64,000 nt of DNA. It comes from Mayamaea pseudoterrestris. Lineage: Eukaryota. Both the position numbers and the translations under genes were made by a program. Every line of letters begins with the position of its first letter. The first letter of the stretch is position 1. The stretch spans positions 1,612,001 through 1,676,000 of the forward strand of contig BROI01000002.1 of NCBI GenBank assembly GCA_027923505.1. Direction: 5' to 3'. Shown here one piece after another: positions 1-64,000 of this stretch. The notes beneath the pieces were generated by a model. It saw nothing but the letters and a program-made list of their open reading frames with translations, made no database searches and was not told where the DNA came from.

Positions 1-876
1 CTCCTGCTTCCATGTCATCATCCTCATCAAGCTTGGGCGCCAAGAAGAATCGAACATGTCCATTGTCTCCAATACCATACTCAACAACAATTGGCATTTC
101 CGCACTCATACTCAAGGTAACAACGCTCGACAATGGACTCGCCTTGGTGAAAAAGTTCAAGTATCGAAGCGCAAAGTTAAGTTCCGCCGGTTCCTCCATG
201 TCAATCACGACGCGGTCCTCCTCCTTCTCGGGCGCCGCGTTGGCGCGCAGCAAAATGTTACCAGTTCCAATCGCTCCAGTCACACCGAACTTGATGCCTT
301 CCTTGGAAATCTTGATGGTGCAAGTGTCGCCAAAGACTTGAAGGTCGCGAATAATGCGCTGGAATTCGCGCGACGGCATGCGAACGCTGCAAGTGTACTG
401 CGCCTCGGGGATGGAAAGCTGCTCGCCGTCAATCATCATGAGGTTCAAGTCTGGCGAGAGAGTAATAAACAGACGAGCTCAATATGAGAATCGATTAACA
501 AATGAATAAGTCGCGTTCGCATTGATTACTCACCAAAATCAGCAATTGTCTTGGAGTCCGGACACTCAAACATAATCGTCAGCTTGTCTCCCTCATCCTC
601 CGCCTTTAGAATGACAGCATCATCCTTGTTCAGCATTTTCATAATCTTGGTCATGTTTTCACTATTGAATCCAAGCTGCAGGGCCTTATCGCAACGATAC
701 TGGTCAAAGGCCGAGCTGGAGAGACGAACGTCGACGAGGGCAACGTGCGCAGCGTCCATGCTTTGAATCTGCAAGTCCTCCTCCGTGACTTCAATGTTGG
801 CGTCTCGGACCAAGTCCTTGATGGCGTCCATGATTTGGCGCAAGACGACGCCGTCTACCAAACGAGCTTCAAACAT
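1..876 (-). CDS. PCNA: Proliferating cell nuclear antigen (DNA sliding clamp); stop codon lies just outside the window
   Basis: ATG at 876 gives MFEARLVDGVVLRQIMDAIKDLV...QSMDAAHVALV. GTGAGT..CAG intron at 533-451. Exon 2 reads DLNLMMIDGEQLSIPE...GHVRFFLAPKLDEDDDME, the PCNA C-terminus, and runs off the edge at ~264 aa. Confidence 0.97.
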
Positions 877-959
877 GGTGATTAGATTTATAGGTGGAGT
901 GAATGTGAAAGAGGCAGCTTTGCAATGGAAGGATTGCGCAAGTTGTGGCTGCCGAACGA

Positions 960-1005
960 AGCGCGGCATGGCGCGACGGCGCGGCAAATGCATGGCGCGC
1001 CATTC
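960..1005 (-). promoter_or_regulatory. Putative E2F-type sites upstream of PCNA
   Basis: TTTGCCGC on the minus strand (981-988) fits the E2F consensus TTTSSCGC. Palindromic TGGCGCGCCA at 993-1002 and further GGCGCG copies lie ~100 bp upstream of the ATG. Function is inferred. Confidence 0.45.
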
Positions 1006-1354
1006 GCATTGGCAATGTCCGGCCGGCGCGCAGCTGAAACGGATGAGACTTTAGCTAACATTCGCCGTGAACAACATATATTTGTAGTTGACAACTGAAA
1101 GCAAGTAAGGGCAAATTGTTTGCTCCAAGACTCCAATGAGGCATTGAATGAGGAACTGATCAAATCCGTATCATATTGCAGTCATAGCTCACTAGCCCGT
1201 TGTTTCGCTCACGCCTGATCCAGCGCTTTCACCACAGACATATCCTATCATGACTAACGTAGACTGTCTCTTGATTGCCAAGCAAGGTGACTTAAAGTAC
1301 AATGTTTAATTACTCCAGTAGAATAGATTTACACAATCGCAAGGAGCAGTGCGT

Positions 1355-2795
<1,441 letters not shown>

Positions 2796-3271
2796 GGTGG
2801 TGCGTGTGGGGTGCAAACAAGGATATCCGAGAAATGTGAGACGACGCCAAAAAAGGATTGGAACAAGCGCGAGTACGTCAGTGCGCAGCGCGCGTTGGTA
2901 CAAGCTCTACGCGAGGCTTACGTGTGACTTTGTTAGGGTTGAACTCGATATGGTTGGCTTGGAGGCAACACGTCACAATGGCCATTGCCTAATGTGGCCA
3001 ACGAGTCTCCCGTCAGCCGCAAGGTAGGTCTCTCGCCCAAAACGACGGCTGCCAAGGCAACCAAAGACATATTCTACGCTAGCTGAGTCAGGAGAGTGAT
3101 ACGTATGTCATTCAACTCTTTCCTTGTCATTTATATTATGGAGTAAACTTTAGCTATGGTAGTGTGATAAGGTCGTCCGTTTCCATTGCTCTAAGTCATA
3201 TTTTGTTTGCGTTCCAAAGCAGAGGGAAAGTTAATAGCGTAGCAATCAGTTGCTCGCAGTCACTCTTCTGT

Positions 3272-4909
3272 TTACATGCCCAAGTCCTTTTTGAGCCTTT
3301 CAAACTCCTCATCCACCTTGATTTCGCGAAGTCGCCTCATGTCACGTTGGTTTCGGCTCTCCGAATCAAAGCTTGCATCCTGGATGCGTCGATGCGGTGG
3401 AATGTCACTGAACGACGTTGTTTTTGGCTCGCTTCTTGGTGGTGAATTTGAGTTGAATGATGATGATGGTGGTCGCGATGATGTAGATGAAGTCGAGGTA
3501 TAGCTAGACGTTCTGGAGCTGCTCCTTGGCGCCGAAGACGGAGATGGCGCTTCTGTTCGACCATCAGTCGACGCTCTCCTTCTTCCACTGCTCCTTCGAC
3601 GTCCAGATGAACCAAAGGAATCGTCCTTCCAAGCATCGTCAGGATCCGAGTGCCGGCTAGTGGAGCGCGCTGATGATGCGGACGACGGATCAGTTGCGCC
3701 GCTTTGGCGACTGCTCCCCGCGCCAGAGCTGGCGCTACCGGAACTCGCACCGGCAGCTTGATCCCAAGTTCCGGTACTACTAGTACTCGCCTGACCAGAT
3801 CGAGATCTCGCTCGTCTATCATCTTGTCCACTGACAATCATTTCCTTGTAGCGCGACTGCAGCTGCAGCAAGCGCGCGCGAGACTTTTTCAAATAGCCTT
3901 GTACAATGGTTTCCCGCGCCGAAAGTTCCTCCAGTCGCTCCTCCAGTTCCATGCGTTCCATGTACTTTGTTGCCACGTTCAAATCGGCCTGCGCCGTCAT
4001 GCGATCGTTTTGAATGTTGCGCCGCTTGGCGGCCAGCTGATTTACCACTAGCTCCGTGTCCTCCATTTCGTGACCAATCTGCGGCAGCGTTCCCGTCTGC
4101 AGCAAGATGTTGAGTTCCACGTCATTACTCTTGCTGTTGCCACCAATGCCACCGAAACTGCCTTCACTCGTCGATTTCTCCAAAAAGTCAATCAAGTCGT
4201 TCACGACGTTGTAACTCTTGACCGAGGCGCCCGACACAACGTCGCGAAAGATGGAGCCAAACGAGTCGCCGCCCGCGTCGTATTTGGCGTCATTTGGCAT
4301 GTAGTCGTTCCAGTCGACGGATGGACGTGACGAATATGATGCATATGATGATGTACCGGATGATGCTGTTGTTGCTGTTCCACTTCGTCGATGGGGAGGT
4401 GTCCATCCGGCGCTGCTGCTGCTGCTGCTGCTGCTTCCACTGCTACTCTTGCCACTATTTGACGCCGCCGCTGTCTTTTTGTCGCCATTTCCTTTTCCGT
4501 TCAACTGTTGGTAGGCCCAGTTGATGCGGGCGAAGCGATCCGACGCCACTTTTTTATCGGTGGACACTGCCACGTCTGGATGGTATTTGAGCGCCATGCG
4601 CTTGTAGGCCCGCTTGATTTCCGTTTGGTCGGTCGTCGGATGCGACAAACCCAATATTAAAAAGGGATCGGATGAAGTGTCAACAATCAGAGTAGTGGGG
4701 TCATTGCTATTGTTGCTGAATGATGATGATGAAGCGTAAACGAACGTGACTATTCTTGGTGAGTGAGTTGATTGTCGTCGGAAGAAGGCAGTTGGTGGAG
4801 GTTTCCGCCTGGCGGCGAGCGGCCTTGTCCATGCATGTATCGACGACGCCGCCAGCAATATACAGCAGCAGGCAGTTATCTTTCGCTTCGTATGTCTCAT
4901 GTTAAGCAT
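3272..4909 (-). CDS. DnaJ (J-domain) protein with coiled coil, probably plastid-targeted
   Basis: Hydrophobic signal ending ASSIHA-W, then an S/R-rich transit-like stretch. J-domain DPFLILGL...EIKRAYKRMALKYHPD...FARINWAYQQL with intact HPD. Central coiled coil and Ser-rich linkers. Confidence 0.85.
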   Translation of the reverse strand: MLNMRHTKRKITACCCILLAASSIHAWTRPLAARRKPPPTAFFRRQSTHSPRIVTFVYASSSSFSNNSNDPTTLIVDTSSDPFLILGLSHPTTDQTEIKRAYKRMALKYHPDVAVSTDKKVASDRFARINWAYQQLNGKGNGDKKTAAASNSGKSSSGSSSSSSSSAGWTPPHRRSGTATTASSGTSSYASYSSRPSVDWNDYMPNDAKYDAGGDSFGSIFRDVVSGASVKSYNVVNDLIDFLEKSTSEGSFGGIGGNSKSNDVELNILLQTGTLPQIGHEMEDTELVVNQLAAKRRNIQNDRMTAQADLNVATKYMERMELEERLEELSARETIVQGYLKKSRARLLQLQSRYKEMIVSGQDDRRARSRSGQASTSSTGTWDQAAGASSGSASSGAGSSRQSGATDPSSASSARSTSRHSDPDDAWKDDSFGSSGRRRSSGRRRASTDGRTEAPSPSSAPRSSSRTSSYTSTSSTSSRPPSSSFNSNSPPRSEPKTTSFSDIPPHRRIQDASFDSESRNQRDMRRLREIKVDEEFERLKKDLGM

Positions 4910-5280
4910 GTTAGCTGAATTTTTGGTGGGTTGATCATGCCCACATGGTTTGATTTGCTTGTTGGCGTGTCGCGATTCCTTGTCGTTCGAAACAATAAGT
5001 CAGTCGTGATGCGACTACAACGTATGTCGCAACGGTTCCAGACCCCGACTCGATTGGCTCGTGGCATCCGTTGAAAATGATTAAAGGGTGACCTGCTGGC
5101 GTGAAAGGGCTTAAGTATCGATTCCTTTCTGACGTTTTCAGTGACGCTCGGGCGCGCCGATTCGAGGCCGATCACCAGCGAGATGCATGAGCAACTTGTT
5201 TTCTGCAGCCACTTGAAACTATTGTAAACATCCGCGAATACTCTTTCATACAATCTAACAGCAAATATCAATCAAATATC

Positions 5281-6083
5281 ATGCCGAGCCATACCGGAAC
5301 CTTTACCCCCGTCCAGCATCGCAGCGGAACCTTGCGCGATCGTTTGCACAGCTACACGAAACGAACGCTTGGCGCTGGCGGCAGCATGAATGAAGCGGTG
5401 CGTGTCTATTGTGAATAAAGTATATGATGCAATCAAATGATTGCATTTAAAAAACAAATGTAAAGTGCTTGCTTGCTCACACTTCATCAATTCTGACTCC
5501 TGACTATCAACTGCAGGTCCGTTTACCACCAGGCGAATCATGCGCCGCCTGGGTGGCGGTTCATGCGATTGACTTTTACAACGACGTTAGCACCATTTGG
5601 GCCGTCATGTCGACCGATCCCTACTTGAGTAGCTTTCGACCCGGCGACGGCTTTCCATCCGGCGTCGAGTATCGATGGAGCGAGACTCCCGGAAGTGAAG
5701 CACTGAGTGTTTCCGCACCAGTCTACATTGACAAGGTGCTCGATTGGATCGCTGCGCAAATGAACGACGAATCCAAATTTCCGGACGATGACGATGAAGT
5801 CAAGGCGCTGCGCGTCTTTCAGACGCCCCAGTTTGCCGCACTCTGCGGCCAAGTGTTTCGACGGCTCTTTCGCGTCTACGGAATCATTTACTCGAGCTTT
5901 TTTGGAACGCTCGAGGCGCTGGAAATGGCGCCGCATCTAAACTCGTGCTTCAAACATTTCATGTTTTTTTGCACCGAGTTTGGGTTGCTGCCGGAGCGAG
6001 AGATTGAACCGTTGGAGGTGTTGGTCAAGCCGATTCGGAAGCAGTACTACCAGGCGAAGCAGCCGCAGACAGTGGCGAGATAA
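5281..6083 (+). CDS. MOB1: MOB kinase activator (Mob1/phocein family), 2 exons
   Basis: Exon 1 5281-5397 (MPSHTGTFTPVQHRSG...TKRTLGAGGSMNEA), intron 5398-5516. Exon 2 reads VRLPPGES...WVAVHAIDFYN...EYRW...SAPVYID...IFRRLFRVY-like VFRRLFRVY...HLNSCFKHF...EIEPL. Confidence 0.92.
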
Positions 6084-6524
6084 TAAGGAATGAGGAAGTA
6101 TTGCTGCGAGCGATTTTTGTGCAACAGCACGGCTGCATTCTATAATGTAGCGAATGTACGAGGACGAAGCGCCATTGTACGACTGTTGCATGCAATGACA
6201 TGAAGCGAGCATCAAATAAAATGAGGCTGGTTAATTTATCTAGAAGATTATAATATACCTTACAAGAAAATAGGACTTGTCTACATTACCTTGTTGCAGC
6301 TCCTTCCTCTGCAACTCTTTTTTGATTATCTTCGTTGCATTTTTGTTCAGTCAGGAGGGAAAATGGCGTACGAAAAGGCAGAATTTGCCATGCATTAAAT
6401 TCCTTGTCTCAAGTATCACTGATGCATGAAGTGAAGTACTGAGTAATGATGTCAATGTTTAAACTATAGATATGTATGAATTATATTAAACTTTCCGCGC
6501 GTATTGAATGGTACATAAGCTCCA

Positions 6525-7329
6525 TCACTCGAATACATAACCCGACACGGCATGCCCCATGTGCGTCTTCCACGGATCCGACGCTTCCTCAAACACCAAC
6601 CGCGGCTTGCCGCCAGCCGCCGCCACCACCAGCAGCGGCAGCAAGTGCTCCTCCTTTGGATGCGACAATCGACCGCCCGGTGCCTTACTCCATTCCTTGA
6701 ATCGATCCAACGCTTGCTCGTGCGAATGCTGCAACAATGTTTCCTTGAGCCAGTCGTCAAAGTCCCGACTCGCCTTGATACTTTCCTCGGTTGGATGACG
6801 ATAGGCGGGTAGATTGTGAAAGGAGTAGCCCGAACCAATGATCAAGGTTCCGTTTTCGCGCAGCGACCCTAATGCTTGGCCCATCCTTAAGTGTTGTTCG
6901 GCGTCCATGCTGGCATGGAGTGACACGCAAACCACTGGAATATTTGCCTCCGGAAACATGATCATGAGTGGAATAAAGACTCCATGGTCGAATCCACGCT
7001 CTGAATCAAGTTCACTGTCAAGTCCAGCTTGCGTCAAGAGTGATTGAATCCGAGAGGCAAGCTGCGGATCGCCGGGAGCCGGATATTTGTATTCATACGT
7101 TTCGGGAGAGAAATCCGTAGTAGTCGTAGAGCATGGTTGGCTTGGCAGCGGACGTAATCTTGATGGGATCTGACTCCCAGTGCGCTGAAACGACGACAAT
7201 GCTGCTTGGTTTGTCTTCAACGAAGAATTGCTGGCTCAAGTCCTTCATGTGGTTCACCAGAGATGGCTGGGCTCCCAGTAGAGGCATTGGCCCACCACCA
7301 TGATTTAGAAAGATGCTTGGAAATCTCAT
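6525..7329 (-). CDS. LigB/DODA-type extradiol ring-cleavage dioxygenase with a 1-nt frameshift near 7110 (possible pseudogene or sequence error)
   Basis: One frame gives MRFPSIFLNHGGGP...VVSAHWE...YDYYGF. A second frame continues PETYEYKYPAPG...RGFDHGVFIPL...IIGSGYSFHN...HPKEEHLLPL. There is no room for an intron between them. Confidence 0.85.
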
Positions 7330-7573
7330 TGTTTTAAATAGATGTATGGTTGTTGTCGTTGCTTTAATTGTGGGAGGAAAGATCGCTTGACGCTCTCATG
7401 GTCAAGCGATTCAAGTTGTTCTGCGAATGGCGCGCCAGAATCATTTCGAACTTCTCATTCTCGATCGCATAGAAGCACGGGTAGCTAATCGTGAGCACTT
7501 GCCATATAGCCTATCATGTATGTCACTTTTAACTACTAGGTAGCTCTTGTGATAACTTTACACCATTGCCTAT

Positions 7574-8068
7574 TTACTCTAACGAATGTTCATCTGAATA
7601 ATCCCATCCAGCTTGCGTGGCTGGAAAATGATTGACAAACTTGGTTGCCGTTCGCGGCGCGGCCATCATGTCCGCGACGACGTCGCGCCATTTCATATAG
7701 TGTGCCGTCTCCTTGTGAGCCTTGGCGGCTCGATTGTTTTCAATAGTACCCTCTTCACTAGACGTCTGATAGACTTCGATGAGGCAAAACTTGGTTGGAT
7801 CGGTTGCATCCTGCAAAACGTCGAATCGAGCAATGCCAGGTTCCAACGCCGACTGTCGCGCATTCTCCAATGTAGCCAGGCGAAACGATTCCTCCGTTCC
7901 TGGTTTGCAGGTGACATGGACGTGGACTGGGTGGTAATCATGAAATGCAAAGCGTGAGAGGCGTGAGGGCGAAGGGTCATGATTTCAACCAGCAGCAACC
8001 ATTTTGCGCTCTTTCGCACGGAAATGCTACGCACCACAGAGATACTTGGCAGAAGAAGAGGACGACAT
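7574..8068 (-). CDS. Antibiotic-biosynthesis-monooxygenase (ABM)/LsrG-like protein, 2 exons
   Basis: Exon 1 8068-8035, intron 8034-7927 (GTGCGT..CAG). Spliced product [64 protein letters not shown]...[23 protein letters not shown] shows the ABM pattern. Confidence 0.88.
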
Positions 8069-8542
8069 GGCTCTGGCCTGAAAATGTAAGAAGAATGTGC
8101 GTTAAATGACGTCGAGATGAAACTACAAAGCATTTTTGTCGAATCTGTCGTCGATGCTCCCTGCCTGCCATCACTCGTCACCCTTAGATTCGTCGCTTCG
8201 ACTCACCAGAAACAACGGGGCATTAACTGGAACAACCGCTAGTCTCCTTGACAGTGAAGAAACCCGACAAGCCCCATGACTCCACAAGCAGCGTCCCAGC
8301 ATGTTGACGAAGAAGAAGTGAGGATCGGATGATTGGAAAACATAGACATGGATCGTGACAAGATAATGGAAGCGTGACTGAAAAGACAGTCTGGCAGTCG
8401 TGCGGCGCGAACGTTCGCCCTCACTTCTTCGGCACATCAGTGACGCCGTCGATTGGCATCGCTCAAAATGACTTGACGATTGACGGAACTTAGACAGTTC
8501 ATGATGCCCATGTATTCTATATAGCAGCCAAGCAAAGCCAAG

Positions 8543-9619
8543 ATGAACCGCCAAGTAACTCTACTTCTATACTGCTGCAGCGTCTTGTCTTGTCAAAGCG
8601 TGCTTTCCATCCCACAAATTCAACGCATTGACGATGCTGCTGCTGCGAGGAGACTAGGGAGCATCGTTGGATCCATTTCTCGGTCGGATCCTTCATCGCC
8701 ATTTGCATCGACAGAGAATGATACAAACGTTGCAGTCATTGCGACGCGAATAGTGTTGGAGGGTGACGCAGACGATGCTGCTGGCTCCCAACCGATCCAG
8801 CAAGATGATCCAACGGACGCTATATATGAAGAACTACAAGAACAAGCCCGATTGAAACGCCAGCAACGACGCGACACTACCTTCATCGTAATGCTAGCCG
8901 CACTATGCGGAAGCATGGATGGTCTATTTATGCACCACTACCAGGTGTACGCCAACATGATGACGGGCAACGTCATGAAATTTGCCGCGGCGCTGGCGAA
9001 CGCGCAATGGAACGACGCTTGTAAGTTTAGCTCCATGATTGCGTTTTATACAGTTGGATGCAGCATATGGCGAGTCATTCGAGATGGAAAAGAAACAACG
9101 GTGAATAAAGATTTACAATCAGCTGTTGCTGCTGCTACTCGTGCGCCATCCAGCGACGACAAGACGCAAAAGCTCCGCCGCATCGTTCCAACCACGTTTA
9201 CACTCTTTGCGCTTGCCGACGTCTTGTCGCATGCCGATTCACGACTCTTTCTTCCAATCATGGCCACGGCCTTTGGCCTCGTCAACACGGCCACGGTCGA
9301 ATGCATTGGCGTGGTGACCAACGCGGCGACTGGGCACGTGAGCAAGATTGGAGTAGGCTTGGGCGGCTACTTAATTGTTGGAGCTCATGGAAACGTTCCG
9401 TCACAAAACGTTGGCTACTTGGCAACCTTTGCAACGTCCATGTTGCTGACCACCAAGCTGTATCAATGGACGATACACAGCAACAATGTTTTGCCCTGGA
9501 TGAGACTGCAAAAGATGTTGCCTCCCCTTGGCAGTACTCTTGGTCTTTTGTACGCGGGCGCCCTACTTTGGTACACGAAACCGGCGAAGGCAATGCCTGA
9601 CGACCGAGTATATAGATAG
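8543..9619 (+). CDS. DUF1275/YoaK-family multi-pass membrane protein
   Basis: Several hydrophobic helices and the two pseudo-repeated family motifs GSMDG...YANMMTGN and FGLVN...TNAATGH. N-terminal signal-like stretch. Confidence 0.75.
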   Translation: MNRQVTLLLYCCSVLSCQSVLSIPQIQRIDDAAAARRLGSIVGSISRSDPSSPFASTENDTNVAVIATRIVLEGDADDAAGSQPIQQDDPTDAIYEELQEQARLKRQQRRDTTFIVMLAALCGSMDGLFMHHYQVYANMMTGNVMKFAAALANAQWNDACKFSSMIAFYTVGCSIWRVIRDGKETTVNKDLQSAVAAATRAPSSDDKTQKLRRIVPTTFTLFALADVLSHADSRLFLPIMATAFGLVNTATVECIGVVTNAATGHVSKIGVGLGGYLIVGAHGNVPSQNVGYLATFATSMLLTTKLYQWTIHSNNVLPWMRLQKMLPPLGSTLGLLYAGALLWYTKPAKAMPDDRVYR

Positions 9620-10074
9620 AGTAAACCTGCCATTGACGCAGAATAGATTGCATAGAAGTTAAGATTTGCTTTGTACAAGTAGAATGCCCACGCTGCGCAA
9701 GGAATCGGCTCTCCATTCACTATCAAGCTCACTTTCTATTGTGAAGCGGGATATACCACAGCTGCTTCTATAAGAAACTATAGCACTCTTCAGATTAAGA
9801 GACAAAGGAAGCAACATGAAATGCATCTCCAAATCTGTGAGTGCGTTGCAAGATCTTCGTGGTGCCGTCGGCGCACCGCCAGCCAATGGGATTGCTTCAT
9901 TCGTCGCGCCGCGCGCTTCAACGCACGCGAGGCGGCGCGGCGACACAATTTCGAAGGAGAAACGCACAACTTGTGCAACTCTCGAACGACGACAAGCATC
10001 CACGACGAAGCAAGTAAACCGACTTGATCAAAGGCATTAATCCCACTTACCTATAAAATATAAATCGACTGAGC

Positions 10075-12076
10075 ATGATGCGATTGTTTTTAATCTTGTT
10101 CCTCGCTTGTCCACTGCAAGCGAGCAGCGACAGCAGTCACAGCTTCATCAGTCCACTCGAGGAATTGATGGCATCGACGCAACCTCGCAAGCTACACGTT
10201 CGTAGGGGTAGAAGTGATCAAAACAGTCAAACGATTCTAGTAACTCCCGAGAATGTACAATGGCGACGAAGAAGACGAAGCTTACAAAATTATGGTACGT
10301 CGAACCGGAACCATCCGCTCATTATAATTCGACAATGGTTAAACTCATCAAACGCATCATCCTCGAACAACTTTAGAATTTTCAAGTGATATTGAGCGAA
10401 GACTCGAAGGTGGGGAGGAAGACAGAGACGAAGGCGATCCAGAGGATGGAGCTGATGTTACTCACCGAACCTGGGGCCAAGCATCCGGCAATCAACAGGG
10501 AGGCTATCAAGCGAGCGGTTACCATAATGGGTATACAAAAGGCAGCTACAATGCGTCAATCTACAACCAAGAAAATGCTGGCCCGACGGGAGATCACACT
10601 TACCTTGGATGCCTCGGTCTCAGCAACTATGAGCTCGAGCATGAATGGAAGTTCTCCGGCGAGGCGCCCAAATGCAGCTACGTTCATCACGCTCGCAAAA
10701 GAAAGAGATCAAAGGATGCCGATCAGGCAAACGCTCTAGCATCTAATGCAACCTGCGAAAAAAGTGGTTGGTTCTCATCCTGTAGTCAAAAGAAAGGAAA
10801 CAATACGTCATGGTCGACGTTCTATAAGAATCACTTTTCCGGTTCAAGCAAATCAGCAAACACAACCAACTCTACTGCCAACGAAGCAACTAGTCAGTAT
10901 AGTAATGGTGACGTAGACGAAGCTCCCGATCAGGAGGAAGGTGAAGGTAACGAGGACCAAGAGGAAGAAATGGAAGAAAATGGAAGCGAAGACGAAGAAG
11001 AAGAGGATGATCAGGGTGATGATGATACAGTTCTGACGAACGAAAACTATGAGAACGTAAATGGTGATGATTTTGTTTACAACCAGTCTTCGGTTACAAG
11101 CGCAGTTAAAGGTACATCGTCAAAGTGGTGGAGCAAATGGGGACAAAAGAACCAGACGTTGACAAATGCCACAAACGTTACAAGCGATGGATCTGATGTC
11201 GTACAAGCGGATGCAGCTGAAGTTGACGAAGCGGAAGACGAGCCAGAGGAGGAAGGTCAGGAGGAGGCGGATGAATACGATCCGTACGACGACTTTGATT
11301 TGGAGCAGTGCGACTCATATGAAAATCTTTGGCTGTGGGACTTGTCCTTGACTTGCAAAAATACAAAATCACTTGACGCATGTGAATGTTCGTATGCCGA
11401 AGAACTCTTGTTCGAGGGTACAATATCATGTGAAGACTTTAGTCGCTGCCCAAGCGATTGCGCCGTCTGTCGGACATGCTTCCAACTCATGGGATGCGTC
11501 AAGAGCTATCACGACACAAGCTCCACGAGCCCAGGCGGATTTGCTGGCATGCTTGTTGGCGCAGGTGTGTTTGTGGTGGTAGGCGGTATCGGCTATTGTT
11601 GTATGATGCGACGAAAGCGAGATGGTTCAAGTGAGCTTGGAGCCCATTTGATGTGGCGTGAGGTGGAGTCCAAGGGCGAATCAGACACGGACTCAAACGA
11701 TTCCGGAGCATGGGCTCCTCCAAAAACAATACTAGCGGGTACAGCCGACAATCTTCCTCTTTTCGACGACTATTATAAGAGCATGGACGAGGGTGAGGCT
11801 AGTCAGCCGCAGATGCGACCAGCGCAGCACCGGAAAGCAGCGATTCCAGGTCGCTCGGCGATACAACTTACAGATCGTGGGGAGACTGACACCATTGAAG
11901 ATGTTGCAACGACCAGCGTCGCTGATGTTGAGAACAGTTCTACCGACAATAGTGATGACTGTTCAGAGGTATCTGATTACGATTCGACCGTTGATGGTTC
12001 AACTGTACTATCTGCCGATGAAACTGGCGCCCAAAAGATATGGCTCGCCCCAGTCGACGTCAAACTAGACCAGTAA
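10075..12076 (+). CDS. Uncharacterised single-pass type-I membrane protein (signal peptide, RXL sites, acidic region, Cys-rich domain), 2 exons
   Basis: Exon 1 10075-10294 (MMRLFLILFLACPLQASS...). Intron 10295-10376 (GTACGT..TTTAG) joins it in frame to an open frame 10377-12076 that includes track ORF 10970-12076. TM helix GMLVGAGVFVVVGGIGYCCM is followed by RRKR. Confidence 0.75.
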
Positions 12077-12120
12077 AAGGGGCGATAAACCTAGCAGTAT
12101 TTATATTTACAGTAAGGCTT

Positions 12121-13850
12121 TTACCGTTTGCTTCTCTTCTTTTTGCTCTTCCGCCGATTTGGATTTGATGGGCGGGTGAAAGTGTCGGGTAGATCAGCAG
12201 CAATATTGTTGGATGGGCCTGGCATACTTACACTGCCTACTGGCGTCAGATCTTTCTTGACCTTGGCTCTCGAGTCACGCTGTTGCCTCAAATCCGCTAA
12301 TCGTGCCACCAAGAGATCTCCTTCGTTCTTCTTTGACCCGGATCCTCCAAATTGCCCGATACCAAGCAGGCTGTCGACAAATCTATCCGGCTCAAACTGA
12401 AAATGTAATCAAGCAGAAAGTGTAGTGAGCGTTAGAAAAACTGGTATTTTCGTACATAAGTTGAGCGGTGAGAACTGACACTTACGTCGCGCAGATCTTC
12501 AATCCCTTCCCCGACTCCAATTAATTTGACCGGCAGATTCAAGTCGCGACTAATGGCAACGACACTACCGCCACGGGCGCTCCCATCCAATTTTGTCACA
12601 ATCAGCCCCGTCAAGCCAATTTCTTGGTTCCAAGTCTTTGCTGAATCAAGCGCCATGCGTCCCTGCGCGGCATCCAGCACGAGCAATGTCTCATGCGGCA
12701 CGAGAGTATTCAGTATTGGCTTGCCTTGATCGTCACTCTCTATCGACAGTCGCTTTTGTATAACTCGCTTCATCTTCTTCAACTCCTCCGTCAATGCATC
12801 ATTGCTACTCAGTCGGCCCGACGTGTCCACCAGCAGCACGTCGTATTGCTCACGCACCGCCTTGTCGAGCGCATTGTAAAGGACCGCCGCCGGCGACTTG
12901 GCCTGATCGTTTGGTCCAACCATTTCCACCTTGGCGCGGTCGGCCCAGTGCTGCAACTGATCCACGGCGCCGGCCCGAAAGGTGTCGCAGGCAGCAACTA
13001 GTACCTTGGTAGACGTAGCATTGGTGTCTGCATCGTCGTCGTCGTTGTCGCTGCTTCCTCCACCTTCAGTGCGAAAACGATGAGCCAGTTTTCCAATCGT
13101 AGTAGTCTTGCCCATGCCATTGGCACCCATGATGAACCAGACGACGGGAAATGATGTTGGCGTTGATGATCCTTGTATTGCTTGCGTAGTTTGGGAATCT
13201 TCGCCACTCGCAGTATCGTCGCCAAAGTCTTCGTCAATCGTCAGCGTCTCAATCAACTTGCCTCGCATAATACTCATGAGATCATCTCGTTGGAACGAAA
13301 CGCCCTTAGCTCCCTCCTCCTGCTTTTGAAAGACTAGTTCCTTCACTTCTTGTATAATGTCTTGCGCCGTGGCCGTTCCAAGATCCGCCATGAGCAGCAA
13401 GTCTTCCAGCTCGGCCAGCATTTCCTCTTGACTGTTTCCACTCAACGAACCCCATGACGTTCCAAAGAACGTGTCTAGATTCGACAACAATCGATTGCGA
13501 CTCTTGGCGAGTCCTTCACTGAACGCCTTGTTGGTTTGGGACGTGTAAACGGCAGCTTCCACTAGTCCCTGTCCAAGCTTGCCCTTGGCAGTCGCCGCGG
13601 CAAGGTTGTTGAGCTGCTGGAATCCTTCCTGCGATCGTTGCTTGAAAAATTCGAACACAAACAATCGAGAGTCTTTATTTAATGTTGTAGACGGTAGTAC
13701 AGGATTTGTTCTTGTCCAGGAATTTGTAGTGGTTTGTCGTGATGGTGCAGGACGCACGACAAAGGCATGCGCTGCATGATCATGGTGTCTCCATGTTACA
13801 AGAACAAGTCCAAACCATATAGACTGTCTTGAAATTTGGCTCATACTCAT
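12121..13850 (-). CDS. cpFtsY: Chloroplast SRP receptor GTPase FtsY, 2 exons
   Basis: Motifs GANGMGKTTTIGKLA, DTFRAGA, DTSGR, TKLDGSARGG and GVGEGIEDLRD|FEPDRFVDSLLG (intron 12485-12397). Presequence with AHA-FVV. Start could be 13850 or 13844. Confidence 0.93.
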
Positions 13851-14190
13851 GTACAGTGATTTTCGGCTCCTAATATCACAATAAGGAAGGGCCAAAATCG
13901 GCGTGACAAGTGCGTGACATCTCCATGGTCGAGACTGACGAATGGTGAGTCAGATCAAAGCGGTTTTGAAAGCTAGTCGGATGCGACGCGAAACTATGTT
14001 GTGCAACCTCCAAAAAGTCCATCTACCAAGTATTATCCACAGCAGTATCAAATTCATGTAATTTCATTTTTAGATTTTTAGAGGTAAATGTAGCATTTTC
14101 ATGTAATTAGTAATACAGACAACCGCGGGATGTCATAGCAGGAGGAGTAATTCGCCAGTGCCGCAGTCGCCTGCTGGATAACGAAACGAA

Positions 14191-16544
14191 TTAATCGTAA
14201 ATGGGCTCGTCCGAAAAAAGCATGACTGACGATGGGGAGCGCGACAGGTTGCTAGCCTCCTCGTCCGACATGTTGAGCTTGGACTGCTGCTGAATGGGCG
14301 GCGAAGGGAGACGGAGCTCGCCGCGCATCGCTGTAAAGTCCATGTCCTCGTCCATGCCAAAGTGGTCGAGATGCTCATGATTGTAGTCAGTGTGGTCAAG
14401 ATTGTCCGTTTGGTCGTAGTCGTCCTTGTGGGGCGGGAAGGTATGGATCATCTCACGATGTCCAGGCGCGTCGGCGCGGCCAAAGTAGTTGCGGCCAGTG
14501 GCCGTCGGGTCAGAGACTACGACGGGCGCCTCCGGATGCATAAAGTCCGCAGCATAGGCCTTCAATGCCTTGAGCTCCTCCATAATGAGCAAGCGCTCCT
14601 CCTCAAGGCTTGGGTCCTCCTGTACCGGCGCCGATGCACGCATAAAGAAGTTGCGGCCGCAGGCAGTCGGATCCGATGTGACAACTGGAAGCTCAGGGTG
14701 CAAGAACTCAACCGCCGTTTGCTTTAGGGCCTTGAGATCCTCCATGACTTGCACACGCTCCTCCTCCCACTCGGCATCATATTCGGGCGCCGAGGCCCGC
14801 GAGAAAAAGTTGCGGCCACAGGCCGTAGCATCCGTCGTAACAACGGGGAGCTCAGGATGCATGTAGTCCTTGGCGAGCTGCTTGAGAGCCTTCAACTCTG
14901 CAAAGACACAAGCACGCTCCTTCTCCAAGCTTGGATCATCTTGCTCAGGCGCTGACGCGCGGCCAAAATAGTTGCGCCCGCGAGCAAACGGATCCAATGT
15001 GACAACCGGGAGCTCTGGATGCAAATACTCGACAGCCTTGGTCTTCAAAGCCTTGAGGTCTTGCATAATGCGAATGCGCTCCTCCTCATTCTCGGCGTCA
15101 TATTCAAGAGCCGACGCGCGGGAGAAAAAGTTACGTCCTCTGGCCATGGGATCCGTAGTGTTAACAGGGAGCTCGGGATGCACGTAGTCAACGGCCAGCT
15201 GCTTGAGCATCTTCAAATCATCCAACACGCGAGCGCGCTCTTCCTCCAGTGCCGCATCATCCTGCTCGATGGCAGAGGCGCGACTAAAGTAGTTGCGGCC
15301 GCACGCAAAAGGGTCCAATGTCTTGACAGGGAGTTCAGGGTGCATGTAATCCTTGGCGAGCTGCTTCAAGCTCTTCATGTCTTGCATGATGCGAGTACGC
15401 TCTTCCTCATTCTCCGCATCAAACTCGGGCGCCGACGCGCGACTAAAGTAGTTGCGTCCGCAAGCAAAGGGATCCAACGTCATCACTGGGAGCTCGGGGT
15501 GCAAGTAGTCCTTGGCGAGCTGCTTGAGAGCCTTCAAGTCTCTCTCCATGCGGACTCGTTCCGCTTCCAATTCGACGTCAGCCTGATCCGAAGCAGAAGC
15601 GTGACTAAAGTAGTTGCGTCCGCAAGCAGTAGGATCCGTCGTCATGACGGGGAGCTCCGGATGCATGTATTCCTTGGCAAGCTGCTTCAAAGCCTTGAGA
15701 TCTTGCATGATGCAGACTCGTTCCGCCTCGTCCTCGGAAACATCCTGCTCGATTGCCGACGGGCGAGTAAAGTAGTTGCGTCCAAACGCAGTAGGATCGC
15801 TGGTGACGACTGAAAGCTCAGGATGCATGTAGTCGACGGCAAGCTGCTTGAGAGCCTTGGCTTCACTAAGGATCTGCGCGCGCTCCTCGGCGTCATTCTC
15901 GTCCATCTTGGGGACAGCCGACGGACGATCAAAGTAGTTGCGCCCAAAGACGGCAGGATCCGTCTCAATAAAAGCCTCCGGATGCAAGTAGTCCTTGGCA
16001 AGCTTCTTCAAGGCGGCAAGGTCGTTAAAAATCGCATTCTGCTCCTCCGCATCAACTTCCGGAACCGGATCAGAAGCATGATCGAAAAAGCAATGCGTCA
16101 TCGCAATCGGCGCCGACTCGACCGGCTCCTCCGGATGAAGAAACCAGACGGCCGCCTTCTTCAAGGCGCGAGCGTCCGCCAAGATCTGGAGGCGCTCCTC
16201 CCACTCTTCTGCAAAAATGGAAAAAGTGCGAGAGAACAAAGATCGTCGCTGTGAGATACAGAATCTTTTAAAAAACACACGCACGCAAACGCGCGCCTTA
16301 ATCAATACTTACCATCTTCCTCCTCTTCATCGTCCCAATCTTCGTCGTCATACGACTCCGTCGTCGAAACGCTCGGAGCATCGTCAGTGGCTTGAAGCGT
16401 CAAGGCGTCAGCGAGCACGTCAAAGGTTGACTCGTGCTGCTTCATGGTAATGGTGTGTTTTCCGTCCTCACAAACCGAACTGGACAACTTCTTGGCGTAC
16501 AAGTTGCCGCTAGCTTTGGCTTGTGAAGACGTTTGGTTCCCCAT
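14191..16544 (-). CDS. Uncharacterised tandem-repeat protein (11 x ~54-aa HPELP/GRNYF repeats), N-terminal MG motif, 2 exons
   Basis: Exon 1 16544-16313 (MGNQTSSQ...EEEED), intron 16312-16209 (GTAAGT..GCAG), exon 2 16208-14191. Repeats are visible in both protein and DNA. Confidence 0.88.
14480..16200 (-). repeat. Coding tandem repeat array with 159/162-bp period
   Basis: The HP-codon anchor (GGATGC/GGGTGC on +) occurs at 14534, 14696, 14855, 15017, 15176, 15338, 15497, 15659, 15821 and 15980, with a diverged copy at 16133. Confidence 0.92.
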
Positions 16545-17118
16545 GGTAGGATAGTAGTTTTGGATTGCGGTTGGTTACGTTTGACTGGTGGAGTTGGTTG
16601 TTGTGAGGGAAGCGCGCATGGGGGATCGCAAGCGAGGATCGCAAATGCGTCTGCAGCTTGCACTAACCCGGAGGTCTCCTCGGCGTGCTCTTTTGTGTCA
16701 ATGAGTACTCTATGATTGATAGTCGAAGAGTTTAGATATGAAACAATGCGAATGCGAACGAAGAGTTGACAGCACTTCATCAGCCCAGTCGGGACATACA
16801 GATTGCCAATCAAAGAATTATGGATTGCTTGTCAACCATGCTCGCGCGCCACTACTCTGGCTTGGAAAGTAGCAATGCTTGCATTTGACCAATCAAAACA
16901 GTTCCTCTCAACATTCATGACACTATGTTGCTTTCCACGTGTTAGTTGATCAGCAATTCGTGAAACTCGAGCTGAGTGATCCGTGAAGTCGCGCCAAAGA
17001 TCGCTTCACCGAGAACAATAAAGTGTCAAGCCCCACAAATCCAAAAAGCAAGCTCCGCCAAATAGAGCAGCAGCAGCGCCCTCGTTGAACTTGATATCCA
17101 ACAACATTCACAGCAACC

Positions 17119-17421
17119 ATGGCCAAGCAAAAGAAGGAAGAGGATGTTACTCTCAACAAGTAAGTGCATGACGAGAGCCGCGCGGGACGAGACGAGACGA
17201 TGGATGCGAAGCGTGAATGCGAAATCTATTCGGCGCGAGCTCTTATGCATCTGCTCGCTCACTCGCTTGGCTTTTACAGAAAAGACCAAAAGAAGGTTGA
17301 CAAGCTAGAAGCTCAAATTCCATACCATGAAGGACGCGGAAACAAGGACGAAGTGGTCAAGATCCAGGAGCAGATTGCATCCATTTGGCAAAAGGCCAAG
17401 GATGCCGCCAACGTCGCCTAA
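17119..17421 (+). CDS. Small (60-aa) hypothetical protein, 2 exons
   Basis: ATG in ACCATGG context at 17119, intron 17160-17279 (GTAAGT..TTTACAG). Spliced product MAKQKKEEDVTLNKKDQKKVDKLEAQIPYHEGRGNKDEVVKIQEQIASIWQKAKDAANVA. Confidence 0.75.
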
Positions 17422-18085
17422 TTGCGTGGCGGCCTGACAATGTATTGCAAATTGATATAGAGTAAAATCTTTATCTAGATTTGCTTTTTGAATATGAATA
17501 TTTAACTGTACACGCGTTTACGTTTAGAGCGACCTTAAAAGCGACGATCTTGGATCTTGGAAGTTGCTGCATTGCGATCGATCCATAGAACTGCGAGACT
17601 GAGCCAGTCTGTGACAGCCTCAAACACAATGAGAGTCAGTTTGATGCAAGGCAGTCGCTAGGAAAGATCCCTGTTATTCCCTCGTCTTGGATGTTGCCGC
17701 CGGCCTCTTCCTGCGTGGCTCGTGATTCGTGCTCGATGGAGGATGTCAACAAGCGTTCTGCGACAGATATGCATCGATTCCTAAAGTATCTTCTCTTTCT
17801 ATACTTCGCATGCTTCATAGATGACTCTGAATATTCTAGTTTGTTTATAGCTGTCCATTAGATGCGTCAATTTCCACGAATTCTGGAGCCGCCATGGTCG
17901 CATCAAAGATCCAAACTCGCAGGGTAACGCACGTCCAACAATGCGACATGCATCACGTTTTCATAGCAGCTACGAAGAACTACAGAGAGCAAACGCCAGA
18001 CAAGAGACAACTTACTTAAGTAACTACCGGTACTTCTGCTGTCATTATATATTATTTTAGCATTCTAGCCTGTTGGTGTCTCATT

Positions 18086-19111
18086 TTAAAGTCCATCTAC
18101 ATTCCCATTTAAACCATCACCTCCCACTTTCACCACTTGCACCTCCATGATTAAGCTTTGATCGAACCGCTGCGCCATGCGCCGCTGCTTGGCGTAGTCG
18201 GTGGGAAAGGGTTGCTTGGACGTGTCAAAGCACGCTTCCTGCGCCACCATTGTCGCCGTTGGCACCACCACATAGTCCGTTTTCAAGTCGCCGCCACTGC
18301 CGCGTCCACCCGGCCCGCCGTCGCAAGCCTTGGTAGGCTTCTGCCATCCCTGCTGCGGCAGTACGACGAAGCGGCGTATTCCGCCGAGCCGCATGCCGAC
18401 GAGCGCCTCGTTCAAGGCGATTATGTTGAAGGGACTTCCCACAATGGTCGAGTAGCTCTTGGATCCTGCCTTGTCTTCGTCGTCCTCCAGTCCGTAGCCG
18501 CGCGAAAACACCACTGTCCCCTCGCCGCTCAAGCCATCGTAGCTGCGCTTGCCGAGTTTCAGCACCTTGTAGTTAATGGTCACGGCAGTGTTTGTGGTAA
18601 TGGGTAAACTGGACGAGTCGCCCACTGTTTCGTCGCGATAGCGCGTGCCACCAGCAGTCAACAGCGACGGCGTAACGTTCGCCAGTGCCTCTCTTTGCTC
18701 CCGTTCGGCCTGTTGCATGGCGAGCTCCTGGCACTCTTCCACGTTGGTGCACTTTTTCTTGACATCGCTGTTACTGGATGTTGCTTTTGGTTTAGAAAGA
18801 GGCGGAGCATTGCCCTTGACGAGTGCGTGTGATGGAAGTGATGAACATAATGATAGTGCTGCTACTGTACATGACGTGACTATGGATCTTGCCAGCGACC
18901 GTCTCGTGTACAAATTGCTTGTAGTGGATGGATCTTTGTTTGTGTTGACGTCGGCATCAGAGTTGGTGGCAACGAATTTCGGTGAAAGTTGAAACTGATG
19001 CAAATTTCTCGCAGATATTTGGTGACTCGTCAAAGATAGCCATGCTTCTGCTAGACGGCTGTGAAGAAGCAGCAGCAAGAGCGCCGAAAAGAGGTTTTGA
19101 AAAGTTGCCAT
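18086..19111 (-). CDS. FKBP-type peptidyl-prolyl isomerase-like protein, predicted thylakoid lumen
   Basis: Signal ending AEA-WL, twin-Arg TRRSL plus a hydrophobic stretch ending SHA. FKBP-like core GTRYRDETVG...IIALNEALVGMRLGGIRRFVV...LIMEVQVV. Confidence 0.82.
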   Translation of the reverse strand: MATFQNLFSALLLLLLHSRLAEAWLSLTSHQISARNLHQFQLSPKFVATNSDADVNTNKDPSTTSNLYTRRSLARSIVTSCTVAALSLCSSLPSHALVKGNAPPLSKPKATSSNSDVKKKCTNVEECQELAMQQAEREQREALANVTPSLLTAGGTRYRDETVGDSSSLPITTNTAVTINYKVLKLGKRSYDGLSGEGTVVFSRGYGLEDDEDKAGSKSYSTIVGSPFNIIALNEALVGMRLGGIRRFVVLPQQGWQKPTKACDGGPGGRGSGGDLKTDYVVVPTATMVAQEACFDTSKQPFPTDYAKQRRMAQRFDQSLIMEVQVVKVGGDGLNGNVDGL

Positions 19112-19272
19112 GGTGGTGAAAGAGTGATGGCCGAATGACGAAGCTTCATCGGGATGATGTCGCTACGTTTCTCAGAGATTCGTACCAGTATTGTCTCGTC
19201 TGACCGGTACTCGATTAGTGACTCACTGATTTGGCAGGTCGCGGCGATCCGCCATTATTTTTGAATGGCACC

Positions 19273-20127
19273 ATGAGGCTCCTCCTTGCCGCTGCATTGC
19301 TCCTGTGCAGCGCAACATTTGACTGTCAAGCCCTTGTGCAGCATGCCAATTCAGTCTGCAAAAGTCGCAGTCAATTCGCGAATTATGGATACTCATTGAG
19401 CATGAAAAGTGAAGCATCCGATGACGACATTGCTTCATCATCACCGCTCGAGTCGTCAACGACAACATCATTCGTCCAGTCTCGTCGAAGCGCCCTGATA
19501 ACCAGCGCCGCCGCTACATTACTTGCAGCATTACCTTTACTACTATCGCAACCATCATTTGCAGCAGCAGCCGCCGACTCCACTACTGACACTTCCGAGA
19601 AAAGCATGTTTGCCCCCACCTTTGTCCAGCAGTACGACGACTTTATCGCCACGCCATCCGGCATGAGCTACCGCAACGTCGTGGTTGCTAGTAACACAGA
19701 CACTGCTGCTTCCGCCGCACAATTGGGCGACCGTCTCGTGTTCGACTGGAGCGGCTACACGATTGGCTACTTTGGACGGCCCTTTCAGGCCAAGGGCGGA
19801 CCGCAGGGCGGCGCCTTTGACAAGGATTTGGACTATGAGCGCATTGTGCTGGGCAGTGGCAAGATTGTCAGGGGACTCGAGCAGGCGCTGATTGGTATGC
19901 GCGCGGGTGACGTGAGGCAAGTGATTGTGCCTTTTGGTGACTTGTCGTATCCGCAGACAAAGGATCCGAGCCACGAAGCGGTGGGGCCAAAGCCAAGCAC
20001 ATTTTCGGGGCAGCGGGCGTTGAACTTTGTGCTGGATAATCCGCGGCTGGATCGAACGTTGCTGTTCAACGTCAAGGTGATTCGAGTCGATAAACCAAAT
20101 GCGAGTGGAGGATTCACGAGGGGATGA
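19273..20127 (+). CDS. FKBP19-like lumenal peptidyl-prolyl isomerase
   Basis: Signal MRLLLAAALLL, twin-Arg SRRSAL...SFA. DWSGYTIGYFGRPF and GPKPSTFSGQRALNFVL...DRTLLFNV match the plant FKBP19 subtype as I recall it. Confidence 0.85.
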   Translation: MRLLLAAALLLCSATFDCQALVQHANSVCKSRSQFANYGYSLSMKSEASDDDIASSSPLESSTTTSFVQSRRSALITSAAATLLAALPLLLSQPSFAAAAADSTTDTSEKSMFAPTFVQQYDDFIATPSGMSYRNVVVASNTDTAASAAQLGDRLVFDWSGYTIGYFGRPFQAKGGPQGGAFDKDLDYERIVLGSGKIVRGLEQALIGMRAGDVRQVIVPFGDLSYPQTKDPSHEAVGPKPSTFSGQRALNFVLDNPRLDRTLLFNVKVIRVDKPNASGGFTRG

Positions 20128-20330
20128 ATATGAAGCGACTTTTTGCTAGCTAGCTATTGTAGTATGAAACAAATAACGTATGCATTATGTACAATTATGA
20201 ATTCTTTCTGTCTTGTATGTAATATATTTTTGTGACATTGGCCAAGCGTGCATGTCACTCAAGCTCCATCGCACTCGGATAACACTTTTTCACCTGCTCG
20301 ACTCTGAATGCTGTGTCTGCGGACTTGCGC

Positions 20331-23300
20331 TTACGGAGGAATGGCGAGCGCTGTAGATTGTTGGGATGAGACTCTATTCTCGTCGTGTCCAATCCCTTGC
20401 TCGATTGCAGTCCGAAGTTCGTTCGCTTGCGCTTGATTTCGGCAATTGATGACTTCAATGTCGCTTCCGTTGCGGCGAGGTGTATTCAAAACAACAATGA
20501 TGCACCATCCAGAGCTTCCGTCGGCTTGCTCAACGCTGCGGACCTCCATGCTATCAATGTGCTTGTACTTGAGCACGAGAAGCTCCTCCCCCGTCGAACC
20601 GAGCAACAGCAAGCGCTTGACACTTAGCAGTGCCACGCGGTCCACCATGTCCAAGTGGTTTAAATATCGCTCTCCAGCTAGCCGCGTCCTCATCATGAGG
20701 GCAGCCGCAGCTGCATCAGCGACATTATACACGCGCATGACATGCTCAGCTCCGTAAAACGCCCGGCGTGGCCGGATTTGAGCCAGCTGCGTACTGATAG
20801 GTCCAGTCCCTCCGTCGACAGTGCCCTTGACTCCGATCATGACATCCGTAATGCCGTCCGATATGCCAATAATCGGCTTCACCAACAAACCAAGTAAACC
20901 TTTTCCCATGCCCTTGGCAAAGCCTTCAATGCCCTTCTTTTCAGCGCCTCGCATTGGCGCCTTGACGACACCGGTCACACCATCGACGAATCCTTGCGCC
21001 AGTTTCGTCACTCCACTACCAATGCCAACGTTTGCTCCGCCTTGTTCGCGCAAAATCTCCTTGCGATCACGCTTTTGGGCATATCGACGATCCAGCGTCA
21101 ATATCGTCATGTTTTTGGAAAAGGTCTCGGTTAACATTGCCGCAGAGTCGGCAATTCCGCCGACCGTGTGTCGAGCCAACGACAAGGTGCCGCGAGCGAC
21201 GCCATCCACAAGATAAGTAGCGTCCATTTGCTGGACGGATTTTTGAAATCCCTTCATGGGCTCGAGTACAAAATCGCTAACACCATCGCCGAGGCCTCGA
21301 ACCAAGCCAAGCGGATTTCCAAAAGCTGCTAGCGAGCCAAGTAAAGCAGGTAGGTTTTGTCGAAGGGACGCCAAATAGTGTGCGCCGATATAAGTTATGA
21401 GTTGTGAACTCGTTGATGTGTGGTTTCGCAGGGAGACGCCCGCAAAGTCTAGATTTGCACCATCTAAACGTAACAGGGCATCCACAACGATGCTTTTAAA
21501 GACGCCTCTGACGACTGCAAGCGGCGTAGCATTACGATGCCCAACTTTGACGCCCAAGAGGCCGGCATGACCAAGCTGTACATCGCCCTTACGCACAGCC
21601 TGATGGATCTGGGCCGCTTTTTCTCCTTCGAGTAAGGCTTGAGCATGTGTGAGGGCGCGTGCTGGGGCCACAGAAAGCTTGATTTGGCAGGGCAAGATAG
21701 TTAAACCTTCAAAATAGAATTTTTGGCGACCAACAGCGGACGACACGTTAGCTTCTAATTCTTTTGCCTTTTGAGCGATGTCTGGTAGAGTCCATCGATT
21801 CCAGTCTTCAGTGACGTCAAACTCACGGAAATGAGAAACAATTTCGACAAAATACCTTTGCAAGCGAACTAGGAAAGCCAAGTCCACGTGGATAGACAAG
21901 TTTCTCGGAGCAATCGTTATAGACTTGAAACACACGACGCCAGTGCTATGTTTAGGAGCGATAGAAACGCCAATAACAAGCAGTGGAGCGGTTGGAAGGA
22001 TCGTGTCACCACATCCCAGCGGTAACCTTGCGCTTGCCTCCCGATTGAGGAGATCGAGCGGAGCAATAGCAACGGGAAACGGTGCATTGGGCACCATGTT
22101 GTCCACCTGAAGACTTGTTACAGTGATATACATTGTAGAGCCGGATGTCCTCAACCAGTCGAATGTAGCGATAGCGTTTATGTTCTCAAGGGAAATAACG
22201 CAAATCTCGCTTGGCGCTGAATCAACTAGACTAACAATCAATCCACGGAAGGCTGCCCGTAAGCTCACAATCATTTCTTGCCTGAAAGGTATCGTGTCAG
22301 CGAGTTCGATTGAGTTACGATGTGATGTGCTGATTGTAACAGGATCAAGAATCATTTTCAGGATGGCATCATCCTCGCCAAGCAATGACTTGTCTTTGAG
22401 CAACTCGTTCGCAAAGTATGCACCGTCTTCCATTTCACGAGAATAAACAGCTGTTTGAGTATCTCCTTGACATGATATGGAAATAAACATTTCGTTAACG
22501 AACGGGTACGAAAATATTGTGTCTGAGTCCGGCTTGACCATTAATCTGGATGAAAAAACGATGCAGTGATAAGGATGCATTTTCACGGAATGACTCAACA
22601 GATAAAGCAGTGACAAAACTTACCCAAAGCGCAACACTCGAGTCGGACCATCGTTTAAGACAATTCCAACAACGCGGATTCGGCGAATGGATGCTCGAAT
22701 CTCTGAAGATAGCAGCATTAGTCTGGAGGGATTCAAGCGTACTTTTTCTCCGACAGCAATCATTGATACCACTTTGGTCGTCTCTATTCCAGCTCTTGAA
22801 TTAAGTGGAGCCAAGGCTACTCGAGCTCGGACCAGCTCTTCCATTGACGCAGCCTTCCTTCCGGCATATTTACCCTGACGAAAAGGGACATCCAGCGCAA
22901 AGACAGCGCTCGCACTAGATCGGATCAATTCTCCTCCTAAAGAGCTAGCGTGACCACTAGCATCTTCACCATTAGCCAACAGCCCATCCTGCGAAAACCA
23001 AATTGGAAAGCTTGTCGCATTTTCAATCCGGAAAAGTGCGCCATGTCCCTCTCGATCTTCTTCTTTCAGCGCTAAGCTTATGCCTGTTCCTCCTGTTTTA
23101 GCTCTAATTTCTGATTCCACTTTAATCGACATTACTTCTTCACTAGCCTTCGAATTGTCCATTTGCAGCACTGCACGACAGGTTCGGAGAGGCACAGCGC
23201 CAATCATCAAGGGATCGAATCCTCCACTCCATCCAAAGGCATGCGAAACACTGTCAACAGGCCGAACGCTAACAAGCATGGGAAGCCGCCGATCAGACCA

Positions 23301-26300
23301 ATGAAATGCCACAGTATCTCCTGGTTTTATGGTGATAGCGGAAGAATCAGATGAGCCGGCCTGCTTCATCTCAAATACCACGGATATTGAATCATTCCGA
23401 ACAAGAAAGCGAGAAGTCAAAACCATCAATCGTGAAAGGTCACCCCATTCGTCATCCAAGGGCGCGATTGAATAGCATAGCTCATAGACAATCTTCTCTT
23501 GAGAAGGTTCACCCGTATCTTCCCGCAATAATCTATATGGCCAGCGAGCTTTGGCGACGCGGATCACTCCGTGTGCGGCACCTCTACTTGGTATCAGCGG
23601 AGTCAACGCCCACCGCCCTCCTTCAACCTGCACTGCCATCTTAAAGGCTCCACCGTTGTCTCTTCCTGACCCGTCCAGCGCAACAAGCCCTCGTCGCATT
23701 GGTTGGCAGAACGCCGTGATGCCTTCAGGGACCGCAACGCAGCCTGATCGCTTGCGATACCATCGACGTCGACGGAATCGATGCTGAGCATCATACTTTC
23801 GAAGCCTGGAGAAATTGGGGAGGCTCGGACTGCTCTCCCACCCGTGATCAACACCACTTGACAAGTCTACCTTCTGCGTTTAAACAACAGATTAGCACTT
23901 TTTTCAATGCGTAATACATTTTGTAGATTAAACTTACCCAAGATTCATCAAGCCATCGAACATCCTCACAACTGTCGACGTACGGCAGCGCCTTCCTTGG
24001 AGCATTAGGGTTTTCTCCCGCCCACCAATTTCGCTTAATTCTTGAGCCTTCCATTTCATTGTATTCAAAGCATTCTTCGACAATTTCAGGCGAGCCCTGC
24101 TCAGGAATTCGATGTATATCCACCACATCTGCATCCAATCCAGCATTCTTTCCAGGAGGTCCAGTCTCACTCCCTCCTCCCTCGAACAGTAATGAGATTT
24201 CTCTTAAAGCAGCTTCTGCAGCTGTAAGCTCCGTTGGTTGTAATTCCTCTGGAGAGTATTGTGCCGATATGATCTCGTGTTGCGGACATCCAAAAACAAC
24301 TGGGAGTGATGTAAAATTCGAGCACCATACCTCTGCGAAAATGGCAACATCGATGCCGCCGCCCTTTCGCGTAATGCGGACGCCAACGTTCAAGGAAAAC
24401 CCAAGCGCATCAGTAATGTTGGCTTCGCGGACTTCAGTAGAAGAATCGCGTTGCGGCATTGGCTCGGCATTGTTCGACAATGATAACGACACCCACGTAG
24501 ACCACGACTGTCGTTCGTAAATGCGTATTTGAGTGTATAGCCCATCATAGCCATTACAAAAAATCTCTGCTCGCTCACCGCTTGGTAGAAATTGATCCCC
24601 AATCGAATCAAAAGATCGAAGGGACGAGTTGTCAATCATTTTCGCTTCAGGTGGAAGGCCGCTTGCTATTTTCCATTCGATATTTGTTGGCAAGAGGTTT
24701 CGAAAGGAAATGCCACAGTCGATGGAAATCGTGTACGCATCATTTACTTCATAAACGGAGAGCGACACAAAACGGCTTAATTTGTTATCGCTGGCGTCTG
24801 AAGCGAATCTCACGTATGTTCCGTTGAGCCTCCTCAAGTTCTCTGACGACTTAAAGAGACAGGTAAAAGCTGGATCTTTATCAAATTTACAGACGCAGCT
24901 CCAAGCGCACTTGCGCAGTCCAAGCCACAGTGGCAGAGAAAGCGGACGGCCAGCGCTGCATTTGCCAATTGCGATGATCTCGTCACGTGCCGATCCGTTT
25001 AAGGACTTGTGAACGCTTATTCCAACTTCAATCGTCTCACGAATCAATGAGATCAGTTGTATTGAGCCACCGAAAGTAAGGATTGTTTTCTCCAATGTTT
25101 GTTCCACGCTCCAAGATGCCCACTGGTGGACGCTCGTAGAGTTTTGAGAGCTTGCCAAGATCTCAAATAAAGGCACCAAAGTCTCTTCCGCCAGTCCGAT
25201 GTCTAAATCCCGAACTGGTTCTACTGCGAACTCCTCCGTCGCCTGGAGAGAAATAGTAAGGGAAGGAAACCGCCGCCCGGAAGTATTACTATCTTTCGAC
25301 GCAACATCAACAAAAAATTTGATCTCCTCATCGCATCCCAAAAATCGCACGTCACCCTTAGAAAAAGCATCCATTCCGGGATAGTCTCCAGGGTTGATAT
25401 AAGCCAACGTCTGATCCGCGACACTATTATGGAGGTTTTGCTGTAAAGCAAAAGCAACTGGCACTCCACTCCGGTTTCTAATGACAAAAGGCTTCGCCGT
25501 TTCATACTTCTGTCGCAGTGCAAACTGGAGAGCAGCATTAGCGGCCTTGTGAACAGCAATCCTCTCCTCTGCTTCTATTCGATGCACAGCCTCATCTGAA
25601 TAATCCCGTAATCCGCTTCGAGAATCAACTGCATCGGAGCGCATGTTTGACCAGCAGAGTTTCCCTATGGACTCAATTCCAGCGTCACTAAGATTCATGC
25701 ATATCGGTCCATTTCGATCGCCAAGCTCGATCGAAAGTTCGCGAGATCCCTGGCGAGGGTCCTGATAAGTGGCTGTTATACTAAAGATACCGGGCTCTAA
25801 AAAGGGTTCCCATGTCCAAGCACGGAGGTTGTAACAGTCGAGGGATATGCTTGACTGAACCTTTACGCTGTACATGGTGCCACAGGTCATATTTCGTTGC
25901 AGGCTGATCTCGGTTTGCCTTAGGTTTGCTCGAAGCAATGTGACGTCATCTTCCAGGAAGGTCAATGAGCCGGTGGACAGTGTCAAGTCAATTTGATCGG
26001 TACTTCCGTAAAAAACCTCACTTGCATCATAATCAAGCTGCGCATCCAGCCTGAGTGACGGGAGTGCAAGGTGTCGAGAGAATGAAACCGTGAGCGGTCG
26101 AGATAGGCTTGCGAGGTGGTCGACAATGTCAGACAATGCAACAGACTCTATATCTGACAGGACCGTATCATTGATGGCATGAACAATGTCTCCTTTCTCA
26201 ATTGATTTCTCCGCTGCGACTGGTTCAACATGGTCGACCACAATGGCATTGCCATTTTTGCGAAGACCCAGTCCCAGCTTTACACCTTCAAAGCTCACTT

Positions 26301-29300
26301 CAAAACCATACAATTTCGATTGCTTTGCAGATTTCTTGTCTTGCTTCGCAGGCCATTTGTGAAGCAGCGAGTGGATCAACGATATGTCCTGCGTATTGAG
26401 CATCATTGAAAGGGAATCAATGCTAAGACACAGACTGCGCACTCGCGGGAGATACTCGTAAACTTTCTGCTTGTACTCGAGCCCTATTGTCAGTGGTAGC
26501 AATAATGGAACTCGTTGTGCGCTGCAGAAGTCTGATGTCTTCGGGCGCGTGCTCAATTCTTGCATGGGTCTAGTCAGAATAGACAGCAGACTATGGTGGG
26601 TACTTCGAACCGAGATCATATCCGATATGTCGGGATATATGTGACTTGTTAATTTCTGAAAATCACCTTGCACTTCTAAAACTTGAACCCTGCTTGTTCT
26701 GTTTGTCCCTATCTTGGATTCAAAAGTAGTTGAAATGGTTGCGTTGGCTGTTGCAAGTCTGAAAAGCGATACAGGTGAGAATTAAGGTTGGGAAATTTAA
26801 CACTTCCGAGCCCCAAAACGTACCCTTCAAGCACTAAAGCCCGGGAATGCCGGTCTGATTCGTCCGCGATGAATATGAAACGAGGATAATGAAATACCAG
26901 CTTTATGCCAAAACATCGAGGTACTCCAGTCACGTTCACATCCACTGCAACAGCTTTGAAGTGATCGTCATCAGAAAATTGACCGAACTCTCGCATGTCT
27001 TTTCTTTTACAATAAGCGTGATCAGGCGCACCCCATGAGCAAGAAAAAAATTCGGACATTTCCTCACACGGTTTGACCAAAGCAGTTAGGCTCAAATAAT
27101 TCACGACAAGACTCACATCCATACGTGATGGACTCCGATCAATTGTCACATCTATCTGGTTGTCTGCGTCGTCGGTGGAGGTTTGTATCGAATACCCTTC
27201 CGCCATAACTGTGCCTTCTGACGGCATCGGACAGAGATTATTGGCATCAGACCCGTGGCGAATGCTTCTTTCCCGCACGTCAAACATGTGGACACGATGC
27301 AGCGAGACAGCGACTGATTCAATGGTGTCCCTTTCTTGGTACACCACCCGAAGGCGCGAGATGATGAATAGTACAACATCCTGCCCCGTCGTGACGCTGT
27401 CAATCAATGTGACAGAACAGTCGTCTCGATGAAGTACCAGTGACAGCCGATCGCACTGGACCTGAATATTAACTTCTATGGGTTTCAATTTATGGGCGGC
27501 CTCATCCTCATTCTTGCCGTAACGAATTAACCGAGCACTGGATGAATACACCAAATCGTTGGAAAATGCTTCTTGCTCTCCCCCGCCCGCTTGACCTTGA
27601 CTAGCCAATTTGTCCCATGCCGCTTCTAAGTTGTTCCATGCCAATTTGTCGGTCTTTCGCCCCACATTACCTTCAAAAACGGCCATGAGCAGGACATAGT
27701 CTGTGTATCTAAGTGGAACGTGGACTTCCGAAATTTCGATCTGCGATAATAGCAACACTCGACTTTTCTCCAATTCCACGGCAAAATCGATCTCGGAGAC
27801 AATCGTGCTTTTAATGGTCGTCTGGTCGGTGTTTGGCACGGTCTTATATCGCATTAACGACAAACCACAGACAACAACGGCCAACTTTCGAGCCAACGAT
27901 CGACTGTCTATCCAACTTTTGATCGTAAAGTCGCCCAAGCGGCAAGATAAGCCAGATGCAGTCGCATAACCAACAGGAATCAAAATAGTGGGAGCCTCCA
28001 ATGATATTTGTAAGAAACTTTTCTTTTGGATGCGCTCCTTGACAAAGTGCTGCGCGGCTCTGCCCGTTGCACCCATTCCTCTCCCTGGCATTCCATTTGT
28101 CATATAGTCAATCAATTCCTCCGCGCGATCCCTAAGAAATGTCAATTCCAAGGCTGAAATGTTCACTTCGAGGCAGTCGTCAAGCTCCGGTTCATCTAAT
28201 AGACGGCCAATGACCCAATCCGGTAGCTTTTCGTCGCTTCCAGGAAAAGCAGCCAGCCTTCTGGTCGCAAACTTTCTGAAGCTAAATTGTAGAAACTTTT
28301 GTGATCCGGTAGCACGAAGCAAAGTCTGGCCAAAGTCATCAATTTTGTCGTTCTCTACAGTGTATATCGACCCCAGGTGCCCCTTTATACACATGCCACT
28401 ACGAGATTTGCTTGACCGCACAGTCATATCTTTAACGGTCGTCACTATCAATTGTCGGCCTTGGTGTTCCTTGTTTAGACGCAGTATTAAAGTCTCCGCT
28501 TCTATTGTACCATTTATATGAACATCCTTCCCGGCGACAGCGTCAGGATCTGACGATCTCTGAAACACGAAACTCGCTTCGGCGTGGTTTGTTAAAATTG
28601 CATCCACTCGAAATTTAAAGTCTTTGTGAAGCCGTCCGATAAAACGCTGTAGTGCAATGACCAAGGATGGATTGTACTGAAGCTCACAAGCCGAAACTTT
28701 GACATGGTAATCTCGACATGCGCCTAATTGACTTGATACTTCAACCGCAGCGTGGCCTACATATTCCTTGTCCTCGGAACTGGACAGTTTTACATTATCG
28801 TCAATGCGTCGGATCGCTAACACATTGCGGAATGGAGACGTGACCGACTGCAAACAATCGGCCACATCCACACTTCCGAGGGTCAAGCGCATAATGTACA
28901 GCACACCATGCTCAAGCGATAGTAGCGCCGTGCGTTGGAATGCCACTTCCGACAGAGAGAACGCCGCCAGTTCTTGCGATGTGGCAAAATGTCGACCACT
29001 GTCGTCAATTATCACGAGCTTAAAGCCCTTCCAATTGGCTGTGTAGGATTGCTTCGGCGGCCCAAAGGATATCGGAGCTGCATTTTCTGATGACGTGTCA
29101 ATATGTGGCTCGTGACCAGACTTGTAGTGACGGTGTTCCGTTTGCCTCATGTCGACGACGAATCGAAGCAGTACTTCAATCGCCACAGTCATATCAGTGA
29201 ACGACGCGCGAGCCTCTAGTGTCCCAGCCTCGACCTGGGCAATATGTGAGTCACATGCGCATGCAACCGTGCAGTTGCAGCTGCGCCAAATTCCATGAGA

Positions 29301-32300
29301 GTGCCATGGCTCAATTAAAGATCCGGTAGTGTCGAGGGAAGGCACCATAGAACTTTGCGTTTGCAGCTGGAGACCCGACAAATCAAAACGCCGTTCAATT
29401 TGTGGCAACCTTGCGTTGTGGTAGAAATTTACTTTGTCAGCCTTTAAGACAAGACCATATTCCTCCGTGCCTACTAGAATGCTGGGTTGGATGAGCGATA
29501 GACGAAAGGTGGAGGACATTGTATTATTTGCTTTTGAATCCTCCATGGCGGACGCGCTCGACGCCTTAAATGCAGAGATCCAGCTAAGCTGATCACGATC
29601 GACGCGTGCGGAACTCTCCTCGTCAGTCGCTTTGATGTTATACCAACGGTCGCCAATCTGAATGACTTCTCCTGGGGCAACTGACTTTGGTCCGGAAAGG
29701 CCCTTAAAGAAACCAGAGAAGCGCGACCATGATGAGTAAATGAGATAGATGCGCGAATAAGCGATTGTTAGACACTTGCTATTCTCCGCAAACGGATCCG
29801 ATTCTGATTCGTATACCAAATCTTTCGTCGCTGTCGGACATGGTGAGCGATCGAGGGAGCTTGACATCAGAAGAGGCACCCGGCCTTCTTTCTCCACACT
29901 CAATATTTCAACGTTGCATTCGACCCGCTGACGGTTCACAAGGTCCATTGCCTTCCACATCGTCCATGATATATCTTCGCACCTCACGTCAGCAATGGCG
30001 ACGCCTTGCCGAAAACCAAAGCTCAAGGATGGGACATCGACATTCAGCTCATAAGTGGTAGGAGTAACATCTTTCTTGTCATATCCGAAATGTACCATGA
30101 TGCTAGCCTTGTATTGCTCACGCAACTCCAAAGGCAAATGTTGAAGAGCCCGCCATTCATCCAAATGCCGTGACTCTTCGCAGATATTAAACTGCACAAT
30201 GTGCTGTAGCAAAACGAATTCATCCTGGTCCAGTGTCATATGCACTGCATCAATCGCACATGCAACTTTCCATTTAGGACAATTAAGTGCAGCTGTGGGC
30301 CCCGAGGGCCAATTGAGCGATACTTCACCAGCAAATGCATCTCCGAATCGCAATAAGTCGATTCCCGATGATGACACAAGTCGTATAGAGCTCAGCATAA
30401 TTTTGCAGTTATTGAACCATTGCCATCGGCAGGATGAATGATTTGAACTGGAATCCCGTATTCGCATTTCCGAACAAGAATATGAGTTGGCAAACACAAT
30501 AGAGCTCGCTTCAACACGAAGATAATCAGGGGAGCAGTATGACACGGGGAAGACAATGAGAGGTGACTCCATTACAATGTTGAATTTCGTAAACGAGAAC
30601 AAGTCAGCATTTGGGGCATCGAGTGCTGCTGATGGCTCTGCGATTACTTTTTTCGTTCCCCAAACCTCGGCTCCCATGATTCCTTCAAAAAAGTAATCAA
30701 TAATTTCAAACCACAATTGCTCAAGAAAAACGAATCGCATGGGACTGAAGTGGGCTTCAAGAGAAATGTCACACCCGTGTAACTTCTTTTGCTTTGTGTC
30801 AATGACCACTCCACAGCCTAGCGACGCAACATTCGGATCGTCCCCTTGACTCACGTAACGTCGCGAACGAGGATACTTCAATATATCCAGCCTCAGTAAG
30901 GATGACTGCCCGGAATCAGATTTCAATCCAAGTATCTCTCTGTACAGCGTCAAGTCGCGAAGGCTGTCTGCATCAGCAAAAGCCAAATTGCCTACCGAAA
31001 CATGTGATGACCATCCGTTTGCACTTGTTGTTGAGTATGTCACCGTAGTGCTATCCATTTCAGCAATAAACAAGCGGCGATGCCGTGCCTCCTTGTTAAA
31101 TCGCATCCGCAGTTTAGATAGCTGGAAGAATACATTCAAATGTTTCGATCTGTACATGTACGCTTGGACTGGCGCTTGTCGGCTAAGATCCGAATCACCT
31201 TCTTGGCTGACTGCAAAATTTTCGACGTAAGACGGGCAATAGGGCGGCGCAGTCGTAAGATCACTCAGCTTGGTGATAGCCTGCCTACTGTTGAAAGAAG
31301 GCAGGCTATCGGATAGCTCATTTGCACTGTCATGCGATTTGGCGTCGAAAAATTCATCTTCTTCTGCGTCTTCAAACTCGTCATCGGATGACGCATATAG
31401 CAACAATGGATTGCCATCTATACTAACTTCCGCCAAGCGAGATAAAGAAATAGCATGCTGGAGTGCTGCCAAAGTCTCAGGGTTCCATTCAATATAAAGT
31501 TCGTGGAAAGTCACGTTCAACCGACTTCCACCAACTTGTCGTGGCTGTTCGCCAGTAACAGTTTCGGAAGAAGCCTCTGACGCAAACTCAAACAAAAGCA
31601 AATCTTTAGAATGGAACTGATTGTAGCTTGACTCATCATGTCCTCTAGGAACTGGGAATAAGTCCGGCGAAACTGAAGATAAGAGGTATGCATAGTCATC
31701 CCCGGCTTGCTGGTATTGGTCCAAAGCATCCAACGCTCTAAGTTTGGCGGTCCAGCTAGTGTATGGTAGTCCAGTCGCGTTTTGCTCCCTGACTGCTCTC
31801 CCCTCAATGCCCCTAAGTGACAAATCGATGAGCTGCGTGGTGCCGCAGCCACTTTCGTCGCAATCCCTACCATCGACATCATTCTCGAGGCGAAGTTTTA
31901 GCAGCGGAGCGAAGAGGACAACTTTAAAGCAACGGCGTACACCTTTGCTAGGCATGGCTTCAGTCTCGAGTGTCTCGTTGAACCGAGACGGCACAAGTAA
32001 TTGCGTTTGCTCGCCTGAAGCTAAATTCGCATCCTGTCTCCACTGGAGCTCATACTTCCGCGCCATCCATTTCTTTTGCAATCTCTTTACTAATCGAACT
32101 GCCGACGTGGTTGCATTTATAATTAGCCGCGGTAAGGTAGCGGTGATTTGTAGTGTCGTTTCCTCGTCGTCAGTCGGACCTTGGCTGTCAATCTTTATGC
32201 GAGTCAAAATTGCAAAGTCTATCGAAAAGGGCTCAATCATTTGCTGTACTTTTCCAAACGTCGCCGTTTCAAGAAAATTATCCCGGTAAACACGTGAAGT

Positions 32301-34727
32301 CGTGCACTGAACCTGTATGTCCGCTAACTCCAGCCTCCACTTATCGTCGAAGTCAGTGCCGTCCAAGTCGACATTCTGAAAAGCTAGTCGACCAAGATCC
32401 ACTACTAGAAGAGGACTGTCGAGAGAATCTGCCTCCGGTACGAGGAGCACTGGTGCGCCCATGTCCAAATCGATAGTAATGGACTTCTCCTTATGCGCCA
32501 ATGCTTCGACGATAAGCCGTTGCTGACGGCGACGCCATTCTGATACGCGATTCGCCATGCCCTGGTAATCGTCGCTAAAATCTGCACTTGCCACATTTAG
32601 AATGCGAGTAAGTGCTTCAACCGGCAATGTCGAATACACTATTTCAAGCGGCAAAACGCGAATGCGTACAGAAGTTCGAGATCCACCAACTTCACTCACA
32701 ACTCGTTCAACTTGAACATGTAGGCTTTGGTGATGAATAGTGTCAGCCAGCGAAAAAGTTTCGTCCGTCGAACTACTCAACTGAATTCCTTTCGGACCCA
32801 AGAGGTTGGGGAAGAGCACAACGCCACTCGCAGCTTTGTGCATACAGTCCTCGACGCGAAGAGAACCAAGGCGACAAGTCAACTCCCATGATTTATCGCT
32901 GTATAGCTTCTGCTCTTGCATGAATGCAACGGAAAGGATAACGACAGGCAAAGGCATATTGTTGAATTGTTGTCGGTCATTCACTTGTAGCGACAGCTCA
33001 GGACAAGATATGTACAGAATCAAGAATGGCATAACATTCCCAGGCTGCACCATTCTATACTTTGCATGATTTGGACTCGTCGCGTCCGTTGCAGCAGTTT
33101 CAGGCAATTGTTCTTGGTCAAGCAACACAGCCATTTCGTCGAACATTTGCTGTCGAATTTCAACAGACAAGACAGAATAAGCTGATGCGGCGCCTTGCAA
33201 GACATCTTTTGATTCTTTGTCGACCTTGAGCGTAGATCGCCCAGCTTCCGTCGTTAGCAATTCCTCACGAATTATTCGACAAGAAAACAGCCTGAATGCT
33301 ACGACTTCATCGACTGACAATTCTTCTTCAAGGGAGAGCAGCCTGGAATTCGCAAGGGTACGCTCCTGAGTCTCATTTAAAAGTAGTACTCGGCGGTACT
33401 CATCCAAGTAAAGCTTGCGGTTTCGAATCGCCCTCGCCATTCCTAGCCATCCTTTGACTCGCGAATGCGTCGAACGCTCCTCTTCTATGCGTGCAAGTGC
33501 CAAAACAGCCTGACTTGCGTACAACCACCATCCTCTTGGGTTGACAGTAGCCGACTCGACGGGTCGCAACAGGGCTAAACGTCGCGCGTCAGCGTCGGAC
33601 AAAAACTTTGTATGCTTCCAGACTTTCATAGCATTTCGTAAATAGCCCAAGTCCTCCAACAAACTGCGTGATATCGCAAATCGACATGGCGGAAGGAGGA
33701 ATCGGATCGAGCTTGGTGGCCTGGTTGTTGCGTCGATTTCATCAGCTATTTGCTGTGCGCGTGGAGAGACAGCAGAGCCCATCGCCTCTTCATTCGACGA
33801 GTTTGGTCCCACTAGGTCAATCAGGACCACTGGAGAAAAGGCGTCGAGCACATACGCATGCCTCGAGCCCATATCATGACCATGCATGTCATCAAAGAAT
33901 TGTTGATAATCAGCAGGCGACCAATGATTTGTAGCAATGCGAGCATTAGAGTCCCAGTATGCGGCAAGATCCTGCGCAGCTGCTCGCCTTCGTCGAACAG
34001 AAACTGTTTGGTAGTTGTGTTCATTTTCCGACTCGTCTCCAGGATTCTGGGATGATACGCGAAACTCTTGCAGGGTGACGCCAACGGCAAACGGTTCCCG
34101 ATATTGACTCTTGAAATCGCCAAAACCCCGTCCAGGATCTTCATATCGTAAATGTATATTGCGGACTGAAACAGTCAAGTTTGCCAGCAGCATTTTTCCC
34201 AGCTTTTGTATCCATTGCTTTCGCTTGGACGTGACCTGCGCCACTCGCCGCACAAGGTAGGCATCGATGCGACTCTGAATGGCTTGCTCGTGAGCGACTG
34301 GCGAAAATTCTTCCTCCTGCACCTCGCAATTATTGGCGGCCTCCTCACTACTTGACTGCCTGACGTTCGATGGCATGACTAATATATTCACATCAGTCAG
34401 CACGACGCTGCATCGCAAGTCGTCATCGTTTGGCACGTCAGACTGAGTTTTGGACGACGATCCCTGACCATTATTTCCCCAAAACAACTGATCCTTCACC
34501 AGCAGCTTCCACGGAATGCGTACCTTCAACGTGCCAACACTTCCATGTGCAATGCGAAAGGGCAGCTTGACGCCAGCCGCCTGCTTGATGGCGTCGGGAC
34601 GAAGCGTCAAGTCGCGAAAGACGAGCTCGCCTTTCCAGGCGCTGAGGCGCACCTTGTCGGCATCGAATCCCTGAATCAAATGACCAAACTGCGTGATCAA
34701 TGCTTCCGTGACGTAGCGTTCCAGCAT
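20331..34727 (-). CDS. VPS13: VPS13-family bridge-like lipid transfer protein, ~4,729 aa, 4 exons
   Basis: Chorein N-terminus MLERYVTEALITQFGHLIQGFDADKVRLSAWKGEL. VAB/SHR-BD-like segments (FLVRNDS...FHW; FRIENAT). C-terminal LLGSLAAFGNPLGLVRGLGDGVSDFV...GFAKGMGKGLLGLLVKP...IRPRR. GT-AG introns 26823-26759, 23937-23874 and 22623-22546 join four track ORFs in frame. Confidence 0.93.
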
Positions 34728-35247
34728 GATGTATCAAAAGTAAATATATCTATGTGCGTGTGTATGTAGTATCGTACAGTAAATTGTCGGCACGGATGGA
34801 ATCTAATCGGAGTCGGTCGTCGGCTGCAGTGACGCGGATTTGTGCAATTGGTTCTGACGTCGAAACCAGTTCTCAATGAAAGTAGTCAATTAATTGAGTA
34901 GATCACTTATCGAGTCTCTAGATGACTGCCGCAGAAAAATGAGAGAAGATGCGGCTTGCATGATCAAAAATGAAATAATGGACGAAAACGTCGCGACGAC
35001 GACCTCGAGCTGCGTCGCATCGTTTCTCACAGTGACAGTGCGACACAGTTGAAGAGCGCGGTGAACCAATCATGGTGCAAAAATCTTGATGCCCACAATT
35101 TCCGCCAACCGAGATCCAATCCACACATCAACGTGCGTTTGGAGAGAGTTAAGACTATCCCATAAACCGTCTCCCCACTCGTAGTGACAAGCGATAAATT
35201 GATTCACAGATACATCAACATCCATTATAAACTCACAGCAATACAAC

Positions 35248-36726
35248 ATGAAGGACTCTAACAATCCTCGCAAGTACATCTTTCACAGCGAAAACTATCA
35301 TGTCCTCCCGCGCTGGCCCAACGACGGAATTGAGCAGTTCAAGCGCGTGTCGGAGAGCCGCAACACGCTCGAGCAAGTCCCTTTATTCTTTTTTGGTGAG
35401 GCCGATCAAGCCATGGCAAAATTGCTTGGCGACATGATCAGTAGAAAGTCAATGCAAAGACAAGATGAGGAAGCTGTCTTTTTCATCCCGTATGTGTTGC
35501 AGAGAAAGGCTGCCCGCGAGCAGCAAAATGTAAAAGCTGCCAAGCAGCATTTGGTGGAAGCCTATCGCAGCAAAGATGAAATCGTCCGTGATTTGCTCGA
35601 ACAGATTGGCGCCAAGAGCGCGATTCACAAGGCATCTCGTGACATTCGTCGCTTTCCAGACTTTGAAGCTCTAATGTGTAAGTTATTGGTAAAGGAATTG
35701 GCGTCGGATGCCAACATGGAAATGCTCTTTGGCGACGTGGCGCATGTGCGAGGTTACTTGTTCGAGCTTGGTCCCCTTTTGGAGGAACCGCCGCCAGAAG
35801 ATTTGGCGGCTACTATAGCGTTTGCCGCTACAAAGAAAGCTTTTGGTCAAGGCATCACCGCGGCTGCCAAGAAGGAGTGCGCCGAGTGCGGAAGGACTAG
35901 TGGGCACTTGGTTCGATGCACTGGTTGCTTCAGCGTTCACTACTGCGGAAAAGAGTGCCAGCGAGCGGCATGGATCGTTCACAAGCCAGACTGTCTTGAG
36001 TCCCAAGGAAAGCCAGTTTCGGATGCCGTCCGTGCCAAGGCGGACGCGAAAATAAAGGAGGAACAGGAAGAAGCCGAGTTCATAAAGGCTAAAGAGGAGG
36101 AGGAAAAGGAGCATAATATCATACAGTACTGTGTCATACCTTTTTATTGTGAAGTCGGCAACCAAAAGGTGGAGCTCTACGACACTACAGGCCAGAAGCG
36201 TATTGCACATCTGCCGCAAGCAGGCCTGGAGATTATGGAACAACACGTGCGAGAGGAATATCCCGACATTGAAATTAACAAAGACTTGTTACTTGCCGTG
36301 TTTCCAAAGGGAATCAACCCGAAAATGTACAGTCCCAGGGGATGGCTTTTAACGGATAACTCAAAGAACGGTGCCAACATTATTGTCTTGTACCAGCCAC
36401 TTTTCGTTTCGCCGTCAAACACTGGCGGAGCTCCTGCTGGTTTTGCCATTGATCTATTTGTCGTCAAGGAAGTATTCGACAATTTTGGTATGCGAGCCGT
36501 GTGGAAACAGATTGATGAGCCATACAAGGAAGATTGTATTCAAGACGACATTGTCGGCTTTCGTAACGGTTGGATGCAACTCTTTTTTCAACGAGCAACG
36601 AAGGAGTCCATGGCCCTTGAGAGCCATGTGAACCCTACTTTTATTGATGCCGGCTTGCCTCTTGGTCGCTACCATGTTACACTCAGTGAGGATGTTGAAG
36701 GGAAACTACTAGGTCCCTTGGGGTGA
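35248..36726 (+). CDS. MYND-type zinc-finger protein
   Basis: CAECGRTSGHLVRCTGCFSVHYCGKECQRAAWIVHKPDC matches the MYND consensus. Flanking regions not recognised. Confidence 0.85.
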   Translation: MKDSNNPRKYIFHSENYHVLPRWPNDGIEQFKRVSESRNTLEQVPLFFFGEADQAMAKLLGDMISRKSMQRQDEEAVFFIPYVLQRKAAREQQNVKAAKQHLVEAYRSKDEIVRDLLEQIGAKSAIHKASRDIRRFPDFEALMCKLLVKELASDANMEMLFGDVAHVRGYLFELGPLLEEPPPEDLAATIAFAATKKAFGQGITAAAKKECAECGRTSGHLVRCTGCFSVHYCGKECQRAAWIVHKPDCLESQGKPVSDAVRAKADAKIKEEQEEAEFIKAKEEEEKEHNIIQYCVIPFYCEVGNQKVELYDTTGQKRIAHLPQAGLEIMEQHVREEYPDIEINKDLLLAVFPKGINPKMYSPRGWLLTDNSKNGANIIVLYQPLFVSPSNTGGAPAGFAIDLFVVKEVFDNFGMRAVWKQIDEPYKEDCIQDDIVGFRNGWMQLFFQRATKESMALESHVNPTFIDAGLPLGRYHVTLSEDVEGKLLGPLG

Positions 36727-36938
36727 GTTGGACTGTCTGTTGCATCCACAACGAACCGCCTCGTCAGGGTCACGCGAATAAGTGTTTGCTACTTAACTAG
36801 TTAAGACAGAATTAAACGATTAAAATATCCTGCTAACATTCCCGTTAGTATTGTAAGATTTTGCCGTACAATACACTTGATCACTTTTAACTCTCGAATG
36901 ATCCACAATACTATCTTCTCCACAGTAACATTTCTGTT

Positions 36939-37640
36939 TCAAAAAATGACGCAACATGCCGCCTCGGCTCCCTTGTTGTTTCGCCGATACTGCTTCTTGT
37001 ATCCTTCCAAATACAAAAGCTGCTTTTCGTTAATTGCGCCACGTCGCTTCTTGCGCAAAAAGGAAACCGCCTCAACTGGATCCATGTTTGCAAACTCCAC
37101 GAGCGCAATGGCCACCATGACGGGCGCCCGCCCCAAGCCAGCCACGCAGTGCACGGCAATGCCAGTTTCACTGTTCGCCGCGTCATTTGCTGCAGTCTCG
37201 GTGGCAGCGCCGTAAAACGTTTCATCCACCAACTTGAGCCACGTCATGATGTGATCCTTGGGCGGACTCGTTCCATCCTTGTACTCCAGCTCGTGCAATT
37301 TAATGCCCGCCAGGTTCAACTCGTTGGCTGTGTACGTGACTTCGCAGACGCGCACCACATCCGTCACGTGGTGCTTGCGCATTTCCTTAATGTAGTAGTG
37401 CAGATTGCCTTGGCGCGGCGCGTCCATAATGAGAAACTTCATCTTGTCAACCTCGATCAAGGTCGGTTTCGTGCCGAGCGACATGTTGGGAGCGTTGCTG
37501 TGATTGCCGTTAGTAATAGAGCGCGATGGTCGGGTGTTGGTAATGCTGCTGCTCAACGTCGCACTTGCTACTGCGCTGGACTTCTTGCTTGCAACGTCAA
37601 GAGGACCTTCCGCTGCAGTAGATGCAGTCAAATGTTGCAT
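36939..37640 (-). CDS. PRL: PRL/PTP4A-type prenylated protein tyrosine phosphatase
   Basis: FLIMDAP...VVRVCE, active-site AVHCVAGLGRAP, RRGAINEKQL, polybasic tail and C-terminal CaaX (CCVIF). Start is ATG 37640 or 37484. Confidence 0.93.
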   Translation of the reverse strand: MQHLTASTAAEGPLDVASKKSSAVASATLSSSITNTRPSRSITNGNHSNAPNMSLGTKPTLIEVDKMKFLIMDAPRQGNLHYYIKEMRKHHVTDVVRVCEVTYTANELNLAGIKLHELEYKDGTSPPKDHIMTWLKLVDETFYGAATETAANDAANSETGIAVHCVAGLGRAPVMVAIALVEFANMDPVEAVSFLRKKRRGAINEKQLLYLEGYKKQYRRNNKGAEAACCVIF

Positions 37641-38458
37641 TGAATAACGAGGTATTAATAGTAGCAGTCTGTAAGTCAAGGAAGAAACGCGTCGGTGTTA
37701 GGTGTCAGTGACTTCGACGACGACGAGGCAAGCACTCGGAACAGCGCAAGGCTAGTAGCGGTAGGCGCGGAGGCAAGCCGCACAAGACTTATATCGGTGA
37801 AAGCATCAAGGTGAATCTCGCTTTCAGACAGTCGATATGTAAGCAAGGCCTCGGCTGCAGCAGCAGGAGCTTCAGACGTTCCGAGTCATCCGATGACAAT
37901 GGAAGAGCGGCGTCAACAAAAAGTCGCAACTTACACTCTTTACTGCAATACTCCGTCGACAGCAAGTTTACAATCAAAATCTAATGCTCTCGCCGCTTTC
38001 CGATTCTTGTTAATCGCGCCTCGTTAGCCAGGCTTGTCTCGTGCGCAAACGAAAAGGTTGCACAGCTGGGTCTGTAGTTGCCCCGCAGGGGCTTTTGCGA
38101 CGATCGTTTTGGTGAACCACAGATTGGTATAGGTAGAGACGCGCGCGTAAAAAGTAGAATGTACTTTTTTCAGCGGGTTCTGATATAGTATTGTAGATGA
38201 AGGCGGACGAGAGGAGGAGGAAGGTGGAAACGACTGGTGTGAAATGTGAACATCAGACTTCCATGCAGCGCTGCTTGCTGCCATGCCACGCTGCAAAAGC
38301 AACGCACGGTTGGACGGGGCTGCTCGGTCGGGAATACTTAGGGTTCGAGTACTTAATGTCAGACTCTAAGCACTACCGATGCGACTTTACGAAACAGCTA
38401 CATCAAAACGTGACGACGAGCGACCGTGGACCGTGGCCCGTGGCCCGTGGCGAAGATT

Positions 38459-38685
38459 TGATGAGTTTGGGTAGGATAGATAATGGGATCGGGTGAGTCA
38501 ACGGATAACTGCTATCACAGCGGTGTTCGGTGCGACATCCATCTTACCATGTTACTAAATACTGGATCGGTCTCCCTCTGCTCACTATTCTAACTTGGAG
38601 ACGAGTAAGAGGAGAGACTGGTCTGGGGCACGTATACGGGCCATTAGGACTACTGTAGCTTACAGGATTCAACTAGGATTCATCA
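38459..38685 (+). repeat. 5' LTR
   Basis: Direct repeat of 44350-44576 with 6-bp terminal inverted repeats TGATGA/TCATCA. Confidence 0.97.
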
Positions 38686-38724
38686 GCTTATGAGACGTAA
38701 TATCGACGGCTTATTCCAACGTGT

Positions 38725-41700
38725 ATGAACCAGAGATCAGCTAGAAGAATGGAACAACTCGTACGCAACCTCACGGGTTTGACGGACGATCAAGTTGCGC
38801 TTCTAGTGACTGAAGGAGTGAACAACATTAACGATGTATCAAGCCTCCAGTTTGACGACTTGCGTGGCATTTTACCAGCAGCGTCAGTCTTAACTGTTCG
38901 ACGTTTAGCCAGCGTCGGCAAGTACGTTGCTCGCGGCCAGCAAGTTAACGCATTGACGACGATGGCGATTGTTAACGCCTTTAACGACACGTCGGACCGA
39001 GCGCCGACGGCAGCGGCGGCTCCTGATCCAACTCGAGGCGCTCTCAAGCTTTCGGTCAATCCGATGGAAGACTTTAGTGGACTGTTGGACGACTGGGAGC
39101 TGTGGGCAATTGAAACGGATGCTTTGATGAAGCAGACGCCGTTTGCAAGTCTAATGGGAGATAACGCACCGCCGCAAGGCGACGTATTCCTACAGGCGCG
39201 TAACAAGGAGTTCCATGCCATGTTAATGAAGGCTTGCCACGGTGGACACGCGTTGCACATTGTTCAAGGCATTGAAAATGAAAACGGATTCGCTGCTTGG
39301 AAAGCGCTCATGGACTGGTATGGATCAAACGAAACGAGTCGTTCTTTGGTCGAGTACCATCGAAACAAACTCAAGAATGCTATTTGTGATGCCGATCATA
39401 CGGCGAGCGAGTACATTAACGTCTTCATTACCAGCTCGCAGAAGTTGGAGCAACTCGGCGAGGGTACTACGGAGGCGACGAAAAAGGTTTCTTTCTTGGA
39501 CGGCATCCAAGACGATGATTACGATGTCTGCAAGCAGAATCTCACTAATCAAGAGGACGCAACGTTCCAAGACTATGTAAACAAAGTAAGGAAGCGTGAG
39601 CAGGAGCTCAAGCGTCAGGAAACTGTGAACAGCTCGACGACGACGAAGACCAAGGCCAGACGCGCTCATAATGGAGGCAACGGCAAGGGCGAGTCGTCGG
39701 GTAACATTCCTTTCATTCCTCCTTTCATTTTGGCTCAGATTCAAGATCGTCCAGCCAAGACTGCGTTGATTCTGTGGCGCACAACATGGAACGAGGATAG
39801 AAGAATCATCCGTCCTGAAGACGTTCCGGAACAGACGGGAACAGCGACAGGGACCAACGGTGACCACAACACTAGTGGTACGAGCACTCAAAAGAAGAGC
39901 GGCAAAGGCAGGAAGTCGGGCAAGGGCGGAGCTAGGACACGTCGAACCTCGGCAACAACGGTTGACTCAACTGGAGTTGATGGGGGCGCTCCAGATGCCA
40001 CGATGGTTTCTGCAGGCGTCGTGAAAACTCGCTTGACCAAGACCGCCTTTAGAGGCCTTAAAGACTCAACAGTTGCTGTTCGGATCAAGGATTCGGACGA
40101 TGAAGGCAGCACAAGTACTGCTAGTGATGACGATGGTGAGGATGACAAGCCGAAGGATAAGCATGAGTCTTCTACTGCTACTGTCGGGAGCGCGTCACGT
40201 AAACGCAAACTGAAGAGCAGAAAGAAGCTTACGGCGCAAGGTTTAAAGTCTGCTTTAAAGAAGAAGGCGAAGAAGACTCGCCGTAACCCAAGATGCCGAC
40301 GCGGACGCGAGTCGGAACGACCAAGGGCAATCATCGATCCAGGATCGGAAGTTAATCTCATTGGTGGTGTTGGTTGGGAGGTAATCTCAAGAGTTAATCA
40401 GTCCACCAGAGTAAACGGAGCTTTACCAGGAATGGTTGGAAAGAAACTGCCGTTTGTTTGCGCGGTGACAGTTTACGAGCATCCCTCGAGAGGACCGCTA
40501 CTTATCGGTTGCGGCAACGTGGCTTGGGAAGATTCACTGGCACAAACTGAGTCTCTATTTAACTCACATTTGCTTTGTCAAGCAGGCGTTGATGTTGATG
40601 ACAAGGCCGAGCGTGACGGTGGTCTTTCAAGACTGAGCTTTGATGGAATTGAAGTTAAACTGGATTTCGTGACTCAGTCGACGCTCTCGTTCTATCATCG
40701 CAAGCCGACCGACAAGGAGCTAGTGACAATGAAGATTCACTGGCTCATCCCACGGAAACCAAGTATGGAAACTGGTCATCCCTTCATACCCATTCGGCGA
40801 GCACCTGCCGAGTTGATTGCGGAGCGAGCGGATTGGCGCTCACGACTCGGGAATTGCCAAGAGTTCGTGGCGGCCAAAACGCTGCAAGCAACAACGCAGT
40901 TGTGCGAAGCTCCCGTTGAAATGGAGAATAGAGAGAACCCTCGACAGCATCGCATGAAGCGTTTGTTGGCGTTGCATCCAAGACGGGTGGACGGTCGCAC
41001 AGACTCCGACACGTTCTTCTCTAGCGTCAAGTCCATACGCGGCTACACTTGTGTGCAATTGTTCTTCTCTTTAACAAGCAAATTTCTGTTTGCAAGGTGT
41101 TTGAAAAAGGAGAGCGAGTCGCATGCTGCGTATCAGGATTTTATAAGGTACATTGGCGCTCCGAACGTTTTACTCACGGATAACGCTCAGACACAAGTCG
41201 GCGCAAAGTGGACGAAAACAAGTCGCGAGCATTGCGTAAAGCAAAAGGCAACGGTACCTCATAATCAGCAACAAAACCAAGCAGAAGGAGGCGTCCGCAT
41301 TGTAAAGCAAAGAGTCATTCTGACGCTGCGTTACGCTCAAGCTCCGCTGGTGTTTTGGTGCTACTGTCTTCTCTTCATTATTGACTGTTTCAACCACAGC
41401 GCACGAGAGCAAATCGAATGGAGAACCCCTTACGAACGAATGTGGGGCACGACGCCTGACATATCGATGTTTCGGTTTAGTTTCTGGCAGCCTGTGTGGT
41501 ACTTTGAACCGACGGCCAAGTTTCCTCAACCGAACTTTCTGCCGGGGCGCTTCGTTGGAATTGCGTGGGATCATGGCGACGCGTTCACGTACCGGATTTG
41601 GACGACTCCGAAAGGAGATTGGCAAAGAGGGCGTGAATTGATACGCAACGTTGTGAAACCTCGCGTTGCGGAAGATACTGAGGCTCGCGCCGACTACAGT

Positions 41701-44256
41701 TTAAAGGACGACGAGTTTGAGTTGCTACGCAAGGACATGCTCGGTACGACTGCGCGCAGTCGCAAGCAAAAGCGGCAGGAGTCCAGGCGTCAAGCAAAGC
41801 AGAATACTAGTCGTTCCTCCAAGTCTGGTTGCGCTGGCGCAAGCGTCAGTGTTGATAATGAGGATGGCGCTGCAAGTTCTCCTCCGAGCAGCGATTCAGA
41901 GGAGAAGGGGGCAGTGAGCGCCAAGCGAGACGGAAAAGACAAGAAGGTGACGTTTCAAGTGTCTGATAATCACTCGGATTCCGAGTCGGAGTCGGTTGCG
42001 CTAGACGATGAAGGCAGTCACCGCAATGTGATTGTTGAAACTGTCGCCGAGGATGACGAGGAGGAGGACTCTGATAGCGAGACACCTAGCACTGCTAACA
42101 ATGTGGAACGGCCTGTAGAGGAGGCTGAGGCAGAGGAGCTGTTTCCTGGGTTTAATCCTTTGCAGAAGGACGACATCGAGATGACGACCGAAGCCAACAA
42201 TGCCTACTCAACGAAACAGAACGAACCAACCATTGGCGGCGCCCATGTTTGCTCTATCGTTGGCCATGAGTGGAAGGAAGGACGACTGCGGTTGCAAGTC
42301 GTTTGGTCGACCGGCGAGAAGAGCTGGGAGGAACTCAAAGACATGAAAGAGGATCATCCTAAGCTCACCGCTCGGTACATTCTGCACTATAACGTTACTC
42401 GATCTACAGGCACTGACCGTACAGTCTCTTGGGCCAAGAAAACCATGCGCGACCTTGACCGGGCCGTCAGGAGAATAGCAAGGTTGTATGACTTTCATCT
42501 CGACGAGAACGACGAGGTCTATACGGTGAGGCGCACGCAGAAGAAGAAGAAGAAACGACCTTTCTCTGCAAAGCCTGTACTCAAGTATGGAGTTCAAGTA
42601 CCAAGGAATGTGCGCGAGGCTATTCGATTGGATCAAGCCAATGGCGACCAGTATTGGCAGGACGCTATCAAGCTTGAAATCGGTTCATTGACGGACCTCA
42701 ACTGCTTTGAGTTCAAGGCGGCTGATCATCAGCCAGGAGCTGAGTATCAGAAGACGACATTAGTTGTAATCTTTGATGTTAAGCAAGATCTGCGTCGCAA
42801 GGCAAGGCTGGTTGCTGGAGGCCATCTGGTCGATGCTTTGGATCACAACATATACTCTTCGACGGTGAAAGGGATCAGCGTCAAGCTACTGCACGTTATA
42901 GCCCACAAGGCAAAGCTTCGCCAAGTATGTGGAGACGTGGCAAACGCATACGTGAATGCTTACACTAACGAAAAGGTATATGCACGAGCGGGACCCGAGT
43001 TCGGTCCTGAGTTGGAAGGCAAGATTGTAATCATTGTCAAAGCGCTATATGGTTTGTCAACCTCAAGCGAGCGATGGCATGCGCACTTTGCAGATACACT
43101 CAGAGGACTTGGTTTCGTTCCAACTGGATTTGATAAGGATGTATGGATTCGTAAAGCTGCAGATGGCTCCCATTACGAGTACATTTGTACGCACGTTGAC
43201 GACTTTATGATTGTCGGCAAGGAGCCAGAAGACATTATGAAGCAAATACAAGCCATCTATTCAGTAAAATCCATCGGACCGCCGGACTATTATCTTGGTA
43301 ACGATTACAAGAAGGACTCGAAGGGACGATGGTGCATCGGTTGCAAAAAGTACCTTACGGAGGCAATCAAACGGGTCGAGCGCACGTTCGGGTTGCTAAA
43401 CAAGTTTTCCAATCCAACGGCGACGGGCGATCACCCAGAACTTGATACTAGTGAGCTACTCAATGATGATGAGCATCGCAAGTATCAGATGTTGATTGGC
43501 ATGTTGGTTTGGATCGTCACAATCGGTCGAGCCGACGTCGCCCACGCTACTTCTTCTTTATCGCGGTTCACGGCAAGTCCACGTAAAGGGCATTTGGAAC
43601 GCGTTCTTCGGGTGTTTGGTTACTTAAAGAAGAGGCCTAACCGAAGGGTTGTGGTTGATTCAAGGGACGCTGAGCTCATCGGAGGAGCGGACGCTCTGTC
43701 GGCGGATTACACCAAGGAGCTTGCAGACCAGTATGAAAATGCTGTAGAGGAGATAGACGAGGGTCTACCGGAAGCGCTAATTGACGAGATCCTCATTACA
43801 GTCTTTGTTGATTCGGATCATGCGCACGATCAAGTGACGAGGCGGTCTATTACTGGACTACTCATACTGGTCGGTCGCACACCCGTCATGTATGCGAGCA
43901 AGCGACAGGGGTCCATCGAGACTTCAACCTATGGTGCTGAATTCTGTGCGATGAAGACAGCAGTAGAGGAGTTAATTGCTGTGCGTTATATGCTGCGATG
44001 TTTGGGAGTGAAGGTGGAGCACGCGAGCTTGGTTTGTGGGGACAACCAGGGGGTCGTCCAGAATGCAACTTTGAAGGGAAGCATCCTCAAGAAGAAGCAT
44101 GTTGCAATTGCATACCACAAGACGCGTGAGGCAGCGGCTGCTGGGATCTGCCATCCTATCAAGATTGATGGGAACGACAACTTTGCCGACTGCTTGACAA
44201 AGGGTCAAACGCAGAAGGCGTTCAGCAAGTGTGTTGGCGGATTCATGCATGGCTAA
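38725..44256 (+). CDS. Gag-Pol polyprotein (1,843 aa) of the copia element
   Basis: Protease IIDPGS; integrase DSDTFF...TDNAQ...QNQAEG; RT RKARLVAGGH, DVANAYVNA, KALYGL, THVDDF; RNase H FVDSDHA...ETSTYGAEF...DN...ADCLTK. No stops. Confidence 0.96.
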   Translation: MNQRSARRMEQLVRNLTGLTDDQVALLVTEGVNNINDVSSLQFDDLRGILPAASVLTVRRLASVGKYVARGQQVNALTTMAIVNAFNDTSDRAPTAAAAPDPTRGALKLSVNPMEDFSGLLDDWELWAIETDALMKQTPFASLMGDNAPPQGDVFLQARNKEFHAMLMKACHGGHALHIVQGIENENGFAAWKALMDWYGSNETSRSLVEYHRNKLKNAICDADHTASEYINVFITSSQKLEQLGEGTTEATKKVSFLDGIQDDDYDVCKQNLTNQEDATFQDYVNKVRKREQELKRQETVNSSTTTKTKARRAHNGGNGKGESSGNIPFIPPFILAQIQDRPAKTALILWRTTWNEDRRIIRPEDVPEQTGTATGTNGDHNTSGTSTQKKSGKGRKSGKGGARTRRTSATTVDSTGVDGGAPDATMVSAGVVKTRLTKTAFRGLKDSTVAVRIKDSDDEGSTSTASDDDGEDDKPKDKHESSTATVGSASRKRKLKSRKKLTAQGLKSALKKKAKKTRRNPRCRRGRESERPRAIIDPGSEVNLIGGVGWEVISRVNQSTRVNGALPGMVGKKLPFVCAVTVYEHPSRGPLLIGCGNVAWEDSLAQTESLFNSHLLCQAGVDVDDKAERDGGLSRLSFDGIEVKLDFVTQSTLSFYHRKPTDKELVTMKIHWLIPRKPSMETGHPFIPIRRAPAELIAERADWRSRLGNCQEFVAAKTLQATTQLCEAPVEMENRENPRQHRMKRLLALHPRRVDGRTDSDTFFSSVKSIRGYTCVQLFFSLTSKFLFARCLKKESESHAAYQDFIRYIGAPNVLLTDNAQTQVGAKWTKTSREHCVKQKATVPHNQQQNQAEGGVRIVKQRVILTLRYAQAPLVFWCYCLLFIIDCFNHSAREQIEWRTPYERMWGTTPDISMFRFSFWQPVWYFEPTAKFPQPNFLPGRFVGIAWDHGDAFTYRIWTTPKGDWQRGRELIRNVVKPRVAEDTEARADYSLKDDEFELLRKDMLGTTARSRKQKRQESRRQAKQNTSRSSKSGCAGASVSVDNEDGAASSPPSSDSEEKGAVSAKRDGKDKKVTFQVSDNHSDSESESVALDDEGSHRNVIVETVAEDDEEEDSDSETPSTANNVERPVEEAEAEELFPGFNPLQKDDIEMTTEANNAYSTKQNEPTIGGAHVCSIVGHEWKEGRLRLQVVWSTGEKSWEELKDMKEDHPKLTARYILHYNVTRSTGTDRTVSWAKKTMRDLDRAVRRIARLYDFHLDENDEVYTVRRTQKKKKKRPFSAKPVLKYGVQVPRNVREAIRLDQANGDQYWQDAIKLEIGSLTDLNCFEFKAADHQPGAEYQKTTLVVIFDVKQDLRRKARLVAGGHLVDALDHNIYSSTVKGISVKLLHVIAHKAKLRQVCGDVANAYVNAYTNEKVYARAGPEFGPELEGKIVIIVKALYGLSTSSERWHAHFADTLRGLGFVPTGFDKDVWIRKAADGSHYEYICTHVDDFMIVGKEPEDIMKQIQAIYSVKSIGPPDYYLGNDYKKDSKGRWCIGCKKYLTEAIKRVERTFGLLNKFSNPTATGDHPELDTSELLNDDEHRKYQMLIGMLVWIVTIGRADVAHATSSLSRFTASPRKGHLERVLRVFGYLKKRPNRRVVVDSRDAELIGGADALSADYTKELADQYENAVEEIDEGLPEALIDEILITVFVDSDHAHDQVTRRSITGLLILVGRTPVMYASKRQGSIETSTYGAEFCAMKTAVEELIAVRYMLRCLGVKVEHASLVCGDNQGVVQNATLKGSILKKKHVAIAYHKTREAAAAGICHPIKIDGNDNFADCLTKGQTQKAFSKCVGGFMHG

Positions 44257-44349
44257 GCTGATCTGTTGGAGTGCTCGATTGTTGTCTAACTTAATTGGAT
44301 TTGTTATTGCTTGTTGATGAGCGCGAGTTCTTCGTCGACTCAAGAGGAG

Positions 44350-44576
44350 TGATGAGTTTGGGTAGGATAGATAATGGGATCGGGTGAGTCAACGGATAAC
44401 TGCTATCACAGCGGTGTTCGGTGCGACATCCATCTTACCATGTTACTAAATACTGGATCGGTCTCCCTCTGCTCACTATTCTAACTTGGAGACGAGTAAG
44501 AGGAGAGACTGGTCTGGGGCACGCATACGGGCCATTAGGACTACTGTAGCTTACAGGATTCAACTAGGATTCATCA
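44350..44576 (+). repeat. 3' LTR
   Basis: Identical to the 5' LTR except C44524 versus T38633. Confidence 0.97.
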
Positions 44577-44695
44577 GATTGATGAGAGCATTGTCCCAGC
44601 GTGGCGAGAGGAACATTAAAATAAAACAGAGAAGGCCCATTTCTTTTGCCTACTAGATTCAGCAGCCAAATACAATCTTATCATTTCGAACAAAG

Positions 44696-45823
44696 ATGGA
44701 AAAATCAGCTAGTCAAGACGATGCTGCAGCTTTCGCGACAGAGACACGACGGCGCCACGACGACGAAGAAGAGGAAAATGAATTCCACGATACACGCAAT
44801 GATGCTACAACGAAGCGTCAGCGAATTGGAGACAAGTCCAGCGCACGTATTGCTGGCAAAAAAGCGCAAGGAAGTGACGTTTTGACGCTTGATATTGGAG
44901 GAGAAAAGACAGTCAAGACGCTTCGATCGACTTTGACCTACGCTTTAGGAAGCAAGCTTGCCGAAACATTTAGCGGACGCTGGGACGATTCTCTTCCCCA
45001 CAATAAAGAAGGAGACTTTTTCATTGATTACAAACCGGAGCTCTTTATTCCTCTACTTGACTTTCTACGAACCTTGAGCGTGGCGACGCTACCTGAAAAT
45101 AATCGCGTTCCACCTTTAACACCGCACTTTGACAATTCAAGCGCTGAAGAATCGTTTCATCGCATGGTAGATTCCTATGGTTTGACAAATGTTCTCTACA
45201 ATTATGAACTCTACAAGACAGGAAATCGTGCATATTCATGGAACGATCGAGTCAATCTGTCGGAAAGCTCTTCAATCTTTGACTGCCAAATAAAGTACAC
45301 TGATTGTAAAGGTTGCTTTGTCATTGATCGACCAAACCTTAAAAACGTAGCGCGTCATGTGCGACAGGTGCAATCTTTTAGTGTGGCGCTGGACAAAACA
45401 TTTGACGGTGTCATTGGTTGGATGCGGAGAGGCGAAAATACGGAGGTAGGCGAAGAGCGATTTTATGCTTACGCATATCCAATTTACGTTACCATGGAGA
45501 AGGGGAGGACAACTCTGATGTATTGTAATCATGACGGCGACTGTCTAGGGTTTGAGTTAGGCGAAAGAACCACGAAGAAGTGCGGGTCGAACTCGGTCCT
45601 CCGCTGCTGCAAGAACTATAGCACAGGCGATCTTGAATGGTACCTTGACGACGTTCTCGTTGCTACCACCAGCAAAATTCTGGAATACGGCGAAGGCGGA
45701 AACCTTGGCGACGAAAACTTGTTTCGAGTTGGATGGACCGCGCCGGACGACTACGAGATGATTCCACTTATTGAAGTTTTGTCAGGCACTTGCCACATTT
45801 CCGCTTTGGAGTTGGAGACGTAA
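44696..45823 (+). CDS. BTB/POZ (KCTD/T1-type) domain protein
   Basis: DVLTLDIGGEKTVKTLRSTLT...SKLAETFSGRWDDSL...FFIDYKPELFIPLLDFLR is a KCTD-type BTB domain. The beta-rich C-terminal region is not recognised. Confidence 0.85.
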   Translation: MEKSASQDDAAAFATETRRRHDDEEEENEFHDTRNDATTKRQRIGDKSSARIAGKKAQGSDVLTLDIGGEKTVKTLRSTLTYALGSKLAETFSGRWDDSLPHNKEGDFFIDYKPELFIPLLDFLRTLSVATLPENNRVPPLTPHFDNSSAEESFHRMVDSYGLTNVLYNYELYKTGNRAYSWNDRVNLSESSSIFDCQIKYTDCKGCFVIDRPNLKNVARHVRQVQSFSVALDKTFDGVIGWMRRGENTEVGEERFYAYAYPIYVTMEKGRTTLMYCNHDGDCLGFELGERTTKKCGSNSVLRCCKNYSTGDLEWYLDDVLVATTSKILEYGEGGNLGDENLFRVGWTAPDDYEMIPLIEVLSGTCHISALELET

Positions 45824-46228
45824 TAGTAGATGTATTTGGTTTTTAGCGCTGTGTCAACGAAATGCTACCATGTTGTGGTGTTTGTTGGTATGGATAGTGC
45901 GGATGGGTTTGCATCACGCTTAGCACAGCGCCGGGATCATTTGCAACACACACCCTTTCATGCATCTATCGATTCATTAAAAAAATCTACCTTATATAAT
46001 AATTTGTCTAATTACAAGTTCATGTTAGCTTTAGTGTAACACAAGGAGTCAACTGTCAATGTGCAGCATGGTACCGGTACTGTAGCACGCTGTCAAAGGA
46101 CGCAATCTCGAGTCGGCGGCGGACAGTTTGTGGACAAGATTACATACGTATTCGCGACGCCGCCACTCTGCTGGCCAAAGCGCCAAGCATGCCGCTGCAA
46201 CATGTTGTAGTCATCACTCATGCTCATG

Positions 46229-47248
46229 TTACAATGTTGTCTCGGAGGACTCTGCAAACGGCTCCCACTGCATAATCTCCTCTTGTTCAGCAGTCGACAT
46301 GTTCGTCACGGTCCAGTGCGCGTACAGCAGCGCGCCAATGTCGTACATGGCGTGACACACAATGGGCACGGCCAAGTTGTAGTCACTGACGACGTACAAG
46401 TAGCCAAAGTAGAACGAGGCAACCGTCGCCAAGCCGGCGTACAGCCACGTGACGGCGTGGAGCGATCCAAATATTACGCTTGAAAGTAGAATGGCCAGCG
46501 CGTTCGAAACATGCCAACTGTCGACAAGTTGGTACTGCAGCAAGCCGCGAAAGAGCATTTCCTCGCCAAATCCGGCAGCCAAGCCAAGCAACATACACAC
46601 CGTCAGTGCTGTGATTGGTTTCCATTGCGCGCCCAGCAAGACCAATACCGTCTTGAGCGTGGCCTGCGTGACTTGTTGGAGCGCCGGAAATTTGTCTTCC
46701 AGTTTCAGCAAGTTCGGCAGCACTGCCAATGCAGCAAGTGGAAGCGTGCAAACTAATCCCTGGCGAATGGTGTCGAATGTGAATTGAATGTTTGGTCCGC
46801 ATCCGTAGTTTGGTGTCTGAAAGAGTGCGCTGACAATGACTGCAAGTAGAATGAGAGATGATTGACCGAGTATGTAGGTAATGGGAGTCTTTGGATCAAA
46901 GTATGCGTCGTTAGTGGTTGAGATGTTCTCGTCGTCGGTAGTTGTTGGCGGCGTTTCTCTCGAGCAGAGCTGCGTAGATGATGCAGTCGAAGGTTGACGA
47001 CTAAGTTTCAGTCGTTGTCGAGTCGAGACTGAGTTCTTGGTGCCTTTGAAAGGTAGTAATGAGTCATCTTCCTGCGATACTAATCGCAATCTACAGTCTC
47101 GCAAGAATATCCGATTCGCAACAGGCTTGGCGTGACAATCTTGCGGTGGCCGATGACGAAGCGGCGCGGAAATACTCGCAAAGGCTGCGACGTTCTCGAA
47201 CAGAGTCAACAGCAGCAAGACATGCATGCCAATGTTAGCAAGCTGCAT
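46229..47248 (-). CDS. CPBP/Abi (type II CAAX) intramembrane protease family protein, probably plastid-targeted
   Basis: Motifs GFGEEMLFRG, IFGSLH and HAMYD within TM helices. Signal ending VAA-FAS. Start is ATG 47248 or 47227. Confidence 0.88.
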   Translation of the reverse strand: MQLANIGMHVLLLLTLFENVAAFASISAPLRHRPPQDCHAKPVANRIFLRDCRLRLVSQEDDSLLPFKGTKNSVSTRQRLKLSRQPSTASSTQLCSRETPPTTTDDENISTTNDAYFDPKTPITYILGQSSLILLAVIVSALFQTPNYGCGPNIQFTFDTIRQGLVCTLPLAALAVLPNLLKLEDKFPALQQVTQATLKTVLVLLGAQWKPITALTVCMLLGLAAGFGEEMLFRGLLQYQLVDSWHVSNALAILLSSVIFGSLHAVTWLYAGLATVASFYFGYLYVVSDYNLAVPIVCHAMYDIGALLYAHWTVTNMSTAEQEEIMQWEPFAESSETTL

Positions 47249-47713
47249 TGTTCGACTCTTATCACTAACTCTGCGAGTGGATGGAAGATAGCAGATGGCA
47301 AGCGCTGCAGCTTCTGTTAATCTTGTAGCTTTGTCTTGTCCGCTCGACAAGATTCAAGCAAGAATGAGTTGGTCTTACGTCTCACCGCCACTCGTTCGAA
47401 TGGGCGATTCCGACTCCGGAAGGTCATGGAGGGCGTATGTGAGGGCAATAGTGATTGTACCGACTTCCGATCCCGAGGGGCGACGGAAGTCCAAGCACCC
47501 GGAGATCGACGTCGTTGGTTGGCATGCGTGTCGAGTTTTGCGCGGAAGACTCCTTTCACAACCAAGGCACTTGCCATTCTCACTTGCAACCCATTGTTTG
47601 ACGCAGACACTTGCTAATCGAGACGCTCTTGACACTCGAATGAATCAAGAGTCTCATTCACAGACTATAGTTTACATATATTTTGCAGCCGCCTACCAAG
47701 AAGACTCGTCGTC

Positions 47714-48442
47714 ATGATTCCATCTGCTTCGAAACGAACGCTTTCCTCCATTTTGACATCACCCAGCCGCGTCGCGCAGGCGCTCGACTGGAAGAAATCA
47801 TCCGGTACAGTCTTGAGCGTTGCCGTTCAGTCGGATCGATTGAGTCTGGCGGTTGCCTCTCACCCAGGAACGGACGATAATGTCACGACGCTGGCGTCGG
47901 TGCCTCTCCATACAACGAATCTTGAAAGCAGTCACGCTTCCCGAAGAAGTTTGAGTCCCAAGGTAGCGACGGAACTAATCAAGATTGTCCAAGACTTTAA
48001 CGTTTGCGGCTTGATTGTCTCCTGGCCAGTCCAAAAGGAAGGATGGGTTGGAGCTCCCTGCGGCAAGGTCTTGAATACACTCGATCAGCTCGTGACGCAA
48101 AGCAAGACGCTCCTCACCAAGAGTCGACCCCTCTGCCTTTGGGATGAAGCGCATCATCAGCCACTGGAGGATGAGTGGGGCCGCGCTTCCATTTACGCGC
48201 ATACCAGCCACAAGACGGAGCATGTTGCTTCGACGGAGCAGTACCAGGCGCCTCTCACGCTAGCGGCGAACGTTTGGAACGACTTTTGCCGTGCTCATTG
48301 GCCGGAGCTTTACTACCAGAGTCACTCGGACGAAGCTGCCGTTCTGTCGTCGCTCCAGCGCTCGTCCACATCGACGGTGGTGGACCCATCGTGGCTGGAT
48401 CACTACGAGGAAACGGCAGCCTACACGCACGCGACGCTATAG
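47714..48442 (+). CDS. YqgF/RuvX-like (RNase H fold) protein, divergent
   Basis: Layout VLSVAV..DRLSLAVA...LIKIVQDFNVCGLIVSWP..EG...LCLWDE resembles YqgF. The first catalytic Asp position appears substituted. Confidence 0.6.
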   Translation: MIPSASKRTLSSILTSPSRVAQALDWKKSSGTVLSVAVQSDRLSLAVASHPGTDDNVTTLASVPLHTTNLESSHASRRSLSPKVATELIKIVQDFNVCGLIVSWPVQKEGWVGAPCGKVLNTLDQLVTQSKTLLTKSRPLCLWDEAHHQPLEDEWGRASIYAHTSHKTEHVASTEQYQAPLTLAANVWNDFCRAHWPELYYQSHSDEAAVLSSLQRSSTSTVVDPSWLDHYEETAAYTHATL

Positions 48443-49413
48443 AGCGCGAGTCGCGTCGCCACACTCATAGAAGAAGAAGAATGCATATATGATACAAACG
48501 AGTCAAGTTAAAAGCTAGAGCAAAAGAGCATAGAATAACATACAGACAGCAATGTTAGTTAAAGAAAGTTAGATTATTTATAAAGCAATACTGTATACAT
48601 AGTCCATGGAAGTCTCATAAGCACATGGCGCATCGCTAGCCAACGGCAAGCGGAGACGGTGCGATCCCCATGGTCCGTTTCAGTCACGCCAAAGCTTTGG
48701 CGACGCGCTATGTCTGCAAAGTCCCGATGGACGAAAGAAAATGCGGAAGTCTCGTTGTTGCAAAGCCATCGGGCTGGATTTACAGTTAACGATCGATGAA
48801 AATCGTTGACTGTCACAGCAAGTATGATACTTGTATCTTGAAACTGCCCGGCTAGCTATGTACCGGAAGGAACAATCCTGCATGGAAGAACACTCCTTGT
48901 CGCTACTGCAATGACTCAACACTGGTACCGGACCGACAGTTTGTGACACCAACAATCATTACCGGAGCGACCTTCAACGCGTGGACGGCAACGAGAGCCG
49001 TCCGACGCACCGTCAAGATGCACACCATTTTCCAACGGGAGCAATTGGTTATATATTTGTATACAGTTAGTTGTACAAGTAACAAACGGTAGGAGAGACA
49101 TCAAGACGCAAGAGACGCTTACGGTAGGTTTCATTAGCTGCAATGAGGATCGCGGCGTTGGAGATCTTTTGTGACATCCGTCGCACAGTCAGCGACTGAC
49201 GACCAGGACAGTCAATTAAGAAAGGAGGATCCAGAAAGCAAGTTTGACTACCTTATCCTTGATTCGAATATCTGCACTACCTTTTTATGAGCTGGAGCTG
49301 CTTTGATGTTACTTCGGCTCACTCGAAACGCACCTTTATCGCTTCTTTGACAGCATCACGATCCATCACTTTATCCCCCATTTCACTTGTACGAATCAAT
49401 ACACAACTACAAC

Positions 49414-52216
49414 ATGAGATTATCACTTGCTGCTTTTGCTTTCACATTGAAACTATTCGCCAACACTCGGTCGACACTGGCGGTCGACACCAAGACTGCC
49501 ACGCCGCCTCCCTTTTTCATTCAAGATCCAACCGACTCGCTGTGTTTGGCGGGTGACGAGTTCAAGCGATGCTCGATTGATACGCTCTTTTACGTCTTGG
49601 GAGAACCAGGTATGTGAAGAAACTTAAATGTGGTGTTTAATGATGCATGCAGCTGTGTGTTTGCACATTCTCACTTGCTCATCACATTATTTCGTCTCCA
49701 AATCAGGCAAGTTTCGAATTCACAAGCGCACACTGGACGGCGTCGTGGACGAACTTGACGATGGCACTTGCATTGCCAAGAAGGACTGCAAATCCAAGGC
49801 TCAGAACGACGAAGTGCGCTTACTGAAATGCTCACACTGCGGCGCCAAGTCCTGGAACATTTTGGGCGACGCCAACACGGGCTACGCCTTTACTTCGGAC
49901 GACGGCAAGTACTGTCTACATCGCGATGCCACGACGAAAAAGGCAACGACGGTGCTATGCAACGGCGACGACGCAGCTTCCAGTGCCGCCGACACGCTGC
50001 AAAAGTACACACCCTTTCAACTCCAGTTCGCCAGTGCGTCGGACATTCAGCAAATGTCCAGTCCAGGTGCGCGCCTCGTTGGCGCGGCCAGTGACGGCGA
50101 TTTGAAAGCCATTCAAAACATGCTCAAGGATGGCATTGACGTCAACTTTCGCGACTGGGACCAACTGACGGCGCTCATTCCGGCTAGTTCAAGTGGAAAT
50201 TTGGATATTGTCAAGTTTTTGATCAAGGAAGGAATTGACGTAAATGCCAAGGATAAGGATGGCATTACGGCACTCATGGAGGCAAGCATAATGGGACATT
50301 CTAAAGTGGTGGAGTTCCTGTTGGAAAAGGGTGCCGATGTTGCGGCATCGGCCAACAGTGGTGTCACGTCGCTGTGGCTGGCGGCCAGTGCCGGCAAGGC
50401 TGACTGCATCAAGGCTCTTGTGAAAAAGGGAGCTGACGTGAACAATGCACGAAACGATGGCATCACGGCGCTCATGACGGCTAGTGTTGGTGGACACGCC
50501 GACGCCGTCAAGTTGCTACTGGACCATGGGGCGGATGCTTTGGCGACGGACAAGGATGGTGTCACTCCGCTCATGAATGCCGCCGAAGCGGGCGCCGTGG
50601 AGGTTGTGAAAATGTTGGCGGAAATGACACCCGAGGATGACCGTCCATCATATTTGAATACTGTATCTACCACTGGCTTCACTGCTGTCATTATTGCTGC
50701 TGCGCAAGGTCATAAGGAAGTGGTTGAATACTTGATCGGTGCTGGAGCAGGCGCAGATGTCGTTGGCGAGAATGCAGTCAACGCGCTCATGTACGCCGCA
50801 GCGAGCAACCACGTTGAAGTAATGAAGGTGCTGTTGGAGAAGGGAGGTGCTAATATTGAAGCCAAGCACACCAATGGAGGCACTGCACTACTGGAAGCAT
50901 CGACTAGCGGTGCCGCGGAAGCATTGAAGCTGCTCATCGAGAAGGGGGCATCCATTGATTTCCAGGACGACGATGGTGTCACCCCACTCATGGCAACGGG
51001 CTCGCAAAAGAAGGCCGAAGCTCACCGAGTCATTGTTGATGCGCTTAAATCCAAATATTCCGGAGATGATCTGACGACACATATCAACCTATTTTCCTAT
51101 TCGGGTGGCAGTGCCGTCATGTTTGCGGCAGCGGCTGGAAATACGGAACTCGTCAAGGAGTTGATGGGACTAGGTGCGGATGTCACGGCTGTCGCGCAAG
51201 CCACACCAGAATACTTGAAAAAGCTGGAAAAGATGATTGCCGAGGGCCAAGTAACCAATGAGGACCCGCACGTGGATGGCTTGACCGCACTGCATGTTGC
51301 GGCGCAAGGCGGGCACATGGCGACGGCAGAGGTTTTGTTGGAAGCCGGCGTCGAAGTGAACCTTGACGACGAGCAAGGGAGATCGCCACTGATGCTTGCA
51401 ATTAAGGGAAACTATGGAGAGATTGCTAACCTATTGGTCAAGAAGGGCGCCAACCCAAACACCCCCTACACCGACGATAAGGGCGAGTCCCACAATCTAC
51501 TATTTGATGCCATCATGGTCGAGAATGAAAAGTTTGCCACCGCACTGATTGAAGCTGGTGCTGACATTTATCACAAGGACGACAAGGGCGTCACCAGCTT
51601 GCTGCAAGCCAGTCACCGAGGACTGGCTGATATTGTGAAACTCCTGCTTGACAAGCACAGGACGAGCGGCAAGTCTGGTTACATTGACGATGTCAGCGAC
51701 GAAGGCATTTCGCCGCTCATTGCCGCCGCATCGGAAGGCCACTTGGAAGTGGTGCAAGCCTTACTGGCCGCCAAGGCTAGCATTGACGCCACCGACAAGG
51801 ATGGAACGAATGCACTCATGGCCGCGTCGGCGCGGGGGCATTTGCTCATTGTCAAGGAGCTATTGGAGGCTGGCGCTCAAATGGACGTGCAAAACGCCGA
51901 CGGACACACGGCCCTCATGTTTGCCTACAATGGCAAGAACCAGGTTGAAACTTTATGGGACCGATACAGTCAGTTTGCCAAGGAGCAGGATGCATCCAAG
52001 GATGACGCAGGCACTGGCGCTATCATCAAGGAAGCACTAGATAGTCACCGCGCCTTGGTGGATTTGCTTTTGAAAAAGGGAGCCAACCCCAAGTTAAAGG
52101 ACAAGGAGGGACACGTTGCCGGTGACTTTGACTACCATCCCGATACCGATGCAGAGCTACTCGAAAAGGAGAAACTAGCTGAAAAAGCTCGACGGGAAAG
52201 CAAGGATGAGCTATAA
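49414..52216 (+). CDS. Secretory-pathway ankyrin-repeat protein with C-terminal KDEL, 2 exons
   Basis: Exon 1 49414-49609 (MRLSLAAFAFTLKLF...), intron 49610-49706 (GTATGT..TCAG). Cys-containing N-terminal domain, then many ankyrin repeats (e.g. GITALMEASIMGHSKVVEFLLEKGADV). Ends ESKDEL. Confidence 0.9.
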
Positions 52217-52295
52217 ACATTAAAATTTTAAAGTGACGCATTCTTCATAGACTTTTAAACAGTGGTGTTGATCGTATAGAGGTGAAGAGATTTTT

Positions 52296-53645
52296 TCATC
52301 GCGCATCAGCATCGTCGGTTAGCATTCCAAGGTCGGAAAGAATTTGAAAGGCTCGTTCCTCCACATTGTCAATGGACGCATACTTTTGCGCAAGCTCGTC
52401 ACAATCCAACGTTTGCGCAATATATTTAGAGTCAACGATATTCTGTTCGAAAACTAAAGCTGTTTTCGACCTTGTATTTGCAGTTGTTGTAGCTGATGAT
52501 TTCGCCCGAGTTGATGATGCACTGTCATTTTCATTCAGATTTCGTCGCCACTTGCTGGACTGTGAATCTTCGTTGTCGCGCTCAATGCCTCCACTGGAGC
52601 AAGCAATCAAGCTGGCGCACGCCAGAGAAAGTGCCGATAAAGTTCCGCCGACGAGTTTCGGCACCACGTTTCGTCGCAGCATCAAGTTGATTCCACTCAT
52701 GACAATTACTCCCAACACACTCAGCGACTTGCGTTTGGAGACGGGACGGTGCGCCAGTAGCGCTTCGTAATCACTGGCTTCCATGGCATTTGCATCTTGA
52801 TCAACGCGCTGAAAGACGAAGCGCGTGCCCGACGTTCCGCCCATGCCAATGCGCAGTTCGTCGTTGCAAAAGGTACTATCCAGTAACACACTGGTCTTTG
52901 GTCCAACGCTGAGCGAAAGCAGTGGACGCCGATTTCTATTCGTAAAGCAAATCCGCGGCGGATCAAAGTGCACCTTGACTGCCAACGGTGATAGTGACTT
53001 GAGCTGCTGCTGCTGCTGCTGCTGCTTGTTATTGAAACTGTTGTTCTTCTTGTTTTGGTTGATTACATCCGCATTGCTTCGCTCCTCACTGGTGAGTGGC
53101 ACAGCGTCGCCGCGCAGCAGCACGTGAATCTGCACGCGGCTTTTGAGCGTTTCAAGGTGCACGTGGTTGACTACTTGCGCGACGACAGCATCATTGTTAT
53201 CTTGATGACTAATATTCTTTGTTGCTGCAGTATTTTTACTCGCTGGTATTATATGCTGCCAGGCCGCCTTGGTGCGCAGCAATTTTTGCATCACGCCCGT
53301 CGACTTGGTCCATGTTCCACCGACTGGACTAGCGTTGGAACGCGTCGAAAGAGTGCGCGAAACATGGTACAAGCCCAGTAGCGGTTCAAAGCGACTATTG
53401 TCTTCATCGTCGTCAACGTGATAGGATGCTTCCAACTTTTCAATCAGCGAGAGAATGGTAGCATCGTCTTGATGCTTGTTAATGGCAGTCAAAAGGTCAT
53501 CTGAGCTTGTTGACGTGAGACTAGTCGTATGTTGTCTCGTTACTCTCACTTTAAGAGTACTTGCTATAAAGCCATGCGAAACATGCAAGCAGCATGCGCC
53601 CAGCAGCAGCGCCACGACCGGCATTTGGTTGAAGCGAATCCTCAT
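52296..53645 (-). CDS. PAP/fibrillin-like protein, probably plastid-targeted
   Basis: Signal ending SHG-FIA. ILSLIEKLEA...LLGLYHV and the fibrillin-like end LDSTFCNDELRIGMG...RFVFQR, followed by hydrophobic helices. Contains a poly-Q tract. Confidence 0.6.
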   Translation of the reverse strand: MRIRFNQMPVVALLLGACCLHVSHGFIASTLKVRVTRQHTTSLTSTSSDDLLTAINKHQDDATILSLIEKLEASYHVDDDEDNSRFEPLLGLYHVSRTLSTRSNASPVGGTWTKSTGVMQKLLRTKAAWQHIIPASKNTAATKNISHQDNNDAVVAQVVNHVHLETLKSRVQIHVLLRGDAVPLTSEERSNADVINQNKKNNSFNNKQQQQQQQLKSLSPLAVKVHFDPPRICFTNRNRRPLLSLSVGPKTSVLLDSTFCNDELRIGMGGTSGTRFVFQRVDQDANAMEASDYEALLAHRPVSKRKSLSVLGVIVMSGINLMLRRNVVPKLVGGTLSALSLACASLIACSSGGIERDNEDSQSSKWRRNLNENDSASSTRAKSSATTTANTRSKTALVFEQNIVDSKYIAQTLDCDELAQKYASIDNVEERAFQILSDLGMLTDDADAR

Positions 53646-53866
53646 GGTCGCACGAAAAAATGACGGGTCTCCGCGCGCGAGCGTCAAAACCGGTATGACA
53701 AATTCAGTGCTGATGTGACAGAAGATTTTAATACCGGTACGATGACATTTTGCAGGCCACCAAATTCGAATGCCGATCGCAATCACTTTGCCTTGTTTCT
53801 ACTACTGCAAACTCGTCCATACTATAGATCATTATAGCTAAGACAATACACCAGCTACTTGACAAA

Positions 53867-54577
53867 ATGAACGATACGTGGAATCGCCTTTGGACGAGTT
53901 TCGAAAGCGCATCCGATCAGCAGCGACTGGAGCGGCTCGAGCAGTGTCGCGTTCTCGAGGAGATATTGGCTTCCTGTCGTCGTCAACAGCAGCAGCAGCA
54001 GCAGCAGCAGCAAAATGTCAAGGCAGATTCTCAACGAAACAATGGTAGCTGGTTTTGGCCGTTTACTGCAAGGCAAGCTTCCATCATTGCAACAGACACT
54101 GCAACTGCTGAACAAGCATGTGACATTTCACAACAATCACCATTATCACTCGAAAACACTTCCGCCGGCGTGCGCATGCTGCGCTTTTTTCACTGGCGCG
54201 AGCTGCCGTCCGACTTTCCACTTCATCAGACTGCTTGCTTGCGGGAGGAGCATGCGCTGTGGGCCTGTCGAGCCGTGGCGGTGGGTTGCGGCAAGCCACT
54301 CACCAAACTGCGCGACTGTTTCGACAAACAAGGAGCAAGTAACGTACTACTCGTAGCGGAGGCAAGTCGCACGAATCCAAAGCGAGCAGCAGCAAGTAAT
54401 ACGACTAATACTTGCTACGAGAGTGAAAACGCCAACGCCAACCAGCCATGTCACGACATGCAACGAGCCGTCGGAACCTGCGTGGCGAGCAACTTGTACG
54501 ACTTGCAGCAACGCGTCGCGCAACGGACGAGACAACAAGCAGTGGCAGCAGAGCAGCCACAACAAGCAAACTTATAG
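53867..54577 (+). CDS. Hypothetical protein with four CX9C motifs (CHCH-like)
   Basis: 236-aa ORF containing CRVLEEILASC, CLREEHALWAC, CGKPLTKLRDC and CHDMQRAVGTC. Confidence 0.7.
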   Translation: MNDTWNRLWTSFESASDQQRLERLEQCRVLEEILASCRRQQQQQQQQQQNVKADSQRNNGSWFWPFTARQASIIATDTATAEQACDISQQSPLSLENTSAGVRMLRFFHWRELPSDFPLHQTACLREEHALWACRAVAVGCGKPLTKLRDCFDKQGASNVLLVAEASRTNPKRAAASNTTNTCYESENANANQPCHDMQRAVGTCVASNLYDLQQRVAQRTRQQAVAAEQPQQANL

Positions 54578-54689
54578 ATCATAAATGAGTTGTTTGTATA
54601 GATATAGAAACAAGTGATCACTAGTAAAATGGTAGCAAGAAATGTTCATGCAGGTGTCACCGCGTTGGGGCACGCGACTACATGAGCCA

Positions 54690-55841
54690 TCATTTTTCAC
54701 TCTCGCCGCAGTGAATCGTTTCATGGAGCCGCTTCGTCAAGTAGTCCAACGAGTTGATTGGTGCATCATTCATGTTCTGCTGCTCCCTGTATTGCGGCAG
54801 TGAAACTGGTTCAATCATGACATTCTTGTTGGCGTTGCAGAAGAACGCAATCGAGTAGCGATCCGGAATCGTTACTGTCGTGACAGACTCGTTAATTCCA
54901 TCACTAGACACTTGTTCGCGCTCCTCACACTCGACACGCAGCGGCTGCACCACTTGATGAGGCGCCGCGCGCAAAACACTTCCCGTCCACATTTGCAGCA
55001 TGTCGCCCACCTGCACCAAGATGGAATTTTCCAAGGGATGCACATTGATCCAATGGCCGTCGCACGTTTCGACGCGCAAGCCGCCAACCGCGTCCTGCAC
55101 CAACAAGGTCAACGTGCCAAAGTCCGTGTGGCGGGCGCCGCGAATAATGGTATTTTCGCTAGCAGTAGCTGCAGTCGCAGTAGTAGATGCACTTGCAGGC
55201 ACATTCACCTGAAACTCCGGATAGTGAAGCAACCTCAAGTTGCAGTGCTGCTCGTTGCAGCGATTCACAAAAAAGTTGACATCATGTTGCATGCCAAGAC
55301 CAATGGCAATCAGTTGGAGCAGCTGCAGCTGTAGATTATTCATGCGCTGATAGTATAAAAGCAAGTCGTTACGAAACGAATCTGGTAAATCGTCACTGCT
55401 TGGCCACGGCGTTTGGTAGTTGGCGTCTCCCTCTCTGCCAATGTCAAAGGTTTCCTTTCGGTCGTAGATTGCATCGTTTTCATTATTATTTGCACCCGTT
55501 ACACCATTATTGATGACTGCCGCGTCGTTAACATGACTCTCCGTGCCGCACGGAATGTAGCCGCGGTTGCTGGCGTGATTCTGGTAAACATACTTTAGTT
55601 TCGTAGCTTGGTCCAAGCTGAAAAAGCGGCGACTGGCGTGAAACGCATTGTCGATAAACGCAGAATCAATGTCATGACCAACCAGGCGGGCGCAGCCGAG
55701 ACGTTGCAGTGCTTGGACGAGATGATTCGCCACGGCGGCTTGTTGTCGAGTGGCTGTGCAAGGCGATGCGTCGTTGTCGTCGTCGTCGTTAGCAGATAGG
55801 AGAATTGACAGGTCAATGACTGGGATAGTTTCCATAGTCAT
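54690..55841 (-). CDS. 2-oxoglutarate/Fe(II)-dependent dioxygenase (IPNS/DIOX_N type)
   Basis: IPVIDLS, SRRFFSL, NRGY, LRLLHYP, metal ligands HTDFG...APHQV and the RYSIAFF motif. Confidence 0.93.
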   Translation of the reverse strand: MTMETIPVIDLSILLSANDDDDNDASPCTATRQQAAVANHLVQALQRLGCARLVGHDIDSAFIDNAFHASRRFFSLDQATKLKYVYQNHASNRGYIPCGTESHVNDAAVINNGVTGANNNENDAIYDRKETFDIGREGDANYQTPWPSSDDLPDSFRNDLLLYYQRMNNLQLQLLQLIAIGLGMQHDVNFFVNRCNEQHCNLRLLHYPEFQVNVPASASTTATAATASENTIIRGARHTDFGTLTLLVQDAVGGLRVETCDGHWINVHPLENSILVQVGDMLQMWTGSVLRAAPHQVVQPLRVECEEREQVSSDGINESVTTVTIPDRYSIAFFCNANKNVMIEPVSLPQYREQQNMNDAPINSLDYLTKRLHETIHCGESEK

Positions 55842-56327
55842 CGGATTGGCTTGATTGTATAGTTGTTTGATTCTATGAATGCAACATGAAGATTGTGGCT
55901 GTACGCTCGCTGAAGCTTTCGAGCACCATGGCGGTGATGGCCATCGTCGCGATCAATGTCGTATCGGCACAACAAGTGTAAGTACCGGTAAGACTAAATG
56001 CCAGTGGCAGCTGTAAATAATAATCTATCGCATTCTTGCATACCATCACTGACAGTGAATGATGTATCTACTGCAGTCGGTGGCAGTGACAAGAAGAAGG
56101 GCTCGATGGGTCGAATCTTTGGTCGAGAGAAGTGAATTCGTCAAACTCGAGGCATATCATTCCTTAGATCCAAGTACTTGTACGAGACGCAACCGCCGCG
56201 ACATATTGTTATTAGTATATTGACTGTTTATACCAACTTTTATCAACGGTACAGCATATTACCTGGTAGATCCATAGGCCCAAAGTGCAAACGTACATCA
56301 AGCATGCTTACTACTACTTGTGTATTA

Positions 56328-57230
56328 TTAGTTCGCCTCATCCAAGTAATCCTGAATCTGACTCGGCGTCAAGACTTCAAACTTGCCTCCCTTGCGCACG
56401 ATACCAACTTCAATGTTGTGCGCCGTCATTTCTCCCTCAAAGCCTTCCCGCAGCGTCAGCAGCGCCGTGTGAATGGCATCCTCCAGCTCCATGTCGCTCG
56501 TCCAGCGCTTTTCGAGAAAATTCTTGGCGCTCACGTAGTTCTTGCCAATCGCCGTGGCCTTCCACGCAAAGTAGGCGCCACTCGGATCCACCTGGTAGAG
56601 CGCCGGTACGTGCGAAGAGGCGGCATCGGAGCTACAATCCAAACCGGCAATGAGTAGCGACACGCCAAACGGACGCACGCCACCCCGCTGCGTGTACTCC
56701 TGCATGACGCCCGCCGTCGACTTGACGAGCTGCGAGACCGGCTCGTCTTGTCCGTAGGTGCGACTGTATACTTGGGACGACTTGCGAGCGCGCTTGACTG
56801 TGTGCAATGAGTAGATATAGTAGTAACGTTAGTGGTGAATGGGTTAGATCAAGTGAAACAGCGAGACAAGCGTTTGAATCAGCGAGACAAGCGACCGACG
56901 GCTCCAACAAGTCAATATTTTACAAATTCCTTCCTTCACTCTCTCTCTAATGTAACATAACAATTACATACCAAGAACTCTGTAGTCAGGTCCAACACCA
57001 GAATAGCAAACTCCCGACGTTGGCGTGACGACTTCCATTTTATGAACATTTTTCACATCCACCAAGACGCTCGGCAGCTTTTTATCGGTGGCAAGCACGA
57101 CGCCATCGACGGCGCAAATGCCGAGGCAGGTTCTTCCGTTGGCCACGGCGTTGAGCGCGTACTCGATCTGCAGCAACTTGCCGGTGCGGCTGAAAGTGGT
57201 GAGCGAAAAGCTGTAGGCAGAGTCGCCCAT
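56328..57230 (-). CDS. PSMA2: 20S proteasome subunit alpha type-2, 2 exons
   Basis: [29 protein letters not shown]...[16 protein letters not shown]...[18 protein letters not shown]...[19 protein letters not shown]. Intron 56971-56798. Confidence 0.97.
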
Positions 57231-57526
57231 AATGGTGTTTGCAGTAAGAAATCAAGAGAGAAGCTACGTTGCAGAGTGCAAGAAATGGCGGCTCAATGTT
57301 TAGAAACAAAAAGAGGCAAGTATAGAAGCAAGCGACGCAGCGGCTGCCATTGTGGATGGATGCGTGCGGATGAGGAAAGATCCATTGTCGTAGTGGTATA
57401 CTTTTCCGTTGTCGTACCGAGACTCAATTGAACGCCAACCATTCCGTCGCGCACTTTTTCTCGACGTTCATTATTTTTTTGTTCCGTCATTTTTGTTCCA
57501 TCCATTCTACTCTATCGAAACAAGCC

Positions 57527-60376
57527 ATGACGGATCAGAGTCATTGCAACGACAGTGACTCAGATGACGACGACGATAGTGTCATCGCCTTTAGCAAGCT
57601 AAACATGATTGGCGTCGATTTCGACGCAGCTGCTGCTGCTGCCACCGATTTAAATGAACAAACGGTGCAGGCCATTGACAAGGGAATCTGTTTGGGCGAC
57701 TATTCCGTCTTGCGTGACGAATGCATTCCGTCAAGCCTGCGAGTCTTGGGTAAAATGCTGGCGCGTGGTGACTACGCCGAGGCGTTGCGCGGAGCGTCGG
57801 CGCGAGCGTTGCTGCCGTCGAACACCTCTATACAAGCTGACGCCACTGTAACAAGCGTAATGCGGGAGCGAGTGACGCAACAAATGTGTACATCCATCAT
57901 TCACTACCTAGAGCTGCAACTGCTGGGGATTGCCGCACTGAATCTGTTTCTGCAGGCCAACTACACGGGGCCGTCACTGTCGGAGGAGCGTCATTTGGCT
58001 GCGCTGGCCGACGTGAATCCTCACGCTTGCTTTTTCGAGCGACTCGAGGCGAAAAGTACAAGTAGTAGTGGCGAAGAAGCAAAGACTCGAGACGACGTTA
58101 AAATGACGGCGCCCAAGCGCAACGTCAATTACCAAAACGCTGTGCTATCGGAACTCGTCGTGGAGGGAGAGTGGCCCTGCCAAGTTTGCGTCCATCCGTA
58201 CTTTTTGCTGCTGGCCCGGTCCATACTGCTGCCACTGGCGGATCCACAGAAACGCTTCGACTGGACGCGATCGTGTAATATAGACGAGGAGGTGACAGCA
58301 AGGAGCTTTAATAGTGCATTTCCAGCCTATGCGTCTACTCTTCAATCGGCCAAGCTGTGGAGCGCCCGGGCGGCCATTGCCCACGAGCGACTCTTACAGT
58401 CGCGCGCACCGTGCATGACGCTGCATCGTGAAGTCGAGTGGTGCTATCAAAGCGTTGCAGCGTCATGTAACGATACTATGTATGGCATGCCCAACACACT
58501 ACTGGCAACCATTTGGCTGGAGCACGGACTGGCCGAGCATCACTTTGAGCGACCAGCCAAGGGCAAAACCAGCTTTGTCAAGGCCATGAAGCATTCGGGA
58601 CTGCAAGTCAGTGTCACGGGCGCACTCGGTAAGCGGACCAAGTACCAGCAGGATGCCAAGGCGCAGTACTTGGTGAATGCAATTTCTACAGTGTCAACGA
58701 GTGACCCGCTGGTGGAAGCAAAGCAAGGTGATGATGATGATGATGCTAGCACATTGGTCAAGAAGCAAATGATCGAGCACTCGGAGGAAGAAATATTGCT
58801 CGAGCGCGTCAAGTTTGAAAACGACAAGGAGAATGAGATTGCGGAACTTAACGTGTTGGATCAAACCATTCTACTCGCACTATGTCTCGACGTCAAAAAC
58901 AACAATCCCAACGATGGCCTCACGGCGGAGGAAATGGGCGCCTACCTCATGCGCGTGCTGGACCATCACAACAACTGGATGGTGTACTCCACTGGACTGC
59001 TGGAACGATCGTGGCTCGAGTTTGAGCGGTCGCACGCCCGCGAGCGAGCGATACTGCAAATGCAGGCGCTGGCCGACCAGCACACGCAGCGATTGACCAT
59101 GACGCAGTCGACGAGAGAAAGTATTGACGAGTCTGCGCCGGTGCAGGATCGGTTGAAAATGATACATTGTCTGGTATATCCGCCGCGATGGGTCATGATA
59201 CAGGATTTGGCGGATCGATACGCATCGTTGGGCATTGTCACGAGCGCGGCCGAGCTATTTTTGGATATTGAAATGTGGGATGATGTCGTGGACTGCTACC
59301 GCCGCGCCGGCAAGACAAATCTTGCTGAACAGGTGGTACGCGAGCGACTTGACATTCACGAAACGCCGCGCATGTGGTCAGCTCTTGGTGACCTCTTGAA
59401 TGACCCGTCGTATTACCAAAAGGCGATTGAAGTATCAAATGGGCGGTTTTATCAAGCATATGTGTCGCTCGGCGCATACTGCTACGCGAATCAAGATTTT
59501 GCGGAGGCTATTGTTAATTATGAAGCAGCTTTGAAACTGCGACCTTTGCAACCAGCTGTATGGTTTCGTCTGGGCACTCTCGGTATGCAGCTCGAGCGCT
59601 GGGACTTGGCGCTCAAGGCGTTTTCCGAAGTTGTTCAGCAGGAACCGGAGGAAGGTGAAGCGTGGGCTAACGTTGCCGCTATACATTTACGTAATAAGCA
59701 ACCAGCAGAAGCGTATCCTGCTTTGAATGAGGCTCTCAAGTATAATCGAAAGAATTGGCGTATCTGGGTCAGTAAATTGTACACATGCCTTGATTTGGAA
59801 AAGTGTGACGAAGCAGTCCAATCTTGCAATATATTGCTTGACCTGCAGGCAACAAATCGAGCTACGGATGGCGTTCCTTTCGTCGAAGCAAAGTGCGTTC
59901 GCGCGATCGTTGGCGGTGCGTTGTCGCAGTTTGAAGCGACCAAGGATGACCCGGTGGCTGTTGAGTCGTCGCATCGAACACTTTCTCGAGTATACGAACT
60001 ATTATGTCGGATTAGCACATCGTCAGACGCCAATGATGCCTGGATCTTTGAGACTCTTGCATTCTTCCATGAGCAGATAGGTCAAGACGACAAAGTTCTC
60101 GACTACCTCATGAAAGAATATCGATCGTTGTCCGGCATTGCAGGCTGGGAAAAGAACGACTACAATTTGCGAAAGGTTTGCGGCGTTGTCTCTCACATTT
60201 CTCACATCTACTGTACCAAGACAGATCGAGAATCTTTTATCAAGGCCAAGTTTATATTACGTGGTGTGTTAAAAACAATTCAATTAGCGCGACCTGACGA
60301 CCTGGGCATTGCCGATGAAGTTGAAAGTCTGAAAAAGGCACAGACAGACGTTGAAGAAAGATTATCAAAAATATAA
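57527..60376 (+). CDS. TTC27: Tetratricopeptide repeat protein 27 (TTC27/Emw1-like)
   Basis: FLQANYTGP, VTGALGKRTKYQQ, NWMVYSTGLLERSWLE...RERAILQMQAL, YPPRW and C-terminal TPRs (WFRLG, EAWANVA, NWRIW). Confidence 0.85.
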   Translation: MTDQSHCNDSDSDDDDDSVIAFSKLNMIGVDFDAAAAAATDLNEQTVQAIDKGICLGDYSVLRDECIPSSLRVLGKMLARGDYAEALRGASARALLPSNTSIQADATVTSVMRERVTQQMCTSIIHYLELQLLGIAALNLFLQANYTGPSLSEERHLAALADVNPHACFFERLEAKSTSSSGEEAKTRDDVKMTAPKRNVNYQNAVLSELVVEGEWPCQVCVHPYFLLLARSILLPLADPQKRFDWTRSCNIDEEVTARSFNSAFPAYASTLQSAKLWSARAAIAHERLLQSRAPCMTLHREVEWCYQSVAASCNDTMYGMPNTLLATIWLEHGLAEHHFERPAKGKTSFVKAMKHSGLQVSVTGALGKRTKYQQDAKAQYLVNAISTVSTSDPLVEAKQGDDDDDASTLVKKQMIEHSEEEILLERVKFENDKENEIAELNVLDQTILLALCLDVKNNNPNDGLTAEEMGAYLMRVLDHHNNWMVYSTGLLERSWLEFERSHARERAILQMQALADQHTQRLTMTQSTRESIDESAPVQDRLKMIHCLVYPPRWVMIQDLADRYASLGIVTSAAELFLDIEMWDDVVDCYRRAGKTNLAEQVVRERLDIHETPRMWSALGDLLNDPSYYQKAIEVSNGRFYQAYVSLGAYCYANQDFAEAIVNYEAALKLRPLQPAVWFRLGTLGMQLERWDLALKAFSEVVQQEPEEGEAWANVAAIHLRNKQPAEAYPALNEALKYNRKNWRIWVSKLYTCLDLEKCDEAVQSCNILLDLQATNRATDGVPFVEAKCVRAIVGGALSQFEATKDDPVAVESSHRTLSRVYELLCRISTSSDANDAWIFETLAFFHEQIGQDDKVLDYLMKEYRSLSGIAGWEKNDYNLRKVCGVVSHISHIYCTKTDRESFIKAKFILRGVLKTIQLARPDDLGIADEVESLKKAQTDVEERLSKI

Positions 60377-60456
60377 TAAAGAATGCTTAGGTCTACCTTT
60401 GCCGCATTTTGCGATTCAATAATTCCTGGTTTAAACTTCTTTGATTTCATTTTGAT

Positions 60457-62103
60457 TCATGGCATGCAGTCGCGCTTGTGCTGCTTCCAATGCGACTTCT
60501 GGCAATCGCGGCTGCAGTACGCAATGGCTTTGCATTTGGCGCACCGGTTGAACTCCTTCACAGTCACTTCCCAGTTGTCACAAGCCAGATTTCCGCATGG
60601 CGCACAAGGAATTGCCGTATGTTTGCGGACAATTTGGTCACGCTCCTCACCAGACAAGCCCATGTCGTCGCAGTACGCATCGAGGGCTTCGTTCCATTCT
60701 TTGGCTCGCTGCTCAAGCTCCAGCTTGTCAGCATTCCAAAAAATCCCATTCCAAAGGAACAAATCTTCCTGCCGTTCTACGATCCCGGCATATACCTTTG
60801 TGTCCCATGATCCAATTGGACATTTAGGATGAAACTGACGCGCAAGGTCCGCCAAGGTGGATGGCTGCATGCGGCGTAAGGTTTCAACGATGCCGGCCTT
60901 GTGTTCGACGAAAGATTCCTCGCTCCGACGCATGTACTGATCAGCCATGACTCCACACACTGCGAGACGTCCAGCCTCAGTTTCCAAAGATAATGTATAC
61001 GGTACACACATAGCACCAGTAACATCGTCCAAGTACGTAGGGCTGTGTGCAAGCCATCCGCAGCAATCAAATTGAGTTATGTTCGAAAGCGTACAAGGAC
61101 ACGGCGCCAGTGGCGAATATCGGTATAGAATCTCCCCAGCATTGTCATGAAAATGCTTGTGCTGACCCGCCACGGAAGGCGCCGCGTGACATTCCTTCCA
61201 AGGAAGACGAGATCCACAGCGGCACCAAGCGTTCTCCATCGGCGATTCCTCCATGGAACGAATCGCTTCGAGCAAAAGTTCGTCTCCGATTTCTACCGCC
61301 ATTTCCTTGACTGATTTACCTCGCAAACCAAATGCATCGTACTGCGCGAGAAAACTGGACATGCTTGTCACTAGAATGGACATTTTCATCGACAGCGACA
61401 CCGGAGAAAACTCAAGTCTCTTGTTGAAGTCGGCACCAAGCATGACCAGAATGACTGCGCACTGTAATAACTCTTCTGTAGTCTTCGGACTACTTTGGAC
61501 GACGTGAGCAAGTTCTGACGCTTCCATAATCTTGTGCATGGACAGGCGAGCAACGCCGAGTACCAACGCCGTGCTACCATTCGGAGCTGGAAAGTGCGGC
61601 TCATGAGTGTGAGGCGAATCTGACTTGACCGGTATGTCAACTGCAGCTCCCAATGCGACCATGCTTTCTACTAGACGAACGTCTCCAATGCAAGCTGCAC
61701 TCTGCAGCAATGTTAGGTTAGTAAACTGCGCTTGAGGAGCGCAGCTCTTGACAAAGCTGACATTCGTCATATGCTTTCGGATGTTGGGAAGTAAATCTTG
61801 CGCAAAGCTGGGAGAGTCAACTGTGCTTTCAATTGCAAGCTCCTTATTGGCCATGGCCTTCAATTCAGTCAGCTTCTTCTTCTTTTTATTGTTCGTCTTT
61901 TCTTTATTCTTCGAGCAAGACTTTAGCCCGCGCTCGGCAGAATTCTTGCAAATCTTCCACTGTCGCATAATCGCAGCAGTCTCGGCAACCTTGAGCTGTT
62001 TCTTGCTGGAGCCATTCTCGGCATCTTCAATGGCGTTTCGTAGCTCAATGGCCCATCCGTGCTCGGGAGCTTTGGCTCGCTTACTGAAGAAAGAAGAATT
62101 CAT
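60457..62103 (-). CDS. Protein with ankyrin-like repeat, SEC-C-like motifs and C-terminal MYND finger
   Basis: TLLQSAACIGDVRLVESMVALGAAVD; WCRCGSRLPWKECH; PCPCTLSNITQFDCCG; CGNLAC...CAKCKAIAYCSRDCQKSHWKQHKRDC. Start uncertain: first ATG is 62103 and the frame is open to 62193. Confidence 0.8.
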   Translation of the reverse strand: MNSSFFSKRAKAPEHGWAIELRNAIEDAENGSSKKQLKVAETAAIMRQWKICKNSAERGLKSCSKNKEKTNNKKKKKLTELKAMANKELAIESTVDSPSFAQDLLPNIRKHMTNVSFVKSCAPQAQFTNLTLLQSAACIGDVRLVESMVALGAAVDIPVKSDSPHTHEPHFPAPNGSTALVLGVARLSMHKIMEASELAHVVQSSPKTTEELLQCAVILVMLGADFNKRLEFSPVSLSMKMSILVTSMSSFLAQYDAFGLRGKSVKEMAVEIGDELLLEAIRSMEESPMENAWCRCGSRLPWKECHAAPSVAGQHKHFHDNAGEILYRYSPLAPCPCTLSNITQFDCCGWLAHSPTYLDDVTGAMCVPYTLSLETEAGRLAVCGVMADQYMRRSEESFVEHKAGIVETLRRMQPSTLADLARQFHPKCPIGSWDTKVYAGIVERQEDLFLWNGIFWNADKLELEQRAKEWNEALDAYCDDMGLSGEERDQIVRKHTAIPCAPCGNLACDNWEVTVKEFNRCAKCKAIAYCSRDCQKSHWKQHKRDCMP

Positions 62104-62545
62104 GGGCGAATCGTTCTTGTTGCCGGAAGAAAACGTTCTTCTTCTTGTTTCGCTTATTCGCTTGATATAGAGGCAGCGAAAGAGTGAGCTCAATCACAAT
62201 CCTCGCTTCACAACTTTCAATCTCTCGTTGGAGCACAAGGATTGATGTCACAGACAATTAAACAATGTATTGCGCTCAAGGTATGCTTTAACGAAAGGGT
62301 CATGGTCATATTCTTTGCGCGACTCTTTTGTTCTTGTTCTTCACCTGCGAGTACCGCTACGATGTGCTAGTACCGGTACGATACGTTTCTGCGAGTTTTC
62401 ATTTCTGCCGCAGCCATGAAGGTCAAAGATCACTCTTCGACCGCATCTTGCATGCTTGACCTTGCTGTGAGCGACGGCGACGGTACAAGACTACCTTGCG
62501 ATACAACGAAAGTAGTTACGTCTTATTATATTTACAAAGCATCAA

Positions 62546-64000
62546 ATGAGCACTGAACCGCATATTTCTTCCGTCGTGTGGGGCGATGACGACTCTCGCG
62601 ACGATTTCATGGCGCAATTCCTCCACAAGAAAACCCTCGCTATTGCGGCAAACTACAAGCTTTCGCTGACCATTAGCTCCCACTTTGTCACGACGCTCTT
62701 TCGTGACTCTCGTCCAATGCAAAATTCAGTGGAAACTGTTTTACACGAAGCTGAAGTTGCGCCCATTCAACGCGTCATTGTTGACGGAACTTGGACGTAC
62801 GATGAAGACGTTACGTTGGATAACTACACCAAGATCGTCACCGCTGCTGGTAAAAATACAAATTTGGAGGAGCTTTACTTCAAATACAATCTTGGCAATG
62901 CCGAAAAGGTTCACGCAGCGTTGCAGTGCATGCCAAACATTTCGATTCTGACGATTCACTACTTTGTTTCCACCGATCAATTAGAAGTATTGATTGATGA
63001 ACACTCGCGAATCATTGCGTCGGGACTCTCTGGACATGAAAAACTGGAAAATGTCACGTTTTGCATGACTACGGACTTGTCCTTTTATCTGTTGATTCCG
63101 CATTTGCTGCCCGTGCTTCCGACCATGCCACGGCTGACAAAGCTTACCTTGGCAAACACGCAACAACCCGTTCCAGTCATTTCGTTGCAAGCCTGCAAGG
63201 CGATTGCGTCATTGTTGCAGCTGGATGCGCCCAACTTGGTGGTGGAGCTGGAAAGCTTTCATTTTGCAACGAACAGTGGGCGCTGCCGCATCTTGTGCAA
63301 TGCCATTGCGTCGGCCGGTGTCAAGGGCATTAGTCTTCGCTACTGCAAAATCCATAACCTTGACATGCTGGTGAATGCTCTGCAGTTGTCCAAAATCAAG
63401 ACTTTGAGCTTGTTTGCCTGGCAAGTTCGCGACTTTTTGTGCCCGTTTCTAGCCATGCTGGCTCAGTCGCTCCCAAACATGTCGCTGGAGCGGCTTGAGT
63501 TGGATCATCATCGACATGTTTTGAAATTTGACGATGTACTGCGCAACGTTGCTGCCATTGTCCGGGCGGCACCGTCTTGTATCACCCTCAAGAGTTTGCA
63601 AATCCCCTATTCGGGGCAGCGGGGTGCTGCATCGGCGAAACTAGCCCGAGCGCTCGTCGCATGCGTTCGAAGCGAGTCGCAGTTGGAAGAAATTGTCATG
63701 CATTGTCCAGCCGATAAGACATCAAGCGAAGGAAACGACGTCTTTGCTGGATTGGCGGAAGCAATGAAGAACAATTATTATATCAAGCGATTCACGTTTC
63801 AGTACGATTATGCAGTACCCAGTGAAACCATTTTCCCTTGCAATTTGCAGACCCAGTCCCTCATTGACGCTATCACTCGCATGAACAGCTCCGGCCGCAT
63901 TTACGTCAAGCTGGATCCAGCTAATAAGCGAGCTGGTGTCGACGTGCTTGACTCCGTATCCAACAGTTTGGATGGTCTATTCATTCACTTGCTGGAGAAC
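62546..64000 (+). CDS. RNI-like/leucine-rich-repeat protein, 3'-truncated by the window edge (absent from the ORF track)
   Basis: I read an open frame from ATG 62546 to the edge with no stop. LxxLxL units (LEELYF, LENVTF, LTKLTL, LERLEL, LKSLQI, LEEIVM). Ends RMNSSGRIY...GVDVLDSVSNSLDGLFIHLLEN. Confidence 0.75.
   Translation, partial: MSTEPHISSVVWGDDDSRDDFMAQFLHKKTLAIAANYKLSLTISSHFVTTLFRDSRPMQNSVETVLHEAEVAPIQRVIVDGTWTYDEDVTLDNYTKIVTAAGKNTNLEELYFKYNLGNAEKVHAALQCMPNISILTIHYFVSTDQLEVLIDEHSRIIASGLSGHEKLENVTFCMTTDLSFYLLIPHLLPVLPTMPRLTKLTLANTQQPVPVISLQACKAIASLLQLDAPNLVVELESFHFATNSGRCRILCNAIASAGVKGISLRYCKIHNLDMLVNALQLSKIKTLSLFAWQVRDFLCPFLAMLAQSLPNMSLERLELDHHRHVLKFDDVLRNVAAIVRAAPSCITLKSLQIPYSGQRGAASAKLARALVACVRSESQLEEIVMHCPADKTSSEGNDVFAGLAEAMKNNYYIKRFTFQYDYAVPSETIFPCNLQTQSLIDAITRMNSSGRIYVKLDPANKRAGVDVLDSVSNSLDGLFIHLLEN

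Follow-up and report, generated by a model that had tools for sequence, protein, structure and literature searches.

The DNA under study is a stretch of 64,000 nucleotides from Mayamaea pseudoterrestris (GenBank assembly GCA_027923505.1, contig BROI01000002.1, positions 1,612,001 to 1,676,000), referred to as the window, and all positions are counted from its first letter. On its minus strand lies a two-exon gene, whose joined exons translate without an internal stop into a protein of 749 amino acids (aa). NCBI holds an identical 749-aa model under GKY92042.1, listed as a 'hypothetical protein' of this pennate diatom. The parts of the gene are as follows.

16313..16544, minus strand: exon 1, 232 nt with the ATG at 16544, encoding a low-complexity leader (residues 1-77)
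16209..16312, minus strand: intron, 104 nt, GT-AG
14191..16208, minus strand: exon 2, 2018 nt, encoding the repeat array and the tail and ending at the stop codon

A spliced gene at a single locus

The splicing of the gene was followed in four public runs of one study (X1-X4), the kind of which is not on record, by aligning them to the locus. The contigs of X2, X3 and X4 connect position 16208 to position 16313, leaving out exactly the 104 nt of the predicted intron, and have little coverage outside about 14100-16850. The contigs of X1 lack this joint and continue across the intron and its flanks. These patterns lead us to regard X2-X4 as RNA and X1 as DNA. A transcript crossing the intron had been set beforehand as a test by the initial annotation, and with X2-X4 read as RNA, the exact joint in three of the four runs therefore provides it. 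The gene is real, spliced and expressed. All four runs carry many substitutions relative to the locus between 14329 and 16968, and X2-X4 also carry a 6-nt in-frame insertion at 16434 in exon 1, which suggests divergent alleles or strains.

The position of the intron was also considered at 18 related loci, chosen as having no long Met-initiated leader in frame upstream of the first repeat unit. A YAG lies at most 15 nt from the start of the unit in 14 of them, and an upstream MGxxxS exon is also present in 10 of the 18. This suggests that the intron position is conserved among the related loci, a YAG by itself being common. In the 30.6-Mb genome, the repeat segment and the tail each match this locus alone, so that the gene occupies a single locus.

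The repeat gene stands head-to-head with a small two-exon gene (17119-17421, plus strand) encoding about 60 Lys/Glu-rich residues, the second-exon frame of which has no Pfam match. The neighbors at 12432-13949 (minus), 18086-19162 (minus) and 19222-20127 (plus) encode an SRP54/FtsY-type GTPase and two FKBP-like proteins and offer no functional clue. Further away, a 577-aa frame (10343-12076, plus) containing runs of acidic residues, a Cys-rich segment and a single hydrophobic stretch has no Pfam match at E ≤ 0.01, and neither does a 762-aa open frame (20331-22619, minus), which we take to resemble the C-terminal region of VPS13. Two identical actin-related open frames (L092 and L093, in G000:C2), about 20 kb apart and with partly shared flanks, represent either a recent duplication or an assembly repeat.

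The repeat unit and its turnover in diatoms and Parmales

Exon 2 carries eleven units, each centered on an HPE motif.

16063..16206, minus strand: repeat unit 1, divergent, without the DP...GRN part, often most similar to the first units of other species
15907..16062, minus strand: repeat unit 2
15748..15906, minus strand: repeat unit 3
15586..15747, minus strand: repeat unit 4
15424..15585, minus strand: repeat unit 5
15265..15423, minus strand: repeat unit 6
15103..15264, minus strand: repeat unit 7
14944..15102, minus strand: repeat unit 8
14782..14943, minus strand: repeat unit 9
14623..14781, minus strand: repeat unit 10
14461..14622, minus strand: repeat unit 11

The HPE motifs follow each other at spacings of 51, 53, 54, 54, 53, 54, 53, 54, 53 and 54 aa, and the pairwise identity among the units is 38-75%. 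The array is also detected by Tandem Repeats Finder, at periods of 162 and 321 nt. On the family profile, which includes these units, they score 64-95 bits, whereas 500 shuffled versions of the protein reach 4.7 bits at best. The eleven copies of a repeat of about 54 aa, as described in the initial annotation, are thus confirmed. The same annotation described the first part of the unit as an acidic helix, of which the helix is borne out by structure prediction and the acidity is not: the 19 residues preceding HPE have a net charge of 0 to +3, i.e., they are neutral to basic, and the acidity of the array (net −3.9 per unit, pI 4.6, net charge −71) resides in the linkers.

The homologue counts given here take in related and redundant sequences, which are not independent events. 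With exon 2 as the query, 418 proteins were matched at E ≤ 0.001 among 8000 scored candidates (the best 120 of the 418 were inspected), and 342 matches were obtained among 1.84 billion representatives (the best 150 of the 342 were inspected). A Skeletonema query gave 279 matches among 7999 candidates. The named organisms among the matches listed include Seminavis, Amphora, Cylindrotheca, Nitzschia, Pseudo-nitzschia, Skeletonema, Thalassiosira, Cyclotella, Stephanodiscus, Odontella, Attheya, Chaetoceros and Corethron. The family is therefore present in pennate, polar-centric and radial-centric diatoms, and also in Triparma, a member of the Parmales, the silica-walled sister lineage of the diatoms. 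The orthologue of Triparma columacea has nine units and shares the tail, so the family reaches beyond diatoms, whereas a diatom-specific one had been thought possible from the single sequence. No names beyond diatoms and Parmales occur among the matches listed, most of which are unnamed. Longer fused forms were absent at E ≤ 0.01 from 8000 candidates of 1786-5000 aa, which is weak evidence.

Conservation was counted in 1545 units from 119 proteins, which have 7-18 units each, mostly spaced by 50-55 residues. About a dozen positions, distributed across a footprint of about 45 residues, are kept in at least 90% of the units. They comprise two residues of HPE (Pro and Glu), two of GRNYF (Arg and Phe) and three of RxSA (Arg, Ser and Ala), together with an Asp of the arm that follows the helix and with Glu, Leu, Lys and Ala within the helix. 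The corresponding frequencies are 100% for Pro, 99% for Arg, 98% for the helix Ala, 97% for both the second Arg and Ala, 96% for Glu, 95% for Phe and Ser, 94% for Leu, 93% for Asp and 90% for Lys. The invariance proposed earlier for four residues hence applies nearly to Arg and Asp, but not to His (82%) and Asn (84%).

In a comparison of 174 units from 14 named proteins, the nearest neighbor of a unit belongs to its own protein in 128 cases. The arrays have therefore been rebuilt within lineages while the motif was retained, and judged by their sequences the internal units look interchangeable. Such turnover with a retained motif is the pattern expected of interchangeable docking units. In Thalassiosirales-type proteins (P0013, P0041, P0044, P0260, P0275, P0276 and others) the arrays are strongly homogenized, with 70-86% identity within a protein. 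An example of a reduced unit is P0299 from Corethron pennatum, in which the RxSAP end is missing from most units, suggesting that helix-HPE-D-GRNYF may be the core of the module. The units of Triparma differ in the length of the loop between Val and Arg.

Signals at the two ends of the protein

The array is flanked by a leader and a tail, in which four elements can be distinguished.

16527..16544, minus strand: putative N-myristoylation signal MGNQTS, with Gly2 and a conserved Ser6
16204..16361, minus strand: acidic patch (residues 62-79), interrupted by the intron, lying just ahead of unit 1 and similar in the full-length rows of alignment A3
14350..14364, minus strand: acidic-aromatic motif HFxMD (residues 693-697), found as such or as a variant in 115 of 207 tails
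14215..14247, minus strand: candidate AMPK-family site LxRxxSxxxL followed by Phe (residues 732-742, the consensus itself at 732-741), with Ser737 as the presumed acceptor

MGxxxS is an established myristoylation consensus. Of 118 Met-initiated proteins with leaders of at least 55 residues, 73 begin with Met-Gly, and 72 of these 73 have Ser6. With identical starts removed, 58 Met-Gly starts remain, 57 of them with Ser6, whereas the Ser/Thr background is 23%. The genome also encodes an N-myristoyltransferase (PF01233 match, 234.9 bits). The N-terminal end is thus under selection as a putative myristoylation signal. Met-Gly is absent from the other 45 of the 118 leaders, including those of Seminavis and most Thalassiosirales-type proteins, and the Triparma model lacks it as well. 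Since several of these leaders have an in-frame stop upstream, the loss of Gly2 is probably real in part, and the anchor is therefore dispensable in some lineages. The myristoylation signal noted in the initial annotation is consequently conserved, but not as a universal anchor of the family. A second membrane signal would be weak: Cys occurs within the first 30 residues in 6 of the 58 starts, the first 40 residues mostly contain 2-7 Lys/Arg, and a short G-R-K-type motif recurs. The Thalassiosirales-type leaders, mostly without Met-Gly, keep a GGRK motif.

At the opposite end, the tail motif, which the initial annotation had not recognized, reads as an AMPK-family phosphorylation consensus, LxRxxSxxxL (excerpt of PMC6890249). 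Its strict form (hydrophobic-x-R/K-x-x-S-x-x-x-hydrophobic) occurs in 182 of 264 tails, compared with 9.5 on average and no more than 21 when the tails were shuffled 200 times, and the C-terminal end is under selection as a candidate kinase site. Thalassiosirales-type tails have a Lys-Lys variant of the site. The exact LxRxxSxxxL is shared with AMPK-family substrates such as CRTCs and class IIa HDACs, the likeness being one of motif only and without the Pro at +2. This Pro was reported in six of seven such sites, and sites lacking it may still bind 14-3-3 proteins (excerpt of PMC6890249). A 14-3-3 gene is encoded in the genome, and RSxSxP, the mode I form with +2 Pro, occurs in no tail and in 1 of 304 family proteins. 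A literature search found no phosphoproteome entry linked to the family. Nor was a description of the family found there, as judged by titles and the first parts of abstracts. Orthologue identifiers from diatoms other than P. tricornutum and T. pseudonana match no paper and are absent from the searchable supplements of PMC13403384 and PMC10328945.

Predicted fold and proposed mechanism

The AlphaFold2 model of the full chain, based on 119 alignment rows, consists of eleven isolated helices with disordered ends (pLDDT 60.7, pTM 0.25; pLDDT below 50 for residues 1-71). For three units, modeled from a 128-row alignment of three-unit segments, the local confidence rises to a pLDDT of 81.7 with a pTM of 0.39 and no sheet. 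The predicted unit comprises a helix of 25 residues, 17 residues of ordered coil, a turn of 3 residues at the aromatic motif, and a linker. The helices range from 22 to 26 residues, with about 29 residues of coil between them. Chains that fold on a partner often combine high local confidence with the lack of a global fold. In the mean-field covariation of 2234 distinct units, the signal consists mainly of helical i+4/i+7 pairs and one local turn after HPE, which is the strongest, while robust contacts between the helix and the arm are absent. Long-range and between-unit covariation is weak and falls mostly on near-invariant or neighboring-register columns. As each unit has one helix and neither the models nor the weak between-unit covariation indicate packing between units, the predictions rule against a TPR, ankyrin, HEAT or LRR solenoid.

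Known families and structures were searched as well. In Pfam and NCBIfam no family fits consistently, and the scattered, repeat-summed matches, which vary by protein, were treated as noise. TPR, ankyrin, HEAT/ARM and LRR repeats are absent from the 7 Pfam families at E ≤ 1 for protein P0003 and from the best 25 of the 47 Pfam families for 128 three-unit segments. Exon 2 has no match at E ≤ 1 among PDB sequences, and the unit profiles gave two matches and one match there, respectively, all at E 1-2. With the full-chain and three-unit models, no PDB entry reached E ≤ 0.001 in Foldseek, and no BFVD entry did. With VIA-align, none of 48,161 chains reached Z ≥ 5 (best Z 3.8, rmsd 16.9 over 113 residues), a result which excludes no family, and ESM Atlas gave no usable match for the whole exon or for three units, which indicates neither absence nor novelty. 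The repeat stays unassigned, as in the initial annotation, and the AlphaFold and Foldseek comparison proposed there returned one helix per unit and no PDB match at E ≤ 0.001.

Architectures of a similar type are known from other proteins. WH2/beta-thymosin and RPEL repeat proteins are multi-repeat G-actin binders with disordered helix-plus-extended repeats that fold on one conserved partner, as is proposed for the present units, and they are also often acidic and variable in copy number. The unit described here differs in being longer (54 aa) and in having its own HPE and GRNYF motifs. A WH2 pattern matches none of the 304 family proteins, an RPEL pattern matches 7 of the 304 and is absent from this protein, and neither family is among the Pfam matches listed. 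The stathmins SCG10 and RB3 have N-terminal acylation, helical tubulin-binding repeats at a spacing of roughly 50 residues and control by serine kinases, a layout resembled here by the acyl signal, the repeated helices and the candidate kinase site. In contrast to them, a proline-rich arm here breaks the helix every ~25 residues, the units number 7-18, and the signal is for myristoylation. A long continuous helix of the stathmin type was rejected on the lengths of the predicted helices and coils, and no stathmin match is listed in Pfam. MARCKS and Plasmodium GAP45 are myristoylated, acidic, phospho-regulated and largely unfolded membrane linkers, which the present protein resembles in its acidity and in its putative signals for myristoylation and phosphorylation. 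They have no long conserved repeat array, whereas the present family has no conserved adjacent palmitoylation Cys or strong basic cluster. GAP45, for which a G2A phenotype has been described (excerpt of PMC8544853), would be a functional analogue as an acylated linker only.

The reading that we favor, with moderate confidence, is that of a string of interchangeable bind-and-fold modules, tethered to a membrane and regulated by phosphorylation, which share one conserved partner; this partner is most likely a subunit of the cytoskeleton. In this mechanism, the protein would be a cytosolic, largely unfolded string hanging from a membrane, with Gly2 acylated by N-myristoyltransferase to give a weak and reversible anchor. 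Each unit would provide one helix of ~25 residues with a conserved face (Arg, Ile/Leu, Ala, Leu-Lys, Ala and Tyr at i, i+3/4 and i+7) capped by HPE, after which come an extended arm, conserved as PV..D..GRNYFxRxSAP, and an acidic linker that varies. Without packing on its neighbors, as predicted, every unit would fold onto its own copy of a slowly evolving partner common to all units, and the scaffold might thereby gather or sequester 7-18 copies at the membrane. A kinase of the AMPK, SnRK1 or CDPK type acting on the tail LxRxxSxxxL, possibly together with 14-3-3, could switch the location or the activity of the scaffold. The slow evolution of the partner is suggested by the 45-residue footprint, kept across all diatoms. 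Actin or tubulin is the most likely partner class and carries about half of the weight of this reading, other conserved partners sharing the rest. WH2/thymosin-repeat proteins and stathmins serve as the models for this guess, even though the WH2 and RPEL patterns find no match in this protein. The acidity of the array argues against binding along a filament surface, as typical binders of filament surfaces differ from acidic arrays. The initial annotation had proposed a membrane-tethered scaffold with a repeated ligand- or filament-binding module; its scaffold-like layout agrees with these results, and the binding is what we infer.

Several other explanations account for parts of the same evidence. 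The heptad-spaced helix face with its central alanines, together with the conserved myristoylation signal, would suit a self-assembling membrane skeleton or coat, in which helices of different molecules bundle into a submembrane meshwork without a foreign partner; many protists make cortical skeletons of low-complexity repeat proteins (excerpt of PMC6212826). Among such proteins the epiplastins (alveolins and articulins) are likewise lineage-restricted, charged and repetitive candidates for the cortical skeleton. Their medial domains are rich in Val/Ile, poor in Ala/Gly and of beta/coil structure with many acid-base dyads, and none was found in stramenopiles by the Pfam search of that paper (excerpt of PMC6212826). 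The present array, having 8.1% Val+Ile, 13.1% Ala, 20 dyads in 582 aa and helical constrained units, was rejected as a member. With this departure from the epiplastins, the unpacked three-unit model, the weak between-unit covariation and an invariant arm that bundling leaves unexplained, self-assembly is rather unlikely. A MARCKS- or LEA-like buffer, disordered and acidic, with amphipathic helices that take up lipids, Ca2+ or further small ligands instead of docking on a protein, would fit the pI and net charge, the disordered ends, the N-terminal lipid signal and the conserved His, Asp and Glu. The hydrophobic moments of the helices are, however, modest (0.20-0.38), and Pro, two Arg, Phe, Ser and Ala are fixed at 95% or more, with His the less constant residue at 82%. 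Lipid-binding helices do not usually need exact fixed residues, and such a buffer is unlikely.

The units could also be autonomous helix-plus-arm mini-domains, arranged as beads on a string, each with its own binding or catalytic site. The local confidence of the arm stays at 69-93 in the three-unit model, the covariation peak at the turn after HPE is accompanied by weak Pro-Arg, Pro-Phe and Val-Tyr pairs, and the loop varies in length in Triparma. As invariant columns give no covariation signal, the data leave room for a small self-folded unit. The probability of this explanation is nevertheless low, since a unit of one helix and a 3-residue turn has no strands, helix-to-arm contacts find no robust covariation, and the RxSAP end is dispensed with in many Corethron units. 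Lower still is that of tandem degenerate RIIa-type docking/dimerization (D/D) domains, pairing and binding AKAP-like helices, which is largely refuted. PF02197 passes the whole-protein cut-off in 6 of 15 scanned proteins, the six having been preselected for that label, and at E ≤ 0.01 it matches 12 of the 128 three-unit segments. These scores add up contributions from successive repeats, the strongest alignments are confined to positions 20-32 of the 38 in the profile (in one case 20-37), and unrelated families match as often or as strongly. This protein was rejected as a member at 14.7 bits against a cut-off of 22.4, with 13 of the 38 positions matched, and no RIIa domain in this genome exceeds the cut-off. 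The likeness to the PKA RII domain is that of a short D-P-x(6)-Y-F-like stretch with weak additive matches, and the second D/D helix corresponds in the model to the 3-residue turn at the YF motif.

The string of bind-and-fold modules can be extended to a more specific proposal, to which we give little probability. A cytoskeleton-to-membrane coupler that arose in the ancestor of diatoms and Parmales might be anchored to the cytoplasmic side of the silica deposition vesicle or the plasma membrane, bind a row of actin or tubulin subunits by a novel type of repeat, be switched by an energy- or calcium-sensing kinase, and take part in shaping the wall. Diatom shaping, wall formation and the positioning of organelles rely on links between membranes and the cytoskeleton, the lineage-specific parts of which are poorly known. 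The present gene belongs to a repeat family that had no name before, occurs in diatoms and Parmales and has an architecture of a familiar type; it is a sharply defined orphan and not yet a mechanism. Gly2 and the serine of the tail provide two precise putative switches in one single-locus gene, and the partner, once named, would define a new linear binding module.
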